From Clostridia bacterium (GTDB lineage: Bacteria; Bacillota; Clostridia; Oscillospirales; CAG-272): 64,000 nucleotides of DNA. The notes below the pieces were generated by a model. It saw only the letters and a program-made list of their open reading frames with translations, made no database searches and was not told where the DNA came from. The stretch spans positions 52,799 through 116,798 of the forward strand of contig JAFTVG010000027.1 in assembly GCA_017465885.1 (NCBI GenBank). The letters run 5' to 3'. The position numbers were made by a program, and so were the translations under genes. This document shows positions 1 to 64,000 of the stretch, one piece after another (position 1 is the first letter of the stretch; each line of letters starts with the position of its first letter).

Positions 1-933
1 CTGAAGTTCTTCACCGCAGCTGTTATGGTCGCTTGCTACTGCGCAGGTGCTTCGCTGATCATGTGGCTGGGCGAAAAGATCAACGAAAGCGGTATCGGCA
101 ACGGTATCTCGATGATTCTTTTTGCAAACATCGTGGTTTCCTTCCCCGCACAGGCAGCATACATCTTCAAGCTGATCTTCAACTTCGATAGAGAGCTGCC
201 CGGCGTTGGCGCAACCGCCAATAAGGACTTCTGGTGGATCGGAACCATCATTGGCGTGCTGGGCTTTGCAATGATCCTTGCAATGATCGCTTTCATGGTA
301 TTTATGACCAACAGCGAAAGAAGACTTCCCATTCAGTACGCTAAGAGAGTCGTTGGTAGAAAAATGTACGGTGGACAGAGCACCAACCTGCCTCTGAAGC
401 TGAATATGACCGGCGTTATGCCCATCATCTTCGCAAGCTCCATCGTATCTATCCCTGCTACCTTCGCTATGTTTTTCGGCAAGACGAACTCCACCAAGGG
501 CTTCTGGGGTTGGGCTAACAGCTTCAACCAGTACCACTGGGCATACATTCTGGTGTTCGGTATCCTGATGATCTGCTTTGCATACTTCTATATCGCGATT
601 TCCTTTAATCCCGTAGAGGTTGCAAACAATCTGAAGAAGAACGGCGGCTCTATCCCCGGTATCCGTACCGGCAGACCCACCTCCGATTATATCTCCAAGA
701 TCCTGTCCAGAACCACCTTTATCGGCGCGATCTGCCTGCTGATCATCGCTCTGGTTCCCATGATCCTGGGTGCGATCGGTAACGCTGTCGGAACCGATAA
801 CTGGGCGTATGCGCTGACCTACTTCTCCTTCTCCGGTAACTCCCTGCTCATCGTTGTGGGCGTAGTTCTTGAGACTGTAAGAGAGATTGAGGCTCAGATG
901 ACCATGCGTAACTTCAAGGGCTTCCTTGAATAA
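1..933 (+). CDS. secY: preprotein translocase subunit SecY, C-terminal part (5' end lies upstream of the window)
   Basis: Frame 1 is open from base 1 (LKFFTAAV precedes the first Met at 25). It is a polytopic membrane sequence including WLGEKINESGIGNGISMILFANIV and a C-terminal REIEAQMTMRNFKGFLE. adk-map-infA follow directly, as at the end of the spc operon. Confidence 0.93.
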   Translation: MKFFTAAVMVACYCAGASLIMWLGEKINESGIGNGISMILFANIVVSFPAQAAYIFKLIFNFDRELPGVGATANKDFWWIGTIIGVLGFAMILAMIAFMVFMTNSERRLPIQYAKRVVGRKMYGGQSTNLPLKLNMTGVMPIIFASSIVSIPATFAMFFGKTNSTKGFWGWANSFNQYHWAYILVFGILMICFAYFYIAISFNPVEVANNLKKNGGSIPGIRTGRPTSDYISKILSRTTFIGAICLLIIALVPMILGAIGNAVGTDNWAYALTYFSFSGNSLLIVVGVVLETVREIEAQMTMRNFKGFLE

Positions 934-1009
934 GATCAAATGAAATGTGCTTCGGCGAAAGGAAAAGCTTCTTTTCGCCGGGCGCAGATCAGATAAAGAG
1001 GAATAACAA

Positions 1010-1648
1010 ATGAACATTATATTTCTCGGAGCTCCCGGTGCCGGCAAAGGCACCCAGGCTGAAAAGGTGAGTGCCCGCTACGGCATTCCCGCAATCTCTA
1101 CCGGTGCCATCATCCGTTCTGCCATCAAGACCGGTACTCCTATGGGTACCGCAGCCAAGGCATACACCGAAAAGGGCGCGCTCGTGCCCGATGAGGTGGT
1201 GATCGGCATCATCAAGGAGCGCCTTGCCGAGGAGGACTGCAAGAATGGCTTCATTCTTGACGGCTTCCCCAGAACCGTACCTCAGGCCGAAGCACTGGAC
1301 ACTATGGGCGTAAAGATCGACTTAGTGATCAGCATCGAGGTCAGCGATGAAGCGATCGTTGACAGAATGAGCGGCAGAAGAGTGTGCGACGCTTGCGGCG
1401 CTTCCTATCACGTAAAGTACAACCCCTCCAAGGACGGAGTGACTTGCGACAAGGACGGCACCACGCTGACCCAGCGCAAGGACGACAAGCCCGAGGTTGT
1501 GCTTGACAGACTGTCCACCTATCACGAAACCACCGAGCCTATCAAGGGATACTACGAGGGTACCGGTAAGCTTCGCATCGTGGACGGAGAGCAGTCGGTG
1601 GACGAGGCTACCGCCGCTGTATTTGCGACCATTGACAACGTCGGTTAA
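1010..1648 (+). CDS. adk: adenylate kinase
   Basis: 212 aa. It has an N-terminal P-loop (GAPGAGKGTQ), a LID segment with CDACGASYH, and the conserved secY-adk-map position. Confidence 0.95.
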   Translation: MNIIFLGAPGAGKGTQAEKVSARYGIPAISTGAIIRSAIKTGTPMGTAAKAYTEKGALVPDEVVIGIIKERLAEEDCKNGFILDGFPRTVPQAEALDTMGVKIDLVISIEVSDEAIVDRMSGRRVCDACGASYHVKYNPSKDGVTCDKDGTTLTQRKDDKPEVVLDRLSTYHETTEPIKGYYEGTGKLRIVDGEQSVDEATAAVFATIDNVG

Positions 1649-1654
1649 GCAAGA

Positions 1655-2404
1655 ATGATTCAGCTGAAAAATAAAGCTCAGATCGATGCGATGCGCGATG
1701 CCTGCAGGATCTCGGGAGAGGCGCTTGCCCTTGGCGGTGAGCACGTCAAGCCCGGTGTCACAACGGGACAGATCAACGAGATCATCCATAGGTATATTCT
1801 GAAGCAGGGAGCCACCCCGTCCTTTCTCGGGTACGGCGGTTTTCCCGGCTCGGCGTGCATCAGCGTCAACGACGAGGTCATCCACGGGATCCCCGGAAAC
1901 AGGGAGCTGAAGGATGGCGACGTGGTCAAGATCGACGTGGGCGCATACTACCGCGGCTATCATGGGGACAACGCAAACACCTTCATTGCAGGTAAGGGCA
2001 CGGACGAAGCCGAGCATCTGGTGGCAGTCACCAGACAGTGCTTTTACGAGGGACTGAAGCTTGTGAAGGCAGGAAACCGCTTAGGTGACCTGGGACACGC
2101 GATTCAGGAATACGTGGAGGCAAACGGCTGCAGCGTGGTGAGAGAATACGTGGGACACGGGATCGGCAAAGCCCTTCACGAGGATCCCAACGTACCCAAC
2201 TACGGCAGCGCAGGCAGAGGTCTGCGGCTCCTGACGGGAATGGTGATCGCGATCGAACCAATGGTGTGTGCAGGCGACCACAGGGTGCGGGTTTTGCCCG
2301 ACAAGTGGACGGTCGTCACGTGTGACGGAAAGCCCTCGGCTCATTATGAGCATACGGTGGCGCTGACAGAGCACGGCGTGGAGCTTTTGACCAAGATAGA
2401 CTGA
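1655..2404 (+). CDS. map: type I methionine aminopeptidase
   Basis: 249 aa with MetAP hallmarks (DVVKIDVGA, GYHGDNANTF, GHGIGKALHE, IAIEPM, HYEHTV). It lies directly after adk. Confidence 0.95.
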   Translation: MIQLKNKAQIDAMRDACRISGEALALGGEHVKPGVTTGQINEIIHRYILKQGATPSFLGYGGFPGSACISVNDEVIHGIPGNRELKDGDVVKIDVGAYYRGYHGDNANTFIAGKGTDEAEHLVAVTRQCFYEGLKLVKAGNRLGDLGHAIQEYVEANGCSVVREYVGHGIGKALHEDPNVPNYGSAGRGLRLLTGMVIAIEPMVCAGDHRVRVLPDKWTVVTCDGKPSAHYEHTVALTEHGVELLTKID

Positions 2405-2407
2405 GTT

Positions 2408-2680
2408 ATGGAACTGTTAAAGGGACGATTTGTTCGATCCTTATCCGGTAAAGACAAGGGGATGATCCTCGTTGTGGTCGGTGTGACCGACGAAGGATAT
2501 CTGCTTCTTGCCGACGGAAAGACACGTAAGCTTGAAACACCCAAGAAAAAGAAGCAAAAGCACGCAGAGGTGCTTGCCCTTCCTCAAATAGAGGAGCAGG
2601 AGGTTGGTATGCTGACCAACCGAAGGTTAAGGGAAGCGGTGAAGGGTGCAGTGACTCTTTTGACAATACGGAAGGAGTGA
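2408..2680 (+). CDS. KOW-like small RNA-binding protein (function unknown)
   Basis: 90 aa. The N-terminus [20 protein letters not shown] resembles a KOW motif. It occupies the conserved slot between map and infA in many Firmicutes. ATG at 2408; the stop overlaps the infA start. Confidence 0.75.
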
Positions 2681-2904
2681 GTATTCTGGCGAAGGACGAT
2701 GTTATGGAATTTGAAGGTGTGGTTTTGGAAGCGCTTCCGAATGCCACCTTCAAGGTAAAGCTTCCCAACGGACACGTGGTAACCGCGAAGATCTCCGGGA
2801 AGCTCAGAATGAATTATATATGGATTTTGCCCGGTGACAAGGTAACGGTGGAGATCTCGGTATACGAGCCCACCCAGGGCCGCATCACCTGGCGCGGAAA
2901 ATAA
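2677..2904 (+). CDS. infA: translation initiation factor IF-1
   Basis: [23 protein letters not shown]...[19 protein letters not shown] is a typical IF-1 S1/OB sequence. There is no N-terminal ATG. The track start is GTG 2677, overlapping the upstream stop (GTGA). ATT 2683 and CTG 2686 lie 5-8 nt after AAGGAG (2672-2677), so the exact start is uncertain. Confidence 0.9.
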
Positions 2905-2923
2905 GAAAGGCTGGTGCACAACA

Positions 2924-3037
2924 ATGAAGGTTAAACCCTCCGTTAAGAAGATCTGCGAGAAGTGCAAGATCATCAAGCGCAAGGGCAAGGTCATGGTTAT
3001 CTGCGAGAACCCCAAGCACAAGCAGAAGCAGGGTTGA
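2924..3037 (+). CDS. rpmJ: 50S ribosomal protein L36
   Basis: Absent from the ORF track because it is under 60 aa. ATG 2924 to TGA 3035-3037 encodes [37 protein letters not shown] (37 aa). This is the canonical L36 sequence in the expected infA-rpmJ-rpsM position. Confidence 0.95.
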
Positions 3038-3105
3038 CCATAGCCGAACCGCCTGAAGCAAACAAGGTATCATAAAGAGACCAAACAAGAAAAGGAGATA
3101 CAAGA

Positions 3106-3474
3106 ATGGCTCGTATAGCTGGTGTAGATATTCCGAACCAAAAGCGGGTTGAGATCGCACTGACCTATATCTACGGTATAGGCAGAAAGAGCGCGAACGA
3201 CATTCTGGCAAGAACCGGTATCAATCCCGATACCCGCGCTAAGGATCTGACCGAAGAAGAGATCGCAAAGATCCGTGATGAGATCGAAGCAAACTACGCG
3301 GTAGAAGGCGATCTTCGCCGTGACGTTGCAATGGATATCAAGAGAATGGTTGAGATCAACTGCTATCGCGGTATCCGTCACAGAAAGGGTCTGCCCGTAA
3401 GAGGACAGAGAACCAAGACCAATGCAAGAACCAGAAAAGGTCCTGCAAAGACGATCGCAAACAAGAAGAAATAA
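3106..3474 (+). CDS. rpsM: 30S ribosomal protein S13
   Basis: 122 aa. [10 protein letters not shown]...LTYIYGIG...[25 protein letters not shown] is typical S13. Confidence 0.96.
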
Positions 3475-3492
3475 GATAAGGAGTAAAGTTCG

Positions 3493-3888
3493 ATGGCTAA
3501 GACAGCGAAAAAGGTTATCAGAAAGCGCCGCGAGAAAAAGAATGTCGAAAAGGGCGCTGTGCATATCCGTTCGACTTATAACAACACAATCGTGACTGTT
3601 ACCGATACCAACGGTAACGCAGTGTCGTGGGCGTCTGCCGGCGAAATGGGCTTCAGAGGCTCCAAAAAGTCCACTCCTTTCGCAGCACAGACCGCTTCCG
3701 AGACCGCTGCTAAGCTGGCAGTGGATCAGGGTATGAAGAGCGTTGAAGTATTCGTAAAGGGCCCCGGACCCGGAAGAGAATCTGCAATCAGAGCTCTTGA
3801 AACCGCAGGTCTGACCGTTACCATGATCAAAGACGTGACTCCCATCCCCCACAACGGATGCCGTCCGCCCAAGCGCAGACGCGTTTGA
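3493..3888 (+). CDS. rpsK: 30S ribosomal protein S11
   Basis: 131 aa. [22 protein letters not shown]...[14 protein letters not shown]...[13 protein letters not shown] is typical S11. Confidence 0.96.
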
Positions 3889-3912
3889 TCAAACCAAAGG
3901 AGGAATAGCATT

Positions 3913-4542
3913 ATGGCAAGATATACTGGACCCGCATGCAGACTGTGCCGCAGAGAAGGCCGCAAGCTGTATTTGAAGGGTGAACGTTGCCTGAGCGGTA
4001 AGTGCGCAGTTGAGCGCAGAGCATCTGCTCCCGGCCAGCACGGCGCTCAGAGCAAGAAGATGAAGGAATACGGCCTGCAGCTGCGTGCTAAGCAGACCGC
4101 AAAGAGATACTACGGCGTACAGGAAGGCCAGTTTGCCAAGTACTACGAGAAGGCAAGCAAGAAGAGCGGTGTTACCGGTGAGAACCTGCTGAGCCTGCTC
4201 GAGAGACGTCTTGACAACGTGGTTTACAGAATGGGTATGGCAGAGAGCCGCAGAGACGCTCGTCAGCTGGTTCTGCACGGCCACTTCAGACTCAACGGCA
4301 AGAAGGTTACCATTCCTTCCATCAGCATTAAGGTTGGCGACGTGATCACTGTAAGAGAAGAGAGCAAGTCTTCCGCTAAGATCAAGGAACTGATCGAAAA
4401 GATGCAGGCAACCAAGAACTTCCCCAAGTGGCTGGAGTGCGACAGCGCAAATCTGAGCGCTAAGGTTGTTGCAATTCCTGAAAAGAGCGACATCGACTTC
4501 GAATTCCAGGAACAGCTGATCGTCGAGTTGTACTCCAAGTAA
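3913..4542 (+). CDS. rpsD: 30S ribosomal protein S4
   Basis: 209 aa. [16 protein letters not shown]...[13 protein letters not shown]...QLVLHGHF is typical S4 with an S4 RNA-binding domain. Confidence 0.96.
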
Positions 4543-4638
4543 TACGCAACCTCCGGAAACTGGCACCGACTATGGCGCAGTTTGCGCCGTGGTTGGCTAC
4601 ACATGCAGTGATGCACACAATCTAAAGGAGGATTATTC

Positions 4639-5589
4639 ATGATTGAAATAGAGAAGCCTAATATCGTAACCGCTGACTTAAGCGAAGACGGCAAAAGCGG
4701 AACGTTCATCGTGGAGCCGCTGGAAAGAAGCTTTGGTACCACCCTTGGTAACTCTCTGCGCAGAGTGCTGCTCAGCTCTTTGCCCGGTGTTGCAGTGGTG
4801 TCCATCAAGATCGACGGTGTTCTTCATGAAATTTCCACCATTCCCGGTGTGAAGGAAGACGTTACCGAGATCGTGCTCAACGTGAAGGGAATTACTGCCA
4901 AGTTGCACTGCGAAGGCAGAAAGACCTGCGTGATCGAAATGAACGGCCCCGGCGAAGTGACTGCGGGCAGCATCAAGCCCGATGCAGACATCGAGATCCT
5001 GAATCCCGATCTGCACATCGCAACCCTTTCCGAGGGTGCACGCTTTTACATGGAGCTGACCTTTGACCACGGCCGCGGATACGTTTCTCAGGAGAAGAAT
5101 AAGCAGCAGAATAGCCCCACCATCGGTGTGATCTATACTGACTCGATCTACACTCCCGTTTACAACGTGAACTACAAGGTTGAAAAGACCCGTGTTCGCA
5201 ACGTGACCGATTATGATAAGCTTACTCTTGAGGTACTGACCAACGGAACCATTTCCGCCAAGGAAGCAGTATCTCTCGGAGCCAAGATTCTCAATGAGCA
5301 TCTCAACCTGTTCGTAAACCTTTCTGACGATGCGAAGAAGGAAACGATCATGGTAGAGCGTCAGGAAACCATTAAGGAAAAAGTCTTAGAGATGACTATC
5401 GAGGATCTTGACCTGTCCGTTCGTAGCTTCAATTGCTTGAAGAGAGCGAACATCGATACGGTAGAGGACCTGACCAAGAGAACCGAATCTGAAATGTTCA
5501 AGGTTCGTAACCTTGGTAAGAAGTCCTTGGAAGAAGTTATTCAGAAGCTTCAGAGCCTGGGCTTAACGCTCAAGCCTGAGGATGACTGA
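4639..5589 (+). CDS. rpoA: DNA-directed RNA polymerase subunit alpha
   Basis: 316 aa. The N-terminal domain reads [28 protein letters not shown]. The C-terminal domain reads [25 protein letters not shown]. Position rpsD-rpoA-rplQ. Confidence 0.96.
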
Positions 5590-5626
5590 ATAACCAACGA
5601 AAATAAGATCAAAGGAGGGACCTGAA

Positions 5627-6043
5627 ATGCCGGGAACCAGAAAACTCGGAAGACCCACTGCGCACAGAAACGCAATGCTCAGAGGTATGGTAACTTATCT
5701 GCTTGAGAATGGCAAGATCGAGACCACTCTGACCAGAGCGAAGGAAGTTAGTGCTCTGACCGAGAAGATGATTACACTTGGAAAGAAGAATACCCTTGCC
5801 TCCCGCCGTCAGGCGCTGGCTTTCATTACCAAGAAGACTGTTGTTAAGAAGCTGTTTGATACCATCGCACCCGAGTACGCCGAGAAGAACGGCGGCTACG
5901 TGCAGATCTACAAGCTGGGCCCCCGTCGTGGCGACGGTGCGGAAATGGCTCTGATCAGACTGGTAGCAGTTGAGACCGCAGTTGAAGAGAAGAAGGCTGA
6001 GACCAAGGCTGAGGCTCCTGCTGAGGAAAAGGCAGAAGCATAA
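5627..6043 (+). CDS. rplQ: 50S ribosomal protein L17 (with Ala/Glu/Lys-rich C-terminal tail)
   Basis: 138 aa. [16 protein letters not shown]...[22 protein letters not shown] is typical L17. The last ~25 residues are a low-complexity AEK tail. Confidence 0.95.
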
Positions 6044-6061
6044 TCTTCAAAGCTTATAGGA

Positions 6062-6097
6062 ACGCCCCCTTGACTTATCGTCAAGGGGGCGTTTTAT
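6062..6097 (+). terminator. rho-independent terminator after rplQ (also faces the convergent gene)
   Basis: ACGCCCCCTTGAC - TTATC - GTCAAGGGGGCGT (13-bp perfect stem) followed by TTTTAT. It lies between the convergent stops at 6043 and 6100. Confidence 0.85.
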
Positions 6098-6099
6098 CG

Positions 6100-6783
6100 T
6101 TATTTCAGCGCCGATTTTTGGTCTTCGTTCAGCTTCAGGCTGTCAAGCGCCTTCCTTTTTGCCATTTTGAGGACGGGATCGCATAGGCGTCCCTCCGTAT
6201 AGGGTAGAACGGCGTCATAGTGACGGCAGAGAGCCTCGGTAAAGTACCAGGCGAGCATCATTTGCTCGTAGTATTCCTCGCTTTTTACAGCAGCAAGCCG
6301 GTCAAGATCGCCTTTTCGGGGTATCTCTAGGAAGTGGAGCATCAGCATCTCTATCGCGAAGCGGCGGGCGTAAAGATGGGGAGAGGAGAGCCATCCGTCG
6401 ATCCTTTGGCGAAGCTCTTGGCGAGATTGCTCGTCCTTGGCTTTTTTAAAATAGGGCGGGCGCAACGAATCGCAGGTGCCCCAATTGTCCACGTAGGGCA
6501 AAAAGGCATCCAAAGCCTCAAAAAGGCGGTGTCCCTCCAACTCCATGATCAAAAAGGCGTGAAGATTTTGCTCTTCGTAGTAAAAATGAGGGAGGTCTTC
6601 AAGAAATGCGGCGGCAAGAGGGCTGTTTTTGATGCTTTTGGCGTATTTGCGAATATGGGGCATCGGTACGCCGAGGATCCGATCCTTTTCCACAGTGGGC
6701 AAAAGGGGGGCTTGAAAGGCTTTATACTTGGGGTCAGCCATGTGGCGAAGGGTATCGACGATGGGACGGCAGGGAAGACTCAC
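6100..6783 (-). CDS. DNA alkylation repair protein (AlkD-like HEAT-repeat family)
   Basis: 227 aa. The N-terminal pattern LRHMADPKYKAFQAPLLPT...ILGVPMPHIRKYAK and the helical-repeat composition match my recollection of the DNA alkylation repair family. GTG start at 6783, overlapping the upstream stop. Confidence 0.7.
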   Translation of the reverse strand: MSLPCRPIVDTLRHMADPKYKAFQAPLLPTVEKDRILGVPMPHIRKYAKSIKNSPLAAAFLEDLPHFYYEEQNLHAFLIMELEGHRLFEALDAFLPYVDNWGTCDSLRPPYFKKAKDEQSRQELRQRIDGWLSSPHLYARRFAIEMLMLHFLEIPRKGDLDRLAAVKSEEYYEQMMLAWYFTEALCRHYDAVLPYTEGRLCDPVLKMAKRKALDSLKLNEDQKSALK

Positions 6784-7787
6784 GTCGGCTCACTCTCCTT
6801 CATGGCAACGTAGCCGCATTCCTCGATAAGCCTCTGTCCATCGGGGGAAAGGATCCAGTTGATGAGGAGGGGAATGTTTTCGTTTTGCGTATCGGCACGG
6901 TAAACGGCATAAAACTCAGCAATGAAGGGGTAGCTTCCGTTTTGAATATTTTCTTCGCTTGGATATACCCCATTCAGCGCCAGCATCTTCACTGCCTGAT
7001 TGCCGACGATCCCGTCCATATAATAGCGGAAGGAAAAGCCGATGGAGGCACCAAAAAGGGCAAAGGGGGATTTGTTTGCAGGATCGTAGCTGCCAATGAA
7101 GGCGTCCATTGCCGATTGGCTTCCGCTTCCGCGCAGTCGTGAGACCGGATTGATGGGTCGGTTGACGCCGCCTACCTCCGACCAGTTGGTGCATTTCCCT
7201 TGATAGATGTCGCGGATCTGCTCCACGGTCAGTCCGTTTACGGGGTTTTGCTCGTTGACGAAGAAGACGAACGCCTCAAGACCCACGGGCACGTAGACCA
7301 GCTCCACTCCCCGATCCTTGGCGTACTGTCGTTGTTCAGCCGAGGGGGCGGCGGAAAAAAAGAGGTCGGTTTCGCCGTTGACCACCGCTTCAAAGCCGCG
7401 TACAGTATTTTTGTATTGCATTTTGCTGTCGGGAGCGAAGTTTTCACCGTAAAAATTGTCGTCGGAAAAGACGCCGCCCTCGTAGCTGACCGATCCTTCT
7501 GGGTAGACGTTATGAATGATGGCGGCGTAGACGGGGACGAGCGCCGCCGCTCCGTCAAGAACGGGCAGATCGCCCTTTAAGGGAAGGTCTGCGGCAATGG
7601 TGGGCAGCTCCGAGTCCTCTTCATGGGGGAGATATTTTGAAACGTCGATCATTTTTGCCTGCGCGGCAGAGCTGAAGTTGTTTGAAAGACGCCCTGTGAA
7701 GATCAGGTACATCCCGCCGTTGAGCGATAAAAAGAAGGCGCAGATCAGCAGGATGGAGCCGATTTGATAAAGAAGCTTTTTGTTCAT
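6780..7787 (-). CDS. membrane-anchored periplasmic-binding-protein-like protein (PstS/phosphate-binding-like)
   Basis: 335 aa with an N-terminal TM or signal anchor (LLYQIGSILLICAFFLSL). The body resembles PBP-type binding domains (VNGETDLFFSAAPS, RLRGSGSQSAMDAF, LALNGVYPSEENIQNGSYPF). No ABC partners are adjacent. Confidence 0.55.
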   Translation of the reverse strand: MNKKLLYQIGSILLICAFFLSLNGGMYLIFTGRLSNNFSSAAQAKMIDVSKYLPHEEDSELPTIAADLPLKGDLPVLDGAAALVPVYAAIIHNVYPEGSVSYEGGVFSDDNFYGENFAPDSKMQYKNTVRGFEAVVNGETDLFFSAAPSAEQRQYAKDRGVELVYVPVGLEAFVFFVNEQNPVNGLTVEQIRDIYQGKCTNWSEVGGVNRPINPVSRLRGSGSQSAMDAFIGSYDPANKSPFALFGASIGFSFRYYMDGIVGNQAVKMLALNGVYPSEENIQNGSYPFIAEFYAVYRADTQNENIPLLINWILSPDGQRLIEECGYVAMKESEPT

Positions 7788-7928
7788 TTACCACAGCTCC
7801 TTTGCAATGAAATAGATGATGGAGCAGTGCTCGTAGGCGTAGACGGCGTAACAAAGATGGGCGACCGTCAGCAGGGTCAGCAGAGCAAAGATCACCAAAA
7901 GCAGGGTAATATAGCGATTTGTTTTCAT
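7788..7928 (-). CDS. possible 46-aa hydrophobic peptide
   Basis: Absent from the track. ATG 7928 encodes MKTNRYITLLLVIFALLTLLTVAHLCYAVYAYEHCSIIYFIAKELW. Its TAA stop abuts the ATG of the downstream gene. One predicted TM, with no other support. Confidence 0.3.
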   Translation of the reverse strand: MKTNRYITLLLVIFALLTLLTVAHLCYAVYAYEHCSIIYFIAKELW

Positions 7929-7953
7929 AAAAAACTCCTTTCACACGGCGCGG

Positions 7954-8229
7954 TCACATATATCGTACGGCGTTCAGCAGAAGAAGGTAGAGAGCGACCG
8001 TTGCGGCGATGACCAAAAGCACCAGGACGAAGGAGATGATGGTGAGGATGAGGTGGACGCGGACTCTTTTTTTATCGTATTTTCCCGGTGTGACCTTGTT
8101 TTTGATCAAAACGTAGATCAAAAGGATCAGATTGACGATGAAAAAGAGGGGGATGCCCACGTAGATGAAGAATACAACCAATAAAAACAGTGCATTTTGC
8201 AAGAAATTTTCAAGAGCATAGCTTGACAT
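7954..8229 (-). CDS. small membrane protein (2 predicted TM), function unknown
   Basis: The track ORF (to 8319) begins at a TTG. ATG 8229 (MSSYALENF...) is preceded by AAAGGAG 8 nt upstream and is preferred. Two long hydrophobic segments. Confidence 0.55.
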   Translation of the reverse strand: MSSYALENFLQNALFLLVVFFIYVGIPLFFIVNLILLIYVLIKNKVTPGKYDKKRVRVHLILTIISFVLVLLVIAATVALYLLLLNAVRYM

Positions 8230-8257
8230 AACCGATACTCCTTTCATTTTGGAAAGT

Positions 8258-8303
8258 GAAAAAGCCGAAGCGTGCCGTGGCTTTGACCGCGGACGCTTCG
8301 GCT
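8258..8303 (-). terminator. terminator downstream of the DAK2-domain gene
   Basis: On the minus strand: AGCCGAAGCGT ... ACGCTTCGGCT (11-bp stem) followed by TTTTTC. Confidence 0.6.
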
Positions 8304-8309
8304 TGCAGT

Positions 8310-9968
8310 TTATTCGCAAGAAATGATATACTTGTAAACGGGCTGGTTGCCGGGCAGGAGGGTGACGTCTGCCATAGGAAGTGCTTCCTCAAACTGAGCG
8401 CACACCTTTTGTGCATCCTCCTCGGTCACGTCCTCGCCGTAGAAGATGGTCACCACGGCGCCCTCCTTCATTTCGTCGATCATTTGACCTAAGCACTCGG
8501 TATCGGTGTCGGCGTAAAAGCGCACCTTGCCGTTTAAAAGTCCAAGACTCTGACCTGTGTGGATATCCATACCGTCTGCGGTGGAATCGTGTACGGCGTA
8601 GGTCAGCGAGAAGCTCTTGACCATAGATGCCGCCTCGGTCATTGCCGCCTCGTTTTCTTCGGGCGAGAGGCTCTCGTCAAAGGCAAACATACAAGAAATA
8701 CCCTGAGGAATGGTCTTGGTCGCCAGTACGATCACCTTCTTTTCGGTGATCTCCTTGGATGCCTGCAGAGCCGCCAGATAGACGTTTGAGTTGTTGGGCA
8801 GGATGAAGACCGTTTCGGCGTTGACGTCCTCCACTGCCGAGATGATGTCGGCAAGGCTGGGGTTCATGGTCTGACCGCCAACCACCATTCTGTCGCATCC
8901 CATATCGGTGAATGCCGCGGCAATGCCCTCGCCCGCCGCAACCGAAACGAAGCCGTAGGGCTTTGCAGGCTCTTTTGCGACCTCGGCTGCAGGTGCTTCC
9001 GCTTCTGCCTTTTCGGCGCTCTTTGCCGCCATTTCGGTGTGCTGACGGCGCATATTCTCCACCTTAATGGTGAGCAAGGCGCCGAATACCTGAGCAAGAG
9101 AAAGGACGATGCCGGGTTCGTTCGTGTGGATGTGGAGCTTGATGATCTCCTCGTCCTGAGCGAATACCATACTGTCGCCCATTTCGGACAGCGTCTCGCG
9201 CAGGCTTTCGATACGATCTTCTGTGCAAAGCTCGGGGTTCTTTTCGATGATGCACTCGGTGCAGTAGCCAAAGGTGATCTCCCCTGCATCAATGGCGGAA
9301 AAGTCAGCCGAGGATGCGGTCTGGGGACGGGTGCTTCCGTTATACTTTACGGCGTTGTTGTTCAGCGCCGCTCTCATACCGTGAAGGATGGCAACGAAGC
9401 CGCTGCCGCCTGCGTCAACCACGTTGGCGCTCTTCAGCACGGGCAGCATCTCGGGGGTCTGCTCCAGCGTGTTGGTTGCCACGTCCAGCATATAGGACAG
9501 AAGGCCTGCAGGGTCGTTTTTAAATTCGTCGCCCGCCTTTTCAAGAGCCTTTTCGGCAGAAACGCGCATAACGGTGAGGATGGTGCCCTCCTGAGGGGTC
9601 ATCACCGCGCCGTAAGCGCTGTCAACGCCGCTCTGGAACGCCTTTGCAAGGCTGACCGAGTCTGCCTCGTCGCATTCGTCCAGCGCCTTAGCCATACCCT
9701 TGAAGAAGAGGGACAGGATGACGCCCGAGTTACCGCGTGCCGCCATCAGCATCATACGGGAGATCTGTGCGGCACAGTCGGAAAGCTTATCGGGCAGATT
9801 TTCCGCCTTTTCTCTGACCACGCCGATGGTCATACTCATATTGGAGCCGGTGTCGCCGTCGGGAACGGGGAACACGTTTAAGTTGTTGATGTCTTCCTTT
9901 TGGTTTTCTAGGGCGTTTGCCGCCGAGATCACCATATTACCATACATTTTACCGTCGATTCCGGGCAT
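8310..9968 (-). CDS. DAK2 domain fusion protein (YloV family)
   Basis: 552 aa. The N-terminal NVFPVPDGDTGSNMSMT motif of DAK2/YloV proteins is present. It is paired with an upstream DegV gene via a TAATG overlap, as is usual. Confidence 0.85.
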   Translation of the reverse strand: MPGIDGKMYGNMVISAANALENQKEDINNLNVFPVPDGDTGSNMSMTIGVVREKAENLPDKLSDCAAQISRMMLMAARGNSGVILSLFFKGMAKALDECDEADSVSLAKAFQSGVDSAYGAVMTPQEGTILTVMRVSAEKALEKAGDEFKNDPAGLLSYMLDVATNTLEQTPEMLPVLKSANVVDAGGSGFVAILHGMRAALNNNAVKYNGSTRPQTASSADFSAIDAGEITFGYCTECIIEKNPELCTEDRIESLRETLSEMGDSMVFAQDEEIIKLHIHTNEPGIVLSLAQVFGALLTIKVENMRRQHTEMAAKSAEKAEAEAPAAEVAKEPAKPYGFVSVAAGEGIAAAFTDMGCDRMVVGGQTMNPSLADIISAVEDVNAETVFILPNNSNVYLAALQASKEITEKKVIVLATKTIPQGISCMFAFDESLSPEENEAAMTEAASMVKSFSLTYAVHDSTADGMDIHTGQSLGLLNGKVRFYADTDTECLGQMIDEMKEGAVVTIFYGEDVTEEDAQKVCAQFEEALPMADVTLLPGNQPVYKYIISCE

Positions 9969-10840
9969 TATCTGTTACCTCCTACAAAGAATAGTGCAAG
10001 GGTTCCGGGGCCGCTGTGTGCACCGATCACGGGACCGGTATAGCCGATGATGACCTTCTTAAAGCCCAGGTCCTTTTTCAGAATATCCGAAAGCATCTGC
10101 GCATCGCCAAGGCAGTCACCGTGGCAGATGAATGCGATCTCCTTGGTTTCGGGCAGCTCCCTGCCGTTTAAATAATTGGTCAAAGCCACGATGGATGCCT
10201 TTCTGCCTCTGGACTTGCCGATGGAGATCAGATGACCCTCGTCGTCCACGTGCAAAACGGGCTTGATGTTTAAAAGTCCGCCCACCAGTGCGGTTGCGGC
10301 GCTGACTCTGCCACCTCTCTTCAGGTAGACCAGATCGTCCACCGTGAAGGAATGGCAGATGTGGGGAACCAGCTCGGTGGCGTATTTCTGAATTTCCTCA
10401 ATGCTTCCGCCCTCGTCTGCCTTCTTTGCTACCAGATATACGAACAGTCCCTGTCCGAGGGAGGCACAAAGGCTGTCAACGGTCAGGATCTTTCTTTCGG
10501 GAAATTCCTCCATCACCGTCTGTGCCGCAAGATGACCCGAATGCCAGGTTGCGCTCAGTCCCGAGGAGAATCCCAGATACAGCACGTCCTTGCCTTCCTT
10601 GGCATAGCTTCTGAAGTGCTCCTCGAAGACACCCACCGAAACGGCGGCGGTGGTGGGAGTAGCTCCCTGCCGCATCATATTATAAAAATCGGCGTTTTTG
10701 ATCTCTCTTTCATCGGGATAGTGGGCGTAGTTTTTGCCGTCGACGGTCAGGGTCAGGGGAAGGACGTCCACCTGCAGCTCACTTACCAGAGCTTGATCCA
10801 GATCGCAGGCAGAGTCGGTGACGATTACGAATTTTCTCAT
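9968..10840 (-). CDS. DegV family fatty-acid-binding protein
   Basis: MRKFVIVTDSACDL...LPLTLTVDGKNY is a typical DegV N-terminus. The track ORF starts at TTG 10861. The ATG at 10840 is preferred. Confidence 0.85.
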   Translation of the reverse strand: MRKFVIVTDSACDLDQALVSELQVDVLPLTLTVDGKNYAHYPDEREIKNADFYNMMRQGATPTTAAVSVGVFEEHFRSYAKEGKDVLYLGFSSGLSATWHSGHLAAQTVMEEFPERKILTVDSLCASLGQGLFVYLVAKKADEGGSIEEIQKYATELVPHICHSFTVDDLVYLKRGGRVSAATALVGGLLNIKPVLHVDDEGHLISIGKSRGRKASIVALTNYLNGRELPETKEIAFICHGDCLGDAQMLSDILKKDLGFKKVIIGYTGPVIGAHSGPGTLALFFVGGNR

Positions 10841-10910
10841 AGCGTTTTTCTTTTTGCGCAAGTTTGCGCGCCTTTCTCAAATATAAAATATATCAAAGGG
10901 TGTAATACGT

Positions 10911-11687
10911 TCAGTCGTTTTGGGGGGCAGAGTCCTCCACTCTTCCCGAGACCACCTTGGACATTTCAGCCGCCTGCTCGTAGGAATTGCGGCGGTATTT
11001 GCCGTCTGCATCGCGGAAGAGGTAGAGGTGACCGTCTTCCATACGGTAGATCTTGTCCGCACGCTCGGCGATGCTGATGTCGTGGGTGACCATAATGATG
11101 GTCTGTCCGATGGTCTTTCTGGTTTCAAGCAGGAGCTCTAACACCTCGTCGGCGTTTTCTCTGTCAAGGTTGCCCGTGGGCTCGTCGGCAAAGAGGACCT
11201 GAGGACGGTTGATGAGCGCTCTTGCAATGGCAACGCGCTGTTGCTGACCGCCCGAAAGCTCGCCGGGCAGGTGATGGAGCCGATCGCCCAGCCTTAGTCC
11301 CTCGATCAGCTTTTTTAAGTGCTCCTCATAGCGGATCTCCTCTCTGTCGCACATCACGGTGGGCACGAGAATGTTTTCAAGGGCGGTGAACTGGGGAATC
11401 AGATTGTGCTTTTGGAAGACGAAGCCGATGAATCTTCCGCGGAAACGGCTGAGCTCGTCGGGCTTCATTTTGGTAATGTCGTTGCTGCGGATCTTCACCG
11501 AGCCGCTGGTAGGACGGTCAAGACCTGCAAGGATCTGCAAAAGGGTACTTTTACCCGATCCGGAGGTACCGATGATGGCGATGAATTCGCCATCCTCCGC
11601 CGAGAAGTCCACGTGGTTCACGGCGTACAGCTTGTTTTCTGCCTGCGTATACAGTTTGATCAGATCTTTTGCTTCAAGAATAGCCAT
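10911..11687 (-). CDS. ABC transporter ATP-binding protein (MacB/LolD/FtsE-like)
   Basis: 258 aa. Walker A GTSGSGKST, signature LSGGQQQRVAIARAL, Walker B VLFADEPTGNLD. An FtsX-type permease gene lies upstream. Confidence 0.92.
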   Translation of the reverse strand: MAILEAKDLIKLYTQAENKLYAVNHVDFSAEDGEFIAIIGTSGSGKSTLLQILAGLDRPTSGSVKIRSNDITKMKPDELSRFRGRFIGFVFQKHNLIPQFTALENILVPTVMCDREEIRYEEHLKKLIEGLRLGDRLHHLPGELSGGQQQRVAIARALINRPQVLFADEPTGNLDRENADEVLELLLETRKTIGQTIIMVTHDISIAERADKIYRMEDGHLYLFRDADGKYRRNSYEQAAEMSKVVSGRVEDSAPQND

Positions 11688-11705
11688 GGTCGGATCCTTT
11701 CTTCG

Positions 11706-13997
11706 TTAAATCTCGTCAACCTGAGTGAACTCTGCCGCGATGTGGTCGCTGACGCTTCTCTTGTAGAGCAGTCCGCAAAGGGCGACTTGCCCGAAGGAGA
11801 AGAGCAGAGTGAGCACCAGCCCGATAAGGAAGGGCAGAGGCGCGATCACCGGGTAGAAGGTGGATGCGGAAACGGTGCTGTCGATGAACATGATCACGTA
11901 GGGGGTGTTAAGCAGCTTGCAAAGCAGTCTGATGGCAATGAAGGTACCTGCCCCATAGCAAATACCCGAAAGGATCGCCATTGCGATGCCGTCCACCATA
12001 AAGATGGTCTTCAGATCCTTTGAGGTGGCGCCCACGGCGCGCAGGACGTCAAATTCCAGATGCCGTTTCTTGTAGAAGAGGATCTGGGAGAAGAAGCCTG
12101 CAAGGGGTGAAACGGCAAAGACCAGAGCGGAAAGCACGAGGATCATTCCGTGGTTGTTCTGCCCCTCGGTGATCTGCTCGTTTACCGTGCCGTAATCCAC
12201 GCTGACCTCGATCCCTCCGAAGTGGGTGATGAAATTCTGGATCAGGCTTAAAGCCTTGCTTTCGTTTTCGTCGTTTTCAAGATGGATGCGGATGCGGCTG
12301 TAGTCGGGCTCGTTGCCCATTACCGCGCAATAGGCGCTCTCCTGCCCCTCTTCTTTGAGGGTGGGCAGATAGGCGACCATGCCCGAATAGTCTGCGTAGT
12401 TGGTGATGACTGCTGCCACGGTAAAGGGTCGGTAGACGAAGACCGATCCTGCAAGCCACTGGTCGAAGGTGTTGATCTCAAGATCGCCGCCCACGCCGCT
12501 CATTCCATAGCGATCCACGGGGAGCATCACGGTGTCTCCCGGCTTCAAGGAGTTTGCCTTTTTGTTTGCCAGATGGGTGGACACGATGACGGCGTTGGGG
12601 TCGGTGAGCAGCAGTGTGGGGTCGCCCACACAGTCGTATTTGTAGATCTGCTCAAAGCACTCCTTGGTGTCGGCGTCGTAGGGAAGGACCTTGAGCGCCT
12701 CTGTGGCACTGTAGTCTGCGTTGCCGGGGCATTTGGAAAAGACGCCCGACTCAATGCGCTCGGTGGGAATGGCAATGTGCGTGCCGTGGTGATTGCTTGT
12801 GGAAATGCCCATGGATTCCAGTCTTTCCAAAAGCTCTTCGGTGGGATCCACCGCTGTTTTTTCAAGAATATAAGGGTCAAAGCCGTATTCCTCGGCATTT
12901 ACGTCGAAATACGCCTTGAACAGGTCGTAATCGGCACCGCCCGAAAGCTTCAGGGTGATGTCGGGTTGCGCTTTGTCGGTGCGCACGGTGTATACGTCTG
13001 ACAGATACCATCCAACGTTGAAGAGGATGGCAAAGGAAACGGTGGACAGCAGAAGCATGGCAATATAGGAGCGGAAGCGCCACATTGCCCAAAGCTCTGT
13101 ATAGACGGGAGATCTTTTCAAAAAGACCTTGGAGCGTCTGACCGAGCGCACGTAGTTGGAGTTGTCCTGCGCCTTCATCAGCTTTGAGGGATTGCCCGAA
13201 GCCAGCACCCGCATAGGCAGCAGAAGTGCAAGAAGCGAGCAGAGCAGGGGCAGAAGCAACATAATGGGCAGCGACAGCAGGTAAAAGCCGAAGGGCTGTC
13301 CGAAGGGCAGGTAGAGGAGTGCGGAGACGATATACGTCAAGGGCAGGGCGGGGATGAAGGAAAGCAGGGCGATGAGCATGACCTCGTAAAAGGCACTGCC
13401 CACCAGCTTTTTGAAATCGCCGCCGAACGCCATATAGATGCTGTAGGTGAATTTGAAGTGATTGATGCGGATGCGGAAGAGCGCCATCAACAAAAGGAAG
13501 GACAGGGCGCACAGCAGTCCCAGCAGGGCAATGAAGCCGGGAATGTCCTTTCCAAGGGAGATCTCCGCGTCGTAAAGGGGTGTGGTGATGAGTGCCACCC
13601 TCACGCTGCCTTGGTTGATCTTGCCAACCACCTGAGCCAAAAAGCGGGCGCGGCTGTTTTCAAGATCGCCCTTGAAGTTGATGCGGGTCTGCCCGCTTTC
13701 GGTGAAGGAATAGTCGAAATATTTGTCGTCCTTGTCAAGGGTGCTGTGCACCTCTCTTAAAACGTTGGCGTCGGACGGCGTGGCACCGCTGAGATACCCG
13801 TGATAGGTATAGCCTGCCTCCTCGATCACCGATCTTTCCACCTTGCGGTTATTCATAAAGGAGACGGAGATCACGCCGAAGAGCACTTCTACCATGATCA
13901 GCGCCATAAAGAAGCAAAGGTACTCCTTGAAATTGCTTTTGATGGTCTTGTAAGCGCCCTTCATATTGCGCTTGAGGTTCATTAGAAATATACTCAT
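11706..13997 (-). CDS. ABC transporter permease, FtsX-like (two FtsX modules)
   Basis: 763 aa. A large extracytoplasmic region separates TM bundles. It sits directly upstream of its ATPase (18-nt gap). Confidence 0.8.
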   Translation of the reverse strand: MSIFLMNLKRNMKGAYKTIKSNFKEYLCFFMALIMVEVLFGVISVSFMNNRKVERSVIEEAGYTYHGYLSGATPSDANVLREVHSTLDKDDKYFDYSFTESGQTRINFKGDLENSRARFLAQVVGKINQGSVRVALITTPLYDAEISLGKDIPGFIALLGLLCALSFLLLMALFRIRINHFKFTYSIYMAFGGDFKKLVGSAFYEVMLIALLSFIPALPLTYIVSALLYLPFGQPFGFYLLSLPIMLLLPLLCSLLALLLPMRVLASGNPSKLMKAQDNSNYVRSVRRSKVFLKRSPVYTELWAMWRFRSYIAMLLLSTVSFAILFNVGWYLSDVYTVRTDKAQPDITLKLSGGADYDLFKAYFDVNAEEYGFDPYILEKTAVDPTEELLERLESMGISTSNHHGTHIAIPTERIESGVFSKCPGNADYSATEALKVLPYDADTKECFEQIYKYDCVGDPTLLLTDPNAVIVSTHLANKKANSLKPGDTVMLPVDRYGMSGVGGDLEINTFDQWLAGSVFVYRPFTVAAVITNYADYSGMVAYLPTLKEEGQESAYCAVMGNEPDYSRIRIHLENDENESKALSLIQNFITHFGGIEVSVDYGTVNEQITEGQNNHGMILVLSALVFAVSPLAGFFSQILFYKKRHLEFDVLRAVGATSKDLKTIFMVDGIAMAILSGICYGAGTFIAIRLLCKLLNTPYVIMFIDSTVSASTFYPVIAPLPFLIGLVLTLLFSFGQVALCGLLYKRSVSDHIAAEFTQVDEI

Positions 13998-14159
13998 GAA
14001 TATTCTCTTTTCACCGTACAGACTTTTCGATCAAGCGCCCGCAGGCAAATTGATCCGCTTCTTCATACTCGTTCACTATATTATACCACACAAAGGGCGT
14101 ATTGTCAAGAACGATGGTTGTTGATTTGACAACAACCGAGCAAACTTTGCCGTTTTTTT

Positions 14160-14215
14160 AATAAAAAAAGAACGCTTATTCACAAAGAAGAGCGGTCTTC
14201 CTTGTGAATAAGCGT
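14160..14215 (-). terminator. purA terminator
   Basis: ACGCTTATTCACAA (14172-14185) pairs with TTGTGAATAAGCGT (14202-14215). A T7 run follows on the minus strand (A-run 14163-14169). Confidence 0.8.
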
Positions 14216-14237
14216 ATTGTGTGGCTTTATTTGCCGA

Positions 14238-15509
14238 TCATCTTTCGATGTACGCGTCTCTTTCGGCGCCCACCGAAACGTACTTGATGGTGCAACCGGA
14301 CAGCTTTTCCAGCTTCAGCACATAGTTTCTTGCCTCCTCGGGCAGATCCTCAAAGGTTCTCACACCCGAGATGTCGCACTTCCAGCCGGGCATATACTCG
14401 ATCACGGGCTTTGCCTTGTTGAGTGCTTCGCCGGTGGGGAAGTCGTAGGTCTTTTCGCCGTCGATCTCGTAAGCGGTGCACACGGGGATCTGGTCAAGGT
14501 AGGACAGCACGTCCATCTTGGTCAGCGCCAGTACGTCGGCACCCTGCACTCTCACGCCGTAGCGGGAAGCAACTGCGTCAAAGGCACCCACTCTTCTGGG
14601 TCTGCCGGTAGCCGCGCCGTACTCGCCGCCTGCTTCTCTGAGCGCCTCAGCCTCGTCGCCCCACATTTCCACGGTGAAGGGACCTTCGCCAACGCAGGAG
14701 GAGTATGCCTTCATGATGCCGATGGACAGGTCGATCTTGTGGTTGGGGATACCTGCACCCACGGGGCCGTAAGCCGCGATGGTGGAGGAAGAGGAGGTGT
14801 AGGGGTAGATACCGAAGTCGATGTCACGAAGCGCACCGAGCTGTGCCTCCAGCATCACTCTCTTGCCTTCCTTCATCGCATTGTCCAGGTAGAGGGAGGT
14901 GTCGCAGATGAAGGGCTTGAAGATGTCGCCGTAGGTCTTCAGCCAGCCGAGGATGGCTTCGTAAGACAGCTTTTCTGCGCCGTATACCTTTTCAACGGTG
15001 AGCGACTTGAAGTCCACGATGTCCTTCAGTCTGCTTTCCAGATACTCGGGGTGGAGCAGGTCACCCATACGGATGCCCTTCTTCATATATTTGTCGCCGT
15101 AAACGGGGGAGATGCCTCTGCCGGTGGAGCCGAACTTCTTGTCCTTGAGTCTCTGCTCCTCCATACGGTCTAAAGCCACGTGGTAGGGCATACAGATCTG
15201 TGCCTTGTCGCTGATCTTCAGGTTTGCGGGGGTGATCTTCACTCCTGCATCGGTCAGTCTCTTCACCTCTCCTGCCAGATGCTCGATGTCGATAACCATA
15301 CCGTTACCCATCACGCACACCACTTCCTCGCGCAAAATGCCGGAGGGAAGCAGATTAAGGATGAACTTACCCAAATGGTTTACCACGGTGTGGCCTGCGT
15401 TGTTACCGCCCTGGTAACGGACCACCACGTCCTGCTCTTCGGAAAGCAGGTCTACCATACGTCCTTTTCCTTCGTCGCCCCAGTTGATGCCTACGATTGC
15501 AGTTAACAT
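14238..15509 (-). CDS. purA: adenylosuccinate synthase
   Basis: 423 aa. VGINWGDEGKGRMVD...VVRYQGGNNAGHTV is the canonical PurA N-terminus. Confidence 0.96.
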   Translation of the reverse strand: MLTAIVGINWGDEGKGRMVDLLSEEQDVVVRYQGGNNAGHTVVNHLGKFILNLLPSGILREEVVCVMGNGMVIDIEHLAGEVKRLTDAGVKITPANLKISDKAQICMPYHVALDRMEEQRLKDKKFGSTGRGISPVYGDKYMKKGIRMGDLLHPEYLESRLKDIVDFKSLTVEKVYGAEKLSYEAILGWLKTYGDIFKPFICDTSLYLDNAMKEGKRVMLEAQLGALRDIDFGIYPYTSSSSTIAAYGPVGAGIPNHKIDLSIGIMKAYSSCVGEGPFTVEMWGDEAEALREAGGEYGAATGRPRRVGAFDAVASRYGVRVQGADVLALTKMDVLSYLDQIPVCTAYEIDGEKTYDFPTGEALNKAKPVIEYMPGWKCDISGVRTFEDLPEEARNYVLKLEKLSGCTIKYVSVGAERDAYIER

Positions 15510-15675
15510 TTCCTTTGTTCCGCCTTTCAGTATTTAAAACGTTCTAAATTGGGAGATCGGATCTATTTTCGGCAAAGCCGAAGTTTTTGAAGAGGAGCCT
15601 TCGTTGAGAGTCCGAGGGCTTTTCTTCTTTTGTCTTGTCGCCGTCTTCTTTACAGCACAAAACACATACCATCTT

Positions 15676-15704
15676 ATTATACATCTTTTTTTGTCTTTTG
15701 TAAA
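15676..15704 (-). promoter_or_regulatory. candidate sigma-A promoter of purA
   Basis: Minus strand: TTTACA - 17 nt - TATAAT. The complement of 15699-15704 is the -35 and of 15676-15681 is the -10. It lies ~165 nt upstream of the ATG. Confidence 0.55.
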
Positions 15705-15839
15705 GGGATAAACGCCGATTTTTTTCATATTTCTTATCTATATCCCCTATAAGGCCAAATTATAATTATTGGTTTTCTATAATTTGTCCTTATGCAAGCG
15801 GTGGAGCAGAAAAAAGTGGAACAAAAGATTTTTTCACTG

Positions 15840-15868
15840 TTGACAGAAAGAAAAAAAAGGTGTATAAT
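15840..15868 (+). promoter_or_regulatory. candidate sigma-A promoter of the marR-ABC operon
   Basis: TTGACA (15840-15845) - 17 nt - TATAAT (15863-15868). An imperfect palindrome, TTAGTTTGAAATCTAA, follows just downstream and is a possible MarR operator. Confidence 0.7.
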
Positions 15869-15919
15869 GATGTTAGTTTGAAATCTAATTAACGGTTTCG
15901 GCAGAAAGGAAGAATCACA

Positions 15920-16408
15920 ATGAGCAACAAATGCAAAAAGAACAACCACCCCAAGGAGATCATGTTTTTGGTCAATCACCTTTCCCGCATCTTCCAACAG
16001 GAAATGCGCAAGGTCTGTGAGGAAAACGGCGTGCCTGCCGCCTACAGAAACCTGCTGTTCCATTTGGTACACAACGATGGCTGCAGCCAGAGATTGCTTG
16101 CCGAAAAGACCGGTCTGAAGCCCTCCACCATCAGCATTACGCTGGATAAAATGGAGCACGACGGCTACGTTTCCAGAGAGCGCAACAGCATGGACCAGCG
16201 CGCTGTGAAGGTGTTCCTCACCGAAAAGGGTATGAAGATCGACAGAGCCAACAGAGAAAGGATCGCGGAGCTGGATGCACTGTTCAGCAGCACGGTGACG
16301 CCCGAGGAAAAGGCTCAGCTGATCCTGCTTCTTGAAAAGGTGATGAAAGGATATTGGGAGACGCAGGAAGGCGACTGCTCTCAGCTTTGCCACGAGGGCA
16401 AAAAATAA
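15920..16408 (+). CDS. MarR family transcriptional regulator
   Basis: 162 aa. Winged-HTH segment QRLLAEKTGLKPSTISITLDKMEHDGYVSRERNSMDQRAVKVFLTEKG. Confidence 0.88.
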   Translation: MSNKCKKNNHPKEIMFLVNHLSRIFQQEMRKVCEENGVPAAYRNLLFHLVHNDGCSQRLLAEKTGLKPSTISITLDKMEHDGYVSRERNSMDQRAVKVFLTEKGMKIDRANRERIAELDALFSSTVTPEEKAQLILLLEKVMKGYWETQEGDCSQLCHEGKK

Positions 16409-16420
16409 ACGAGGCACAGA

Positions 16421-18391
16421 ATGAAAAAATGGTTTAAATACGTCAAGCCCTATTGGGTATACTTCGTGTGCGGACCTCTTTGTATGATCGTCGAGGTGAT
16501 CGGCGAGGTGCTGATGCCCTCCTTCTTTGCCAGGGTGATGAACTTGGGCTCTGCCTTCCAGGGGATCGAAAAGGAGATCGCCGCGGCGGCTGAAGCCATT
16601 GGCGCGGGTACGGCTTACGATCCCGAAACGCTGGCAACCTTCGTCAAGCATTTGGGAAACGACGCACTTTCCTCGGCAATGTCTCTTTTTGAAGGGGCTT
16701 TTGAAAGTGGTGACACCGTGGGCGCGCAAGCCGCACTTGCCAAAATGGCAGAGGCGGCAGAGCTTGTTACCGCAGAGCCCTACGTTTGGCAGACCATGGG
16801 CACCGCTCTTCTGATGGTGCTGGTGGCGCTGATCATGATGCTCGGCGGCGTGGGCGGTGCATATTTCGGCTCCAAGGCGTCGGTCAACTTTGGTGCAGAT
16901 CTGAGAAACGATCTTTTTTCCAAGGTGCAGGGCTTTTCCTTTGCCAGCATCGATAAGTTTTCCACCGGATCTCTTGTGACCCGACTGACCAACGACGTCA
17001 CCCAGATCCAGAATACCGTGAATATGATGCTTCGTATGATGCTCCGTTCCCCCGGTATGATGATCGGTGCGCTCATTATGGCAATTTCGCTTCGCCCCGA
17101 CCTGTCGGTCATTCTGGCGGTGGTTCTGCCCCTGATGCTTTTGTCGGTGGGTGCCATCGTGCTGGTGGGCTTCCCCCGCTTTGGCAGAATGCAGGAAAAG
17201 ATGGACGCGCTCAACTCCACCGTGCAGGAAAACATCACCAACGTGCGGGTGGTCAAGTCCTTTGTCAGCGAGGAGCGGGAAAAGGAAAAGTTCAGAACTG
17301 CCAACAGAAATATGAAGAACGCAGGTATGTCGGCAATGAAGGTGATGATCTTTATGTCGCCGGTGATGACCATTTTTATGAACGTGACCACCATGACCAT
17401 CCTTTGGTTTGGCGCGCGGATGGTGCAGAACCACGGTATGGAGATCGGTGACCTGTCGGCGTTTATCTCCTACGTAACCCAGATCCTCTCCTCTTTGATG
17501 ATGGTGACCTTTATGATCGTCTCCTTCTCCCGTGCGGCGGCGTCGGCAAAGCGTATCAACGCCGTGCTTGACGAAAAGACCGATCTGACCGATGAAAATG
17601 CAGGGCGCAAGGAGGCGGTGATCGAGAAGGGCGAGATCGTTTTCGAGAACGTGACCTTCCGCTACTATAAGGGAAGCGAGGACCCCGTTCTCTCCAAGAT
17701 CGATTTGAAGATCCCCGCAGGCAGTACGGTGGGCATCATCGGCTCTACCGGATGCGGCAAGACCACTCTCGTGTCGCTCATCCCCCGTCTTTACGATGCG
17801 GACGAGGGAAGGGTGCTTATCGACGGCATCGACGTGAAGGACTATTCGCTTTACAACCTGCGCGAGGGGGTGGGTATGGTGCTTCAGAAGAACGTGCTGT
17901 TCTCGGGCACCATCGAGTCAAACCTTCGGTGGGGCGATCAGGAGGCGGATATGGATGCCATCTTAGAGGCTTCCACCCTGGCGCAGGCAGACAAGTTCGT
18001 GTCCACCTTCAAGGAGGGCTACGACACCGAGCTTGATCAGGGCGGCACCAACGTTTCGGGCGGTCAGAAGCAAAGGCTTTGCATTGCAAGGGCGCTTCTG
18101 AAGAAGCCCAAGATCCTGATCCTTGACGACTCCACCTCTGCAGTGGACACCGCCACCGAGCGGCAGATCAGGCAGGGTCTTGCCGATTATCTCAACGACT
18201 CCACCAAGATCATCATCGCACAGCGCATCAGCTCGGTGAAGGACGCCGACCTGATCGTGGTGATGGACAACGGCAGGATCGCCGCTGTGGGAGACCACGA
18301 GGAGCTGTTGGAGATCAGCGAGGAATATAAGGAAATTTTTGTCTCCCAGACCGATGGGCGCAGTCAGCCCGTCGCTGCGGCAAAGGCGTGA
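16421..18391 (+). CDS. ABC exporter, fused permease/ATPase (half of a heterodimeric pair)
   Basis: 656 aa. Six-TM exporter domain followed by Walker A GSTGCGKTT, signature VSGGQKQRLCIARAL, Walker B ILILDDSTSAVD. Confidence 0.92.
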   Translation: MKKWFKYVKPYWVYFVCGPLCMIVEVIGEVLMPSFFARVMNLGSAFQGIEKEIAAAAEAIGAGTAYDPETLATFVKHLGNDALSSAMSLFEGAFESGDTVGAQAALAKMAEAAELVTAEPYVWQTMGTALLMVLVALIMMLGGVGGAYFGSKASVNFGADLRNDLFSKVQGFSFASIDKFSTGSLVTRLTNDVTQIQNTVNMMLRMMLRSPGMMIGALIMAISLRPDLSVILAVVLPLMLLSVGAIVLVGFPRFGRMQEKMDALNSTVQENITNVRVVKSFVSEEREKEKFRTANRNMKNAGMSAMKVMIFMSPVMTIFMNVTTMTILWFGARMVQNHGMEIGDLSAFISYVTQILSSLMMVTFMIVSFSRAAASAKRINAVLDEKTDLTDENAGRKEAVIEKGEIVFENVTFRYYKGSEDPVLSKIDLKIPAGSTVGIIGSTGCGKTTLVSLIPRLYDADEGRVLIDGIDVKDYSLYNLREGVGMVLQKNVLFSGTIESNLRWGDQEADMDAILEASTLAQADKFVSTFKEGYDTELDQGGTNVSGGQKQRLCIARALLKKPKILILDDSTSAVDTATERQIRQGLADYLNDSTKIIIAQRISSVKDADLIVVMDNGRIAAVGDHEELLEISEEYKEIFVSQTDGRSQPVAAAKA

Positions 18392-18400
18392 GAGGGGAGG

Positions 18401-20395
18401 ATGAAGAATATGGCAAAAAGAAGTCTTGAAGAGCTGCAAAAGCAGTATACATCCTCCGCACCCGCAAACGGAAAGGGCGGACCCGGCGGTCCCGGAAGAC
18501 CGATGGGCCCGGGCAGAGGCGGCCCCATGCGGGGCAGAATGGGCGGCAAGCCCAAGGACACCAAGAAGACCCTTTTGCGGATGTTCGGCTATCTTGGGAA
18601 ATTCAAATTAAGACTGCTGGCAGTCCTCTTTTGTATGCTTGGGTCTACTCTTACCGCGCTTGTGGCATCCTTTATGTTAAGCCCGGTGATCAACCGCATC
18701 GCAGGGGTAGAGCTTGACGAAAAGGCGGGCGTGTTCGTCCGTCTTGCCGATAGGATCTTTGACTCTCTGGCGTCTACCCCTCTTTTTGAAAGCCTGCTTT
18801 CAAGAGAGGATTTCACCCCGATGCTGGTCTATCTTGCGGCGGCGATCTGCATTATGGCGTTTATCTATCTGTCGGGCATTGCCTTCAACTACCTGCAGGG
18901 CAGACTGATGCTGTCGGTCTCTCAGGGGGTGGGCGAGAACCTGAGAAACGATCTCTTTGAAAAGCTGCAGACCCTGCCCGTGCGCTATTTTGATGCCAAC
19001 AGCACGGGCGAGGTGATGAGCCGCTTTACAAACGACATCGACAACATCGATATGATGCTCAACAACTCCTTGATTTCGGTGATCTCGGGCACCATTTCTC
19101 TTGTGGGTACCTTCGTCTTTATGATCACCACCAATATCTGGCTGACGTTGATCATCCTGCTCTTTACCCCCATCTTCATTTTCGGTGGCGGTATGATCGC
19201 CAAGCGCAGCTCCAAGTATTATAAGGGACAGCAGTCTGCCCTTGGCGCGGTCAACGGCTACATCGAGGAGTCGGTGACGGGACAAAAGGTGGTCAAGGTC
19301 TTCAACCACGAGGAAACCTGCGTGGAGGAATTTGAAACGCTCAACGACGATCTGCGGGATAAGCAGTTCAAGGCGCAGTTCTTCGGCGGCATTATGGGTC
19401 CCATTATGGGCAATACCTCTCAGATCACCTACGCCTTCACCGTGTGCGTCGGCGGCGTGCTGATGTTCCTTACCGGCTTTACCCCCGGTGAGCTGACCGT
19501 CTTCTCCACCTACTCAAGACAGTTCTCCCAGCCCATCAATATGATCTCCCAGCAGATGTCGGCGGTGTTCTCCGCTTTGGCTGGTGCGGAAAGAGTCTTC
19601 TCGGTGATGGATATGGAGCCCGAGCAGGCGGATGCCCCCGATGCAGATCCCATGCCCGATATGAAGGGCTACGTGAGAATGGAGAACGTCACCTTCGGCT
19701 ATCTGCCCGACAAGACGGTGCTTAAAAACATCTCCCTTTACGCCAAGCCCGGTCAGAAGATCGCCTTCGTGGGCTCTACGGGCGCGGGCAAGACCACGGT
19801 GACAAACCTGCTAAACCGCTTCTACGATATCGAAGAGGGCAGTATCACCATCGACGGCGTGGACATCAAGCAGATCAAGAGAGAGGTGCTTCGAAAGAAC
19901 ATCGCAATGGTTTTGCAGGATACCCACCTGTTTACGGGCACCGTGATGGAGAATATCCGCTACGGCAGACCCGACGCCACCGACGAAGAGGTGATCGCCG
20001 CGGCAAAGACCGCCTCGGCGCACTCCTTCATTATGCGTCTGGAGCACGGCTATCAGACCATGCTCACGGGCGACGGCGCAAACCTGTCCCAGGGTCAAAG
20101 ACAGCTGTTGAATATCGCCAGAGCCGCAATCTCCAAAGCCCCCATATTGGTGCTGGACGAGGCGACCTCCTCGGTGGATACCAGAACCGAGCGGCATATC
20201 GAGCGGGGTATGGATCGGATCATGAGTACCCGTACCACCTTCGTTATTGCCCACAGACTGTCCACCGTCCGCAATTCCAACGCCATTATGGTGCTTGAAA
20301 AGGGCGAGATCATCGAGAGAGGCACCCACGAGGAGCTTCTGCAGATGAAGGGCAGATACCACGAGCTTTACACCGGTAAAGCAGAGCTTGACTAA
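18401..20395 (+). CDS. ABC exporter, fused permease/ATPase (second half; Gly/Pro-rich N-terminal extension)
   Basis: 664 aa. GSTGAGKTT, LSQGQRQLLNIARAA, ILVLDEATSSVD. The N-terminal ~55 aa are low-complexity GGPGGPGRPMGPGRGGPMRGRMGG. Confidence 0.92.
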   Translation: MKNMAKRSLEELQKQYTSSAPANGKGGPGGPGRPMGPGRGGPMRGRMGGKPKDTKKTLLRMFGYLGKFKLRLLAVLFCMLGSTLTALVASFMLSPVINRIAGVELDEKAGVFVRLADRIFDSLASTPLFESLLSREDFTPMLVYLAAAICIMAFIYLSGIAFNYLQGRLMLSVSQGVGENLRNDLFEKLQTLPVRYFDANSTGEVMSRFTNDIDNIDMMLNNSLISVISGTISLVGTFVFMITTNIWLTLIILLFTPIFIFGGGMIAKRSSKYYKGQQSALGAVNGYIEESVTGQKVVKVFNHEETCVEEFETLNDDLRDKQFKAQFFGGIMGPIMGNTSQITYAFTVCVGGVLMFLTGFTPGELTVFSTYSRQFSQPINMISQQMSAVFSALAGAERVFSVMDMEPEQADAPDADPMPDMKGYVRMENVTFGYLPDKTVLKNISLYAKPGQKIAFVGSTGAGKTTVTNLLNRFYDIEEGSITIDGVDIKQIKREVLRKNIAMVLQDTHLFTGTVMENIRYGRPDATDEEVIAAAKTASAHSFIMRLEHGYQTMLTGDGANLSQGQRQLLNIARAAISKAPILVLDEATSSVDTRTERHIERGMDRIMSTRTTFVIAHRLSTVRNSNAIMVLEKGEIIERGTHEELLQMKGRYHELYTGKAELD

Positions 20396-20413
20396 ATAGC
20401 TGCATCAACCATC

Positions 20414-20449
20414 AAAAAAGGGCAGATCCCGCGGGATCTGCCCTTTTCT
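20414..20449 (+). terminator. bidirectional terminator between convergent ABC genes
   Basis: A perfect 24-nt palindrome, GGGCAGATCCCGCGGGATCTGCCC (20420-20443), is flanked by an A-run and a T-run. Confidence 0.85.
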
Positions 20450-20464
20450 CTTGAAAAGGTCCTT

Positions 20465-21274
20465 TTAAACCAGACTTGTTTTGTTTAAGATCAGCGTACT
20501 GAGTGCCCCAAGACCCGATGCAAAGAGCAGACCTCCCGCAAGGCAAAGACCTGCGTTTGCGACGGTGGAGCTTAAGGGAGTGATCATCGACACCGTCATA
20601 AAGAGAAGCATTCCGCCCCCAAGCGATCCGCAGATCGACAGCCACGCCCTCTTTTTTGCCGCTATAGAAATGAGGGTGAAGATGGACACGAAAACCGGCA
20701 TCAAAAAGATCTTGGACAGCAGACACATCAAAAGATTCATAGCGTTTAGTCCGTGTAAATCAAAGGACAGCCCCGCAATGGCGCCGCCAAGGGCTGAGCC
20801 GATAAAATAGAGGATCAGCATGGACGCACCGCACAAAAATCCCATAAGGGTCTTTGAGATCACGTAGTCCCCCTTTTTTGCCCGCACGGTGAAGAGATTT
20901 TTGGCATATCCGCTTCGAAAATCCTCTGCAATAAAGAGGCAGACGAAGACGCACACCCCCATAAAGGTCATATTCACGTTGCACATTCCAAAAACGTCCA
21001 TACCGCCCATATCCTCGCCCCCGGGCAGGGTGCCGATATTCTGCCAGGCGTTTTCGGGTCCCTCCATCACGGTAACCTCGCCCGTCTGCTGATTGACGCT
21101 TTCGGACCCGTCCATCATTGCCATCATCACCGTCATCAAAACAGGCATTACCAGCGCGCTGGCAAGGAGAATGTAAAAAACGCGGGATCTGAGCATCCGT
21201 TTAAAGTCCACCTTCAGCATACTATTCAGGCGCTTCCAAAAGCCAAAGGATTCAAAGCTTACCGATTTTTCCAT
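20465..21274 (-). CDS. ABC-2 type transporter permease (pair 2)
   Basis: 269 aa, ~6 TM. The ATG overlaps the stop of its ATPase (TAATG). Confidence 0.8.
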   Translation of the reverse strand: MEKSVSFESFGFWKRLNSMLKVDFKRMLRSRVFYILLASALVMPVLMTVMMAMMDGSESVNQQTGEVTVMEGPENAWQNIGTLPGGEDMGGMDVFGMCNVNMTFMGVCVFVCLFIAEDFRSGYAKNLFTVRAKKGDYVISKTLMGFLCGASMLILYFIGSALGGAIAGLSFDLHGLNAMNLLMCLLSKIFLMPVFVSIFTLISIAAKKRAWLSICGSLGGGMLLFMTVSMITPLSSTVANAGLCLAGGLLFASGLGALSTLILNKTSLV

Positions 21275-22176
21275 TATGATCTGCCTCCCTTCATTAAGTC
21301 GATATAGTATTCTTCAAGACCGATCTTGTTCTTTTTGATCTCGGTGACGGGAATGCCCTGCTCGTAAAGGTATGCCACCACCTCTTCGGGAGTGGTCAGG
21401 TCGTAAACGCGGATATATCCCGCCTCATCCTCCTCCACACGGGCGTATTTACAGCCGAGCAGAGCCTTCGTTCTGCTCATTTCTGCGCTTTGTAAAGCCA
21501 CGTAGGTGCGGCAATCGGCGTCAAGCTGTTCTGAAGTCATCTCGCGGATCATCTTTCCCCCGCGGATGATGCCGTAGTGGGTCGCCACCTTCTGAAGCTC
21601 TCCCAACAGATGGGAGGAGACAAGGATGGTGCGTCTGCCGTCCTTTACGATGTCAAGAAAGATCTCTCGCATAATGCGCATACCGTCGGCATCAAGTCCG
21701 TTGAGCGGCTCGTCCAGCACCAAAAGGGCAGGGTCTCCCAAAAGTGCCATGGCAATGCCCACTCTCTGCTTCATACCCAGCGAGCAATTTTTATATTTGT
21801 TGCCTGCCGCGCCCTCCATACGAACCAGCTTCAAGGTCTTGACGACCTCCTTTTCGGCATCGGGGATGGAGAGGTTTGCCGCCTGCAGCATCATATTGTC
21901 AAACACCGTCAGTCCGCCAAAGCAGCCGGGAGCTTCGATCAAAACGCCTATCTTGGCTCTGACGTCCTTGTCGGTATGATCCCTGCCGCAGATCCTGATG
22001 CTGCCGCCGCTTTTGGGGATCAGTCCGCAGATCATTTTTTCGGTGGTGGACTTACCCGAGCCGTTTTCGCCGATGAAGCCGTATACGGCACCCATCGGGA
22101 CGGTCATATCCAAGGAACAAACGGCTTGCTTTGAGCCGAAATTCTTACAAAGTCCTTTTATTTCTATTGCATTCAT
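21274..22176 (-). CDS. ABC transporter ATP-binding protein (pair 2)
   Basis: The true start is MNAIEIKGLCKNFG at ATG 22176. The 145 upstream codons of the track ORF (to 22611) run through the upstream permease gene in another frame. GENGSGKST, SLGMKQRVGIAMALL, LLVLDEPLNGLD; 300 aa. Confidence 0.9.
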   Translation of the reverse strand: MNAIEIKGLCKNFGSKQAVCSLDMTVPMGAVYGFIGENGSGKSTTEKMICGLIPKSGGSIRICGRDHTDKDVRAKIGVLIEAPGCFGGLTVFDNMMLQAANLSIPDAEKEVVKTLKLVRMEGAAGNKYKNCSLGMKQRVGIAMALLGDPALLVLDEPLNGLDADGMRIMREIFLDIVKDGRRTILVSSHLLGELQKVATHYGIIRGGKMIREMTSEQLDADCRTYVALQSAEMSRTKALLGCKYARVEEDEAGYIRVYDLTTPEEVVAYLYEQGIPVTEIKKNKIGLEEYYIDLMKGGRS

Positions 22177-22193
22177 ATCCCTTTTCCCCTTTC

Positions 22194-23030
22194 TTAATAA
22201 ACGTCGCTTTTTGACAGAAGCTTCGTGCCAAGGAAATTGTAGAAGAGCGCCCACGCTACGGAGACCGCAAGGCAGACGATCAGCGCACCTATCCCGCTTG
22301 AAAGATTGGCGTTGACCGAGGCGCCGTAAAGAAAGACGTTCAGGATGGCGGTGGGGATGGGCAGCTTTTCCACGATCGCCGCCGCACCGATGATGAGAAT
22401 GCCCGTGCCGAAGAAGAAGGAGGAGGCGATGGAAATGCCGAAATATTTGCGGAAGATCACGTTCAAGAAGGTGTAAAGGCTTGCCCAACCCAAGGACATG
22501 ACCATCTTCCCCGCAACGGCAACCACAAGAGAGCCCACGTTTACGGCGGTGTCGTAGCCTGCAAACAGACCGCCGACGATGCCGCCGATCAGATAGGTCA
22601 GGCACATACACGCCATAGCAAAGGCGCAGACGATGCTTTTGGAGATCATATAGTCCTGCTTTTTGGCGTGGGTGGTGAAGAGCTGCTTCACGTAGCCGCT
22701 TTTGTAGTCGTGACCGATGAAGACCGACACCATAATGCCGCCGAAAATGAAGACCATATTCATATTGGCGTAGTCGGCAATGGTTTCAACAACGTAAAGG
22801 GATTTGGAGGCGGCAACGATCTGCCAGAGATTGGAGTAAAGAGGAGTGCTTGCTCCGCCGTTGGGGGCGGGCATCATGGTCATTGCCGAGATCATTGCGG
22901 GGATGATCGCCGCAATGAAGAGAAAAATGTAGAACATCGGGGTGTGAAAAAGGCGGTAAAAGTCCACGCCCAGCATTCCCTTGATGCGCTTCTTAAAGCT
23001 CGGTGATTCAAATTGCAACGCGTTGGTCAT
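22194..23030 (-). CDS. ABC-2 type transporter permease (pair 1)
   Basis: 278 aa, ~6 TM. Its architecture is paralogous to 20465-21274. Confidence 0.8.
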   Translation of the reverse strand: MTNALQFESPSFKKRIKGMLGVDFYRLFHTPMFYIFLFIAAIIPAMISAMTMMPAPNGGASTPLYSNLWQIVAASKSLYVVETIADYANMNMVFIFGGIMVSVFIGHDYKSGYVKQLFTTHAKKQDYMISKSIVCAFAMACMCLTYLIGGIVGGLFAGYDTAVNVGSLVVAVAGKMVMSLGWASLYTFLNVIFRKYFGISIASSFFFGTGILIIGAAAIVEKLPIPTAILNVFLYGASVNANLSSGIGALIVCLAVSVAWALFYNFLGTKLLSKSDVY

Positions 23031-23031
23031 T

Positions 23032-23934
23032 TTATTGCTCCTCCTTTTTGGACATCAGCTCCACGTAGTATTCTTCAAGCCCGATCTTGTTTTTGTGGAT
23101 CTCGCTGACCGGGTGTCCCTTTTCCATTAAAAGCGACACGACGGCGGCGGTATCGTTCACGTCGTAAAGGCGCAGATAGCCCTCTTCTTCGCGCACGTCG
23201 CGGTAGTTTTTTTGAAGAACTGCCTTTGCGCCCTGCAGGTCCTTCGTTTTAAGCGATACGAACACCTGCGCGCGGCTGTCCATTTCCTCAGCCGAAAGCT
23301 CCATGATCAACTTTCCCTGTCGGATGATGCCGTAGTGGGTGGCGATCTTTTCAAGCTCCCCGAGAATGTGGGAGGAGATCAGTACCGTACAGCCGTAGTT
23401 TTGGGTGATATCCACAAGGATCTCTCTCATCATCCGCATACCGTCGGTGTCAAGACCATTGATGGGCTCGTCAAGAATGAGCAGGGCAGGGTCTCCCAGC
23501 AGTGCCATGGCAATGCCGATGCGCTGCTTCATACCCAGCGAGCAGTTTTTGAACTTTAATTTGGCGTGCTCCTCCATACGAACGATCTCTAAGACTCTTG
23601 CAATCTGTTTATCGGCGTCCTTTAACCCCAAGTTTAAGGTCTGCATCTTTAAATTCTGATAGACGCTGGAGTTTGGAAAACAGCCTGCGTTTTCAATAAG
23701 CGCGCCCACTCTGGCGCGCACCCCGGGGTCGGTATAGTCCTTGCCAAAGAGGGTGATCTGCCCCTCGTCGGGCACCAGATGTCCGCAGATGAGCTTTTCG
23801 GTGGTGGATTTGCCCGAGCCGTTTTCGCCGATGAAGCCGTAAATTGCTCCCACGGGAACGGTCATATTCAGGTGATCCACGGCATACAGTCCCCTGAAGC
23901 TTTTGGAAAGATTTCTTATTTCAATAGCGTTCAT
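23032..23934 (-). CDS. ABC transporter ATP-binding protein (pair 1)
   Basis: The true start is MNAIEIRNLSKSFRG at ATG 23934 (the track ORF is extended to 24144). GENGSGKST, SLGMKQRIGIAMALL, LLILDEPINGLD; 300 aa. Clearly paralogous to 21274-22176. Confidence 0.9.
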   Translation of the reverse strand: MNAIEIRNLSKSFRGLYAVDHLNMTVPVGAIYGFIGENGSGKSTTEKLICGHLVPDEGQITLFGKDYTDPGVRARVGALIENAGCFPNSSVYQNLKMQTLNLGLKDADKQIARVLEIVRMEEHAKLKFKNCSLGMKQRIGIAMALLGDPALLILDEPINGLDTDGMRMMREILVDITQNYGCTVLISSHILGELEKIATHYGIIRQGKLIMELSAEEMDSRAQVFVSLKTKDLQGAKAVLQKNYRDVREEEGYLRLYDVNDTAAVVSLLMEKGHPVSEIHKNKIGLEEYYVELMSKKEEQ

Positions 23935-24002
23935 TTGCCTTTTCTCCTTTATTTTTGACGCAAGGACAAGACGGTGCGCCGCGCCGCCTTGTCCTTGCGG
24001 TA

Positions 24003-24254
24003 TTATTTGCTGCCCTTTGCCGAGGCGATGCGCGCATCTGCCTGCGCCTTGCGCTGGGGTGCCTTTTGAATCTGCTTGTCTCTTTCTGCTTTCAAAACAG
24101 CCTTTCGGGTCTCGGGCTTGCCCATTGCCTTGGCTTCCTCCCACTGCGCCTTGGACTCCGCCTTTACAGCCGCCATATTTGCCTTATCCACCTCGTGCTG
24201 TGCCTTTGCGCTTTCTTTCATATCCGAAAATGCTTTTTTCAAGAAATTTGCCAT
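24003..24254 (-). CDS. small Lys/Ala/Glu-rich predicted helical protein, function unknown
   Basis: 83 aa. AAGGAG lies 7 nt upstream of ATG 24254. Low-complexity charged sequence with no recognisable domain. Confidence 0.45.
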   Translation of the reverse strand: MANFLKKAFSDMKESAKAQHEVDKANMAAVKAESKAQWEEAKAMGKPETRKAVLKAERDKQIQKAPQRKAQADARIASAKGSK

Positions 24255-24311
24255 TGCTCGATTCTCCTTTTGATCGTTTTTCCGTTTTATTTGTCGTTGT
24301 GTTAGCCGTTT

Positions 24312-24956
24312 TTAAGCTCGGGGAAGCTTTTCTTGAAGGGAGGGGATCTCTTCGGTCACGAATGCGGTGCAGGTGAAGATTTCGCCCGACTGCCCAAGCG
24401 TTATGCCTGCCGCCGCCATGTCCGAGTCCATACCCAGGCAAACGCCCGTTTCGTCATCCACGTAGTAGGAGTAGGTCACGCCGGTGTTGTCATTTCCAAC
24501 GCCCAGCTTATAGACGGTGCAGGTCCGACCGAGGAGCGTCTCTTCTCCCTCCTGCTTGGCGGTGGGCATAAACTGCTTTTTGGACTGCTCGGCGTAGTCA
24601 AGAAAGGCGGCGGTCGCCTCGTCTACCGCCTTGGCGGTGTATTTTACGTCCTCGTCACGCAGGGTGAAGACGCCGTCCTCGTCCTTTTCGTAAAGCAGGA
24701 AGCTGTCGCCGCTCTTGATGAACAGCTTTTCTTCATCCTTGTTTTTGAAGTACACGTTTCCTTCTCCGTCCACCGTCTTTGCCACGGTGAAGACAGTGCC
24801 GTCCTCTGCAGTCACTTCGTAGGCGATGGCGTAGCTGTCGGGCAAAGCCACCGCGTCATTCAGATTTTTCAGGATCTGGGTGTTGCAAGAGCAAAAGCCC
24901 AAAAGCAGGACGAGGGGCAGGGTGAGGGACAGTGCGCGGATCATAAATCCTTTCAT
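24312..24956 (-). CDS. secreted protein or probable lipoprotein, function unknown
   Basis: 214 aa. The signal-like N-terminus MKGFMIRALSLTLPLVLLLGFCSC has Cys residues at its end, which is an atypical lipobox. Confidence 0.65.
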   Translation of the reverse strand: MKGFMIRALSLTLPLVLLLGFCSCNTQILKNLNDAVALPDSYAIAYEVTAEDGTVFTVAKTVDGEGNVYFKNKDEEKLFIKSGDSFLLYEKDEDGVFTLRDEDVKYTAKAVDEATAAFLDYAEQSKKQFMPTAKQEGEETLLGRTCTVYKLGVGNDNTGVTYSYYVDDETGVCLGMDSDMAAAGITLGQSGEIFTCTAFVTEEIPSLQEKLPRA

Positions 24957-25097
24957 AGGTCAAGCTCTCTTTCTTTTACGTTTTTTTTCATTCATCGTGA
25001 GGCTATTTTACTCCCTTGATGTTTTTCGTTTTTTTGAGAAATGTTTGAGAAATATTAAAAGGAGCGTTTTTTTAGAGCTTTTCAGAAAAAATGCCCC

Positions 25098-25133
25098 TTG
25101 ACATTGACGCGGCGTCAAGTGGTATGATATACT
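25098..25133 (+). promoter_or_regulatory. merR-family gene promoter with embedded palindromic operator
   Basis: Two promoter readings fit. One is TTGACA (25098-25103) - 19 nt - TATGAT (25123-25128). The other is TTGACG (25104-25109) - 18 nt - TGaTATACT (25125-25133). A perfect 7-1-7 palindrome, TTGACGC-G-GCGTCAA (25104-25118), lies between or over the -35 and -10. Confidence 0.6.
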
Positions 25134-25149
25134 AAACGGGGGTGAGAGA

Positions 25150-25845
25150 ATGGCACAAAAAGTGCTTTACGATATTTCAGAGGTCTGCAGAATGCTGGGG
25201 GTGACCTCAAGGACTCTTCGCTTTTACGAGCAAAAGGGGATCATTGAAAGCACCTTGGCGGGGGGATCCTTGCGCCGTAGGTATACCGAGGAGCAGGTGG
25301 CGCACATCCGAAACGTTCTGGTTTTGAGGGCGCTGGGTTTGTCTATAAAGGCAATTGCGGCATTACAGAATCAGAATACCGATTTGAAAAGTGCAGTGCT
25401 TTTGCGTCGTGCAAAGATCCTCGCCTTGATGGATCAGCACCATCGGGAATTGCATCTTTTAAATCAAGCCCTCGGGGCGCTGGAGCGGGATGAAAATATA
25501 TTTGAGGAGCAGAATGCCCCTTCCTTTCCGATAGAAGCAACGACCTTGGAAGGGCTTGTGAGCATCTGCACCGATGCCATTATTTTCGGCAAAACAGAGG
25601 AGCTTTACAGGCATTTGGGCAGGACGCTGAAGGACTATATGCCCCCCGAGGCATACGAAAGGATCAGAGAAGACACACTTGCCCCGCTGGGATGCTTTGC
25701 GGCGGCGGAAAAGACAGAGCGCGACCCCGTGTACCCCAACGTGGTTTACCAATATCTGCGCTACGAAAAAATGGGATTGCTGATCAAATTCGTTTTCACA
25801 AAGGAAGAGATCGGCGGACTGTGGATGGGATATTATCAGCTGTAA
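25150..25845 (+). CDS. MerR family transcriptional regulator
   Basis: 231 aa. N-terminal HTH YDISEVCRMLGVTSRTLRFYEQKGII, a coiled-coil linker, and a C-terminal effector-like domain. Confidence 0.88.
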   Translation: MAQKVLYDISEVCRMLGVTSRTLRFYEQKGIIESTLAGGSLRRRYTEEQVAHIRNVLVLRALGLSIKAIAALQNQNTDLKSAVLLRRAKILALMDQHHRELHLLNQALGALERDENIFEEQNAPSFPIEATTLEGLVSICTDAIIFGKTEELYRHLGRTLKDYMPPEAYERIREDTLAPLGCFAAAEKTERDPVYPNVVYQYLRYEKMGLLIKFVFTKEEIGGLWMGYYQL

Positions 25846-25854
25846 GGAAGATTT

Positions 25855-26160
25855 ATGAAACGCATTTTTGGAATTGTTATGATGATATTGCTTTTGTCCG
25901 CTTTCACTTCTTGTCAGGTTCATTGGTTTGGCAAGAGCGTTGAGGTGCCTTGGTGGATGATTGCTGTTCCTGTTTGTCTGATTTTAGCGATAGCGCATAG
26001 TTATTTGGTTACAAGAAAATATAAATGTCCCGTGTGCGGGGAGGTATTCTTTCCCAAATGGTATGAGATTTCCTCTTGGATTCATTGGGGAGATGAACGT
26101 GTGGTGAAGTGCCCACACTGCCAAAGACGGGGCTTTTGCGGGCGGGCAAGAAAGGAATGA
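25855..26160 (+). CDS. small membrane protein with 4-Cys zinc-ribbon
   Basis: 101 aa. Signal/TM segment, a second TM, then CPVCGEVF...KCPHCQRRG. Confidence 0.55.
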   Translation: MKRIFGIVMMILLLSAFTSCQVHWFGKSVEVPWWMIAVPVCLILAIAHSYLVTRKYKCPVCGEVFFPKWYEISSWIHWGDERVVKCPHCQRRGFCGRARKE

Positions 26161-26624
26161 CGATGATACGAACGATCTATTATATTGTTGCTGTTTTATT
26201 GAATGCTTTTGCCGCGGTTTTCTTTTATCGGCAGATCCATATTACTTTTTTGTCCCTTGTCCCCTTTTTGCTGATGCTTTTGATGCTCTTTCAGGGCTTT
26301 TATTTTAAAAAAAGTGCAGAAGAAGCAGAAAAGGTCGGTGCTTCCACCGCATACGGCTCCGATCTGACAGAAAGCGAGGAGAAAAAACTCTTTTCTTATA
26401 ATGCAAACTCTCTTTTTGCATTCATCCCCCTTCTTGTGCCCTTTGTTCTTTTCTTTCCTTCGGGCTTTAAGCTGCTTTCGATCCTTGTTTACCTGTTTGG
26501 TTTTGTTTCGGGCTCTCTTTTTTACCGTGTGCGCAGTAACAAGGAGCGCCGCAGGCGGGCAAAGGCTCAAAAAGAGGATCTGAAAAAACAACGGCAAAGA
26601 GAAGAGCAGGGCAGATGGAAATAG
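26157..26624 (+). CDS. membrane protein with basic/acidic C-terminal tail, function unknown
   Basis: ATG 26157 (MTMIRTIYYIV) overlaps the upstream stop (ATGA). The track ORF starts earlier, at 26109. 3-4 TM. Confidence 0.55.
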   Translation: MTMIRTIYYIVAVLLNAFAAVFFYRQIHITFLSLVPFLLMLLMLFQGFYFKKSAEEAEKVGASTAYGSDLTESEEKKLFSYNANSLFAFIPLLVPFVLFFPSGFKLLSILVYLFGFVSGSLFYRVRSNKERRRRAKAQKEDLKKQRQREEQGRWK

Positions 26625-26685
26625 CTTGTGTGCCTGCAAAGGAAAACGCCATAGCGTCTTTTCAAGAACGCTGTGGCGTTGTTTA

Positions 26686-27633
26686 TTATTCCTTATAAAC
26701 GAGATCCAGCAAAATGTGCTGGGGATGGTCGCCGTACTTTTCGCCGAAAAGATTGATGCCGCCGCGGTTTTTGGCGTCCTCCTTCACTCCGATACGAAGG
26801 GTCAAAAGGGAAGGACTGCCGTTTTCCTCAAGGTCGGCGATGCGGGTGTCCGAAACGGGCTCGCCGTCAAGGAAGGTGCCTTCTTTTTTGACCTCGATCT
26901 TCTTTAAAAGCCCGTATTGGGTGCCCGAACGCCACCATTTGGGGGTTAACGCCCCCTGCCTTACTCCAAAGTCGCCGGGCAGGGTGAGGGTGCAAAGGGG
27001 CACGCCGTTGATCTCAAAAAAGATATCCGACTTCCAATCCTCGTTATATCCGGGTGCCTCCGAGCAAAGCTCCAGCGATAGGGAAAGCCCGCAAAGCCTC
27101 TTTCCCTGCGTTTGCCTTAAGGGGACCTTGTATTCAAGATAGCCGTAGTCAAACCAAAGAAGCTGTGCCTTATGCCGCAGGGGGGCATAGAAGGTGGAGG
27201 GATCGTCCCTTCTGCCAACGTAGCCCTCTTCGCTGAGCATCCCGCAGTATTTTCCGATCTTGAAATCGGTATAGCTTCCGATGGGGATCTCCTCGCGGTA
27301 AAGCTCTGCTTTGCTTTGGGAGCCTGCGGAAGCGGGCACCAGATCGATACGGATCTGCTCATACTGCCTTGACAGGATCTTGCTCTGCCCGCGGTTGCCT
27401 TCCTTTCGGACCACCGAGATGATCCCTGCCTTTAAAAGGACACTCACGTGCTCGGAGGTGGTGGACAGCGGGACGTTCAGCCTTTCGGCAATCTCCCAGA
27501 TGCTCAGTGTTTTTCCGCTAAGCAGGCGCAAAATATCCCGCCTGGTTTTGCAGTTTAACGCCTTGATGATCCGCTCGCTTTGTTCCTCGTCCTTCAGGTC
27601 TACCGAAAGGACCTTGTTGGAGAACTTTTCCAT
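26686..27633 (-). CDS. ArsR-family HTH regulator with large C-terminal domain
   Basis: 315 aa. N-terminal KALNCKTRRDILRLLSGKTLSIWEIAERLNVPLSTTSEHVSVLLKAGII is an ArsR/SmtB-type wHTH. The ~220-aa C-terminal domain is unassigned. Confidence 0.8.
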   Translation of the reverse strand: MEKFSNKVLSVDLKDEEQSERIIKALNCKTRRDILRLLSGKTLSIWEIAERLNVPLSTTSEHVSVLLKAGIISVVRKEGNRGQSKILSRQYEQIRIDLVPASAGSQSKAELYREEIPIGSYTDFKIGKYCGMLSEEGYVGRRDDPSTFYAPLRHKAQLLWFDYGYLEYKVPLRQTQGKRLCGLSLSLELCSEAPGYNEDWKSDIFFEINGVPLCTLTLPGDFGVRQGALTPKWWRSGTQYGLLKKIEVKKEGTFLDGEPVSDTRIADLEENGSPSLLTLRIGVKEDAKNRGGINLFGEKYGDHPQHILLDLVYKE

Positions 27634-27669
27634 CTGCCATCCACCTTTCTTTTTTGCTTTATATGGGCT

Positions 27670-30567
27670 TTATGCCTTTTTCTTTTTGAGCACTACGAAG
27701 AGTGCACAGCCTGCAACGATCGCCAGAACTGCGATGATTGCGGTAGCGTCGCCTGCCTGAGGAGGATCGATGGGATCATTCCCCCCCTCCTTAAAGCTTA
27801 CCGAAAGGGTCACTTCCTCCTCAGGCATTGTAAAGGAGCCTGTATCACCGTCAAGGGTGATGGCAAGATCGTCAATTGAAGAAGTGATCTTATCAATAAC
27901 CTGTCCCTCGGGGATGCTGACGGTAAATTTCACGGTGTCGCCCGCATAGGCAAGGGCACTTTCACCTGTCAAGCTTTCGCCAAAGAACACCTTGATTTTG
28001 TCGGTATTTAACCAAGTCACACCCGTTTTCTTTTCGGGCGCGTCGGTGACCTTCAGCCAGCTCCAGTATGTGGAGGGCACCGTCTTGCCGTGGTATTTGC
28101 CGGCACTGGCAAAGTCCACCAAGCGGAAGGTCTTTTCGCCCACCGTTACGTCAAAGAAGAGCATGGCATCCTCTTCCCCACCGGTGGTAATGACTGCGCT
28201 TTCCAGTTCCTTCACGGTGAATTTGGTCACTTGGGTAGCGGTGGAGGCGTAGTATTTGTCAAGAGTCAAGAGGACAGGACCATAGAATACCGAAGCAAAG
28301 CCCTTTTGTGCCCGCTCCCCCGTTTGATAGGTGAAGGACAGAGCAATGTTTAATTCGATGGTGTCGCCGTTTTTAAAGGTCTTGTTGATTTCAAAATATT
28401 CACCGCTCTTTGCGTTGACCGTCTTGCCGTCAAAGGATACGGTGGAGCCGTGTGCCCAGGTAGGGATGCGCAGATTCAAGGTGAAGGCGGTGTCCTGCTC
28501 TAAGCCCGAAACGGTCAGGCTCACCTTGCCGTTTAAGGGATATTCGGTCTTTTGTGTTAGCGTCACCGTCTTGTCCCCCACCTTGGTGGTGATGGAAGAA
28601 GGACCGTAGTAGTTTAAATACAGGCTGTTTTCGCCGCTCATAACTGCCCACCCGCTGAGCTGTCCGATGCCGCGGGCGTAGTTTGCTTGACAGCAGTTCA
28701 TATCGGGGGAGGTGCTGTTATACTGGAAGGCGATATCCTTTTGCGAGGGCACCCGTCTGCCGTCATACCCGCCGCCGTGAAAGTCGGCAGAGCCTTGAAT
28801 ACCGTCCTGGGGGGTGTTGTAGGTGCAGTATTTGTCATCGTCAAGAAGACCGCCAAGAACCCCGTTGAGGTAGGAGCGCTCCAGCTCGTCGGCAACGCGC
28901 ACGCTTTGATTGTAGCGGTAATACTCGTTGGTGAGCGCCGCCCAAGCGATGGTACAGCAGGTCTCCACGATCCCCTCTGCAAAGGGGTCGCCGCAGGCAC
29001 CTTCGTTTGTGGTGAAGGTGCCGCCGTTATGCACGTCGGTCTTCAAGACGCTCTCCCACACGAAGGACATCACCTCATAGTATTCTTTGTTGCCTGTTTC
29101 CTCGTAAAGGATGCCAAGGGTCATCACCATGTGTAAAACTTCCCATCTTAGGCACTTGGAGGAGGCAAAATCTCTGCCCTTGAGAGCACAGTCATACCAG
29201 CTGTTCTTTTCGCCCTTGCAGTCCTCTTCGATGATGCGGATGGCTTCGTCAAGATATTTCTGCTCACCCGTCACTTGATACATCATGGCGTAGCCGTGGG
29301 CAATGCCGCGGTTTGTCTCCTCGCCCCCTGCCACGATGTAGCTTCTGTCCTTAAAGGTGTCGTAGATGCAGTCAAGGCATTTCTTTGCCACCTCAAGGGC
29401 GGTGTCGCTTCCCGTGAGCTTATACCATTCCACAAGACCCACGATGCAGTGATATTGGTTCCATAGATCCCAGTTGCCCGAGGAGATCGAATAGCGCGCC
29501 CCGCCAAGGAATACGCCAAGGTAGCCGTCCTTGCCCTGCGCTTTTGCAAGATCGGTAATGATCTCGTCAGCCGCATCCTTCAGCGCTTCGTCGGGGGTGG
29601 CTCTGTAGCAATACGCCATACCGGTGAGCAGCTTGCCCACAAACTCGCCGTACCAGATCATAATAGAGCCGGTGTAGCTGTTTCTTTTGGAAACGCCGTC
29701 AATGCTCCAAGCGCTCTTGGCGGTATTATGCGCATCCACGGTCGAGAAATCGTCGATAAAGAAGGTCTTGCCCACGAAATCGCCCTTCACGGAGAGCTGG
29801 AACTGCACAACCTTTGAAAGGTCAAGCTTTCCGTTACCCCCTTCCTGCCAGTAGCGGGAAAAGGCGGTGGTATTTAAAGGCAGAAGGATCTTGCCCTTAA
29901 AGGAGGCGGGCAGGGTGAAAAATCCGCCTGCCGTTACGGTTACGGTACTTTCGCCCTTCTGATCGTCGATCAGTGTGAGGGCAGTACCCGTTTTCAAGCT
30001 GTAGGACTCTCTGCCTACCGCATTTTCTTCAAAGGCAACGCGGAATTTTACGGCGCTGTCAATGTCCGAAGCATCTACACGGATTTGTAAATATTCAGCA
30101 CCGCTCCAATCGGTGGCGGCGGAGGGGTCATTGGCAAAGCGAATGTCGCGGTCAAAGCTGGCGGTGTCTGCCGCAGTGGGCACCTTTTTCATGGTAAAGC
30201 CCAGGGCTTTGCCCCCGTCCTTGTCGTGCACGTCAATGTCAAAGTGGCTGTCCACGCCAAACCAGTCGGCGCCCAGGAGCTTTTCAAGCGCCAGCCCCTC
30301 GGAATTGGCAATGGCGATCTGATCCACGATTCCGCGGTTGTTGTGGTATGCCTCGATCTGCCAGTTTTTTACGTTGCCGATGAGATTTTCGCCAACGTAG
30401 CCTGCAAGATCCATATTGGTTACTTCACTTGTCAAAACGGTGCCCTCGCTTTCTTTTTCGTCATCGGCAAAAGCCGCGGTGCCCGATAGCGGGATGCTTC
30501 CAAGCAGCATCGTTCCGCAAAGAAGGAGCACTAAAAGTCTGTTTTGCAGTTTTAAGGTTGCTTTCAT
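27670..30567 (-). CDS. surface-anchored glycoside hydrolase family 127-like (DUF1680/beta-L-arabinofuranosidase-like) protein
   Basis: The start is trimmed to ATG 30567 (MKATLKLQNRLLVLLLCGTMLLGSIPLSGTAAFA signal peptide, AAAGGAGAG RBS). It contains VETCCT and NCCQANYARG. These match my recollection of the GH127 Glu-x-Cys and Cys-Cys zinc/nucleophile motifs. A C-terminal TM helix and KKKKA tail are present. Confidence 0.75.
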   Translation of the reverse strand: MKATLKLQNRLLVLLLCGTMLLGSIPLSGTAAFADDEKESEGTVLTSEVTNMDLAGYVGENLIGNVKNWQIEAYHNNRGIVDQIAIANSEGLALEKLLGADWFGVDSHFDIDVHDKDGGKALGFTMKKVPTAADTASFDRDIRFANDPSAATDWSGAEYLQIRVDASDIDSAVKFRVAFEENAVGRESYSLKTGTALTLIDDQKGESTVTVTAGGFFTLPASFKGKILLPLNTTAFSRYWQEGGNGKLDLSKVVQFQLSVKGDFVGKTFFIDDFSTVDAHNTAKSAWSIDGVSKRNSYTGSIMIWYGEFVGKLLTGMAYCYRATPDEALKDAADEIITDLAKAQGKDGYLGVFLGGARYSISSGNWDLWNQYHCIVGLVEWYKLTGSDTALEVAKKCLDCIYDTFKDRSYIVAGGEETNRGIAHGYAMMYQVTGEQKYLDEAIRIIEEDCKGEKNSWYDCALKGRDFASSKCLRWEVLHMVMTLGILYEETGNKEYYEVMSFVWESVLKTDVHNGGTFTTNEGACGDPFAEGIVETCCTIAWAALTNEYYRYNQSVRVADELERSYLNGVLGGLLDDDKYCTYNTPQDGIQGSADFHGGGYDGRRVPSQKDIAFQYNSTSPDMNCCQANYARGIGQLSGWAVMSGENSLYLNYYGPSSITTKVGDKTVTLTQKTEYPLNGKVSLTVSGLEQDTAFTLNLRIPTWAHGSTVSFDGKTVNAKSGEYFEINKTFKNGDTIELNIALSFTYQTGERAQKGFASVFYGPVLLTLDKYYASTATQVTKFTVKELESAVITTGGEEDAMLFFDVTVGEKTFRLVDFASAGKYHGKTVPSTYWSWLKVTDAPEKKTGVTWLNTDKIKVFFGESLTGESALAYAGDTVKFTVSIPEGQVIDKITSSIDDLAITLDGDTGSFTMPEEEVTLSVSFKEGGNDPIDPPQAGDATAIIAVLAIVAGCALFVVLKKKKA

Positions 30568-30734
30568 CACAAACTCTCCTTTTGGTGTCTTTATGATGCT
30601 TTTATTATAGAGCCTCTTTACGGATTTTGCAAGAATAACTTCGGTTTTTGTAAAAACGCGCTCTTTGTTTCGGCGAAAGCCGAAGTCTTTTCTTAAAAGC
30701 AAGGCGCTCGCGGGGAGCGCCTGAAAAACGGAGA

Positions 30735-32345
30735 TTAAACGTCCTGCCGATTCTTTTTCCGCTCTGCCATCAGATCCTCAAAGGAGAGCCCGTAGCGCTT
30801 GGCGATGTCCTTGGCGTAGCTCTTGCCGTCGGGCAGGGTGCGGTGGATCTTGTAGGAGCGTTTGCCCCCCTCTTCAACGCCTGCCACCAGATTGTCGATC
30901 TTGGAGCGGCAGGAGGGCAGGGCGTTTAATTCCTGCACGCTGCCCGCCAGCTCGTGGATGTGGGTGGCAAAGATGCCTCGGCATCCAAAGGCGGAAAGGG
31001 CAAGGAGCAGCTCCTTACCGATGGCGGCTGCCTCCAGAGAGTCGGTGGAGGACAGCGTTTCGTCCATTAAAACCAGACTGTATTCCCCGAGGGTTGAAAA
31101 CATATCCTTTAAGCGGGCGCACTCCTCGCCAAGCCGTCCCTTGCCCACGGTGGAGTCGGAAAAGGTGGCAAAATGGGTGTAAATACGTTCCACGGGGCTG
31201 ATCTTGGCACTTTTTGCCGCCACAGGCAGACCCAGCTGAAACATGATCTGGGCAATGCCCGCCGCCTGCAGGATCACCGATTTGCCTCCGCGGTTGGGGC
31301 CTGTGAGGACGTAGAGCATCCCCTGCTCGTCAAAGGAAAGATCGTTTAAAACGATCTGCGCTTTTGGGTCCTTTTGCCTCAGCTTTTCGGCAACGGCGGG
31401 ATTATAAAGTCCCTCTGCCGCAAAGCATTTTTCTTCCTTGGGGCGTGCCTTGGGGGTGCAAAGGGGAAGCTTGAGCTCCCGAAGCCTTCCGATGATCTGC
31501 GCACCGCTTGCAAGATAGCGGAATTCGGTGCTGAGTGCCAGCCAGGGAGCGGTGTTCATTGCAAAATACTTTTTGAGCATTGCCTGCCAGCCCCTCAGAC
31601 CCGAGGAGACGATTTTCTTCAGCGCATCACCCACCGAAATGTTCAGCGCCGCCGCTTCTCTTGGGGTAAAGGCTCTTCCCGTAACGTAAAGGGGGGCAAG
31701 GGTGGTCATTTCTCCCTTTTCCTCCATCCGCAAAAAACGGCTGACCAGGTCGCCCGAATGGAAGTATTCCTCGTTTACCGAAAGGATGCCCGACTCGTAG
31801 GGTGTCAGATTGGCGTCTAAATTGATGCCCACCGTCAGACTCTTGATGCCGCTGATCTTGTGGGAGAGGGTGGAGACCCCCTTGCGCAACGCCTGATGCT
31901 CGGGATTTTCCCATTCTTCCTTCACCCGATCTGCAAGGGTCAAGAATGCCTCGGAGGAAAGCCGTCCTTCAAGCCCGCCCAAGCCCTCGTGCAGTCGGTT
32001 TATAAAATCAAGATACAGCTCCACCTCCTTGATGGAGTAGAGCATGGTCTCGTTGGTCTGCCCGCTTTCCTTCACCTTGCGCAGAGCGTCGATGCTTTCA
32101 AGGGTCTCGGCGCATTCGGCGCACAGCGCGGACAGGTCGGGCAGAGCCATCAGATCGGCAAAGGCCTGCTCGCGGTAACGGATGGTTTCCACGTCGTCGC
32201 TGACGTAGGCAATCCAGTCGATTCCGCGGGCGTAAAGAAGCCAGCCCGCATCAAGCTGTTTGATGGTCTCTTCAATATTGCAAAAGGAAAGAGGGTGGTG
32301 CTGTTGCGGTGTTTTGTAGATCAGAGAGAAAAAGGATCGTTCCAT
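30735..32345 (-). CDS. MutS-related ATPase (MutS domain V only)
   Basis: 536 aa. Walker A LTGPNRGGKSV, Walker B LVLMDETLSSTD, and the MutS-type THIHEL motif. I recognised no mismatch-binding N-terminal domain and no Smr domain. Confidence 0.8.
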   Translation of the reverse strand: MERSFFSLIYKTPQQHHPLSFCNIEETIKQLDAGWLLYARGIDWIAYVSDDVETIRYREQAFADLMALPDLSALCAECAETLESIDALRKVKESGQTNETMLYSIKEVELYLDFINRLHEGLGGLEGRLSSEAFLTLADRVKEEWENPEHQALRKGVSTLSHKISGIKSLTVGINLDANLTPYESGILSVNEEYFHSGDLVSRFLRMEEKGEMTTLAPLYVTGRAFTPREAAALNISVGDALKKIVSSGLRGWQAMLKKYFAMNTAPWLALSTEFRYLASGAQIIGRLRELKLPLCTPKARPKEEKCFAAEGLYNPAVAEKLRQKDPKAQIVLNDLSFDEQGMLYVLTGPNRGGKSVILQAAGIAQIMFQLGLPVAAKSAKISPVERIYTHFATFSDSTVGKGRLGEECARLKDMFSTLGEYSLVLMDETLSSTDSLEAAAIGKELLLALSAFGCRGIFATHIHELAGSVQELNALPSCRSKIDNLVAGVEEGGKRSYKIHRTLPDGKSYAKDIAKRYGLSFEDLMAERKKNRQDV

Positions 32346-32354
32346 AAGTCCTCC

Positions 32355-32690
32355 TTAAAGCAGAGAGATGAGCGCCAGCACACCGCATCGAATGAAAAAG
32401 GATGCGGCAAGAAAGGGCAGATTTAAAAGAAAGAGTGTGAGCAAAAAGGGAAAAAGCTTGTAGCCGTGGCGTCGGCATCTGACAAAGAGCTTGTGGTAAA
32501 GCAAAAGGCAGAGGGCGTATATCGGCACCATCAGCCCGAATAAAAAGAGATTAGCCGAAAGGATATAGGCGGCAAAGGCGATGAGGGTGATCTTCACCGC
32601 CTGCAAAAGCAGGGCACCGTGGGGCGAGAGGATATAATATACCGTGCCGTCGTCGTTGATGCGATCGACCTGCCGTTCTCGTGCGCTCAT
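32355..32690 (-). CDS. small membrane protein, function unknown
   Basis: The start is trimmed to ATG 32690 (MSARERQ...), preceded by AAAGGAGGAAAG. Three hydrophobic segments. A 10-nt gap separates it from the MutS-related gene. Confidence 0.55.
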   Translation of the reverse strand: MSARERQVDRINDDGTVYYILSPHGALLLQAVKITLIAFAAYILSANLFLFGLMVPIYALCLLLYHKLFVRCRRHGYKLFPFLLTLFLLNLPFLAASFFIRCGVLALISLL

Positions 32691-32993
32691 CTTTCCTCCT
32701 TTTTTCTGTGGCTTGACAGACCCTTCACTTTTCTGTATACTTATTTTACACCATACGCCCCCTTTTGTCAACGGCAGACCTGTCAAAAGGGCTCAACCAT
32801 CGGTTGAGGGCAAAAATTTTACAGCTTGAAAACAAAAAATCCGCCGCAAGGGCGATCAAAAGAGGGAGCGGGAAAAGAGTTGTAAAAAAATATAAAAAAT
32901 TTCAAAAGTGCGTTGATTTCTTTCAAAAAAAACTGACATATATAGCAGAGGATGCAAGACTGTGTCTAAAACAATAAAAAAGGAGGATATTCT

Positions 32994-35891
32994 ATGAAGT
33001 ACGCTTTGAAGATCTGTTGTGTTTTGCTTTCCGCACTGTTTTTGCTTTCGCTTGGGATCTTGCCCTCCACGGCGACGGAAGAAGCACCTGCATACGCCTA
33101 TGCGGACGGCGTTTTTCTGGCGCTCACAAGCCGCGGATACGTGGTAACGGGCGTTGCCGACGATGCCCTTGAGGGGGGAGAACTGATCATTCCCCAAGAA
33201 TACGCAGGCGTTTTAGTCACCTTCATCGATGAGGAGGCTTTTGTAAACAACGACACCATTACAAGAGTGGTCATCCCGGGAAGCGTGCGTACCATTGGAA
33301 GATGGAGCTTTAACAATTGTACCCGTCTTGAGGAGGTCGTGATCGAACAAGGAGTTCAGACCATAGGATTTGGTGCATTCGTTGCTTGTCCTGTTTTGAA
33401 AAAGATCAATATCCCCAAAAGCGTGAAGACGATCGAGGGACATATGCTGGGATATTGTCCCGAGCTTGCGCAGGTGGACGTGGAAGAGGGAAATCCCCGT
33501 TACGGTGTGATCAACGAGTGTTTGGTGGATCTTGAAACAAAGACGCTTCTGTATTTTCTCACCGAAACCGCCACCATCCCCGACGACGGCAGGGTGAGCT
33601 CCATTGGTATGTGTGCGGGAACTGCCGCGGGTGGGCAGAGAATGAAGGAGCTGACCGTTCCGGCATCGGTGAAAACGCTGGAGGATACGCCCTTTGGAAA
33701 TATGCAAATGTTGAAAAAAGTAGTCTTTGAGGGTGAGATCGACCACGTGAGAGTATACACCTTTCAAAACTGTACTGCTTTAGAGGAAATTGTTTTCCCG
33801 AAAAAGGTCAAGACTCTGGAGTTTCGCAGCATAGAGGATTGCATTGGGTTAAAGAGGATCGTTTTGCCGCAGATCATTGAGGAGAAGCTGGAGTTCAGCA
33901 GGATCGGCGGTGTCTCAATTGAAGAAATGATCTTTCCTGAGGGGTGGCAGTATGCCGGCTTTGAGACGATGACCGTCAAGGATCATATGATCATTTCAGA
34001 TCAAAAGCTGTTGTTTGCTTGGGGAGACGTTGTTTTGCCCGATGACGGAAGCATCACGACGATCGGCGCGCGTTCCTGCTCCGCGGCGCGTATTGGGGAC
34101 GAGTTGATCTTACCCGAGTGCATTACCGTCATCGAAGAATACGCTTTTTCTCAAAACGCTTCTCTGGAAAAGGTAACGCTGGGAAAAAGCATTCAAAACC
34201 TTGGAACAGGTGCATTTTCCCATTGCAAGAACCTTCGTGAGGTGCAGATCGATACCCCCCATACCACTTGGGGTATGAATGTGTTTAGTGGGTGTAGCGG
34301 TCTTGAGAAGGTGACCCTTCAGCCGGGACTTGAAAGCATTGCGCACGGAACCTTTTACGGCTGTAAAGCACTAAAGGAGATCGACCTTCCGCAAAGTGTG
34401 AAAACCGTCGGACAAAGCGCGTTTCGGGGGTGCGGCTTGGAGGAGCTGACTTTAAAGGAGGGCGTAAGGGTTCTTGAGAGTAATGCGTTTTCCTCGACCG
34501 CCCTTAAAAGCATCTCCTTGCACGAGGGACTTGTGGAGATTGAAGAATCTTGCTTTGGATATTGCAAGGATTTGAAGGAGGTTTCGCTCCCCTCAACGCT
34601 GAGCAGTATCGGTAAAAGTGCCTTTTTAGGCTGCACGTCCCTTGAAGAGGTGGTCCTGCCCGAGGGATTGAAAACGCTTGGAGTAGGTGTCTTTGGAGGA
34701 TGCACGCGCTTGAAAAAGGTGGTTTTCTTCGGCAAATTGGAGACTCTGCCCGGCAGTACGTTTTCTGACTGTCCGACGCTTACCGATGTGGTTTTGGCAG
34801 AGGGATTGAAGCATATTGAAAAAAAGGCATTTGTGAACTGTCCTTCTCTTGAAAGGCTGGAGCTTCCCCTATCGTTGCAGACGGTGGCGGGCGGCGCCTT
34901 TGAAGGGTGCACTGCGTTGAACACCTTCGTTCTTCCGAAGGGCTCTGCGCTGAGATGGGTGAATGGATGCTTGCTGTCGGGAACCGTTCTGGTGCGGGGC
35001 ACAAAGGGGTGCAGTCTTCCGGAGCTTGGCTATGCCGAGATCGGTGCATACGCCTTTGAGGGCTCGGATATTGAAGAGGTCTGCCTGCCTGTCAATTTCA
35101 GAATTATGAGAGAGCATGCGTTTAAGGATTGCAAAAAGCTGAGAAAGATCACCTTTCCTGCAGATTGTCTGCCCGGAAGCTTAAGCTCAACGGTAACGGT
35201 GGAAACTTGGTTTACGGGATGCGCTTCCTTGGAGGAGATCCGCATAACGGGTGACAAGAGATGGTATTCTGATGAGGATGGCTTGGCGTTGATCGACCAA
35301 AGATTTGATAGAGTGCTTGTGGGAACGACCTCGGGGTATATTCCCGATGATGGCATTGTGAATGAGATCGGAAGGCGCGCTTTTGCAGGGCGGCGCTTGC
35401 CCGAAAGGCTGGAAATTCCCGCAAATATCACCTGGATCCTACCTTCGGCGTTTGCGGGTGCCTTGAACGTGGAGGAGATCGTGGTACAAAGCGATCGCTT
35501 GAGCATAGACAGCAACGCCTTTTCGAATATGCCCGATTTGCGTCGATTGAAGAGCGAAAGCACGAACGACGCGCCGCAGAGCATCAGCCTTCGATATGAC
35601 GCGTTTACGGGAAGCGAAGGTCTTGAGGAGCTTTGGCTGCCTCAAAGTACAGGCTTTAGTGATAAGGTTCTTGTGGGCTTTGATGGCTTGACTGTGTATT
35701 ATCGGGGCACGGAGGATCAGTGGCATCAGATCGTTAAGGGGCGCCTTGATAAGGGGGAAGTGGTCTTTTTGGTAGAAGATCCTCCCCGAACGGGCGACGG
35801 TACGCCGCTGTTGTTCCTTGCGGCAGGGGCAAGCGGGCTATTTGCCGTGGCTCTCTTGGTGCTCCAAAAGCGGAAAAAGAAGGTTCTTTGA
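32994..35891 (+). CDS. BspA-type leucine-rich-repeat surface protein
   Basis: 965 aa with a signal peptide. It carries dozens of ~23-aa repeats of the form IP.SV..IG..AF..C..L..V.L. The C-terminus is DPPRTGDGT + hydrophobic helix + KRKKKVL. Confidence 0.88.
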   Translation: MKYALKICCVLLSALFLLSLGILPSTATEEAPAYAYADGVFLALTSRGYVVTGVADDALEGGELIIPQEYAGVLVTFIDEEAFVNNDTITRVVIPGSVRTIGRWSFNNCTRLEEVVIEQGVQTIGFGAFVACPVLKKINIPKSVKTIEGHMLGYCPELAQVDVEEGNPRYGVINECLVDLETKTLLYFLTETATIPDDGRVSSIGMCAGTAAGGQRMKELTVPASVKTLEDTPFGNMQMLKKVVFEGEIDHVRVYTFQNCTALEEIVFPKKVKTLEFRSIEDCIGLKRIVLPQIIEEKLEFSRIGGVSIEEMIFPEGWQYAGFETMTVKDHMIISDQKLLFAWGDVVLPDDGSITTIGARSCSAARIGDELILPECITVIEEYAFSQNASLEKVTLGKSIQNLGTGAFSHCKNLREVQIDTPHTTWGMNVFSGCSGLEKVTLQPGLESIAHGTFYGCKALKEIDLPQSVKTVGQSAFRGCGLEELTLKEGVRVLESNAFSSTALKSISLHEGLVEIEESCFGYCKDLKEVSLPSTLSSIGKSAFLGCTSLEEVVLPEGLKTLGVGVFGGCTRLKKVVFFGKLETLPGSTFSDCPTLTDVVLAEGLKHIEKKAFVNCPSLERLELPLSLQTVAGGAFEGCTALNTFVLPKGSALRWVNGCLLSGTVLVRGTKGCSLPELGYAEIGAYAFEGSDIEEVCLPVNFRIMREHAFKDCKKLRKITFPADCLPGSLSSTVTVETWFTGCASLEEIRITGDKRWYSDEDGLALIDQRFDRVLVGTTSGYIPDDGIVNEIGRRAFAGRRLPERLEIPANITWILPSAFAGALNVEEIVVQSDRLSIDSNAFSNMPDLRRLKSESTNDAPQSISLRYDAFTGSEGLEELWLPQSTGFSDKVLVGFDGLTVYYRGTEDQWHQIVKGRLDKGEVVFLVEDPPRTGDGTPLLFLAAGASGLFAVALLVLQKRKKKVL

Positions 35892-35904
35892 CCCTCACAA
35901 AACA

Positions 35905-36312
35905 AAAATCCCGTTGCCCTTGGCGTGATACTCTTAACGGAGTATCACGCCGGTTCTATTCGCCTCTCGGCGAGTTCTATTGCTTCGCAGTGATATTCGG
36001 CTTACGCCGAGTGATATTCGCGGCTCACGCAGTGAGCATCGCGAGCTTTCAGGGCGAATAGAATATCACTGTGAGGCGTAGCCGAACAATATCACTGCCC
36101 GCAAGGGCAATATCACTCTTTGCGAAAGCAAAGAATATCACTCATAGACAGCAGAAAAAGAGAGAGTCTTACGGAATTTTGCTTCCGAAGCACTCTCTCT
36201 TCTGTTTTTATTGCAAGTTTCGCATTTGTTTTACAAATGCATCGGGCTGCGCCCATACCCCTTATAAAACTTCTCCGATAAGGACATCACCCATTTTGGG
36301 CAACGGGTGTGT
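35905..36312. repeat. nested inverted-repeat / multi-hairpin intergenic element
   Basis: A 12-bp perfect hairpin, GGCGTGATACTC/GAGTATCACGCC, lies at 35922-35951. AGTGATATT occurs at 35989 and 36010, with a degenerate copy at 36031. Its complement AATATCACT occurs at 36062, 36088, 36109 and 36134. Short GC hairpins lie between copies. TTCTATTCGCC (35955) pairs with GGCGAATAGAA (36053). The outer inverted repeat is CCCGTTGCCC (35910) and GGGCAACGGG (36299). Confidence 0.8.
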
Positions 36313-36318
36313 TTTTGC

Positions 36319-36663
36319 TTAGTCTGCGGTGTAGGGCAGAAGTGCAACGACTCTTGCTCTCTTGATCGCAGTGGTCAGCTGACGCTGGTGCATAGCGCAG
36401 GTGCCGGTGATTCTTCTGGGAAGAATCTTGCCGCGCTCGGAAGTGAACTTTCTGAGCTTGTTTGCATCCTTGTAGTCAATGCACTTCACTTTTTCTACGC
36501 AGAATACGCAAACCTTTCTTCTCTTGCGGTTAGCGGCGTTCTGACGGTAGGGCGCCTTTGCGGGCTTCTCTTCTGCAGGAGCTGCAGCTTCAGCTACGGG
36601 CGCTTCGGTAGTAGCTTCAGGGGCAACGGTCTCTTCGGTTGCCACAATCTTTTCGTTATCCAT
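36319..36663 (-). CDS. rpsR: 30S ribosomal protein S18 (with acidic Ala/Pro/Glu-rich N-terminal extension)
   Basis: The C-terminal 75 aa ([21 protein letters not shown]...[29 protein letters not shown]) are canonical S18. Position rpsF-ssb-rpsR. Confidence 0.93.
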
Positions 36664-36687
36664 CTTGCGAAATCCTCCTTTTAAATT

Positions 36688-37143
36688 TTAGAACGGAAGA
36701 TCGTCTTCATTTTCTACTTGCTCGAAATGAGACGCATCCTCTGCGGGGCTTGCAAAACCGCCCTGGTCGCCTGCGTAGGGGTTATAGCCTGCGCTCTGAC
36801 CGCCGCGGTTTTCCGATGCGCTGTCAACGAAGTTTGCTTCGTCAACGATGACTTCGGTGGCGTATCTCTTCTGGTTGTTCTGGTCGGTCCAGCTTCTTAC
36901 CTGGATGTTGCCGACGATGCAGATGCAAGAGCCCTTGTGGAAATAGCGGGAAATGAATTCCGCAGTCTGTCTCCAAGCGACGCAATTGATGAAATCGGTC
37001 TTCTGCTCGGCACCTTTTGCAACTCTTCTGTTTACTGCCACCGAGAATGAAACAACGGGAGTGCCATTGGGGGTCTGCTTCAGTTCGGGCTCAGCGGTCA
37101 GTCTGCCGCCGAGGATCACCTTATTGAAATTGAAATTAGCCAT
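36688..37143 (-). CDS. ssb: single-stranded DNA-binding protein
   Basis: 151 aa. OB fold MANFNFNKVILGGRLTAEPELKQTPNGTPVVSFSVAVNR, a Gly/Gln-rich linker, and an acidic tip ending DDLPF. Confidence 0.95.
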   Translation of the reverse strand: MANFNFNKVILGGRLTAEPELKQTPNGTPVVSFSVAVNRRVAKGAEQKTDFINCVAWRQTAEFISRYFHKGSCICIVGNIQVRSWTDQNNQKRYATEVIVDEANFVDSASENRGGQSAGYNPYAGDQGGFASPAEDASHFEQVENEDDLPF

Positions 37144-37157
37144 CCCTTTGTCCTCTC

Positions 37158-37454
37158 TTATGCTTCCTTCTTTACAACGATGGAACGCATGATGCCTTCA
37201 GTGATGTGGTATACTCTTTCCAGCTCTGCAACGAAAGAAGCAGGAGCATTGAAGTTCACCAGCACGTAGTAGCCGTCGTTCACGTCGTCGATCGGATAAG
37301 CGAATCTACGCTTGCCCCATTCGTTAACTTCAGAAATCTCACCGTTTGCGGCGATCAGATTGGTGAACTTCTCCACCAGACCCTTCACAGCCTCTTCGCC
37401 GAGTCTCAAGTCAACAACAAAGATCGTCTCGTAAGACACATTTGCTTTTGCCAT
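37158..37454 (-). CDS. rpsF: 30S ribosomal protein S6
   Basis: 98 aa. YETIFVVDLRLGEE...EVNEWGKRRFAYPI is typical S6. Confidence 0.94.
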   Translation of the reverse strand: MAKANVSYETIFVVDLRLGEEAVKGLVEKFTNLIAANGEISEVNEWGKRRFAYPIDDVNDGYYVLVNFNAPASFVAELERVYHITEGIMRSIVVKKEA

Positions 37455-37571
37455 GTTATTTACACCTCCCTATGGACTTATCGGCCGTCAATTCTTTGAT
37501 TTTTTTGTTTGACGGCAAGGAGAAAAGCACCTTTTGGGCGCAAGTTGCCCTATGGCGCTTCTCTGACGACT

Positions 37572-37600
37572 GATTATACCTCAAAAATCTTCTCTTGTCA
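37572..37600 (-). promoter_or_regulatory. candidate promoter of rpsF-ssb-rpsR
   Basis: Minus strand: TTGACA (complement of 37595-37600) - 17 nt - TATAAT (complement of 37572-37577). This leaves a ~110-nt leader. Confidence 0.7.
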
Positions 37601-37672
37601 AGGGGTTTTTTGAAATATTTTTCTTTTTCTAAAAGCTTCTTTGGCAGGAATGCAAAAACTTTCAAAAAACTA

Positions 37673-37701
37673 TTGACAAACCCGTGAAGTTGTGGTATGC
37701 T
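37673..37701 (+). promoter_or_regulatory. candidate promoter of tRNA-Val
   Basis: TTGACA (37673-37678) - 17 nt - TGgTATGCT (extended -10, 37693-37701), ~10 nt before the tRNA 5' end. Confidence 0.7.
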
Positions 37702-37711
37702 AATCGAGCAC

Positions 37712-37788
37712 GGAGGCATAGCTCAGCTGGTTAGAGTGCTTGCTTGACATGCAAGAGGTCACTGGTTCGATTCCAGTTGTCTCCACCA
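37712..37788 (+). tRNA. tRNA-Val (anticodon GAC), CCA encoded
   Basis: The cloverleaf was folded by hand. The acceptor stem GGAGGCA/TGTCTCC has one G-U pair. D arm TAGCTCAGCTGGTTAGAGTG. Anticodon stem CTTGC/GCAAG with loop TTGACAT. T arm ACTGG-TTCGATT-CCAGT. 3' ACCA. Confidence 0.9.
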
Positions 37789-37942
37789 AAAATGAAAGCG
37801 ACCTTTCGAGGTCGCTTTCATTTTTATCCAAGCCGACGAAGGAGGCTTGGTATGTAATCAATGCGCTTGCGCGTTGTATGTAATTGCGACGAAGTCGCGT
37901 ATGGCATCACGCGCAAGCGTGCATATTCGTCGGCTTGATAAC
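37786..37942. repeat. structured direct repeat, copy 1 (157 bp)
   Basis: The first 66 nt are identical to 38625-38690. The remainder is diverged but co-linear. An outer stem, TTATC(C)AAGCCGACGAA / TTCGTCGGCTTGATAA, encloses three hairpins (37859-37876, 37886-37898, 37908-37921). Each hairpin is preceded by GTATG. Confidence 0.85.
37792..37825 (+). terminator. terminator after tRNA-Val (part of direct repeat copy 1)
   Basis: ATGAAAGCGACCT-TTCG-AGGTCGCTTTCAT (13-bp stem, UUCG loop) followed by TTTTT. Confidence 0.85.
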
Positions 37943-38072
37943 ATGCAACACTTCGTGTTGATTCCATACAGCCCTTACGGGCTGAGGACATACCGCCTAC
38001 GGCGGATTTCATCCACGGCTACGCCGTAAATGATGTTGCGCTCCGCGCCCCCGCCTTTTTCTCCCTCGTGTC

Positions 38073-38100
38073 TTGAAAATACCGGAAACTGTGATATAAT
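38073..38100 (+). promoter_or_regulatory. candidate promoter of the cassette ORF
   Basis: TTGAAA (38073-38078) - 16 nt - TGaTATAAT (38092-38100), 24 nt before ATG 38124. Confidence 0.65.
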
Positions 38101-38123
38101 GAAATCAGAAAGGCGGTGGAGAT

Positions 38124-38576
38124 ATGATCATAAAAAAAGAAGATTATATTATGGACGTTGACATTGAACAAACAAAAGAATATTATAAATCTCACACGCT
38201 TTGTAATTGCTCGGCTTGTCGCAATTATTACGTTCAAGTAAAAGATAACTTTCCTTTGTTGAATGATTTTTTACTTGAACTCGGTGTCAAAATTGAGCGT
38301 CCAGATGAGCTTAGCTATATTGAATCGGATAACGAAATCCAGTATCTTTGTGCAGCATATACTGTATGTGGAAAAATACTTGAATTTGACAAATACGAAA
38401 TTGATTTATTTGAAGATAGCGGTGTTGTTAGCATCGTGTTCAACAACTCCTATATTCCAAACGAGCAAAAAACAGATTATTTTGTTTTAATGGTTTACAA
38501 TATTCGCTTGCCGTGGATATTAAACGAGCCCTTTCCTGAACCGGAACCCATCAAGAAAAAATTGTTGATAAAATAA
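38124..38576 (+). CDS. hypothetical 150-aa protein (AT-rich cassette ORF)
   Basis: Clean ORF with a GGTGGAG RBS. Its composition is visibly AT-rich compared with the flanks. It contains a CNCSAC motif and an acidic/Pro-rich tail. No domain recognised. Confidence 0.65.
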   Translation: MIIKKEDYIMDVDIEQTKEYYKSHTLCNCSACRNYYVQVKDNFPLLNDFLLELGVKIERPDELSYIESDNEIQYLCAAYTVCGKILEFDKYEIDLFEDSGVVSIVFNNSYIPNEQKTDYFVLMVYNIRLPWILNEPFPEPEPIKKKLLIK

Positions 38577-38624
38577 AGGCTATATTTTCAAAAAAATGAA
38601 CAGCATCTTTTTTGTCAACTCGAG

Positions 38625-38783
38625 CCAAAAATGAAAGCGACCTTTCGAGGTCGCTTTCATTTTTATCCAAGCCGACGAAGGAGGCTTGGTGTGTAATAAA
38701 CGCGCCCCGCGCATTGTATGTAATTGCGACGGAGTTGCGTATGTCATCATGCCGGGGCATGCATGCTTCGTCGGCTTGATAAC
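38625..38783. repeat. structured direct repeat, copy 2 (159 bp)
   Basis: See copy 1. The hairpins differ in sequence but remain paired (for example CATGC-CGGG-GCATG replaces CACGC-GCAA-GCGTG). Confidence 0.85.
38631..38664 (+). terminator. terminator after the cassette ORF (part of direct repeat copy 2)
   Basis: The hairpin is identical to 37792-37821 and is followed by a T-run. Confidence 0.8.
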
Positions 38784-38852
38784 GTACCTCAAAATAACTT
38801 GGCGTTTTTGTCAACGAGTCTAAAAAAACAAGAAACCCGATCGGCGGCTACG

Positions 38853-38867
38853 AATAGGGATGTTATC
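38853..38867. repeat. left terminal inverted repeat of the element
   Basis: AATAGGGATGTTATC. The reverse complement of 57024-57038 is AATAAGGATGTTATC. Confidence 0.7.
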
Positions 38868-38943
38868 CCATAAGTAGTTGTTCGGAGCATAGGAGATATG
38901 GAAAAATCCATATCTCCTATTGCTTTTTATAGTTGCTTTGCCG

Positions 38944-40581
<1,638 letters not shown>

Positions 40582-40692
40582 TTACCTCCTTCATGCAAGT
40601 CAAACCGATTGAGAGGTGTGGTGCGGTATATAGTTTCCGCACCAACAGGATACTCCCAATCGATTTCAAAGTCCAGCGACTTTAGCCGGAAA

Positions 40693-40995
40693 TTACGAAA
40701 CATTTTTGTAACGAATCGAAATCTCCGCTTCGATCAGCCGTTTGATCAAGCCGTCAAAGCTCACGGTATTACAACGATTGAACTCACTTCGCACAGTGTA
40801 ATCCGAGCCGTCGATCACGTGGATACGTTCACGGATTAGCCTTTCTCCCGTCAGATAAAAAACGATCCCGCTAAGCTTCTTCACAGCAAAGCGAGGATCG
40901 TTTGTGCTATCATCGGGCGTTCTGAATTCAACGCTCTCCTTATGACTCCATACGGGATTGCATTCGTTTTCATAAACAACTTTTCTTTTCATCAA
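40693..40995 (-). CDS. hypothetical protein (100 aa) between relaxase and recombinase
   Basis: Clean ORF, 13 nt after the relaxase stop. No domain recognised. Confidence 0.55.
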   Translation of the reverse strand: MMKRKVVYENECNPVWSHKESVEFRTPDDSTNDPRFAVKKLSGIVFYLTGERLIRERIHVIDGSDYTVRSEFNRCNTVSFDGLIKRLIEAEISIRYKNVS

Positions 40996-41008
40996 ATTCC
41001 TCCTTTCA

Positions 41009-42001
41009 TTACATATACATTCCGTAACCCAAGCCGTTTGCCTGCTCGTATTCTTCTTTGGTACAGTAGCAAACGAATGCTTGAGGTGATATCTTGCGTC
41101 CGAGTATTTCTTCGAGACGCTCTTTTTCTTCCCAGTCCATTTCGGTAAGCTGTCTTGGCGTGTAGGCTTCTCTTGGCGGTACGGCAGATAGAACGTCGCC
41201 GATCATTCGGATCAGTCCCGTTGTTACCGTCACATTCATATCCTCATCGTGTTCGGGTGTTTTGTAGCTTCGGTACATCTCAGCAAGCGCTCCGTTACAA
41301 CCGCCCATCGCAAAGTAAAGCTCGATATTGGATTTGAGAAACCGCTCATCGAAGAGCTTGTTGTCACGGCAGGTATATCCTTCGGGTGTGGTGAAGGTCA
41401 TATACTTGTAATCCGAATACCACTTGACGCTGTATCCGTGTCGCTCCATACATTCGATGAAAGCCTCGGGTGTGGGACTGCATTCAAGCGCCCAATCAAG
41501 AAAGGCACACAGACGCTTTTTCCATTTGGGATATCTTCCGTAGGTGCATTTCTCTTCGGTAACCGAGAGACCGCGCTCACGGCACAGCTTGTTGGAGTAC
41601 TCCTTTATCTTCAGCATATCGTCTCTTGACTGATGAAACTTCTTTCCGTTTTCAAAGTTCACCGAATTGAAAACGATGTGATTGTGAATATGCGCCTCGT
41701 TGATGTGCGTTGAAACCACCGCCTGATAACCGCCGAAGTACATGGCAAGCTCCATTCCGATCTCGTGGGCAAGCTCAGGTGTCACGTTTTCTTCGGGAGC
41801 GAAGGACTGTATCACATGATAGTACTGTCTGCCGTCCTCCTTTCCGAAGCGCTCTTTGACAAACAGAAACTCATCGTGTGCAGACTCAGGCGCGCAGTTG
41901 ACACCGTCGATCAAATCTCGGTCGGTTGCTTCTGGTCGTGTGATATACGGAAAGATATTGTTCATCGGACAGCTCGAGGTAATGAATTTAACGATTGCCA
42001 T
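41009..42001 (-). CDS. relaxase/mobilisation nuclease (MobA/VirD2 family)
   Basis: 330 aa. N-terminal relaxase fold with the histidine triad HINEAHIHNHIVFNSVN. It overlaps the upstream mobC. Confidence 0.88.
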   Translation of the reverse strand: MAIVKFITSSCPMNNIFPYITRPEATDRDLIDGVNCAPESAHDEFLFVKERFGKEDGRQYYHVIQSFAPEENVTPELAHEIGMELAMYFGGYQAVVSTHINEAHIHNHIVFNSVNFENGKKFHQSRDDMLKIKEYSNKLCRERGLSVTEEKCTYGRYPKWKKRLCAFLDWALECSPTPEAFIECMERHGYSVKWYSDYKYMTFTTPEGYTCRDNKLFDERFLKSNIELYFAMGGCNGALAEMYRSYKTPEHDEDMNVTVTTGLIRMIGDVLSAVPPREAYTPRQLTEMDWEEKERLEEILGRKISPQAFVCYCTKEEYEQANGLGYGMYM

Positions 42002-42282
42002 ATCTTTTTCAGCTCCTCTCTTGTTTCGTTCAGGTCTACGGCGGGGATCATTCCGGCGTTAACGGCTCGGGTGATCTGATTGAGATTGTTACCGATACGC
42101 CGCAGTTCGTCGGCAAGCTCGTCCACGCCGTTGATGATAACGATGGGTTTATCCAGCGCCACATCACGAAGATAACGGCTAACGGTTCGGTAGGACGAAA
42201 GCGCTTTGTATTCGATCTGCTCTCGTTCTTCGGGCGAGACTCTCGTTCTGAGGATCTCGGTCTTGGGTTGTTTTGATTTCAT
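41962..42282 (-). CDS. mobC: plasmid mobilization relaxosome protein MobC
   Basis: The start is trimmed to ATG 42282 (MKSKQPKTE..., RBS AGGAGG). It has the hallmark ELRRIGNNLNQITRAVN and an RHH-like RVSPEEREQIEYKA. Confidence 0.88.
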   Translation of the reverse strand: MKSKQPKTEILRTRVSPEEREQIEYKALSSYRTVSRYLRDVALDKPIVIINGVDELADELRRIGNNLNQITRAVNAGMIPAVDLNETREELKKIWQSLNSLPRAVR

Positions 42283-42304
42283 AATAATTGAACCTCCTGT
42301 AATA

Positions 42305-42417
42305 GTGATATATCTCGCAAGCGAGATGTGATATGTTGCCTTGTGGCAACGTGATATAACGGCACAAGTGCCGCCATGATATTTCATTTGCAAGCAAATG
42401 AAGTTGCGCCTTCGGCG
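42305..42417 (+). other. motif-plus-hairpin array ending in a candidate oriT (IR + MOBQ-like nic core)
   Basis: GTGATAT occurs at 42305, 42328 and 42351 (23-nt period), and ATGATAT at 42376. Each copy is followed by a different perfect hairpin: ATCTCGC-AA-GCGAGAT, GTTGCC-TTGT-GGCAAC, CGGCAC-AA-GTGCCG, TTCATTTGC-AA-GCAAATGAA. GTTGCGCCTT (42403-42412) follows directly and resembles the AAGTGCGCCCT nic core. Confidence 0.55.
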
Positions 42418-42512
42418 TAGGGGTATGGGCATAGCCCGATGCCTTTGCCGGCTTGTCGTGGCACAAAGGCGAAACTCGCAATAAATGCCGACTGCATTAA
42501 AATGCTGTCGGC

Positions 42513-43595
42513 TTACCGAATGACAGAACCGTCAGTGACGCAAGGAACGCAAGGGTCGCAAGATTTGGCACTGCCGTTTTCTGCGTCACTTACGGCACTT
42601 GCGTCACTAAACGGAAGAACGTATCTAACTTCGAGAATTCTCTCGCCGTTGCTGCGGTGGCTGAGGAAATACACGCCGTGTTCTTCAAGGGTGTATCTCC
42701 ATTTGTTCATCTGCTGCTTGAGTGCCTTGGCAGATATCTGCTCTCCCGAGAAAGAACAATACCTTTCGGTAAACTCCGTATTACTTCCGACGAAGGAATT
42801 GATACTCTGAACAAAAGAAATCAGCTTGTCCATCTCGCTGGGAAGGAGCAATCTTGGATCGTCAAGGCTATCCGAGACACGCTCCCAAGTATGCGTGTCT
42901 TTTGAGAAGCGGATCTCAAGTTCGCGGTATTCAATATCCCGTCCCGTTGCAACGAGCGTGGCATTATCCTGGCTGCGCTTGCTCTTGTCAAGCACGAACA
43001 CCGCATCCACCGCGCCGCTGATGCCCGTTGTGCCGGACAGCTTGTTCAGCGGATCGCTGTCACCTTGCTTGCGAAGATGATGCACAAGCAGAAGCGTGAT
43101 GTTCAGCCCATCGGCAAGTGCTTTCAGTTTACGAAGCTCATCGTAGTCGTTGGCGTATGAGGTGTCTGCGGCGTAGCTTCGTATCACCTGAAAGGTATCA
43201 ATGGCAATGAATACCGTATCGGGATTCTCTTTTACGAATGAACGGATATCATCGCAAAGACCTTCGGCGAGCGTATGCGCCGTGGTTGCGAAGTACACCT
43301 CCTTGGGAACTTCATCGGTGATACTGTTCAGCCGTTCCTGCACACGGCGGAGCGTATCCTCGAGGCAGAGATACAACACCGATCCTTTGTGCGTTTGCAG
43401 ATTCCAGATCGGCTCTCCCTTTGCGATGCGAACGCACAGGTCAAGCACGAGCCACGATTTCCCGATCTTCGGTGCACCGCCGAGGATGCAGATCCCTTGC
43501 GGTATTAGCGTGTCGACACAAAACTTGGTCGGGACAAGTCTCATGTCCATGAGTGTTTCACCGTCTATGACGGTGAGTTTGTTTTTGTCTTTCAT
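42513..43595 (-). CDS. RepA-like AAA ATPase (AAA_25 / DnaB-like P-loop)
   Basis: The start is trimmed to ATG 43595 (MKDKNKLTV..., RBS AAAGGAG). Walker A GGAPKIGKSW, Walker B-like VFIAIDTF, and LLLVHHLRKQG, typical of the RepA/AAA_25 proteins of mobile elements. Confidence 0.8.
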   Translation of the reverse strand: MKDKNKLTVIDGETLMDMRLVPTKFCVDTLIPQGICILGGAPKIGKSWLVLDLCVRIAKGEPIWNLQTHKGSVLYLCLEDTLRRVQERLNSITDEVPKEVYFATTAHTLAEGLCDDIRSFVKENPDTVFIAIDTFQVIRSYAADTSYANDYDELRKLKALADGLNITLLLVHHLRKQGDSDPLNKLSGTTGISGAVDAVFVLDKSKRSQDNATLVATGRDIEYRELEIRFSKDTHTWERVSDSLDDPRLLLPSEMDKLISFVQSINSFVGSNTEFTERYCSFSGEQISAKALKQQMNKWRYTLEEHGVYFLSHRSNGERILEVRYVLPFSDASAVSDAENGSAKSCDPCVPCVTDGSVIR

Positions 43596-43870
43596 TGAAG
43601 ACTCCTTTCCGGGCTTAGCCCAAATATTTTTTGCAAGAGAAAAAGCTCCCGCCGATGTTGGCGAGAGCAATTTGACTTGCGGAGAGTTTCCTCTCTATTA
43701 CATACCCGACATGAAAGTGCCCAAAATGTTCCTGAGAGCAAAAAAATTTCCAAAAAAATCCCCTTGAAGTTTTTATGCATCAAAGGGATAGTTGTGAATT
43801 AGTTTATTCTGTCTTATTAAAATTATAATCTACGAAAACGCCGCCCGCAAAACACAGGCGGCATAAGGGA

Positions 43871-44782
43871 TTATTTTACTTTCTCTATCGGCATCCAAAT
43901 CTGAACGTTACGTTCTGCCTTCGGTAGCCAATGATAGACTGCAAGTTCAGGGGCGTTTTTGAGTTGGAAACCCATTTCCGGCATCCACTCAGTTAGAATC
44001 TGAATCCTCAAATTCAGCAGATCAAAATAATCACAAATGGGGCTTTTGACATCGTTAGTTTCAAAAACAACATAAGTAGTTTCAGGGATAACAATGTTTT
44101 CCAAACCCAAGTCTTCAACAAAATCAACGCCGGTAACGTCTTTGTTATAAAGATTATCTCTTTCCCATCCATCTAACAGATGGCAGTAATAATAGTCATA
44201 ACCTTCATCTGTGATATTGGTGATAACGCAATGTGCATCAATGTTTCGTGATGCGCCACGAAGGAACCACTGTTTTCCTCGCGTCGTCACAAAAAGTTGT
44301 TCCTCCTGACACTCTCTGTCCTTGCCATAGGGTACACCGGTGAAATGAGCTTTATATCCAGTCAAAATCATTTCCGGCTTCTTTTCAATTCTGTAATTCA
44401 TAGGTTTACCGCCTTCCAAAGAAAATTTCAGTACAAGACGGGAATAGGATTTCAGCATACTACCGTTATTTCGAGCCTGCGACGGCAATATACCGTGGAA
44501 CTTCTGGAATGCTTTTGCAAAGCTGTCCGGACTTTCATAGCCGTACTTCAGCGCAACATCAATAACCTTTGCATCACTTGAGGCCAACTCCGTACCGGCA
44601 AGCGACAGCCTGCGATTCCGAATATACTCGCCGATGGTGAAACCGCAAAGAATACTAAACACACGTTGGAAGTGATAGCTTGATGAAAAGCTCTGCGCTG
44701 CGACCATCTCGTAATCAATCGTTTCCGTCAGATTATCTTCGATATAGTCGATAGCTTTTTGCAATCCAATAATCCAGTCCAT
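43871..44782 (-). CDS. AraC-family regulator with GyrI-like effector-binding domain
   Basis: The start is trimmed to ATG 44782 (MDWIIGLQKAIDYIEDNL, RBS AAGGAGGGA). HTH_18 region SSSYHFQRVFSILCGFTIGEYIRNRRL...YGYESPDSFAKAFQKFHG. The ~150-aa C-terminus is GyrI-like. Confidence 0.85.
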   Translation of the reverse strand: MDWIIGLQKAIDYIEDNLTETIDYEMVAAQSFSSSYHFQRVFSILCGFTIGEYIRNRRLSLAGTELASSDAKVIDVALKYGYESPDSFAKAFQKFHGILPSQARNNGSMLKSYSRLVLKFSLEGGKPMNYRIEKKPEMILTGYKAHFTGVPYGKDRECQEEQLFVTTRGKQWFLRGASRNIDAHCVITNITDEGYDYYYCHLLDGWERDNLYNKDVTGVDFVEDLGLENIVIPETTYVVFETNDVKSPICDYFDLLNLRIQILTEWMPEMGFQLKNAPELAVYHWLPKAERNVQIWMPIEKVK

Positions 44783-44863
44783 ATTATCCCTCCTTGTCTG
44801 CCAATATTCTATCAAAAGGCGAATTAAAAATCCCGATATTCCGTGCTGAGTATAATCGGGTTA

Positions 44864-45778
44864 TCATGACTTCAAGAACGCTATGCGCTTTTCTTCGATC
44901 TTCTTCAAATGTTTGCCGACGGCACTGTGCGTTTTGAATCCGAGACGCTCGGCAATCTGCTTCTGCGTGTATCCGTTTGCCTTTAACTTGAAGATTTTGA
45001 CATCGGTCTCGTCACCGAGAAAGGCATAGAATTCTTTGATGGTTTCCACCATTTCAAGATGTGCCTGTGGGTCTTCGTCTGAGAACTCTGTTGCTAACTC
45101 AGGAGTTTTATGCTCGATGTCTTCCATTTGATCCAGCGATTCCAGTTCGCCAACTCTTGTACGTGTGTGATCCCATTGACGATTGAAATCCACCTTGTCA
45201 AAATTGGTGTTTGCGGTAGTTGCGAAATCCTCGTGCGCGCCGATCTCTTTCGATACGCCTAAAATCTCGGGAACGCTTTCCACTTGCATCAGCTTGTTCA
45301 TCATCACGGAAAGGAATAGATCCGCAAACTGATCGAACACAAGGGCGAACTCTGCTTCGGTCAATTCTTCAACTGTTTTGTTATGCGCCTTGGCATACTT
45401 TTCAAGCGCGGCGGTAATGTCCCCTTTTAAGGCGGTCAACATCGAATCTATGATGCGCTCACAAAGAGTTTCATCCGTGAGTATTTCCATCACGACACCG
45501 GCAACCAGATTTTCGTTTGCTTTTTCAAGACAGCGCACGGGAGCGTTGGAGGTGAAGTTGATGAGAGACCCTTTGCCTGTGAGCAGTTTCATCTGCTTAT
45601 TCCAAGACGAAAGGAAATGCTTTTTTGCTTTGATGTACACACGGTTCTGCTCGTCGGTAGCGACCATGGGATCGTATTTTGATACCTGCGTGCTGAAATC
45701 GTGGTCTCTGAAAAAGGCTTTCAGCTCCGCAATGGTCGGTGCGCTATCCTTCTCAAGCAACGTCACATCTGTTTTCAT
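44864..45778 (-). CDS. element-encoded protein with sigma-70 region-4-like C-terminal HTH
   Basis: 304 aa. The C-terminus LKANGYTQKQIAERLGFKTHSAVGKHLKKIEEKR is a region-4/LuxR-like HTH. The N-terminal 240 aa are unassigned. Confidence 0.65.
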   Translation of the reverse strand: MKTDVTLLEKDSAPTIAELKAFFRDHDFSTQVSKYDPMVATDEQNRVYIKAKKHFLSSWNKQMKLLTGKGSLINFTSNAPVRCLEKANENLVAGVVMEILTDETLCERIIDSMLTALKGDITAALEKYAKAHNKTVEELTEAEFALVFDQFADLFLSVMMNKLMQVESVPEILGVSKEIGAHEDFATTANTNFDKVDFNRQWDHTRTRVGELESLDQMEDIEHKTPELATEFSDEDPQAHLEMVETIKEFYAFLGDETDVKIFKLKANGYTQKQIAERLGFKTHSAVGKHLKKIEEKRIAFLKS

Positions 45779-45807
45779 CGATTCTCTCCTTTCACTATGG
45801 TGCTTAT

Positions 45808-45836
45808 ATTATATCATATTTTTACGAATTTTTCAA
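45808..45836 (-). promoter_or_regulatory. candidate promoter (TTGAAA-17-TGaTATAAT) of the sigma-like gene
   Basis: Minus strand: TTGAAA (complement of 45831-45836) - 17 nt - TATAAT (complement of 45808-45813) with an upstream TGA. An 18-nt core is identical to the promoter at 56835-56853. Confidence 0.65.
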
Positions 45837-45900
45837 GGAAGTAACTGTGAACAAAAAGAACAGAGGAACCGCACGTTTAGTGCAGTCCCTCCGTTTCTCC

Positions 45901-46428
45901 TTAGAAGTGTTTGCCTTCGCCCGGGCGGTCTTCGCCTTCGCCGATATAGTCTTCTACCGGTCGGTCATCGATCTCGGTCGGTGTGTCGTTCTCGAAGGGA
46001 TTCGGCTGACCGCCGATCTGAGGTTTGTATTCCGCAAGGCATTGATCCCCCTCGTCGATGCATTCGACGGTTTCTTCTTTCGATTCTGTCGTAACCGTAT
46101 CTTCGGTGATTTCGGTACATTGATCTGTCACGGTTTCTTGCGCCGTCGGTGTTTTTTCTTCATTGAACACCTCGTGTTCTTCGGTCACAACTTCGTTTTC
46201 GTTTACCGTTGTTTCCTTGATTTCAACGGCGGTTTCCGTTTTGCTTAATTCGCCTACAAACGCCGTTACTTCGCTTGTTTCGCTTGTTTCGGGTACTTGC
46301 TCCACCTGCACCGTTATCGCCGTTTGTGACGTTTTTTCGGCGGTCACGGGCGGCTCATCTGTAGCCTTTTGTGGTGTGGATAAGAGCGTCATAATTAGTG
46401 CGAGAATGATGGTGATTAACTTTTTCAT
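45901..46428 (-). CDS. secreted acidic Thr/Glu/Val-rich protein, function unknown
   Basis: The start is trimmed to ATG 46428 (MKKLITIILALIMTLLSTP signal). The mature part is low-complexity and rich in T, E and V. Confidence 0.6.
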   Translation of the reverse strand: MKKLITIILALIMTLLSTPQKATDEPPVTAEKTSQTAITVQVEQVPETSETSEVTAFVGELSKTETAVEIKETTVNENEVVTEEHEVFNEEKTPTAQETVTDQCTEITEDTVTTESKEETVECIDEGDQCLAEYKPQIGGQPNPFENDTPTEIDDRPVEDYIGEGEDRPGEGKHF

Positions 46429-46556
46429 ATATGTAATTCCTTTCCGAGCTCGTCTTTGCTGCTCAACACAAGAATAAACTGAAAAACAAATAAGTCCAGA
46501 GAGAATCGGCATGAAAATGAGGAATCGCACACATTTTGGTACGATTCCTCTGAATA

Positions 46557-46829
46557 TTATTCAATTTCTGAATTCATTACTTCGATGATGATCCTGGCTC
46601 CAAGCGTGAACCCTCTTACAAACGCCTCCCGCTCGGCGATGCCATACATCTCGTTGGTGCACTCGGTAAACTTTTCGAGAATCTCTATTTCCTCGTCATT
46701 CAGACGTTTCTTCAGATCTTCCTCGTGCCGCACGATGTAACCAAGCAGTTCAGAATACTTACTGCCTTTCTTGAAGTCCTTCTCACAAGGAGAGATGTTG
46801 CCGTACCATAATTCTTCAATGATGTTCAT
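46557..46829 (-). CDS. hypothetical 90-aa helical protein
   Basis: RBS GAAGGAGG. MNIIEELWYGNISPCEKDF... I have seen similar small proteins on Clostridial mobile elements, but I cannot name the family with confidence. Confidence 0.6.
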   Translation of the reverse strand: MNIIEELWYGNISPCEKDFKKGSKYSELLGYIVRHEEDLKKRLNDEEIEILEKFTECTNEMYGIAEREAFVRGFTLGARIIIEVMNSEIE

Positions 46830-46930
46830 TTCGCACCTCCTTCATAAAGAGAGCGGCTCCGTCTCGGGAAATCCCGATTCAGAACCGCTCTGTTTTTGTT
46901 TTTGCTATTTACTTTTCTTTTTCGTGCCAT
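46826..46930 (-). CDS. possible 34-aa highly basic peptide
   Basis: Absent from the track. ATG 46930 is preceded by AAGGAGG. It encodes MARKRKVNSKNKNRAVLNRDFPRRSRSLYEGGAK. Its TGA overlaps the downstream ATG (ATGA). Confidence 0.4.
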   Translation of the reverse strand: MARKRKVNSKNKNRAVLNRDFPRRSRSLYEGGAK

Positions 46931-47002
46931 ATGTACTACCTCCTTTTCTTGGTAGCACACACAATATCACAGAAAGGGGTGGAAGGCCAGAGAGAATAGC
47001 GA

Positions 47003-47662
47003 TTATTTTTTATTCTTTTTACCGCGTTTTTGATAGTCCGCGTTGATTTTGTCGCCCCAATCCGCGCCAAGCGGTGCACTTGCTCTGACATTGCAGACTG
47101 CTTTCGCGACCGATTCATACAGAATCTGCGTTCCTTCTTCGTCGGCATTGTAGTTTACGGCTCTATCCTTGCTGATGCCGTAACGCGCGGCTGTTTCAAC
47201 CGCATCAATGTTCGCTCCGATGAACAAGAACTCCCATCCGTACTTTTCCTTTTGACGCTCGATCATCTTCTTAACCTGCTCACTTGTGTAACGGTGGCTG
47301 GCGTTTTCCTGCCCATCGGTTGTGATGACAAACATCGTATGCTCCGGCACATCCTCGTTACGAGCGTATTTGTGAATGTTTCCGATGTGATGAATTGCAC
47401 CGCCGATGGCATCAATCAGAGCCGTGCAACCGCGAACAGTATAGTCCTTGTCGGTCATCTTTGGGATGTCACCGAGCTTCACGCGGTCGTGTAACACCTC
47501 GCTCTCGTCATCGAAAAGCACGGTGGAAACGTAGCAGCCTCCGTCTTGCTTCTTCTGCTTTTCAATCATCGAGTTAAAGCCACCGATGGTGTCGCTCTCG
47601 AGTCCTGCCATAGAGCCGCTTCTGTCCAAAATAAATACGAGTTCAGTAATGTTGTTTTTCAT
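47003..47662 (-). CDS. von Willebrand factor type A (vWA) domain protein
   Basis: The start is trimmed to ATG 47662 (MKNNITELVFILDRSGSMAG). The DxSxS MIDAS motif is present. 219 aa. Confidence 0.8.
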   Translation of the reverse strand: MKNNITELVFILDRSGSMAGLESDTIGGFNSMIEKQKKQDGGCYVSTVLFDDESEVLHDRVKLGDIPKMTDKDYTVRGCTALIDAIGGAIHHIGNIHKYARNEDVPEHTMFVITTDGQENASHRYTSEQVKKMIERQKEKYGWEFLFIGANIDAVETAARYGISKDRAVNYNADEEGTQILYESVAKAVCNVRASAPLGADWGDKINADYQKRGKKNKK

Positions 47663-47741
47663 AATTAAAAACCTCTCTTTCATTTGATGTCTATATTGTA
47701 CATCAATAAAAGAGAGGTTGGGTCGCATGTCAAGCGACAAA

Positions 47742-48098
47742 TTATTTACCTAATGTTGCACTCCACTCAGCTTCCTTAAAACCGACAAGCACGAAGCCGT
47801 CACCGATAAGCAACGGACGCTTTACGAGCATACCGTCGCTTGCGAGAAGCTTTAGCATCTCGTCATCGGTCATAGTGGGAAGCTTGTTTTTGAGGTCAAG
47901 AGATTTATAAAGCAGACCGCTTGTGTTAAAGAACTTTTTGAGGGGCAAACCGCTTTTCTTGTACCATTCTGTCAACTCATCAAGCGTGGGATTGTCGAGC
48001 TTTATATCTCTAAATTCATATTCGATTTTATTATCATCAAGCCACTTTTGCGCTTTTTGGCAAGTGGTACATTTTGGGTAGCAGATAAATTTTAACAT
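47742..48098 (-). CDS. ArsC/Spx-family (arsenate-reductase-like) thioredoxin-fold protein
   Basis: The start is trimmed to ATG 48098 (MLKFICYPKCTTCQKAQKWL, RBS AAGGAG). It has a CxxC near the N-terminus and LVKRPLL near the C-terminus, typical of the family. Confidence 0.75.
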   Translation of the reverse strand: MLKFICYPKCTTCQKAQKWLDDNKIEYEFRDIKLDNPTLDELTEWYKKSGLPLKKFFNTSGLLYKSLDLKNKLPTMTDDEMLKLLASDGMLVKRPLLIGDGFVLVGFKEAEWSATLGK

Positions 48099-48108
48099 AG
48101 TAATCTCC

Positions 48109-48411
48109 TTATTCGATGACTTCAATCAAAAAGCTTACCGGACGAAAACCATCGTTGCAAGAAATCATTGCTGATTTTGGGTTCTTCATCCATCCGTCAT
48201 AGAAATTCTCGCCACCGTGAGCAAGAGTCATTACAAACGGTGAAACGCTATCCCACGCACTGTCACAAAATCCATCGGGCTTTTGCCAACCTTCACAGAT
48301 AAAAATCTGACCTTCTTGTAAGTCACAGGCGTGTTTTATAGGATTTTCATACTTTTCAATCAAATCATCGTATCGTGCTTTTCGCATAACGGTTATCTTA
48401 ATTTTCTTCAT
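48109..48411 (-). CDS. TIGR04076-family protein (function unknown)
   Basis: 100 aa. KITVMRKARYDDLIEKYEN...CDLQEGQIFI...GFCDSAW...ISCNDGFRPVSF matches my recollection of the TIGR04076 family. Confidence 0.6.
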   Translation of the reverse strand: MKKIKITVMRKARYDDLIEKYENPIKHACDLQEGQIFICEGWQKPDGFCDSAWDSVSPFVMTLAHGGENFYDGWMKNPKSAMISCNDGFRPVSFLIEVIE

Positions 48412-48414
48412 ATC

Positions 48415-49440
48415 CTATGCCCCTAACAAACTCTGATCGAACGCAAACAGAGCCTCATTGATTTCAAAAATATTGTAGTTGCCCTTACTGATAAAGTATT
48501 CGATGATAATATCGAACTTATTGCTATGCGATAATGCGAACCCTGCCTTACGGAGCATATCCTCGGTTTCTGCGAGTGAAAGCTCCAAGGAAATCGCAAA
48601 CGCAAGCGCGGTGGGTTTGCTCGGCTTATAATGAATGTCACTACGGATTTTGGAGAACAGCTTGCGGTCAATGTTTGCTTTCTTGTAGCACTCGGCGTCG
48701 GTCATACCCTTTTCGTCAATCTTACGCAGAAGCATTTGAGAAAAGCTCTCGTCGATCTGCTTCAGCTTCGCATCAAGATCGTCCTCTGCCAGCATAGCCT
48801 TGCAATCGCATATTTCAAGAAAGTCGTCATCCGATTTCTTTCGTCTTGTGCGCGGAGCCATTGACGGTAGCGCGTTCATACGAATACGCTCACGGCTGTA
48901 ATCAGTATGCTCGTCCACATAGTTATCATCGATATATTCGGCAATGTCCGAGAACAGCTTCTCGCTGATCTTATAGGCAGCCTTGTCGAATATGACGATA
49001 TAAACGGTCATTTCGTTTTCAAGAAGAAAGTTGCTGATAACGTCGATAGCAACTTTCAAGGCTTGATCCTTGGGGTATCCGTACACACCCGATGAGATAA
49101 GCGGGAAAGCCACGGTTTCACAGTTGTTCTCCTTAGCAAGAGCCAAAGATTCGCGGTAGCAGGATTCAAGTAACGCCTTTTCTCCGTGCTTGCCGTCATT
49201 GTAGATAGGACCGACGGTATGTATTACATGCTTGGCCGGCAAATTATAACCGCCCGTAATCTTCGCTTTGCCCGTCTTGCAACCGCCAAGTGTTCTGCAT
49301 TCGGCGAGCAGTCCCAAACCCGCGGCGCGGTGAATCGCACCGTCAACACCTCCGCCGCCCAATAGCGACTCGTTGGCAGCATTGACAATGGCATCCACCT
49401 TCATTTTTGTTATATCGTTTCTTACTATTTCAAGCGGCAT
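48415..49440 (-). CDS. macro domain (ADP-ribose-binding/hydrolase) protein fused to a C-terminal HTH-like domain
   Basis: 341 aa. N-terminal MacroD/YmdB-type motifs [26 protein letters not shown] and [13 protein letters not shown]-terminal [23 protein letters not shown]...[15 protein letters not shown] resembles an XRE-like HTH. Confidence 0.85.
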
Positions 49441-49453
49441 TGGTGTTCCTCCT

Positions 49454-50530
49454 TTAATTCAATTTGCTCTCCTCTTTTATAACACTGTATTTTTCAGTTA
49501 TATACTGTGCGATACTATCGTAATCGCAAAATAGCGTTTTCTTGTTTATGCCAATCTTATCTAACTCTTTCAAAATGGCTGCTTTATTTTTAATGCGCAA
49601 TTCTATGTTTTGAAAATATAGGTGCTGTTTAGCTAACACTCTGAAGTTGTAGACGGGTTCAATATAAGTCAAATATCCTTGATATAGGAATAATCCCTGC
49701 TGATTTCTACCACGTTCAAATTTCATAATAGGCTGATATAACATATTGGGCAAAAATGTTATAGAGTGAATTGGTTCTGTATATGAGAGAGCTTTTTTGA
49801 AAAATACAAACTGCAAAGTAAGATAAAAATATAAGTCTTCATCGCAAATCTCTAACGGAAACTTCTTGACATCTTCAAAAGCATCTTGCAAATATGCAAT
49901 ACATTCCCATACATCGAACTTTTTGCGCTTTAGTTTTTTATAAAAGACTTGTTCTTTATCATCAAATGGCGAAGAAAAGTAAAACAGATAACTACTAATC
50001 AATTTTTCCATCAAAAATGAAAATGTATTGGGATGCTCTTTTTTGAACTGCTTAAATAACGGAACGAGCAACTCCAACTCGTTGATTGTATTAGCAAATA
50101 CGCACTCAATCAAATTTTCATTTGGGTATCTATGTATCAAATTAGTAACATCAATAGATTCGTCAGATCCTATATAAACGGCACCATCATCATCTTGCTT
50201 GCCGAGGCAAGCGAAATACAGAGCTGTTAATGGTGATGTTGATACATCTAAAAGATTTGTTGGCACTCCGTGATGCTGGGCAAAAGCAATAAAGTCTATC
50301 TTATCTTCGTTGAGTTTGTGGGCGGTTTCCTTATAAAACTCATCAATCATCTTCATAAACGGATACGGCTCGTTTGAGTTCCACCTAAACTCATACGGTC
50401 TAAGTGCAGACGATTGTCTTGACGGGAAAACATCTCCCTCTCCACGATAATACGAAACATTTTCAAACTTGTTTATATATCGTATATACTTTGAAAGACT
50501 ATCTATTTCTATTGTCTTTGTTTTTAACAT
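49454..50530 (-). CDS. FRG domain-containing protein
   Basis: 358 aa. YYRGEGDVF supplies the (F/Y)RG motif. [26 protein letters not shown] matches the conserved core of the FRG domain as I recall it. Very AT-rich. Confidence 0.75.
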
Positions 50531-50595
50531 CTCTTCTCCTTACCTATTAGTGTAATAGTTCAACCGTCTATTAGCTGATTCATCCGATGTAAAAA

Positions 50596-51288
50596 TTATA
50601 GAATTGTTCGTCCAAGCGTTTCCAATTTCACATCAAGCTCTTTAATAGCACTACATACTGCACCGTTCAATTTTTTTAATTCGTGATCTACGGTAGAGAA
50701 ATATTCAATTATTTCCTTTTTGGTAGGACACTCAATATCGACATTATATAATTTATCGTGTAGTGTTTCGAATTCTTCTGCTAAACTTTCTGCATCATAA
50801 GATAGTTTCTTTTTACAGTATTCGTAACCATCAAAGGGCAACAATTCATTAAATGTACTTTGCATAATGAAGGAGTTAACCCAATTTGCTCTGGAGCCTA
50901 CGTCGTAAATGAAATCAAACAACTCCGTCGTATCATCATATTTAGTAAAGTTCTTATGTAAAAGTTCGCTGTAAAACTGTATGTATTCACTCAATTTGGA
51001 TTTTAATTCTTCCAAATATGCCTTTTGAGATTTCAAGTTCGAAGTGCAGCCCTGCTTAATGCCCGAAACCAAACATATAATTAAGCCTGTTATCAATCCT
51101 GCAAAAATATTAGCACATATTGATGACCAAAAAGCCTCACCAATATTGTTCAAGTAAACGGAAACCAATAGCGCAATTATAAAAAGTGCCGTAATTATTA
51201 AAGCAATCCACAAATGAGGATAACTAACATATAACAGCAGTTTTCTTTTTGCGCTTTTTAGAAACTTTTTTATTATGTACTTATCCAT
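50596..51288 (-). CDS. 2-TM membrane protein with helical cytoplasmic domain (paralogous architecture C)
   Basis: 230 aa. Basic N-terminus, TM1 WIALIITALFIIALLVSVYL, a short loop, TM2 ICANIFAGLITGLIICLVSG, then ~140 aa of predicted helices. Confidence 0.7.
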   Translation of the reverse strand: MDKYIIKKFLKSAKRKLLLYVSYPHLWIALIITALFIIALLVSVYLNNIGEAFWSSICANIFAGLITGLIICLVSGIKQGCTSNLKSQKAYLEELKSKLSEYIQFYSELLHKNFTKYDDTTELFDFIYDVGSRANWVNSFIMQSTFNELLPFDGYEYCKKKLSYDAESLAEEFETLHDKLYNVDIECPTKKEIIEYFSTVDHELKKLNGAVCSAIKELDVKLETLGRTIL

Positions 51289-51308
51289 TCTCCATCCTCA
51301 CTGCTTTT

Positions 51309-51962
51309 TTAGAAAAAATGTTTTCCCAGAAGCATTAACTGATCTTCACGTTCACGATACAACTCTTGCATTTTGTCCGCAAGTGGCAATAACTCCGTAT
51401 GAATATCAAGTATAGTTGATTCGATTAGATTCGTTTCATTCGAATTATATAGGCTTTCCCTGTAATTGTTTAGATTATCTCTATCGACAGGATCGTATCC
51501 TTTCTCAGGAAGTATGTCATAGAGTTCTATCGGTAGTTGATTTCTTGCCAATTCAAGTTCATCAATCCATAGATATACATTCTCTCTGTCCTCAAAAATA
51601 TCCCGCTTGCTGCCATATAGAGCCTTGAGTTTATAGCAATTGGCAATATTAGTGATGTTTCTAATAACATCCAGCACATCTTTAAGCTGCTTATACTCTT
51701 TTTGGAGTTTGGCAACTTTATTGTTTCTAATATTTGACAAAAAGTAGAACACCAAACCAGTAAAACAACCACAACTTGTCGAAACCAATGCGCCTGAAGT
51801 CCAATCGGAATAATCATAAATGAGAAAAGATAAAAACAGCAAAAGTGATGCAATCACAAATATGATAATTGCCCACCAAAAAGGAGATAGCCTAAATAAT
51901 TGAGTACGCAATTCTCGATTACGATATCGTATAATTCGTTGTACTGTTTTATCTTTTCTCAT
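51309..51962 (-). CDS. 2-TM membrane protein with helical cytoplasmic domain (paralogous architecture B)
   Basis: 217 aa. Basic N-terminus, TM1 FWWAIIIFVIASLLLFLSFLIY, a short loop, TM2 ALVSTSCGCFTGLVFYFLSN, then ~120 aa of predicted helices. Confidence 0.7.
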   Translation of the reverse strand: MRKDKTVQRIIRYRNRELRTQLFRLSPFWWAIIIFVIASLLLFLSFLIYDYSDWTSGALVSTSCGCFTGLVFYFLSNIRNNKVAKLQKEYKQLKDVLDVIRNITNIANCYKLKALYGSKRDIFEDRENVYLWIDELELARNQLPIELYDILPEKGYDPVDRDNLNNYRESLYNSNETNLIESTILDIHTELLPLADKMQELYREREDQLMLLGKHFF

Positions 51963-52026
51963 AAAAACCTCGCATTGATTGGAATCATAATTCTAAGTAA
52001 CACTAAAATGTCTATTGAATGTTCCT

Positions 52027-52848
52027 TTAGCTATTATCAATCGCATTCAATTTTTCGTTCAAATCCGCATAATAGCGCATTCCTAAACCCTGTAAATTTT
52101 CTTTTTGTAAATACAGCTTCAAAATGTTATCACTAATTTCCGGCTCGGACTTGGGGATCATATTCATATAAAACAAAAAGAGCGCTAATGTGTTTTCTCC
52201 CGCTTCGGTATATACAATCCCTTCAAAATCATCTAATTGCAACTTCATCTTTTTTCCAATGTTTAGTATGATTGTTCTATTATTTATTACAATCATATCA
52301 AATTGTTCTTGTTTAGGAACTTTATTTGAAACATAGAAAGTAGTGATATTGGATATTAGAGTTCTTATATCAGCGTATGTTTTGTCTGCAAAAATAAATG
52401 TTGGGATTCTTTTGACGCATTCTTTTCCTTCCTCCGAGCGTTCAAATCCAGTTCTTATCCTAATGAGTTTTTTTACACTTTGAACCTGTTTTAAACCTCT
52501 TTCAATTTCATTATTATTCGACAAATCCGGTTTAACTTCAATTGCATAATCTACTCCATCTGCAAAGATAATGGATGGTTTTCCTCTTTCACCATCCAAA
52601 GTGTACGGATGAGAGGGGTTAATAACAATACAATCTATAGAATTACTTCTGTTTCCAAAACTGTCAATAATATTGCCTTTAACAATTCTAAATGGAAAAG
52701 GGAAAAATTTTTCCAAGAAGTTATGGATTATATCTTCACGTCGGTCAGATACTTCTTGTGGGGTACCTTCTCCCTCAATACTTGCTTTTGCAAACGAAGT
52801 TGCAATCTCTTGTGATTCTATTTTGAGTATTTCCAGTAGCTTGCTCAT
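52027..52848 (-). CDS. PD-(D/E)xK-like nuclease-fold protein (DUF6602-like)
   Basis: 273 aa. A candidate catalytic pattern is D in NSIDCIVINP followed ~30 aa later by AIEVKPD (ExK). The ATG overlaps the stop of the MmeI-family gene (ATGA at 52845-52848). Confidence 0.65.
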   Translation of the reverse strand: MSKLLEILKIESQEIATSFAKASIEGEGTPQEVSDRREDIIHNFLEKFFPFPFRIVKGNIIDSFGNRSNSIDCIVINPSHPYTLDGERGKPSIIFADGVDYAIEVKPDLSNNNEIERGLKQVQSVKKLIRIRTGFERSEEGKECVKRIPTFIFADKTYADIRTLISNITTFYVSNKVPKQEQFDMIVINNRTIILNIGKKMKLQLDDFEGIVYTEAGENTLALFLFYMNMIPKSEPEISDNILKLYLQKENLQGLGMRYYADLNEKLNAIDNS

Positions 52849-55619
52849 TGTTTATCCTCCATTAACTTTTGATACATCTTCATCAGCTCCGCAACACAAG
52901 TGCTTTCCGTCATAGTCTTCACGTCGAAGCCATACGCCTGCATTACGGCGCGGTCATTTGCTTGATGTGCCTTGCGGAGTTCGGGTGGCATAGCAACTTC
53001 ATCATAAAGGTCTGCCAAAGAACAATCGGGATAGAGTGCGCGTGCGTCAAGAATAGCCAGTGCTGTTTCCTCAATCTTCTTTTTCTGTTCGGCGGTAGGA
53101 TTGCACCAAGGAAAGTTGTTATACACAACTGAACCACTATATCTATATCTCATCTCTAAGCGACCGGCAACAGTTCTCATCCAAGCATTGTGAACATTAG
53201 ATGTTAACACACCAAAATGATATAACGTTGCGCCACAAATAATTGCACACGCGTCAGAGGCAATCACCTCTGGCTCCATAAATCCTATTGGTATATATTT
53301 TCTGTTTTCAGATGAATGTCTTGGTATGATAAGATAGTTTTCGTCTGTTTGCGGTGTTGAAAAGAAAAGATATGGTTTCTCGGCTGATTTACGTGTTGGC
53401 TCAGCAGAGCTATTCTCTCTAAACTGTTTAATCGCAAGCAACCTTTTAGCAATTTCCTTGTTTTTTCTATACAGTGCAGGAGATACGCCTTTTAACCACA
53501 AACAATATCTTTCAATATCGTTATTTAAAAAATCTTTTGCTCCTACATAACGTCTAATGCACGGTGCTACAGCTGGATCATTAGCGACAAGCGCATCTCT
53601 TTCTTCTTTGGAGAGTATGAAATTTCCATCATCTGTAGGTTGGTTTCCTTTTGTCATCTTAGGAACATCGCAAATCGGCTTACTTCTACTTGTTACAAAA
53701 ACAGTTGGCGCATTTATTAAATAGCCGTTGATATTATCAACGAATTGAAAATGATCGCCATCGAACAATTTTTTCTTTCCCAAATTTTCTTCAACACTAA
53801 ATCCAACGATTACACAGTGAACATGGGCTTTAAGGTTAGCTTCACTGTCCCAACGAAAAGTTCTATAAGCAAAGTTTATATGAATGCCATAATGAGTAAA
53901 CAAAGTTTCCCAAAGAGGTGATACCTGCTCACCTTGTGTAATACTGTTGGTTGATACTAATGCTACTCTTACATTGGTTCCTTGTATCAATTTTGCTGCT
54001 TTATGATACCAAGCACCCACGTAGTCAATACTATTGGATAATTTAATTTTTCCAAAAATTGCTACTGCGTCATCCTTTTGTTCTTTTGTCATCATAGATG
54101 CACCAACGAAAGGCGGATTACCCATAATGTAATTCAGCTTGTCCTTGGGTACAACAGTTTCCCAATCGGTACGAAGAGCGTTGCCTTCTACAATGTTGGC
54201 ATAAGATTTCAAGGGAAGAAAATCGAGGGACATATTTACAATGTCCTCTGTCTCTTTGAGCATCTGGCTTTCTGCAATCCAAAGCGCAGTTTTCGCAACG
54301 GTTACGGCAAAGTCATTGATCTCAATGCCATAAAATTGCCCGATTGATACTTTAATAAAGCCTTCGAAGCCAAGCAAAATCTGCCCTTGGTTTATAATTT
54401 CAAGTGCTTCGTTCTCCAAACGGCGCAAGGAGATATAAGTTTCGGTTAAGAAGTTACCGGAACCACAGGCGGGATCAAAGAATGTAAGCTTAGACAGCTT
54501 TTCACGGAATGCTTCTGCTTTATCGTTGCGAATCTTGGGGACTTTCAATGCCTTGATCTCTGCAAGCTCCTCGCGGAGTTCATCCAGGAACAGCGGATCA
54601 ATAACCTTATGGATGTTCTCAATAGAGGTATAGTGCATACCGCCGCTACGACGGGTTTCGGGGTTCAAGGTGCTTTCAAATACTGCGCCGAAGATGGTGG
54701 GGCTGATCTGCGACCAATCAAAATCTTCACTTGCATTGTGCAGGAGCAGGTCAACAATATCCTGCGTCATGTTGGGAATTTCAATATTTTCGTCAGCAAA
54801 CAAGCCACCATTGACGTAAGGAAATGCTGCCAAAGCGGCATCTATATAAGGATCACGCTCTTCGGTTTTGGTATCGAGCACACGGAAAAGGTCAATGAGT
54901 GCACGGCGCACATCTTTCACGTTAAAGCTCTTTATGTAATTATGGAATTTCAGATGACCGCCGAAAATGCCTGCGTCCTCTGCATAAAGGCAGAATACAA
55001 GACGGACACAAAGCATATTCAAGCTGCGCAGAGTTTCCTCACTGTCGGGATGAATGTACTGCTTCAAAATTGCATCGTACAACTTGCCGACAAGCTCACC
55101 GGCTTTGATGGAGATCTGTTCTTCACGGTGCAGAAGCTCGCTCTTTTCTTCCACAAGAAACTGCAGGCGATAATACTCTTTACCGAGGTCCTTCAGCAAA
55201 ATACTTTCCGGCTCACCGGTGGGCTTCTCCATGTCGTAAATAAGGAACTCTTCAAAATTACAGGTGATGATCCAACGTGGACGCTGCGAATAAGGCAGTG
55301 CCGCCGAATATCTCTGCGCTTGTTGAAAGGGATTGAGCAAAGTACCATCCGATTGACGAATGGGGCTACGCAAATTGAGTCCCTTCTTTTTCTGCTCAAT
55401 GAGCACATGGGTAGAAGGGATATGACCGTCAATAAAGCTTGTGTGGTCCAGCTTTACACGTTCCTCAAACAATATAAACTTTTCGGGTTCCGCAACGCCT
55501 AAAACGTCACGGGCAAGAGAAAGCCAAAAAGATTGGCTGTCGCTTTTTTCGTCACCACGGTCTTTCCAATATTCCGCAAAAGCCTTTGCGGCTCTTTTTC
55601 TATCTGTATCTGTCATCAT
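52845..55619 (-). CDS. MmeI-family type IIL restriction-modification enzyme (fused nuclease-methyltransferase-TRD)
   Basis: 924 aa from ATG 55619 (RBS AGGAGA). The track start at 55637 is a TTG. The N-terminus has FIDGHIPSTHVLIEQKK (D-x10-ExK, as in the MmeI nuclease). AdoMet motif I is FFDPACGSGNFL. Catalytic motif IV is IMGNPPFVG. The size and order match MmeI-like enzymes. Confidence 0.85.
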   Translation of the reverse strand: MMTDTDRKRAAKAFAEYWKDRGDEKSDSQSFWLSLARDVLGVAEPEKFILFEERVKLDHTSFIDGHIPSTHVLIEQKKKGLNLRSPIRQSDGTLLNPFQQAQRYSAALPYSQRPRWIITCNFEEFLIYDMEKPTGEPESILLKDLGKEYYRLQFLVEEKSELLHREEQISIKAGELVGKLYDAILKQYIHPDSEETLRSLNMLCVRLVFCLYAEDAGIFGGHLKFHNYIKSFNVKDVRRALIDLFRVLDTKTEERDPYIDAALAAFPYVNGGLFADENIEIPNMTQDIVDLLLHNASEDFDWSQISPTIFGAVFESTLNPETRRSGGMHYTSIENIHKVIDPLFLDELREELAEIKALKVPKIRNDKAEAFREKLSKLTFFDPACGSGNFLTETYISLRRLENEALEIINQGQILLGFEGFIKVSIGQFYGIEINDFAVTVAKTALWIAESQMLKETEDIVNMSLDFLPLKSYANIVEGNALRTDWETVVPKDKLNYIMGNPPFVGASMMTKEQKDDAVAIFGKIKLSNSIDYVGAWYHKAAKLIQGTNVRVALVSTNSITQGEQVSPLWETLFTHYGIHINFAYRTFRWDSEANLKAHVHCVIVGFSVEENLGKKKLFDGDHFQFVDNINGYLINAPTVFVTSRSKPICDVPKMTKGNQPTDDGNFILSKEERDALVANDPAVAPCIRRYVGAKDFLNNDIERYCLWLKGVSPALYRKNKEIAKRLLAIKQFRENSSAEPTRKSAEKPYLFFSTPQTDENYLIIPRHSSENRKYIPIGFMEPEVIASDACAIICGATLYHFGVLTSNVHNAWMRTVAGRLEMRYRYSGSVVYNNFPWCNPTAEQKKKIEETALAILDARALYPDCSLADLYDEVAMPPELRKAHQANDRAVMQAYGFDVKTMTESTCVAELMKMYQKLMEDKQ

Positions 55620-55633
55620 AATATCTCCTATAA

Positions 55634-56581
55634 TCAAAATGCGCTTTCTTCTTCAACGAAGCCGGTAATGTGTCTAAGTTGAGAAAACACGGGGACTTTC
55701 TTCTCGTACTTAACTTCTTTTCTAAAATATATTTTAGAACGAAATTCTTCAATTCTATCGGACACATCGTCAAACTTCCTTTGATATACAGTGGTCCACT
55801 CACTACCGTCTTTTTGAGTAGTTTCGGTTGCAAAAAAGAAATCATTGAGATCCAAAACCTTTTTGCAACATACACCAAAACTGCCTTTTCCGTCCTTTAT
55901 CATATTAAAATGAAATACTTCTAATTTGATTTTATTTAGATATTCTTGGAGCTTGGAATAAATCGACTCAAAAGCAATGAGGCGGATCTTTTTGTTGTCG
56001 AAAAGGAAATCTAAATTGCCATACGCATTTGATAAATCCTCCAAATCGATTTTTGATGCGGCAATATACATATCCATATATTTCGTAAATATATTGCTAT
56101 AGTTTTCAATACGTTCATTATAAATTCGAATCAAGATTGATTCGATATCATCACTCTCGGAGAAGGACATTGGTTCATTTTCTTGCATCCAAGCAATGTA
56201 GGCATCACGTTTTTTATGAACCGCCTCGACCCCTAATGCTTTAGCAGTTTCGCCGTCACATTTTTCCCACAGTTTGTTATGCTGTTCTTCTGATATACAA
56301 TCCAATATCAATACTTGAGGCTCATCCAATTTCAGAAATTTAATTTTTCTGAGTTGCACATAAACTTTATATGCAGCTCTTAAAAAATCTTCCATTGCCC
56401 TCCTGCGTTCTGCAAAGTATTCTATCAATGACATAATAAATCCAAGCAACGCGCTACCGAAGATTGCCATTGAAATATCGTACATGAGCTTAATGCAAAA
56501 ACAATTTGCAATTATAGCACAGATTAACGAAACAGCAGAAATTCCGGCGGTGATAAAAGTTACCCATTTTTTTGCTTTCAT
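55634..56581 (-). CDS. 2-TM membrane protein with long helical cytoplasmic domain (paralogous architecture A)
   Basis: The start is trimmed to ATG 56581 (MKAKKWVTF...). TM1 FITAGISAVSLICAIIANCFCI, a short loop, TM2 MAIFGSALLGFIMSLIEYF, then ~250 aa. Very AT-rich. Confidence 0.7.
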   Translation of the reverse strand: MKAKKWVTFITAGISAVSLICAIIANCFCIKLMYDISMAIFGSALLGFIMSLIEYFAERRRAMEDFLRAAYKVYVQLRKIKFLKLDEPQVLILDCISEEQHNKLWEKCDGETAKALGVEAVHKKRDAYIAWMQENEPMSFSESDDIESILIRIYNERIENYSNIFTKYMDMYIAASKIDLEDLSNAYGNLDFLFDNKKIRLIAFESIYSKLQEYLNKIKLEVFHFNMIKDGKGSFGVCCKKVLDLNDFFFATETTQKDGSEWTTVYQRKFDDVSDRIEEFRSKIYFRKEVKYEKKVPVFSQLRHITGFVEEESAF

Positions 56582-56594
56582 ACTCTGAATCCTT

Positions 56595-56801
56595 TCATTT
56601 AGCAGATTTGTCAGCTGCTTTGCCGCTCTTAATCCATGCGTCAACTTCGCTTGTCTTAAACTTCCAACTACGCCCCACCTTGCTTGCGGGCATCTTCTTT
56701 TCATTGATCCAAGTGAGCAGGGTGTCACGGCTTACACCAAGATACTCACACATTTCTTTGGTGGAACACCAACGTTCGGGCATATTTTTTAAATCTCGCA
56801 T
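56595..56801 (-). CDS. excisionase-family / HTH_17-type DNA-binding protein
   Basis: 68 aa. WCSTKEMCEYLGVSRDTLLTWINEKKMPASKVGRSWKFKTSEVDAWI is the MerR-like excisionase HTH. RBS GGAGAGG. It is the first gene inside the right end of the element. Confidence 0.8.
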   Translation of the reverse strand: MRDLKNMPERWCSTKEMCEYLGVSRDTLLTWINEKKMPASKVGRSWKFKTSEVDAWIKSGKAADKSAK

Positions 56802-56837
56802 GATAAACCTCTCCGTTTATACAATTTTACATAGTAT

Positions 56838-56866
56838 ATTATATCATATTTTCTTGCTTTTTTCAA
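56838..56866 (-). promoter_or_regulatory. candidate promoter (TTGAAA-17-TGaTATAAT) of the HTH-2TM-MmeI operon
   Basis: Minus strand: TTGAAA (complement of 56861-56866) - 17 nt - TATAAT (complement of 56838-56843) with an upstream TGA, ~37 nt before ATG 56801. Confidence 0.65.
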
Positions 56867-57023
56867 CGGGTTATTGCGGAATTGTGCGGAGTTAAATCGA
56901 AATTATTTGTAAAATGCCGAATTTGATTTGACTATTGACATTTTTTAAAACAAAAAAGCCATAGTACAGAACTCAAATAAATTCTATACTATGGCTTTTC
57001 GCTTCTCTCAATCGGTTGTTTTA

Positions 57024-57038
57024 GATAACATCCTTATT
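57024..57038. repeat. right terminal inverted repeat of the element
   Basis: GATAACATCCTTATT, matching 14/15 to the complement of 38853-38867. Confidence 0.7.
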
Positions 57039-57160
57039 AAGAGTCACCCATCGGGCTTCTTTTTTTTTTATTCAAGCAGCGGGGGCGTAGCAAGCACGCC
57101 GCGCTTTGTGGGGTGCGGGCTTTTATCATATCAGCCTTGGTACGGATTTTCCTTGCTTGA

Positions 57161-57415
57161 TCAAGAGACGAAAATGGTGATCTCTGTGCCTTGTTCATTT
57201 TTTTTCTGCACCTCGATCAGCTTCCATTCGGGATGGGTTGATGCATATTTCCTTGTTTTCCGAAAGAGAATGCGCAGCTGCTTATAGGACAGGCTTACGC
57301 CCTCTTTTTTCAACCTTTTTGAAAGAAGAAGGGCAGACGGTCCGTTGAGCAAAAGAGCGTTTGGCAGGCGCAGACGTAGGCGTTTTTTGCCGTTTTCGCG
57401 TAGGATGATCTGCAT
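57161..57415 (-). CDS. small basic protein, paralogous to the C-terminal domain of the upstream XRE regulator
   Basis: 84 aa, 3 nt after the XRE stop. QIILRENGKKRLRLRLPNALL and KLIEVQ...EITIFV align with RIIVNSADGDRIRVNLPLQLL and DLVEVE...VIQIRV of the neighbour. Confidence 0.6.
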   Translation of the reverse strand: MQIILRENGKKRLRLRLPNALLLNGPSALLLSKRLKKEGVSLSYKQLRILFRKTRKYASTHPEWKLIEVQKKNEQGTEITIFVS

Positions 57416-57418
57416 CGC

Positions 57419-57919
57419 TCACTCCACCCGGATTTGGATAACGTCCCCGTCTGAGGACTCCACCTCCACCAGATCTCCGATAACGCCCTGCGCGAGGATC
57501 GCCATAACCTGCTCCCAGTTAACCTGCTCCAGCGCCGAATTTCCCGAGATACGGGGTGGCTCCAGCCCGCAATCCATTGCCGTTTTGAGTAGCTGAAGGG
57601 GAAGATTGACCCTTATTCGATCCCCGTCGGCGGAGTTCACGATGATCCGCAATACGCGATCCCCCGTGTTTTGGCGCTCTTCCTCGGGAAGCATCCTTAC
57701 GGCAGCCTCCTGCGCCTGCTTTCCGCTGAGCAGCTCGTCCGTACTGACGCCAAGAACCTTTGAAAGCTGTGGCAACAGGCTGATATCGGGGCAGGTCTGA
57801 TCGTTTTCCCATTTGCTGACCGCTTGACCACTGACGTTCAACCGATCTGCCAGCTCCTCTTGGGTAAGTCCCTTGCTTTTTCGCAGTTCTGCGATTCTTT
57901 TTCCGATCGTTTCGTTCAT
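57419..57919 (-). CDS. XRE-family HTH regulator with C-terminal domain
   Basis: The start is trimmed to ATG 57919 (MNETIGKRIAELRKSKGLTQEELADRLNVSGQAVSKWENDQ, RBS AAAGGAGA). Confidence 0.85.
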   Translation of the reverse strand: MNETIGKRIAELRKSKGLTQEELADRLNVSGQAVSKWENDQTCPDISLLPQLSKVLGVSTDELLSGKQAQEAAVRMLPEEERQNTGDRVLRIIVNSADGDRIRVNLPLQLLKTAMDCGLEPPRISGNSALEQVNWEQVMAILAQGVIGDLVEVESSDGDVIQIRVE

Positions 57920-58089
57920 TTCCCTTGTCTCCTTTCGTTTGGTAGATCCATTATACCTGCTTTTTTTGAAAAATGGAATAGATTGTCGGTTGGATATGGG
58001 GGATTTTGTCCAACCAAAGTGGGAATATTCACTCAACCGTCGGTTGGACGAGCAATCTTACGGCAATGAAAGCGGTAAAGATCTTTTCT

Positions 58090-58155
58090 AAAAAAGCTCC
58101 CGCATTTTCTTGCTCTCCCAAAGGGAGCAGGAATGCGGGAGCTTCTATATTTTTA
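58090..58155. terminator. hairpin terminator between the 365-aa gene and the XRE upstream region
   Basis: GCTCCCGCATT (58096-58106) pairs with AATGCGGGAGC (58132-58142). It is flanked by an A-run and a T-rich tract. Confidence 0.6.
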
Positions 58156-59250
58156 AGGGTTAAAAAACTGCCCTCCCGTGACGCTGACCCTCAAAAGGGC
58201 GGGATTGAGCACGTCCACCGTTTTGCCGTTATAAAGCAGGGTGAGCGTTTGTCCGTCGATATACCAGCCGTGGCAGAGGGCGTTTCCTCCCTGACCGGGC
58301 TGGCGGTGCAGGATGTCCAGATCGGGGCTCTCTCCGCCGTCGATGTTGGCGGTGACGTAGTTGACGATCCCTTCTTTGTCGGTGATCCTGTGGAATACCG
58401 TCAGGCTTTCTCCGTTTTGACGGTCAAAGTTCAGACTTTTACATTCCTCCACGAACTCGCCGCCTCCCGCGATGACGGTGTAGTAGAGCACCAAACTCAG
58501 GGTCGTTTCGCTTTGGTAAAAGCGCACCGTGATCTCCGCGTCGATCGGCCCGAGGAAGCCGCTGTAATTCTTTCGGTAGTTGTTTTTGATGGAGTTGACC
58601 AGACTCTCCACGCCGTTTTTGATGCCCTCGTTGACTGCCTGCTCTACAGCGGTACTCTCGGGCACCACCACCGCAGGCAGGTAATATTTCAGTGTGCAGG
58701 CGTTGCCAAGCTCCTCTTTTACCGTTTCACTTCTGTATTCCTCCTGACGGACAGCCTGCAAATAGGGTTCGGGGAGGGGCTCGGGCTCCCTTGAGGGCTC
58801 AACGGTGGGATCTTCTGAGGGAGAGGGCACCGTGGGCAGGTCGGGGGAGGGGGAAGGTGAGGGCAGGGGGTCTGCCGAGGGGGAGGAGAGGGGGGCGGAG
58901 TCTGCCGAAGGCAGCTTGGAGAAGGGCGACGCAGGCAGAGAGGAAAGCGTGCCGTCCGAGGGGGAGGCGGAAGGCTGTTGATCGGTGGTCTTGTCCGCAC
59001 CCATCAGGTGAGGGATTGCAAAGCAGAGGAGTATGGCGGCAAGCAGGAGGGTGATGAGCAAAAGCAGGATCGTTGCCCCCGAAAGCCCCTTCTTTTCGGG
59101 AGGGGGCGGGGTCCTTCTTGCTCTCGGCTTTGCCGTCGTGCCGCTTTTGGGACGGGAGGTGCCGCTTGCCGTCCTCCTTTGGGTTGTGGATCGGGAGCTT
59201 GCCGTGTTCTTTTTCACGGCAGGCTTTTTTGGTGTGTTCGTTTCTTTCAT
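58153..59250 (-). CDS. membrane-anchored protein with Pro/Ser-rich linker and C-terminal globular domain, function unknown
   Basis: 365 aa. Basic N-terminal tail, one TM (ATILLLLITLLLAAILLCFAI), ~90 aa of P/S-rich low complexity, then a ~190-aa domain. Confidence 0.65.
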   Translation of the reverse strand: MKETNTPKKPAVKKNTASSRSTTQRRTASGTSRPKSGTTAKPRARRTPPPPEKKGLSGATILLLLITLLLAAILLCFAIPHLMGADKTTDQQPSASPSDGTLSSLPASPFSKLPSADSAPLSSPSADPLPSPSPSPDLPTVPSPSEDPTVEPSREPEPLPEPYLQAVRQEEYRSETVKEELGNACTLKYYLPAVVVPESTAVEQAVNEGIKNGVESLVNSIKNNYRKNYSGFLGPIDAEITVRFYQSETTLSLVLYYTVIAGGGEFVEECKSLNFDRQNGESLTVFHRITDKEGIVNYVTANIDGGESPDLDILHRQPGQGGNALCHGWYIDGQTLTLLYNGKTVDVLNPALLRVSVTGGQFFNP

Positions 59251-59265
59251 ATTGTCCTTTCCGCA

Positions 59266-60828
59266 TTAAAGCATGGGCTCAAAAAGCCGCATTGCCGAAA
59301 CGAAGAACCGCAGAGGTGCGGGCTGTTTCTTGATGTTTTCGGGGCGAAGCTCTCTGCAACGCTCAAGGGTAGATAAAAAGTCCTTTTTCACCTGCAAAAC
59401 GGCGTCTGTGCCAAAGCAAAGTGCACCGCATTCATAGTGCAGATAGAGGCTTCTGTAATCCAAATTGGTGGTTCCCACCGAGCAGACGGTGTCGTCGCAC
59501 ACGAAATTCTTGCTGTGGATGAAGCCGGGCAGGTATTCATAGATGCGCACGCCCGCCTCTGACAGCTCCTTATAGTAGGAGCGGGAGATCACGTGCACCA
59601 CTGCGTGGTCGCCGTGATAAGGGGTGATGAGACGGACGTCCACGCCGCTCTTTGCGGCGATCTGCAGAGCGCTGAGGATGTCATCGCCCGGGATCAGGTA
59701 GGGGGAGGTGATATAAAGATAGTCGCGGGCAGAATTGATCAGAGCAAGATAGAGCTCCTTAATGCAGTTGCTTTCAAGAAGGGGGGAATCGGCGTAGGGA
59801 ATGACAAAGCCGGGGGCTTGCTCTGCGGCGGTATGGTCAAAAAAGAGGGTGGGGTCGGGGTCAACCTTGTGGTTGGTATACCACATTTCAAGGAAAAAGC
59901 GGGTGAACTGCGCCGCCGCCCGTCCCTCTATACGGATGCCGCTGTCAAGCCAATGACCGAAGCGGTCGTACTGATTGATGTACTCATCGGACAGATTGAT
60001 GCCGCCCGTATAGGCGATCCTGCCGTCGATGGATACGATCTTGCGGTGATCTCGGTTGTTTTGCATGGTGGAGATCAGGGGGACGAACTTTTGAAAGACC
60101 TTGGCTTCGATCCCCTTTTCCTTCAGCCTTTTGCAGTATCCTGCGGGCAGGGTCTTTAGCGACCCCATGCCGTCGTAAAGGATGCGGACGACCACGCCTT
60201 CTTTTGCCTTTTGCTCCAAGATCTCTAAGATGCTGTCCCACATCACCCCTTCATGGATGATGAAAAACTCTAAAAAGATGAATTTTTCGGCAGAGCACAG
60301 ATCCTCCAAAAGGCGCTTGTGATAGCGCTCGCCGCTTTCAAGAAAGTCGGTATCGGTGGCGGCAAAGGAAGGAAAGCCCTCGCTTAAGAGATAGTGGGGC
60401 AGGGTTGAAAAATTTTTCAACTCGTTTTTTGGGGGGAGGTGCTTGGGGGGCAGATCGCTTTGCAGAAGTGCGCGGTTGCTTTTGATGCGGGCAAGGGCAA
60501 TGCGGTGCATATTTCGGCTGCGGGCAAGCAGGTAAAAGCTGCCGCCTGCCGCAGGAAAGAGCAGGATGGGCACAGCCCAGGCAAGCTTATATGCCGTGGG
60601 GCATTTGCGGTTGATGATGGTGAGCACTACTGCGATGCTGACCATATAGAAAAAGACGTAAGCTCCCGCATAATAGATGCTCTCCCCCGAGCGCAGGAAC
60701 AGACCCATATACATCAGGATCAACAGCAAAAACTGCACGAGCAACAGAAGAATGACGATCACCATCGTGGAGAGAAAATAACGGATCGCCTTGGGGCTGG
60801 TATAGGATTTGTGTTTGCTTTTTGCCAT
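59266..60828 (-). CDS. cls: cardiolipin synthase
   Basis: 520 aa. N-terminal TMs and two PLD HKD motifs (NRDHRKIVSIDGRIAYTGGINL and IHSKNFVCDDTVCSVGTTNLD). Confidence 0.92.
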   Translation of the reverse strand: MAKSKHKSYTSPKAIRYFLSTMVIVILLLLVQFLLLILMYMGLFLRSGESIYYAGAYVFFYMVSIAVVLTIINRKCPTAYKLAWAVPILLFPAAGGSFYLLARSRNMHRIALARIKSNRALLQSDLPPKHLPPKNELKNFSTLPHYLLSEGFPSFAATDTDFLESGERYHKRLLEDLCSAEKFIFLEFFIIHEGVMWDSILEILEQKAKEGVVVRILYDGMGSLKTLPAGYCKRLKEKGIEAKVFQKFVPLISTMQNNRDHRKIVSIDGRIAYTGGINLSDEYINQYDRFGHWLDSGIRIEGRAAAQFTRFFLEMWYTNHKVDPDPTLFFDHTAAEQAPGFVIPYADSPLLESNCIKELYLALINSARDYLYITSPYLIPGDDILSALQIAAKSGVDVRLITPYHGDHAVVHVISRSYYKELSEAGVRIYEYLPGFIHSKNFVCDDTVCSVGTTNLDYRSLYLHYECGALCFGTDAVLQVKKDFLSTLERCRELRPENIKKQPAPLRFFVSAMRLFEPML

Positions 60829-60864
60829 GATGTCTGCTCCTTTCGTGAATTTGAAATTATAAAA

Positions 60865-63819
60865 TCAAGGGAGATCGGAGGGGGGAGTGCTTGGGCTTTC
60901 GGGCAAGACACCCTCTTCTTTTTTCTTGCCTCTGCCCCGTCTTCTCTTTTTCTTTGAGGGGGCGATGGGCTTTTCTTCTTGGGGCTCATCCTTTTGAGGG
61001 ATGGGCTCTGCGGCGGGCTCTTCTGTAGATGCCGCCAACGCTTTTTTTGCCTGCGCTCTCTTAACGAGAGGGCGGATCAGCAGATAGTCTGCTGCCACGA
61101 TCAGCAAAAAGACGCCCAGGCTGATGAGGCTGATGGCCGAGCCGTATAGATAGCAGTCGGGACGGTACTCAAAGGACAGGGTGTGCTCTCCCTTGGTCAG
61201 GCGCAAAACGGTAAGGGCGTCCTGATAGGGCTGCTGCTCGGTGCCTGCAGCCTCTCCCGTTTTCTCGTCGTAGACGGTGACGGTGGAAAGATAGGGGGTG
61301 ACCTCCTTGCCGTCCACCTTGATGATCCAGCCCGCATCGTAGGGGATGGAGGTGAAGAGCAGAGTGTTTTCTTCGCTGACGGTGATGCTGCCGGTCAGAT
61401 GGTCCTCTTTGTAGTCCCGGTCGATATGGAACTGACTGTCCTTCAACGATTCGTAGCAGCCCTTGAAGAGCTCCTCGTCAAGGGTGTAGAAATAGGTGCA
61501 GTCGGCGGCGACGTATGCCTTTTCCTGAAGCGGCACCAGCTTGATCTCGTGACTGCTTCCTGCCTTGAAATCGCCCAGCGGAATGATGCAGTCGCTGTCG
61601 TTGCCCATCGCCGTGCCCGATTCTACACCGTCAACGTAAAGGGTGCATTCTCTGGGGTAGTCGGTGGGGAAGAAGAGATAGCAGAGCCCGTCCTTGTCAG
61701 CGGTAAGTGTGTAGGTGATGGAGGCGTCGGTGCTCTCGGGATCGGTCTTTTTGTAGATATAGTGGCTTTTGCCCGTGGTATACGCCCGATCGATGCCCGA
61801 AAGGGCGGGATCTTCCGTTTCGATGGGCAGGAAGGGGCGAAGCTCGTCCTTTCCCGTCATGGCGGCGGTCAGATCGTTTAACAGCTCCATGGGGGAAGGA
61901 TAGTCGTCGAAATCCAACTCCAGCACGGCGTCGTTTACCGCAAATCCCAAGGAAAGGGCGTAGGGATTCAGATAGCCGTAGACCGCCTCCCCCTTCTCGT
62001 CGGTGTAGATGCGCTGATACAAGGCATCCGCCAGGGTGTTGTCCGAAAGAACGTATTTTACGCCAAGGAGCATATCGGTCACGGGGTTCCCGCCGCTATA
62101 TTGGCTCCAATAGCTTCCCCCCGCATATCCAAGCTGATCCACCAGCTTTAAGGTGTGGCGGTTTAAGGTGGAGGTGGTGGAGGAAAGACCGCGCATCTCC
62201 AAAGCGATGGCGTCGGCGGGCTGACGGTGGAAGTCCTTGTCCATTCTGTAAAAGGAGGAGTCCAGCTCTTGAATATACTCTACGGCAGGGCTGACCCGAT
62301 CCATAAAGTCGGCGTAGTCCTTGCGCAGGCTGTAGCCCACGTCGCAGGCAAGTCCCACGTGGGAAAGGACGCCCACAGCCACTGTTTCGCAAAGGATGGT
62401 CAGGGTCAGGGCAAGACTGCCCATCTTGCTTGCTTTTTGCTTTTTGTAGTAGAGTATCGCCAGAAAGACGGCGCCGATGATGATGGGGGCAAGGAAATAG
62501 AAGAGCAGGTCGTAGCTGTACGCCTTGGGGAAGATCTCCTCGGTATACTCGTAGCCCTTTCCATAGCCCTCCTGCTGGAGGATGACCAAAATGATGCCAA
62601 GCGCCCCCGGGACGACGGCAAGGAACTGGGAAGAAAGGTTTCGCAGTCTTTCAAATCCTCTGTAGCCGATAACCAGCAGGACAAAGGAGAACATAAAGCT
62701 GTAGCGGTAGTTGAGCCAGTTGGGCTCCTGTCCGCCGTGCCACCAGATGTCGATCAGCGATACGGAGAAGCAAAGGGTGAGGATGAGCAGGAGCAATCCT
62801 GCGGCAGCCTTTTCCTTGGTCTTGAATTTGGGGCTGACGGCAAATGCCGCTGCGCCGAAAAGAGTTGCCGTTCCGCAATAAAGGAAGGGAAGTCCCTCTC
62901 TTCTCACGGTATCCACCGCGCCGGGGAAAAGCTTGTAGAGCACGTCCAAGAAGGTCAGCTTGAAGGTGAATTCATAGGTGGGATCGGTGAAGGTATCCTT
63001 GCCGAAGGTCAGTGAATAGTATGCACAGAAGACGATGACTGCCGAAATGCCCACTGCCAGAATGGTGAAAAAGAGGTAGCGCAGACCCGAAAGGAGAAAG
63101 TGTGCGCGCTCACCGCGGGGATTGAAATCCGCTCTGTCCCTCATGGCAACATGGTGATAAAAGAAATAGAGCACCAGGAAGAGGCAGACCATATAGCCCA
63201 TATAGTAGTGGGAGAGAATGGTCAGGGCGAGGGCGAGGGTGTAAACGATATAATTGCGCCCCGAGATCAGCAGATCGGCGCCGTAGATGACCAGCGGGAA
63301 GAGGATGAGGGCGTCGAGCCACATCACGTTGTTGCCAAAGCTCAAGGACCAGGCGCAAAGGGCGTAGAGGGCGGAGAAGATCAGAACGTTTTGGCGGGTG
63401 GTCGGATAGGTCTTGTGCAAATACCAGCCCATAGACGCGCCCGCGCATCCGATCTTCAAAAGGATCATCACGTAAAGGGACTCGGTGATGATGGCTGAGG
63501 GCATCAGTGCGACCAGCCAGGAAAAGGGGCTGGCGAGGTAATAGGCATAGATGCCCATATATTCACCGCCCAGCGTTCTTGACCAGCTGTAAAGCAGACT
63601 TGCGTCTGCGTTGTAGATCACGTCGTGAAGCGACTCGAAGAAGTAGACGTACTGACCGTTTAAGTCGAGCACCAGCACCGAATTACCAAAAAAAGGCACG
63701 CCGATGCAAAAATAGATGATCGCCATCAATCCTGCCGAAAGCCCGAAGCAGGAGAGGATGAGCTTCAGGGTATGCAGACGGTCCCTTGAGGGAGTGCTTG
63801 GTAGAAGCTGATTATTCAT
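60865..63819 (-). CDS. YfhO-family polytopic membrane protein (glycosyl-transfer associated)
   Basis: 984 aa. ~13 TM followed by a large extracytoplasmic domain, a terminal TM and a basic tail. N-terminal LYSWSRTLGGEYMGIYAYYLASPFSWL is typical of YfhO. Confidence 0.8.
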   Translation of the reverse strand: MNNQLLPSTPSRDRLHTLKLILSCFGLSAGLMAIIYFCIGVPFFGNSVLVLDLNGQYVYFFESLHDVIYNADASLLYSWSRTLGGEYMGIYAYYLASPFSWLVALMPSAIITESLYVMILLKIGCAGASMGWYLHKTYPTTRQNVLIFSALYALCAWSLSFGNNVMWLDALILFPLVIYGADLLISGRNYIVYTLALALTILSHYYMGYMVCLFLVLYFFYHHVAMRDRADFNPRGERAHFLLSGLRYLFFTILAVGISAVIVFCAYYSLTFGKDTFTDPTYEFTFKLTFLDVLYKLFPGAVDTVRREGLPFLYCGTATLFGAAAFAVSPKFKTKEKAAAGLLLLILTLCFSVSLIDIWWHGGQEPNWLNYRYSFMFSFVLLVIGYRGFERLRNLSSQFLAVVPGALGIILVILQQEGYGKGYEYTEEIFPKAYSYDLLFYFLAPIIIGAVFLAILYYKKQKASKMGSLALTLTILCETVAVGVLSHVGLACDVGYSLRKDYADFMDRVSPAVEYIQELDSSFYRMDKDFHRQPADAIALEMRGLSSTTSTLNRHTLKLVDQLGYAGGSYWSQYSGGNPVTDMLLGVKYVLSDNTLADALYQRIYTDEKGEAVYGYLNPYALSLGFAVNDAVLELDFDDYPSPMELLNDLTAAMTGKDELRPFLPIETEDPALSGIDRAYTTGKSHYIYKKTDPESTDASITYTLTADKDGLCYLFFPTDYPRECTLYVDGVESGTAMGNDSDCIIPLGDFKAGSSHEIKLVPLQEKAYVAADCTYFYTLDEELFKGCYESLKDSQFHIDRDYKEDHLTGSITVSEENTLLFTSIPYDAGWIIKVDGKEVTPYLSTVTVYDEKTGEAAGTEQQPYQDALTVLRLTKGEHTLSFEYRPDCYLYGSAISLISLGVFLLIVAADYLLIRPLVKRAQAKKALAASTEEPAAEPIPQKDEPQEEKPIAPSKKKRRRGRGKKKEEGVLPESPSTPPSDLP

Positions 63820-64000
63820 GTTCTTTCTCCTCTTGCTTTTTCTGAATGACTGCCTTGATCCCCGCCTCCAGCTTGATGCGGGGCAGGGTCAGATCTCTGG
63901 AGCATCCCTTACAGCGGATACGCACGTCCGAGCCGGTGCGCAGAACCTCAAAAAGGTCGCAGGAGCAGGGGTGCTTTTTCTTCATTTTCAGGGTATCTCC
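63812..64000 (-). CDS. DUF951-like small zinc-ribbon protein (5' end beyond the window)
   Basis: The frame is open to the window edge: GDTLKMKKKHPCSCDLFEVLRTGSDVRIRCKGCSRDLTLPRIKLEAGIKAVIQ... This matches my recollection of the DUF951 pattern (GD..-.KK.HPC...-.R.G.D.RI.C..C). Its stop overlaps the yfhO-like ATG by 8 nt. Confidence 0.5.
   Translation of the reverse strand, partial: GDTLKMKKKHPCSCDLFEVLRTGSDVRIRCKGCSRDLTLPRIKLEAGIKAVIQKKQEEKEHE

Follow-up and report, generated by a model that had tools for sequence, protein, structure and literature searches.

Three small membrane proteins in a low-GC island of a Clostridia bacterium belong to families that recur beside restriction and BREX systems

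A 64,000-nucleotide stretch of DNA from a Clostridia bacterium (assembly GCA_017465885.1, contig JAFTVG010000027.1), referred to here as the window, encodes three small membrane proteins with one common design, one of them immediately upstream of a restriction enzyme gene. The locus raises two questions: are these proteins related to each other, and what might they do next to a restriction system? A preliminary description regarded them as diverged paralogues acting as membrane effectors or sensors, comparable in concept to SLATT-type modules attached to defence systems. No bacterial defences are commoner than restriction-modification and BREX, and both are regularly disarmed by phages. In Proteobacteria, a few cytoplasmic back-up systems are known which act against phages that do so (PrrC, PARIS, Ronin and retrons).

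The low-GC island and its genes

The genes for the three proteins (p1, p2 and p3) lie in an island with a GC content of 34-43%, compared with ~54% elsewhere in the window; they are best read as cargo genes of a low-GC defence island. All features with coordinates in this section are on the reverse strand. The p3 gene (55634..56581) precedes a gene encoding an MmeI-type (type IIL/IIG) restriction-methylase (52845..55619), which contains all five MmeI Pfam domains and matches the PADLOC model REase_MTase_IIG at 1167 bits. Mechanical ORF calling starts this gene at a TTG (55637). From the sequence, translation probably begins at ATG 55619, which has an AGGAG ribosome-binding site ahead of it and lies 14 nt past the p3 stop. 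The MmeI stop is overlapped (ATGA) by the start of a gene for a DUF6602 / NucC-like protein with a PD-DExK nuclease fold (52027..52848); this pair is also conserved in two other loci (L025, L026).

An HTH_17 DNA-binding protein (56595..56801; excisionase family, MAD1-like), which probably regulates the operon, is encoded 13 nt upstream of p3. The same pairing of HTH_17 with a family 3 gene is found in L027 and L028. HTH_17 was considered as an obligate partner of family 3 and rejected; apart from the window, the two occur together in only two of the 77 loci that could be evaluated. The HTH_17 gene is preceded by a promoter-like sequence (56838..56866; TTGAAA-17-TATAAT with an extended -10 TG) and a terminator-like hairpin with a 20-bp stem (56953..57000), which would close the upstream transcription unit; both are consensus matches only.

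The p2 gene (51309..51962) is found downstream of the DUF6602 gene, and 20 nt upstream of p1 (50596..51288). The order is best read as an HTH_17-p3-MmeI-DUF6602 operon followed by p2 and p1. Metatranscriptome contigs are few and fall within p1 and across the DUF6602/p2 junction; they lend weak support to expression and are too thin to define operons. An FRG-domain protein (49454..50530; PADLOC candidate PDC-S15) is encoded 65 nt downstream of p1, followed after 13 nt by a Macro-domain protein (48415..49440), which carries a C-terminal extension and whose domain type binds or hydrolyses ADP-ribose. A working partnership of p1 and p2 with FRG-Macro was also rejected. The linkage is confined to close relatives (at least 85% identity), and FRG and Macro are therefore treated as a neighbouring module, which is probably separate.

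Topology and predicted structure

The layout previously assigned to the three ORFs is borne out, including their coordinates: each has a basic N-terminus, two transmembrane segments (TM1 and TM2) joined by a short loop, and a long tail. p1 (family 1, 230 aa, 44 full-length homologues) and p2 (family 2, 217 aa) have the same architecture, a 2TM hairpin followed by a helical cytoplasmic domain. p3 (family 3, 315 aa) begins with MKAKKW and has a larger cytoplasmic domain; this ends in a small beta sheet, so that the description as a helical tail fits p3 approximately. Homologues which match over their full length support the start codons, with an invariant M1 in family 3 and conserved N-termini in families 1 and 2.

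Hydropathy and charge place TM1 and TM2 at residues 26-44 and 56-74 in p1, 30-48 and 57-75 in p2, and 7-25 and 39-57 in p3. In p1 the N-terminal segment carries a charge of +6, the loop (~8-11 aa) is net -1 and the 15 aa past TM2 are net +3. The corresponding charges in p2 are +7, -2 (in a loop of 8 aa) and +3. p3 has +3 in its first six residues, a loop of ~8-13 aa, and +2 after TM2. By the positive-inside rule, this charge distribution predicts an N-in/C-in hairpin with a cytoplasmic tail for all three proteins. This would leave just 8-13 residues on the outer side and place over 70% of each protein in the cytoplasm. AlphaFold2 models of p1 (pLDDT 90, pTM 0.77) and p3 (pLDDT 88.7, pTM 0.79) are confident and mostly helical, and in both of them TM2 continues into the cytoplasm within one long helix, which spans residues 52-111 of p1 and 31-77 of p3. 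The same architecture was flagged in four of the 57 window ORFs of at least 100 aa, all within the low-GC island. The fourth of these (45901-46530) was judged to be putatively secreted or lipoprotein-like rather than a family member.

The second transmembrane segment

TM2 is the segment with the highest conservation in each family. Its sequence is SSICANIFAGLITGLIICLVSG in p1 (51061..51126, reverse strand), LVSTSCGCFTGLVFYFLSNI in p2 (51729..51788, reverse strand) and ISMAIFGSALLGFIMSLIEY in p3 (56417..56476, reverse strand); the strings reported earlier are exact. Conservation of TM2 is 0.90, 0.92 and 0.87 in families 1, 2 and 3, compared with 0.59-0.66 for TM1. In all three families TM2 is rich in small residues and is conserved all round the helix; helical-face analysis found no single conserved face (p = 0.14-0.93). 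The loose pattern G-x3-G-[LF]-[IV]-x2-L, which had been proposed for all three segments, holds for p1 but not for p2 or p3. The p2 segment contains GxxxG but has F at the last position of the pattern; p3 has G-x4-G and lacks GxxxG. Residues G64, T67, G68 and L69 of p1 are invariant throughout the superfamily formed by families 1 and 2. Invariant TM2 residues are also seen in p2 (G65, T68, G69) and in p3 (G42, G47, S51, E54).

Relationships among the three families

Pairwise BLASTP among p1, p2 and p3 gives no significant match (E = 0.4-0.6). At the profile level, p1 and p2 align with an hhalign score of 84 (probability 97.6%, E = 3e-12), compared with scores of 19-26 (E >= 0.005) for reversed-profile controls. 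Cross-family HMM matches between families 1 and 2 have E-values from 5e-12 to 1e-7, and some members align by BLASTP nearly full-length (E = 6e-5 across 212 columns). This sequence evidence makes p1 and p2 genuine, if remote, homologues which have diverged within a single superfamily. The superfamily comprises 330 clusters, nearly all of them stand-alone proteins of 210-235 aa; no domain fusion gives a clue to function, the longer relatives just adding TM helices or low-complexity leaders. Copy number of family 1 and family 2 genes varies from one to three per locus (two here, three in L023). The tandem pair was considered as a conserved two-gene system; this was rejected, since divergent members of either family are found as single genes.

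p3 represents a separate family. Its profile scores against p1 and p2 are 39 and 30 (E = 9e-5 and 2e-3), with the reversed-profile controls at 19-26, and the link is weak. The earlier idea of diverged paralogues is therefore upheld for p1 and p2, with homology of p3 to them unproven.

Known families and structures

The three families are previously undescribed. Scans of p1, p2, p3 and their relatives (98 members of family 3 and 40 of families 1 and 2) against Pfam, NCBIfam, PADLOC and PHROG found no significant family, ordinary housekeeping membrane families included; sub-threshold noise of the transmembrane type was seen (DUF6404, DUF4131, DUF2207_C, Bestrophin-like). The best PHROG match has E = 0.027. 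Among the effector models of PADLOC-DB v2, p1 has no match, and p2 matches DruM at E = 0.04. Neither the Cap14/Cap15 nor the PycTM models match any of the three proteins, in which no cyclic-nucleotide receptor domain is recognisable. Profile searches of PDB gave nothing below E = 0.06. Foldseek searches with the p1 and p3 models against PDB, and with p3 against BFVD, gave no match at E <= 1e-3; the best E-values were 0.036 (PDB, p3), 0.05 (PDB, p1) and 0.10 (BFVD, p3). The matches are generic helical bundles (OspC, talin, Tar and designed proteins), and KpBest has a TM-score of ~0.17; a bestrophin link was rejected as unsupported. No significant likeness of the three proteins to any characterised effector or pore was found in these searches, in agreement with the earlier view that they fit no named family.

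Linkage to restriction and BREX genes

The new result comes from genomic context. Families 1, 2 and 3, together with a fourth 2TM look-alike family (X), recur tightly packed against methylation-based restriction systems, including BREX. Family 3 directly follows HsdR in 28 of 82 loci, and in 27 of these the two genes are 0-16 nt apart. Many of the metagenome loci are near-copies of one another; the HsdR linkage covers three of the 14 family 3 clusters formed at 70% identity. The HsdR partners fall into four clusters which are down to 25% identical. In a complete BREX locus (L035; BrxC-PglX-family 3-PglZ-BrxL) the family 3 gene sits between PglX and PglZ. Family 3 also adjoins type IIG/ISP enzymes, type III Res and, in the window, MmeI.

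Similar arrangements are seen for the other families. In L110 a family 2 gene lies inside a type I operon (HsdM-HsdS-family 2-(197 aa)-HsdR), in a slot which we take to be the prrC position of the EcoprrI locus. Family 2 is found 7 nt after MmeI, family 1 overlaps the MmeI stop by 8 nt, and X lies 4 nt after MmeI in the order MmeI-X-family 2-family 1. These MmeI enzymes form one orthologous lineage (55-69% identical), and the slot downstream of them holds different 2TM genes. Other neighbours belong to defence or to mobile elements (KAP NTPase, Gabija-type OLD/UvrD, AAA_15/21 ATPase, TnpV, integrases and relaxase); a protein with a Cap15 receptor domain adjoins the family 2 gene in L020 and L021. 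A family of membrane-anchored helical proteins with one TM segment recurs in the same loci (L110, L027).

Restriction linkage is frequent without being obligatory: in many family 1 loci the neighbours include no restriction gene and are housekeeping genes such as those for DnaX and PPDK. Family 1 is intact beside a decayed MmeI gene in L116, L118 and L120, which speaks against a strict dependence on the enzyme as antidote. HsdR, MmeI, PglX/PglZ and type III Res do not share a subunit. This makes guarding through a specific protein-protein contact unlikely, and the trigger would have to be more general.

Proposed role and alternative explanations

The recurrent tight linkage on mobile elements agrees with the earlier suggestion of attachment to defence systems. 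It also favours the suggestion of membrane effectors or sensors, which can now be worded more specifically. We propose that p1, p2 and p3 are interchangeable, restriction-linked membrane effectors comparable to PrrC, Ronin RonA and PARIS, and put the probability of this reading at roughly 45%. Each protein would sit idle in the membrane, restrained by its own cytoplasmic domain. When an infection passes restriction (by an anti-restriction block, cofactor depletion or another phage cue), the cytoplasmic domain would free the highly conserved TM2-stalk helix. The freed protein might then oligomerise to form a pore or leak, leading to depolarisation and aborted infection. A broader version of the proposal is rather doubtful: gut Clostridia might have an unrecognised, diverse class of fail-safe membrane effectors, comprising at least four 2TM families and the 1-TM family and interchangeable among type I, IIL/IIG, III and BREX systems. 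Since these partner systems share little beyond SAM-dependent adenine methylation and vulnerability to common phage counter-measures, such effectors would sense anti-restriction in general (DNA mimics, SAM depletion) rather than one enzyme, and would kill through a TM2-lined pore.

An unlikely alternative is that the proteins are divergent pores of the SLATT superfamily, which would open in response to a nucleotide signal, ADP-ribose-derived or other. SLATT proteins are predicted pore-forming effectors of conflict systems. The signal would be made or processed by FRG (ADP-ribosyltransferase superfamily) and Macro, or elsewhere by a nucleotidyltransferase. The overall architecture equals that of SLATT: hydropathy, charge and AlphaFold2 all give an N-in/C-in 2TM hairpin with cytoplasmic helices, a feature which is not SLATT-specific. 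Family 3 is possibly SLATT-like, as 71 of its 98 members match NCBIfam SLATT_1 (best E = 1.4e-4), with further sub-threshold matches to SLATT_4 in five and SLATT_6 in one; but no member reaches any SLATT cut-off (41 bits for SLATT_1). p3 itself scores 13.3 bits (E = 0.06), its residues 4-63 aligning to SLATT_1 positions 21-82 of 132 over the 2TM region, and it has a faint PADLOC match to RTasSLATT (E = 0.11). However, the unrelated GvpU model matches 53 of the 98 members at similar E-values, and the SLATT_1 matches are therefore not independent evidence. The top families for the 98 family 3 members (DUF4231 is matched by four, E >= 0.07) and for the 40 family 1 and 2 members include no Pfam SLATT model, and searches of Pfam, NCBIfam and PADLOC gave no SLATT match for p1 or p2 at E <= 1. 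Among the neighbours, two would suit a nucleotide signal: the family 2-family 1-FRG-Macro cassette, which recurs in L022-L026, and a VanZ-NTP_transf_5 nucleotidyltransferase fusion, whose gene lies 54 nt upstream of the family 3 gene in 14 loci of one lineage. Yet FRG-Macro is absent from all divergent family 1 and 2 loci, p3 is not beside FRG, and the partners are mostly restriction enzymes rather than nucleotide-signal synthases. The earlier comparison with SLATT is reasonable as a concept; membership gains no signal from p1 and p2, and sub-threshold matches only from the family of p3.

It is likewise unlikely that the proteins are non-toxic partners holding or regulating the linked restriction enzyme at the inner membrane, for instance so as to concentrate it at the site of DNA entry, or to delay restriction until a newly arrived mobile element has methylated its host. 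Tight, apparently co-translated packing with several restriction types would suit such a role, as would a large cytoplasmic domain apt for protein binding and the recurrence of the 1-TM family, also membrane-anchored and helical, in L110 and L027. Against this, one family pairs with enzymes which have no subunit in common (type I, IIL, III, BREX), and one MmeI lineage pairs with four different 2TM families. Many loci lack a restriction gene altogether, and family 1 outlasts MmeI decay. The all-round conservation of TM2 also exceeds what a passive anchor needs, whereas TM1, which could serve as an anchor, is poorly conserved.

Somewhat less probable again is superinfection or entry exclusion on behalf of a mobile element, in which the proteins would block injection or conjugation independently of their restriction neighbours. 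The membrane location, carriage on mobile elements beside TnpV, integrases and relaxase, and single-gene behaviour in variable contexts are all consistent with exclusion. However, the proteins present very little outward and are largely cytoplasmic. Exclusion genes are common in phages, yet no relatives were found among the phage genomes of INPHARED or the viral contigs of IMG/VR, nor in PLSDB, and a phage or plasmid origin was rejected; the repeated tight coupling to restriction would be left unexplained.

Coincidence (three unrelated small membrane proteins with a common layout and no shared function) is already disfavoured and highly improbable: it draws on the insignificant BLASTP values, the weak link of p3 and a loose motif which fits p1 only, but p1/p2 homology is robust at the profile level, and hyper-conserved TM2, topology and the unusual restriction association are common to all three families.

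Significance

If the reading as restriction-linked effectors is true, a back-up layer of defence is widespread in gut Firmicutes, is built from membrane proteins of new folds, and is modular and swappable between unrelated restriction types. Several hundred clusters of 'hypothetical proteins' would gain names and a testable function, and defence annotation would gain new detection models. The tandem arrays (two genes in the window, three in L023) would offer a tractable case of effector diversification at a single locus.

Comparison with known systems

CBASS Cap14/Cap15 and Pycsar PycTM are similar in idea, being small membrane proteins which collapse membrane integrity when activated; p1, p2 and p3 differ in having neither a PADLOC match to these models nor a recognisable cyclic-nucleotide receptor domain. 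The SLATT group (SLATT_1-6, DUF4231) shares the 2TM hairpin with cytoplasmic helices, and is weakly matched by family 3 through SLATT_1. Unlike SLATT, the proteins described here have ~140-250 aa after TM2, whereas the whole SLATT_1 model has 132 positions. Their partners are mostly restriction or BREX genes rather than SMODS, SLOG, TIR or reverse-transcriptase signal generators; possible exceptions are FRG-Macro beside p1 and p2 in one lineage and VanZ-NTP_transf_5 upstream of one family 3 lineage.

PARIS (AriA/AriB) is embedded in a Salmonella BREX island, where it senses Ocr and aborts infection (PMC11341690). The family 3 gene in L035 is likewise placed within a BREX locus, between PglX and PglZ. 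PARIS consists of two cytoplasmic proteins (an ATPase/TOPRIM nuclease system), in contrast to the single membrane proteins found here.

In the Ronin system (E. coli ECOR55), HsdMS suppresses the small TM toxin RonA, and Ocr/ArdA trigger it (bioRxiv 10.1101/2023.04.06.535777). It resembles the families described here as a membrane-targeted putative toxin tied to type I HsdMS or BREX. RonA has 61 aa and one TM segment and always occurs with hsdS/hsdM, whereas the present proteins have 217-315 aa, two TM segments and a large cytoplasmic domain. The present families occur in Clostridia with many partner types, may stand alone, and have no sequence relationship with RonA.

PrrC is a cytoplasmic ABC-ATPase with an anticodon nuclease, unlike the membrane hairpins described here, which have no nuclease or NTPase motifs. 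There is no similarity in sequence or fold, and the linkage found here extends to type IIL, IIG/ISP, III and BREX systems. PrrC is kept silent by the type I enzyme to which it is linked, and a phage anti-restriction factor activates it (PMC2610378). The role proposed here, that of a latent second-line suicide effector which acts once restriction has been countered, is the one proposed for PrrC (PMC2610378). The families described here also share with PrrC and the restriction-linked 'Rlo' ORFs the concept of an accessory gene within, or attached to, a restriction operon.

Gene organisation

The genes for p1, p2 and p3, three two-helix (2TM) membrane proteins, lie in a low-GC stretch at about 44-58 kb of the window (34-46% GC versus about 54% on both flanks). 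The run is on the minus strand throughout. In transcription order it consists of HTH_17 (56595-56801), p3 (55634-56581), an MmeI-type restriction-methylase (52845-55619), a DUF6602/NucC-like nuclease-fold protein (52027-52848), p2 (51309-51962), p1 (50596-51288), FRG (49454-50530) and Macro (48415-49440). From HTH_17 to FRG the spacing is operon-like: 13 nt separate HTH_17 from p3 and 14 nt separate p3 from the MmeI ATG, which AGGAG precedes; MmeI and DUF6602 share an ATGA overlap; gaps of 64, 20 and 65 nt follow before p2, p1 and FRG, respectively. Upstream of HTH_17 is a near-consensus promoter-like site, itself preceded by a terminator-like hairpin with a 20-bp stem; both are consensus matches only. 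Bovine and gut metatranscriptomes contain contigs matching 50660-50848 inside p1 (0 differences) and 51789-52066, which spans the DUF6602/p2 junction (1 difference). They are a hint of transcription, and of p2 being co-transcribed with DUF6602; DNA carry-over is also possible.

The HTH_17 protein reaches 67 bits on NCBIfam MADS1 (methylation-associated defence system HTH), whose cut-off is 80, and matches PADLOC mad1 (8e-10); it may control the restriction operon. The pair formed by the MmeI-type single-chain enzyme and the DUF6602/NucC-like PD-DExK protein (52027-55619, minus strand) is conserved in sampled loci L025 and L026; the enzyme already has its own nuclease domain, yet keeps the nuclease-fold partner. 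The adjacent FRG and Macro genes (48415-50530, minus strand) recur in loci L022-L026, and FRG matches phage family phrog_24967 (2e-71). FRG belongs, according to PMC9503650, to the ADP-ribosyltransferase superfamily; the two may therefore act in the manner of DarT/DarG, as an ADP-ribosylating toxin and a macro-domain antidote. A DUF6809 homologue (46572-46826, minus strand) is 45% identical to the Pfam-annotated DUF6809 of locus L016. Elsewhere (L016-L019, L027) a TnpV-DUF6809 pair directly precedes family 2 or HTH_17-family 3, marking the site as a hotspot for the cargo of a transposon-like element; in the window itself a TnpV was not found.

Protein architecture and relationships

Hydropathy and the positive-inside rule support the common layout proposed in the preliminary description: all three proteins are predicted inner-membrane hairpins, N-in/C-in, with an outer loop of 8-13 residues and a cytoplasmic tail. 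AlphaFold2 models of p1 and p3 are confident (pLDDT 90 and 88.7) and mainly helical, and in both TM2 is predicted to run unbroken into a long cytoplasmic helix; the p3 model adds a small C-terminal beta sheet. TM2 is rich in small residues and far better conserved than any other segment of families 1, 2 and 3, the homologue sets of p1, p2 and p3 (0.87-0.92 versus 0.59-0.66 for TM1); this conservation extends all round the helix. The TM2 strings first quoted are exact in all three proteins, but the shared motif drawn from them, G-x3-G-[LF]-[IV]-x2-L, fits p1 and neither p2 nor p3.

Direct BLASTP gives no significant match among p1, p2 and p3, which have 44, 38 and more than 219 full-length unnamed homologues, respectively. 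The all-versus-all profile comparison suggested at the outset relates families 1 and 2 (hhalign score 84, E = 3e-12, 140 columns). The link is seen again in cross-family HMM searches (down to 5e-12) and in BLASTP, where some member pairs align nearly full length; p1 and p2 are therefore diverged members of one superfamily. The idea of diverged paralogues thus holds for these two; for p3 the link is weak, with scores of 39 (E = 9e-5, family 1) and 30 (E = 2e-3, family 2), against reversed-profile controls of 19-26 (E = 0.005-0.07). Exhaustive profile search places 330 clusters at 50% identity in the family 1 and 2 superfamily, nearly all of 210-235 aa and matching end to end; the few longer ones add only TM helices or low-complexity leaders. 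G64, T67, G68 and L69 of TM2 are invariant throughout this superfamily.

As first supposed, no named family can be assigned: scans of Pfam, NCBIfam, PADLOC and PHROG gave no significant model for p1, p2 or p3, and none consistent among family members. Neither sequence nor fold matched a solved structure, and no fold match was found among viral predicted structures. The families do not occur in IMG/VR viral contigs, INPHARED phages or PLSDB plasmids. The likeness to SLATT effectors, originally drawn as one of concept, could be taken literally, the proteins then responding to a nucleotide signal. NCBIfam SLATT_1 matches 71 of the 98 family 3 members and in p3 covers the hairpin. The best of these matches (E = 1.4e-4) is sub-threshold and the cut-off is never reached; the Pfam SLATT models do not surface, p3 is possibly SLATT-like, p1 and p2 do not qualify as SLATT members, and the unrelated gas-vesicle accessory model GvpU (NCBIfam) matches 53 of the 98 (alignment A4) at a similar sub-threshold level (best E = 1.9e-4), which could reflect chance or a shared small motif. 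A literal SLATT model is unlikely.

Genomic context

In close relatives the cassette family 2-family 1-FRG-Macro recurs. It is preceded in L025 by Fic-KAP NTPase-MmeI-DUF6602, without p3. In L022 and L023 the DUF6602 slot is occupied by X, a fourth 2TM protein, giving MmeI-X-family 2-family 1 with three 2TM genes in tandem. X (229 aa; L022:181-870, L023:532-1221) shares the helical-tail layout and starts 4 nt after MmeI; it escapes the HMMs of families 1-3, and hhalign gives E = 3e-4 with family 3 and 1e-3 with family 1 (reversed controls 0.02-0.07). In more divergent loci, family 2 sits in a type I operon, after HsdS and before HsdR (L110), or follows an MmeI orthologue by 7 nt (L112-L115), and family 1 shares an overlap with the stop codon of a further MmeI orthologue (L116-L120); the link is therefore with restriction enzymes, not with FRG-Macro. 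The MmeI enzymes of these loci are 55-69% identical, and thus form one lineage whose common slot is filled by different 2TM genes. The linkage can be dispensed with: among family 1 lineages sampled, about half stand alone amid unrelated, even housekeeping, genes. MmeI is truncated to 518 aa in L116 and reduced to a C-terminal remnant in L118 and L120, and family 1 and a downstream relaxase remain intact there. Homologous single-TM proteins with helical tails (L110:7668-8261 and L027:12347-13129; 31% identity, E = 7e-16) form another restriction-linked membrane family: the L110 protein separates family 2 from HsdR, and the L027 protein follows a type IIG enzyme.

Family 3 directly follows HsdR in 28 of 82 sampled loci, with a gap of 0-16 nt in 27; four HsdR clusters are involved, down to 25% identity. 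Allowing for redundancy, the linkage is seen in 3 of the 14 clusters that family 3 forms at 70% identity. A complete BREX locus carries family 3 between PglX and PglZ (BrxC-PglX-family 3-PglZ-BrxL), and other neighbours are type IIG/ISP enzymes, a type III Res, and a DruE-like helicase together with a giant type IIG enzyme. One lineage (L084, L086, L090 and 11 other loci) has a 578-aa fusion of a VanZ membrane domain and an NTP_transf_5 nucleotidyltransferase 54 nt upstream; unlike the restriction-linked loci, this is possibly a signal-generator/effector pair. In L106 and L107 two ORFs of 127 and 172 aa stand in place of an intact family 3 gene, probably through a frameshift or pseudogenisation; a Schlafen/AlbA_2 gene and a type III-like Res lie upstream of them.

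Related loci come from gut Clostridia (Oscillospiraceae, Lachnospiraceae, Acutalibacteraceae and others), and the window's own sequence is present in ruminant and other gut metagenomes. The families are mobile, island-borne and patchily distributed.

Proposed role

The 2TM families are recurrently and tightly coupled to methylation-based restriction systems of unrelated architecture. By analogy, they may be second-line membrane effectors (a probability of about 0.45) which would depolarise the cell, or make it permeable, once infection gets past restriction. Since the partner enzymes have no common subunit, the trigger would more likely be some general effect of infection or of anti-restriction than contact with a specific enzyme. 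Family 1 is not lethal beside a decayed MmeI, so the cytoplasmic domain would have to keep the protein auto-inhibited. A non-toxic tether or regulator of restriction enzymes would suit the close gene spacing and fits the solitary family 1 genes poorly; it is improbable. Exclusion of incoming DNA would be compatible with the predicted membrane location, leaves the restriction coupling aside, and is more doubtful still. Coincidence is very unlikely and hard to reconcile with junctions recurring across such different systems.

The second-line reading follows the same back-up logic as three known systems. PrrC is kept silent by the type I enzyme to which it is linked, and a phage anti-restriction peptide activates it (PMC2610378). 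RonA of Ronin is a small TM toxin which HsdMS restrains and Ocr or ArdA trigger (bioRxiv 10.1101/2023.04.06.535777). PARIS detects Ocr and is embedded within a BREX island (PMC11341690). A 2026 comparative survey of BREX mentions no membrane component, and families 1-3 are absent from the curated libraries and literature searched. Restriction-linked back-up effectors and 2TM defence effectors are already known in kind; what is new is the families themselves, their folds, the range of partners they have and an arrangement that is both tandem and exchangeable.

Follow-up and report, generated by a model that had tools for sequence, protein, structure and literature searches.

An MmeI-family restriction enzyme, a NucC-fold DUF6602 nuclease and an undescribed membrane protein family in the defence cargo of a clostridial mobilizable element

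Enzymes of the MmeI family are single polypeptides composed of an N-terminal nuclease, a helical spacer, a gamma-class N6-adenine methyltransferase, a target-recognition domain and a C-terminal domain; they methylate a single strand, and their recognition site is asymmetric, with cleavage about 20/18 nt away. In CBASS and type III CRISPR, NucC is the endonuclease that cA3 activates. Toxic effectors encoded within or beside a restriction-modification (RM) operon are known from PrrC-EcoprrI and Ronin, where the RM proteins restrain them until phage anti-restriction proteins set them free. In Ronin the effector is RonA, which acts on the membrane and is restrained by HsdMS; RonA has 61 aa and one transmembrane (TM) helix, and its gene is always tightly linked to hsdS/hsdM in loci lacking hsdR. 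For a DUF6602 cassette of the Vibrio cholerae chromosomal integron, 'Damona', an anti-phage role has been reported (bioRxiv 10.1101/2024.07.02.601686).

The locus compared with these systems lies on the minus strand of a 64,000-nt stretch of DNA (the window) from a Clostridia bacterium (GCA_017465885.1 JAFTVG010000027.1:52799-116798). An integrative mobilizable element of about 19 kb carries this region as its defence cargo. The element appears as a low-GC block from about 38 to 57.5 kb in the window, flanked by host rpsF/ssb on one side and a cardiolipin-synthase gene on the other, and carries a mobility module encoding a large serine recombinase, a relaxase, NikA/MobC and an AAA_25 protein (38944..43670, minus strand). 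The explanation preferred here, with a probability of roughly 55%, is that this cargo consists of separate defence modules with a variable slot, and that the 315-aa membrane protein TM315 is an RM-linked back-up effector.

Gene order and expression signals

All gene coordinates of the original prediction, made from the sequence alone, were borne out in the minus-strand reading. The TGA stop of the HTH_17 gene ends at 56595 and is followed by 13 nt (AAGGATTCAGAGT) and the ATG of TM315 at 56581; the TGA stop of TM315 ends at 55634 and is followed by 14 nt including AGGAGA (TTATAGGAGATATT) and the MmeI ATG at 55619; and the MmeI stop and the DUF6602 start share ATGA at 52848-52845, with GGAGG located 7 nt upstream of the DUF6602 ATG on the same strand. 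ORF calling extended two of the ORFs to upstream GTG/TTG codons, giving 364 and 930 aa, and the predicted ATG starts were preferred because homologue alignments back them, MKAKKW being the N-terminus of all TM315 relatives and the MmeI relatives having 918-928 aa.

Upstream of the HTH_17 gene, a promoter-like site (56838..56866, minus strand; TTGAAA, 17 nt, TATAAT, with TG) is the likely operon start, as judged by an 11/12 match to the extended -10 consensus only, and a terminator-like hairpin with a 20-bp stem and a T run (56953..57000, minus strand) sits just before it and closes the upstream XRE/orf84 unit. No terminator comparable to this hairpin was found inside the gene string. The promoter-like site and the uninterrupted string are consistent with a single transcription unit, short of proof, and one promoter upstream of HTH_17 probably drives the whole compact string of defence modules. 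Short spacers and ATGA overlaps are frequent in bacterial operons, and those observed here show co-expression, not functional dependence. The ATGA overlap and the single promoter are, however, equally expected from a true multi-subunit system, which counts against the separate-modules view. The overlap is lineage-specific, since a 3-nt gap replaces it in the related locus L035. The order HTH_17-TM315-MmeI-DUF6602-TM217 is also present in a second sub-lineage (L035-L040), where MmeI is only 75% identical.

The TM315 family and restriction genes

In the AF2 model (pLDDT 89), TM315 (55634..56581, minus strand) begins with a membrane hairpin of two helices, continues in a helical cytoplasmic domain and ends in a small beta-sheet, and the second membrane helix is its best-conserved part in the family alignment. 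It has no match in Pfam, PADLOC, NCBIfam or PHROGs, and neither PDB nor BFVD gave an informative fold match for its model. The TM315 family (22 members), like the family of the second two-helix (2TM) protein TM217 (24 members), gave only scattered sub-threshold matches to SLATT and S_4TM/2TM effector profiles, and none in PADLOC.

This undescribed family occurs repeatedly in operon position beside restriction genes, co-oriented and of at least six unrelated kinds. In 28 loci it lies 12-16 nt after hsdR, with hsdM and hsdS upstream, and it is consistently the last gene of these hsdM-hsdS-hsdR operons; the three HsdR lineages concerned are 27-37% identical to one another, while their TM315-family partners are 57-66% identical. 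Family members also lie about 15-47 nt before MmeI in the window and in L035, L053 and L146, or before a Type_ISP_C enzyme in L050, and in L097 the gene overlaps that of an Eco57I-like enzyme of 1594 aa by 4 nt. A TM315 protein at 85% identity is paired with Type_ISP_C, a different enzyme family, and two TM315 alleles only 57% identical each precede near-identical MmeI genes.

In a locus sample that is non-random, and with defence genes clustering in islands anyway, 9 of the 21 TM315 clusters at 90% identity are RM-adjacent, 5 stand beside Abi_2, Schlafen/AlbA_2 or PLD genes, and 7 are without a defence neighbour; VanZ-NTP_transf_5 genes are also adjoined. Single 90% clusters mix members with and without RM, and solo copies were found between ptsI and a phosphatase gene and in a mobilizable element without RM. 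MmeI genes with a 98-100% identical 5' half occur without TM315, and the identities of the two proteins are uncoupled. The link between the 2TM protein and the RM enzyme, proposed originally for this locus, is supported in a broader form, as the recurrence of the family beside at least six kinds of restriction genes.

The solo copies, the clusters of mixed content, the Abi_2, Schlafen, PLD and VanZ-NTP_transf_5 neighbours and the uncoupled identities would all suit TM315 being autonomous mobile-element cargo, for example for superinfection exclusion or stand-alone abortive infection, with its proximity to RM genes reflecting only general clustering and operon compaction among defence genes. 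This explanation is possible, if on the unlikely side. It is countered by the immediate co-oriented adjacency (12-16 nt or overlap) to so many unrelated kinds of restriction genes, including the three divergent HsdR lineages, by the consistent last position in the hsdM-hsdS-hsdR operons, and by the recurrence of both 57%-identical alleles before MmeI.

In the preferred explanation TM315 would be an RM-linked membrane back-up effector, by analogy with RonA in Ronin: a membrane-acting abortive-infection protein that the adjacent restriction enzyme would either keep silent or signal to. The likeness to Ronin and PrrC-EcoprrI is one of concept only, namely an effector gene in or beside an RM operon. 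TM315 does not belong to Ronin, from which it is set apart by description: it is a protein of about 310 aa with a large cytoplasmic domain besides its two TM helices, and unlike RonA it either accompanies hsdR, MmeI, Type_ISP_C or Eco57I-like genes or occurs solo. A more far-reaching proposal, which is speculative and judged unlikely, is that the TM315 family is a widespread membrane effector that guards type I, MmeI-type, Type_ISP_C and Eco57I-like enzymes and would kill or arrest cells when anti-restriction proteins block the enzyme, with the slot after MmeI contributing, in this element family, one more suicide effector that can be exchanged (NucC-like DNase, HEPN, TIR or Mrr).

The MmeI enzyme and the variable slot after it

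The MmeI-family type IIL/IIG enzyme (924 aa; 52845..55619, minus strand) matches MmeI_N, _hel, _Mtase, _TRD and _C, 5/5 above the Pfam cut-offs, and the PADLOC model REase_MTase_IIG with 1167 bits. It shares the five-domain architecture of MmeI (PDB 5HR4), with which it aligns from end to end (residues 8-919, E 6.6e-206). The nuclease motif D-x10-E-x-K that had been predicted within this protein was found in the translation (FIDGHIPSTHVLIEQKK), and the catalytic motifs of the family, D-x9-10-E-x-K, the SAM-binding DPACGSGNF and NPPF, are all present, as FIDGHIPSTHVLIEQK, FFDPACGSGNFL and GNPPF. Judged by these features, it is a complete type IIL enzyme and presumably self-sufficient; unlike for the known MmeI, further defence genes share the operon of its gene.

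Residues 1-360 are 97-100% identical in L146, L150 and L151, while residues 621-840 are only 46-54% identical; with a target-recognition domain this different from that of close relatives, the specificity is therefore probably different, and the alignments indicate that the specificity domain is swapped between MmeI relatives. The closest MmeI relatives (88/84/84% identity) stand alone, among nrdD/nrdG, Fic or prmA/ychF genes.

The genes after MmeI vary between loci. DUF6602 and TM217 fill the slot in the window and in L035-L044, HEPN_Swt1, T5orf172 and a 2TM protein in L146, DUF6650 and TIR_2 in L150, and a TM protein with Mrr_cat in L151; the occupants begin about 2-32 nt past MmeI across loci, the window having the ATGA overlap, and small TM proteins accompany 3/4 of the occupant types. 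Downstream of the slot the backbone is conserved, with an FRG-domain protein (49454..50530, minus strand; PADLOC candidate system PDC-S15) and its partner in related elements, a 341-aa Macro-domain protein (48415..49440, minus strand), which are 86-95% identical in related loci. In the proposed arrangement this FRG-Macro pair would be the next module.

Every alternative occupant is an effector-type domain, and this could reflect functional pairing with MmeI instead of a neutral hotspot. MmeI would then serve as an invariant sensor in a modular system that joins RM to a swappable abortive effector; the slot would always hold such an effector (NucC-like DNase, HEPN RNase, TIR NADase or Mrr DNase), to be set free upon failure or inhibition of restriction. 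The four effector-type occupants 2-32 nt after near-identical MmeI genes and the small TM proteins with three of them would agree with such a role, and the slot domains correspond as a set to the effectors used by CBASS, Thoeris and type III CRISPR. A sensor role is nevertheless rather improbable: MmeI relatives occur alone in housekeeping contexts, DUF6602 homologues are almost always without an RM neighbour, no signalling enzyme was found among the locus genes scanned with Pfam and PADLOC, and the same pattern is to be expected if MmeI and FRG-Macro are the conserved flanks of a recombination hotspot on a mobile element.

The DUF6602 nuclease, the HTH_17 protein and further comparisons

The 273-aa protein encoded after MmeI (52027..52848, minus strand) is a DUF6602 protein (Pfam PF20247, 71.4 bits versus a gathering cut-off of 27) with PADLOC matches to PD_DExK and NucC. 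The anticipated pattern IDCIVINP...AIEVKPD is present in it (motif I71-D72...E104-V-K106), and D72, E104 and K106 are invariant across 16 homologues. The restriction-endonuclease fold proposed for it was recovered in the AF2 model (pLDDT 85) as a PD-(D/E)xK fold, more precisely that of NucC: the top 14 Foldseek matches in PDB were all NucC (E 8e-13, TM-score 0.64/0.72). In the profile alignment the NucC active site IDx30EAK corresponds to ID-x31-EVK of DUF6602, although sequence identity is only 13-21%. Of the cyclic tri-AMP pocket residues (R53, Y81, T226) and the gate-loop latch (H136, Y141) of NucC, R53 and Y81 correspond to the invariant P52 and H80 of DUF6602 in this alignment, the C-terminal residues of NucC being outside it, and the DUF6602 family, unlike NucC, has its own invariant N-terminal motif EG-x-GTPQE-xx-DRRE. 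Scanning the island genes with Pfam and PADLOC revealed no cyclase (CD-NTase or type III CRISPR), and the gene has no CRISPR neighbour. The nuclease probably degrades DNA upon some trigger.

Two further 2TM proteins are encoded downstream. TM217 (217 aa; 51309..51962, minus strand), of a small family with 79 representatives, accompanies DUF6602 in L001 and in L035-L044, and TM230 (230 aa; 50596..51288, minus strand) is its remote tandem paralogue (hhalign probability 93.9%, E 1.5e-7, 202 columns). In the preferred explanation the nuclease and these two paralogous proteins would form an independent module of the 'Damona' kind and no subunit of MmeI. The likeness to Damona, judged by domain, consists of the common Pfam domain with secondary matches to Cas PD_DExK and CBASS small endonucleases, and the distribution is mobile and cassette-like in both; unlike Damona, DUF6602 is accompanied here by the 2TM partner TM217.

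The original prediction regarded the second nuclease and the membrane protein as lying outside the textbook type IIL layout, which they do, and as possibly dedicated to MmeI, which did not hold for the nuclease. Among 34 homologous DUF6602 loci in GTDB species-representative genomes, the neighbours within up to 10 kb vary and include an MmeI relative in none (0/34), and L001 keeps the DUF6602-TM217 block without MmeI. The closest MmeI relatives lack both neighbours, the very finding that the prediction had said would make the adjacency accidental, and MmeI genes with 97-100% identical 5' halves precede HEPN_Swt1, DUF6650 with TIR_2, or a TM protein with Mrr_cat. DUF6602 is regarded as one occupant of a variable cargo slot because of this absence of MmeI from its other loci, the solo MmeI relatives and the other nucleases after near-identical MmeI genes.

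It is accordingly very unlikely that TM315, MmeI and DUF6602 constitute one dedicated multi-component restriction system whose membrane protein and second nuclease gate, modify or back up MmeI. Such a system would account for the common strand, the 13-14 nt spacers with ribosome-binding sites, the ATGA overlap, the single strong promoter-like site without an internal terminator after it, and the five-gene order kept in L035-L040 despite the divergence of MmeI. Besides the findings just given, it is opposed by the differing upstream and downstream genes of near-identical MmeI 5' halves, by the replacement of the overlap in L035 and by the pairing of TM315 with Type_ISP_C.

The HTH_17 protein (68 aa; 56595..56801, minus strand; Pfam HTH_17 4e-17) is an excisionase-family DNA-binding protein that matches the TIGR01764 excise domain (64.5 bits) and PHROG excisionase families, and in L035 and L050 the HTH_17-TM315 pair comes after the element genes TnpV and DUF6809. 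That the pair serves the mobile element, HTH_17 as excisionase or transfer regulator and TM315 as an establishment or exclusion factor delaying restriction after transfer, agrees with these matches and this position but is highly improbable, as TM315 relatives lie downstream of chromosomal-looking type I operons without HTH_17, HTH_17 reaches only 64-66% identity in loci that have TM315 at 85-87%, and L151 and L146 have an HTH_17-Fic fusion upstream of MmeI.

A small HTH_17-type protein upstream of an MmeI/PglX-like methyltransferase also resembles MADS (PADLOC mad1 8e-10, mad2 7e-17). MADS was rejected on the NCBIfam equivalogs (MAD1 67.1 versus a cut-off of 80, MAD2 14.2 versus 720), with no further MAD matches, and, unlike in MADS, a nuclease domain is part of the enzyme itself. 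BREX was rejected as well, the PglX models scoring 16-20 bits versus cut-offs of 400-900 and the neighbours having no BREX domains in Pfam or PADLOC. The genes are under purifying selection, with dN/dS of 0.09-0.14 overall, 0.09 for TM315 and 0.11-0.13 for TM217.

Probably co-expressed genes on a mobilizable element

Four genes were read on the minus strand of the window, namely those of HTH_17 (56801-56595), the 315-aa protein TM315 with two membrane helices (56581-55634), a 924-aa MmeI-family enzyme (55619-52845) and a 273-aa DUF6602 protein (52848-52027). HTH_17 and TM315 are separated by 13 nt and TM315 and MmeI by 14 nt, the latter spacer containing AGGAGA, and the stop codon of MmeI shares ATGA with the start codon of DUF6602. 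The gene coordinates, spacers and overlap in the original prediction were confirmed on the minus strand, both of its quoted motifs were found in the translations, and its ATG start codons were backed by homologues. An extended -10 promoter-like site with an 11/12 consensus match lies directly 5' of HTH_17 and is preceded by a long-stem terminator; no comparable terminator was found inside the gene string. The spacers, the overlap and these signals are ordinary operon features and argue for co-expression only. Overall, the original prediction of one linked system was partly supported: the link between MmeI and DUF6602 was not upheld, and that of TM315 was upheld in part, in a wider form.

The genes share a low-GC block (~38-57.5 kb) with those of a large serine recombinase containing DUF4368, a relaxase, NikA/MobC and an AAA_25 protein (window 38944-43670), and this recombinase and the mobility genes indicate an integrative mobilizable element with defence cargo. 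The element, with XRE and orf84 at the opposite end (window 57161-58036), has host rpsF/ssb on one side and a cardiolipin-synthase gene on the other, and measures ~19 kb. As a defence island, the locus is of a familiar type, and it is proposed to consist of stacked defence modules that are co-expressed yet separable and are carried by a mobile element. If the genes are independent, this would be an ordinary though compact island of defence genes in a mobilizable element, teaching in practice only that tightly coupled operon genes are not evidence of a shared mechanism.

The MmeI enzyme and the DUF6602 nuclease

The 924-aa protein belongs to the MmeI family: it has the full set of five MmeI Pfam domains, the solved MmeI structure 5HR4 aligns with residues 8-919 (E 6.6e-206), and the nuclease, SAM-binding and NPPF motifs are carried. 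Enzymes of this family work without partners, and relatives at 88, 84 and 84% identity were found solo, beside housekeeping genes or a Fic gene; family precedent and these solo relatives suggest that MmeI acts alone here. Upstream of MmeI in several homologous loci, TM315 is replaced or accompanied by a Fic protein whose N-terminus contains an HTH_17-like segment (L146:1634-2530, L151:2581-3486, L046:3588-4499). The 5' half of MmeI (aa 1-360; window 52845-55619) is 97-100% identical in the homologous loci L146, L150 and L151, and 95% and 81% identical over its two parts in L035, a second sub-lineage keeping the gene order of the window, but the target-recognition domain (aa 621-840) reaches only 46-54% identity, which looks like specificity-domain swapping within one MmeI lineage.

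The 273-aa protein is a member of the Pfam family DUF6602 that shares the NucC fold. It matches Pfam DUF6602 and the PADLOC profiles PD_DExK and NucC, and Foldseek comparison of its AlphaFold2 model (pLDDT 85) with the PDB returned NucC structures as the only significant neighbours (14 matches, best E 8e-13, TM-score 0.64/0.72), bearing out the predicted restriction-endonuclease fold. The residues I71-D72...E104-V-K106 align with the NucC active-site motif IDx30EAK and are invariant in 16 homologues. R53 and Y81, two ligand residues of NucC, correspond in the profile alignment to an invariant proline and an invariant histidine, making cyclic tri-AMP doubtful as the activator of the DUF6602 protein, and no cyclase gene was found among the genes of the locus. 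The DUF6602 protein is classed with NucC by fold, not by regulation or genomic context. An anti-phage role has been reported for a DUF6602 cassette, Damona (bioRxiv 10.1101/2024.07.02.601686), and the NucC-fold nuclease of the window, together with its 2TM companions, would form a separate module of the Damona kind.

Among 34 loci with DUF6602 relatives (38-93% identity, one genome per species), an MmeI relative was present in the flanks of none, the neighbours varied, and a Pfam scan of ten neighbours of distant homologues revealed no recurrent known partner. One MAG contig (L001:9965-11610) shares only 51234-52883 with the window, carries a 93% identical DUF6602 copy and represents a different mobile context (PcfJ-like, Rep ORF2/G2P genes). 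There, DUF6602 and TM217, a 217-aa 2TM protein, are intact; one edge of the pair retains 35 nt from the 3' end of MmeI and the other ~55 nt from the 5' end of TM230, a 230-aa 2TM protein. These remnants at the edges of the pair indicate that MmeI was lost while DUF6602-TM217 stayed. The five-gene order of the window was kept only in closely related metagenome contigs, one sub-lineage of which has an MmeI with a swapped specificity domain (75% overall identity) and a 3-nt gap instead of the ATGA overlap. The 34 loci lacking MmeI, the solo MmeI relatives at 84-88% identity and the other genes following near-identical MmeI 5' halves argue against a dedicated link between MmeI and DUF6602.

TM217 was rejected as a general DUF6602 partner, its profile matching L001 alone among the 34 loci. 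In seven species-representative genomes (L010, L011, L014, L016, L017, L019, L032), a ~240-aa protein with no Pfam match is encoded directly upstream of, or overlapping, the DUF6602 homologue, and it may be a partner of DUF6602 in that subclade. No match to the DUF6602 protein, TM315 or TM217 was obtained by tblastn in a plasmid collection, and no PHROGs family matched these three or TM230.

TM315 and restriction genes

No match to TM315 was found in Pfam, NCBIfam, PADLOC or PHROGs. Its model is confident (pLDDT 89), and Foldseek searches against PDB and BFVD gave nothing below E 0.06, with TM-scores of 0.1-0.3. Conservation within the family peaks in the second membrane helix and the residues immediately following it. 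Purifying selection acts on all three accessory genes between lineages; the dN/dS values (0.09-0.14) mostly reflect the period during which the arrangement was shared.

Where TM315 is 85% identical, the HTH_17-TM315 pair is followed by a 1074-aa single-chain enzyme with Type_ISP_C/Eco57I domains, and relatives at 57% and 53% identity again precede MmeI genes. In a non-random sample of 80 metagenome loci encoding relatives of 40-45% identity, the TM315-family gene closes an hsdM-hsdS-hsdR operon 12-16 nt downstream of type I hsdR (28 of 80), overlaps the end of a 1594-aa Eco57I-like enzyme (one locus), or is separated by 18 nt from a downstream Abi_2 gene, after which a KAP-family NTPase is encoded (16 loci, L070-L084, e.g., L073:6970-7980 and L080:6438-8312). 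Other neighbours were Schlafen/AlbA_2, PLD nuclease and PLD-helicase-DUF3427 genes. The three HsdR lineages are mutually only 27-37% identical and their TM partners 57-66%, with few independent pairs. When clustered at 90% identity, 9 of 21 clusters had members directly beside a restriction gene, 5 beside other defence-type genes and 7 beside neither; one cluster contained members both with and without RM, and solo copies were observed, one carried by a mobilizable element and another flanked by ptsI and a phosphatase gene. In this non-random sample, the association of TM315 with RM is recurrent but not obligatory; it extends to more varied restriction genes than originally proposed.

The membrane is the probable site of action of TM315. 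That its gene recurs, in operon position, next to widely differing restriction enzymes suggests, by analogy, a back-up effector that would be set free when restriction is blocked, for which RonA with HsdMS in Ronin, described in E. coli, and PrrC with EcoprrI, so far also described in E. coli, are precedents. TM315 differs from Ronin in architecture. For the locus, membership in MADS and BREX was rejected at the curated cut-offs. Beyond Ronin, no RM-linked 2TM family of its size was found in the literature, and the RM-adjacent 2TM family, the part worth following up, appears undescribed. If TM315 is indeed wired to restriction enzymes, the idea of guarded RM would reach beyond PrrC and Ronin and take in both a large family of proteins from gut Firmicutes and type IIL/IIG enzymes that consist of a single polypeptide, with one membrane protein and one enzyme as a simple testable pair.

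The variable slot and downstream genes

The slot after MmeI holds DUF6602 and TM217 in the window, HEPN_Swt1 with T5orf172 and a 2TM protein behind it in L146 (6293-8679), DUF6650 followed by TIR_2 in L150 (6287-7889), and a TM protein followed by Mrr_cat in L151 (6270-7509), with FRG and Macro at 86-95% identity after the slot in L150 and L151. The differing genes after MmeI and the conserved FRG and Macro indicate that the slot between MmeI and an FRG-Macro backbone is variable and that DUF6602-TM217 is one occupant among several. Nature thus offers here an experiment in effector swapping. In L050, where a Type_ISP_C enzyme takes the place of MmeI, the downstream gene for an unannotated 260-aa protein with an N-terminal hydrophobic helix (L050:9347-10129) echoes the small TM proteins of other slot variants.

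TM217 and TM230 (window 50596-51962) are tandem remote paralogues (hhalign 93.9%) from a small, unannotated family that comprises 79 representative clusters. Homology of TM315 to them was rejected (hhalign probability 40%, membrane hairpin only; pairwise BLAST E > 0.1). No relative of TM217 was found in viral contigs, and a Pfam scan of every member of the TM217 and TM315 alignments gave no SLATT match and only scattered sub-threshold membrane-protein matches.

Downstream of TM230, an FRG protein (PADLOC PDC-S15) and a 341-aa Macro-domain protein are encoded (window 48415-50530). The Macro domain covers only aa 19-131, the remainder being a long uncharacterised tail. FRG and Macro stay paired at 86-96% identity in related elements, including L150 and L151, and may be a module of their own; the pair is frequently followed by ArsC.
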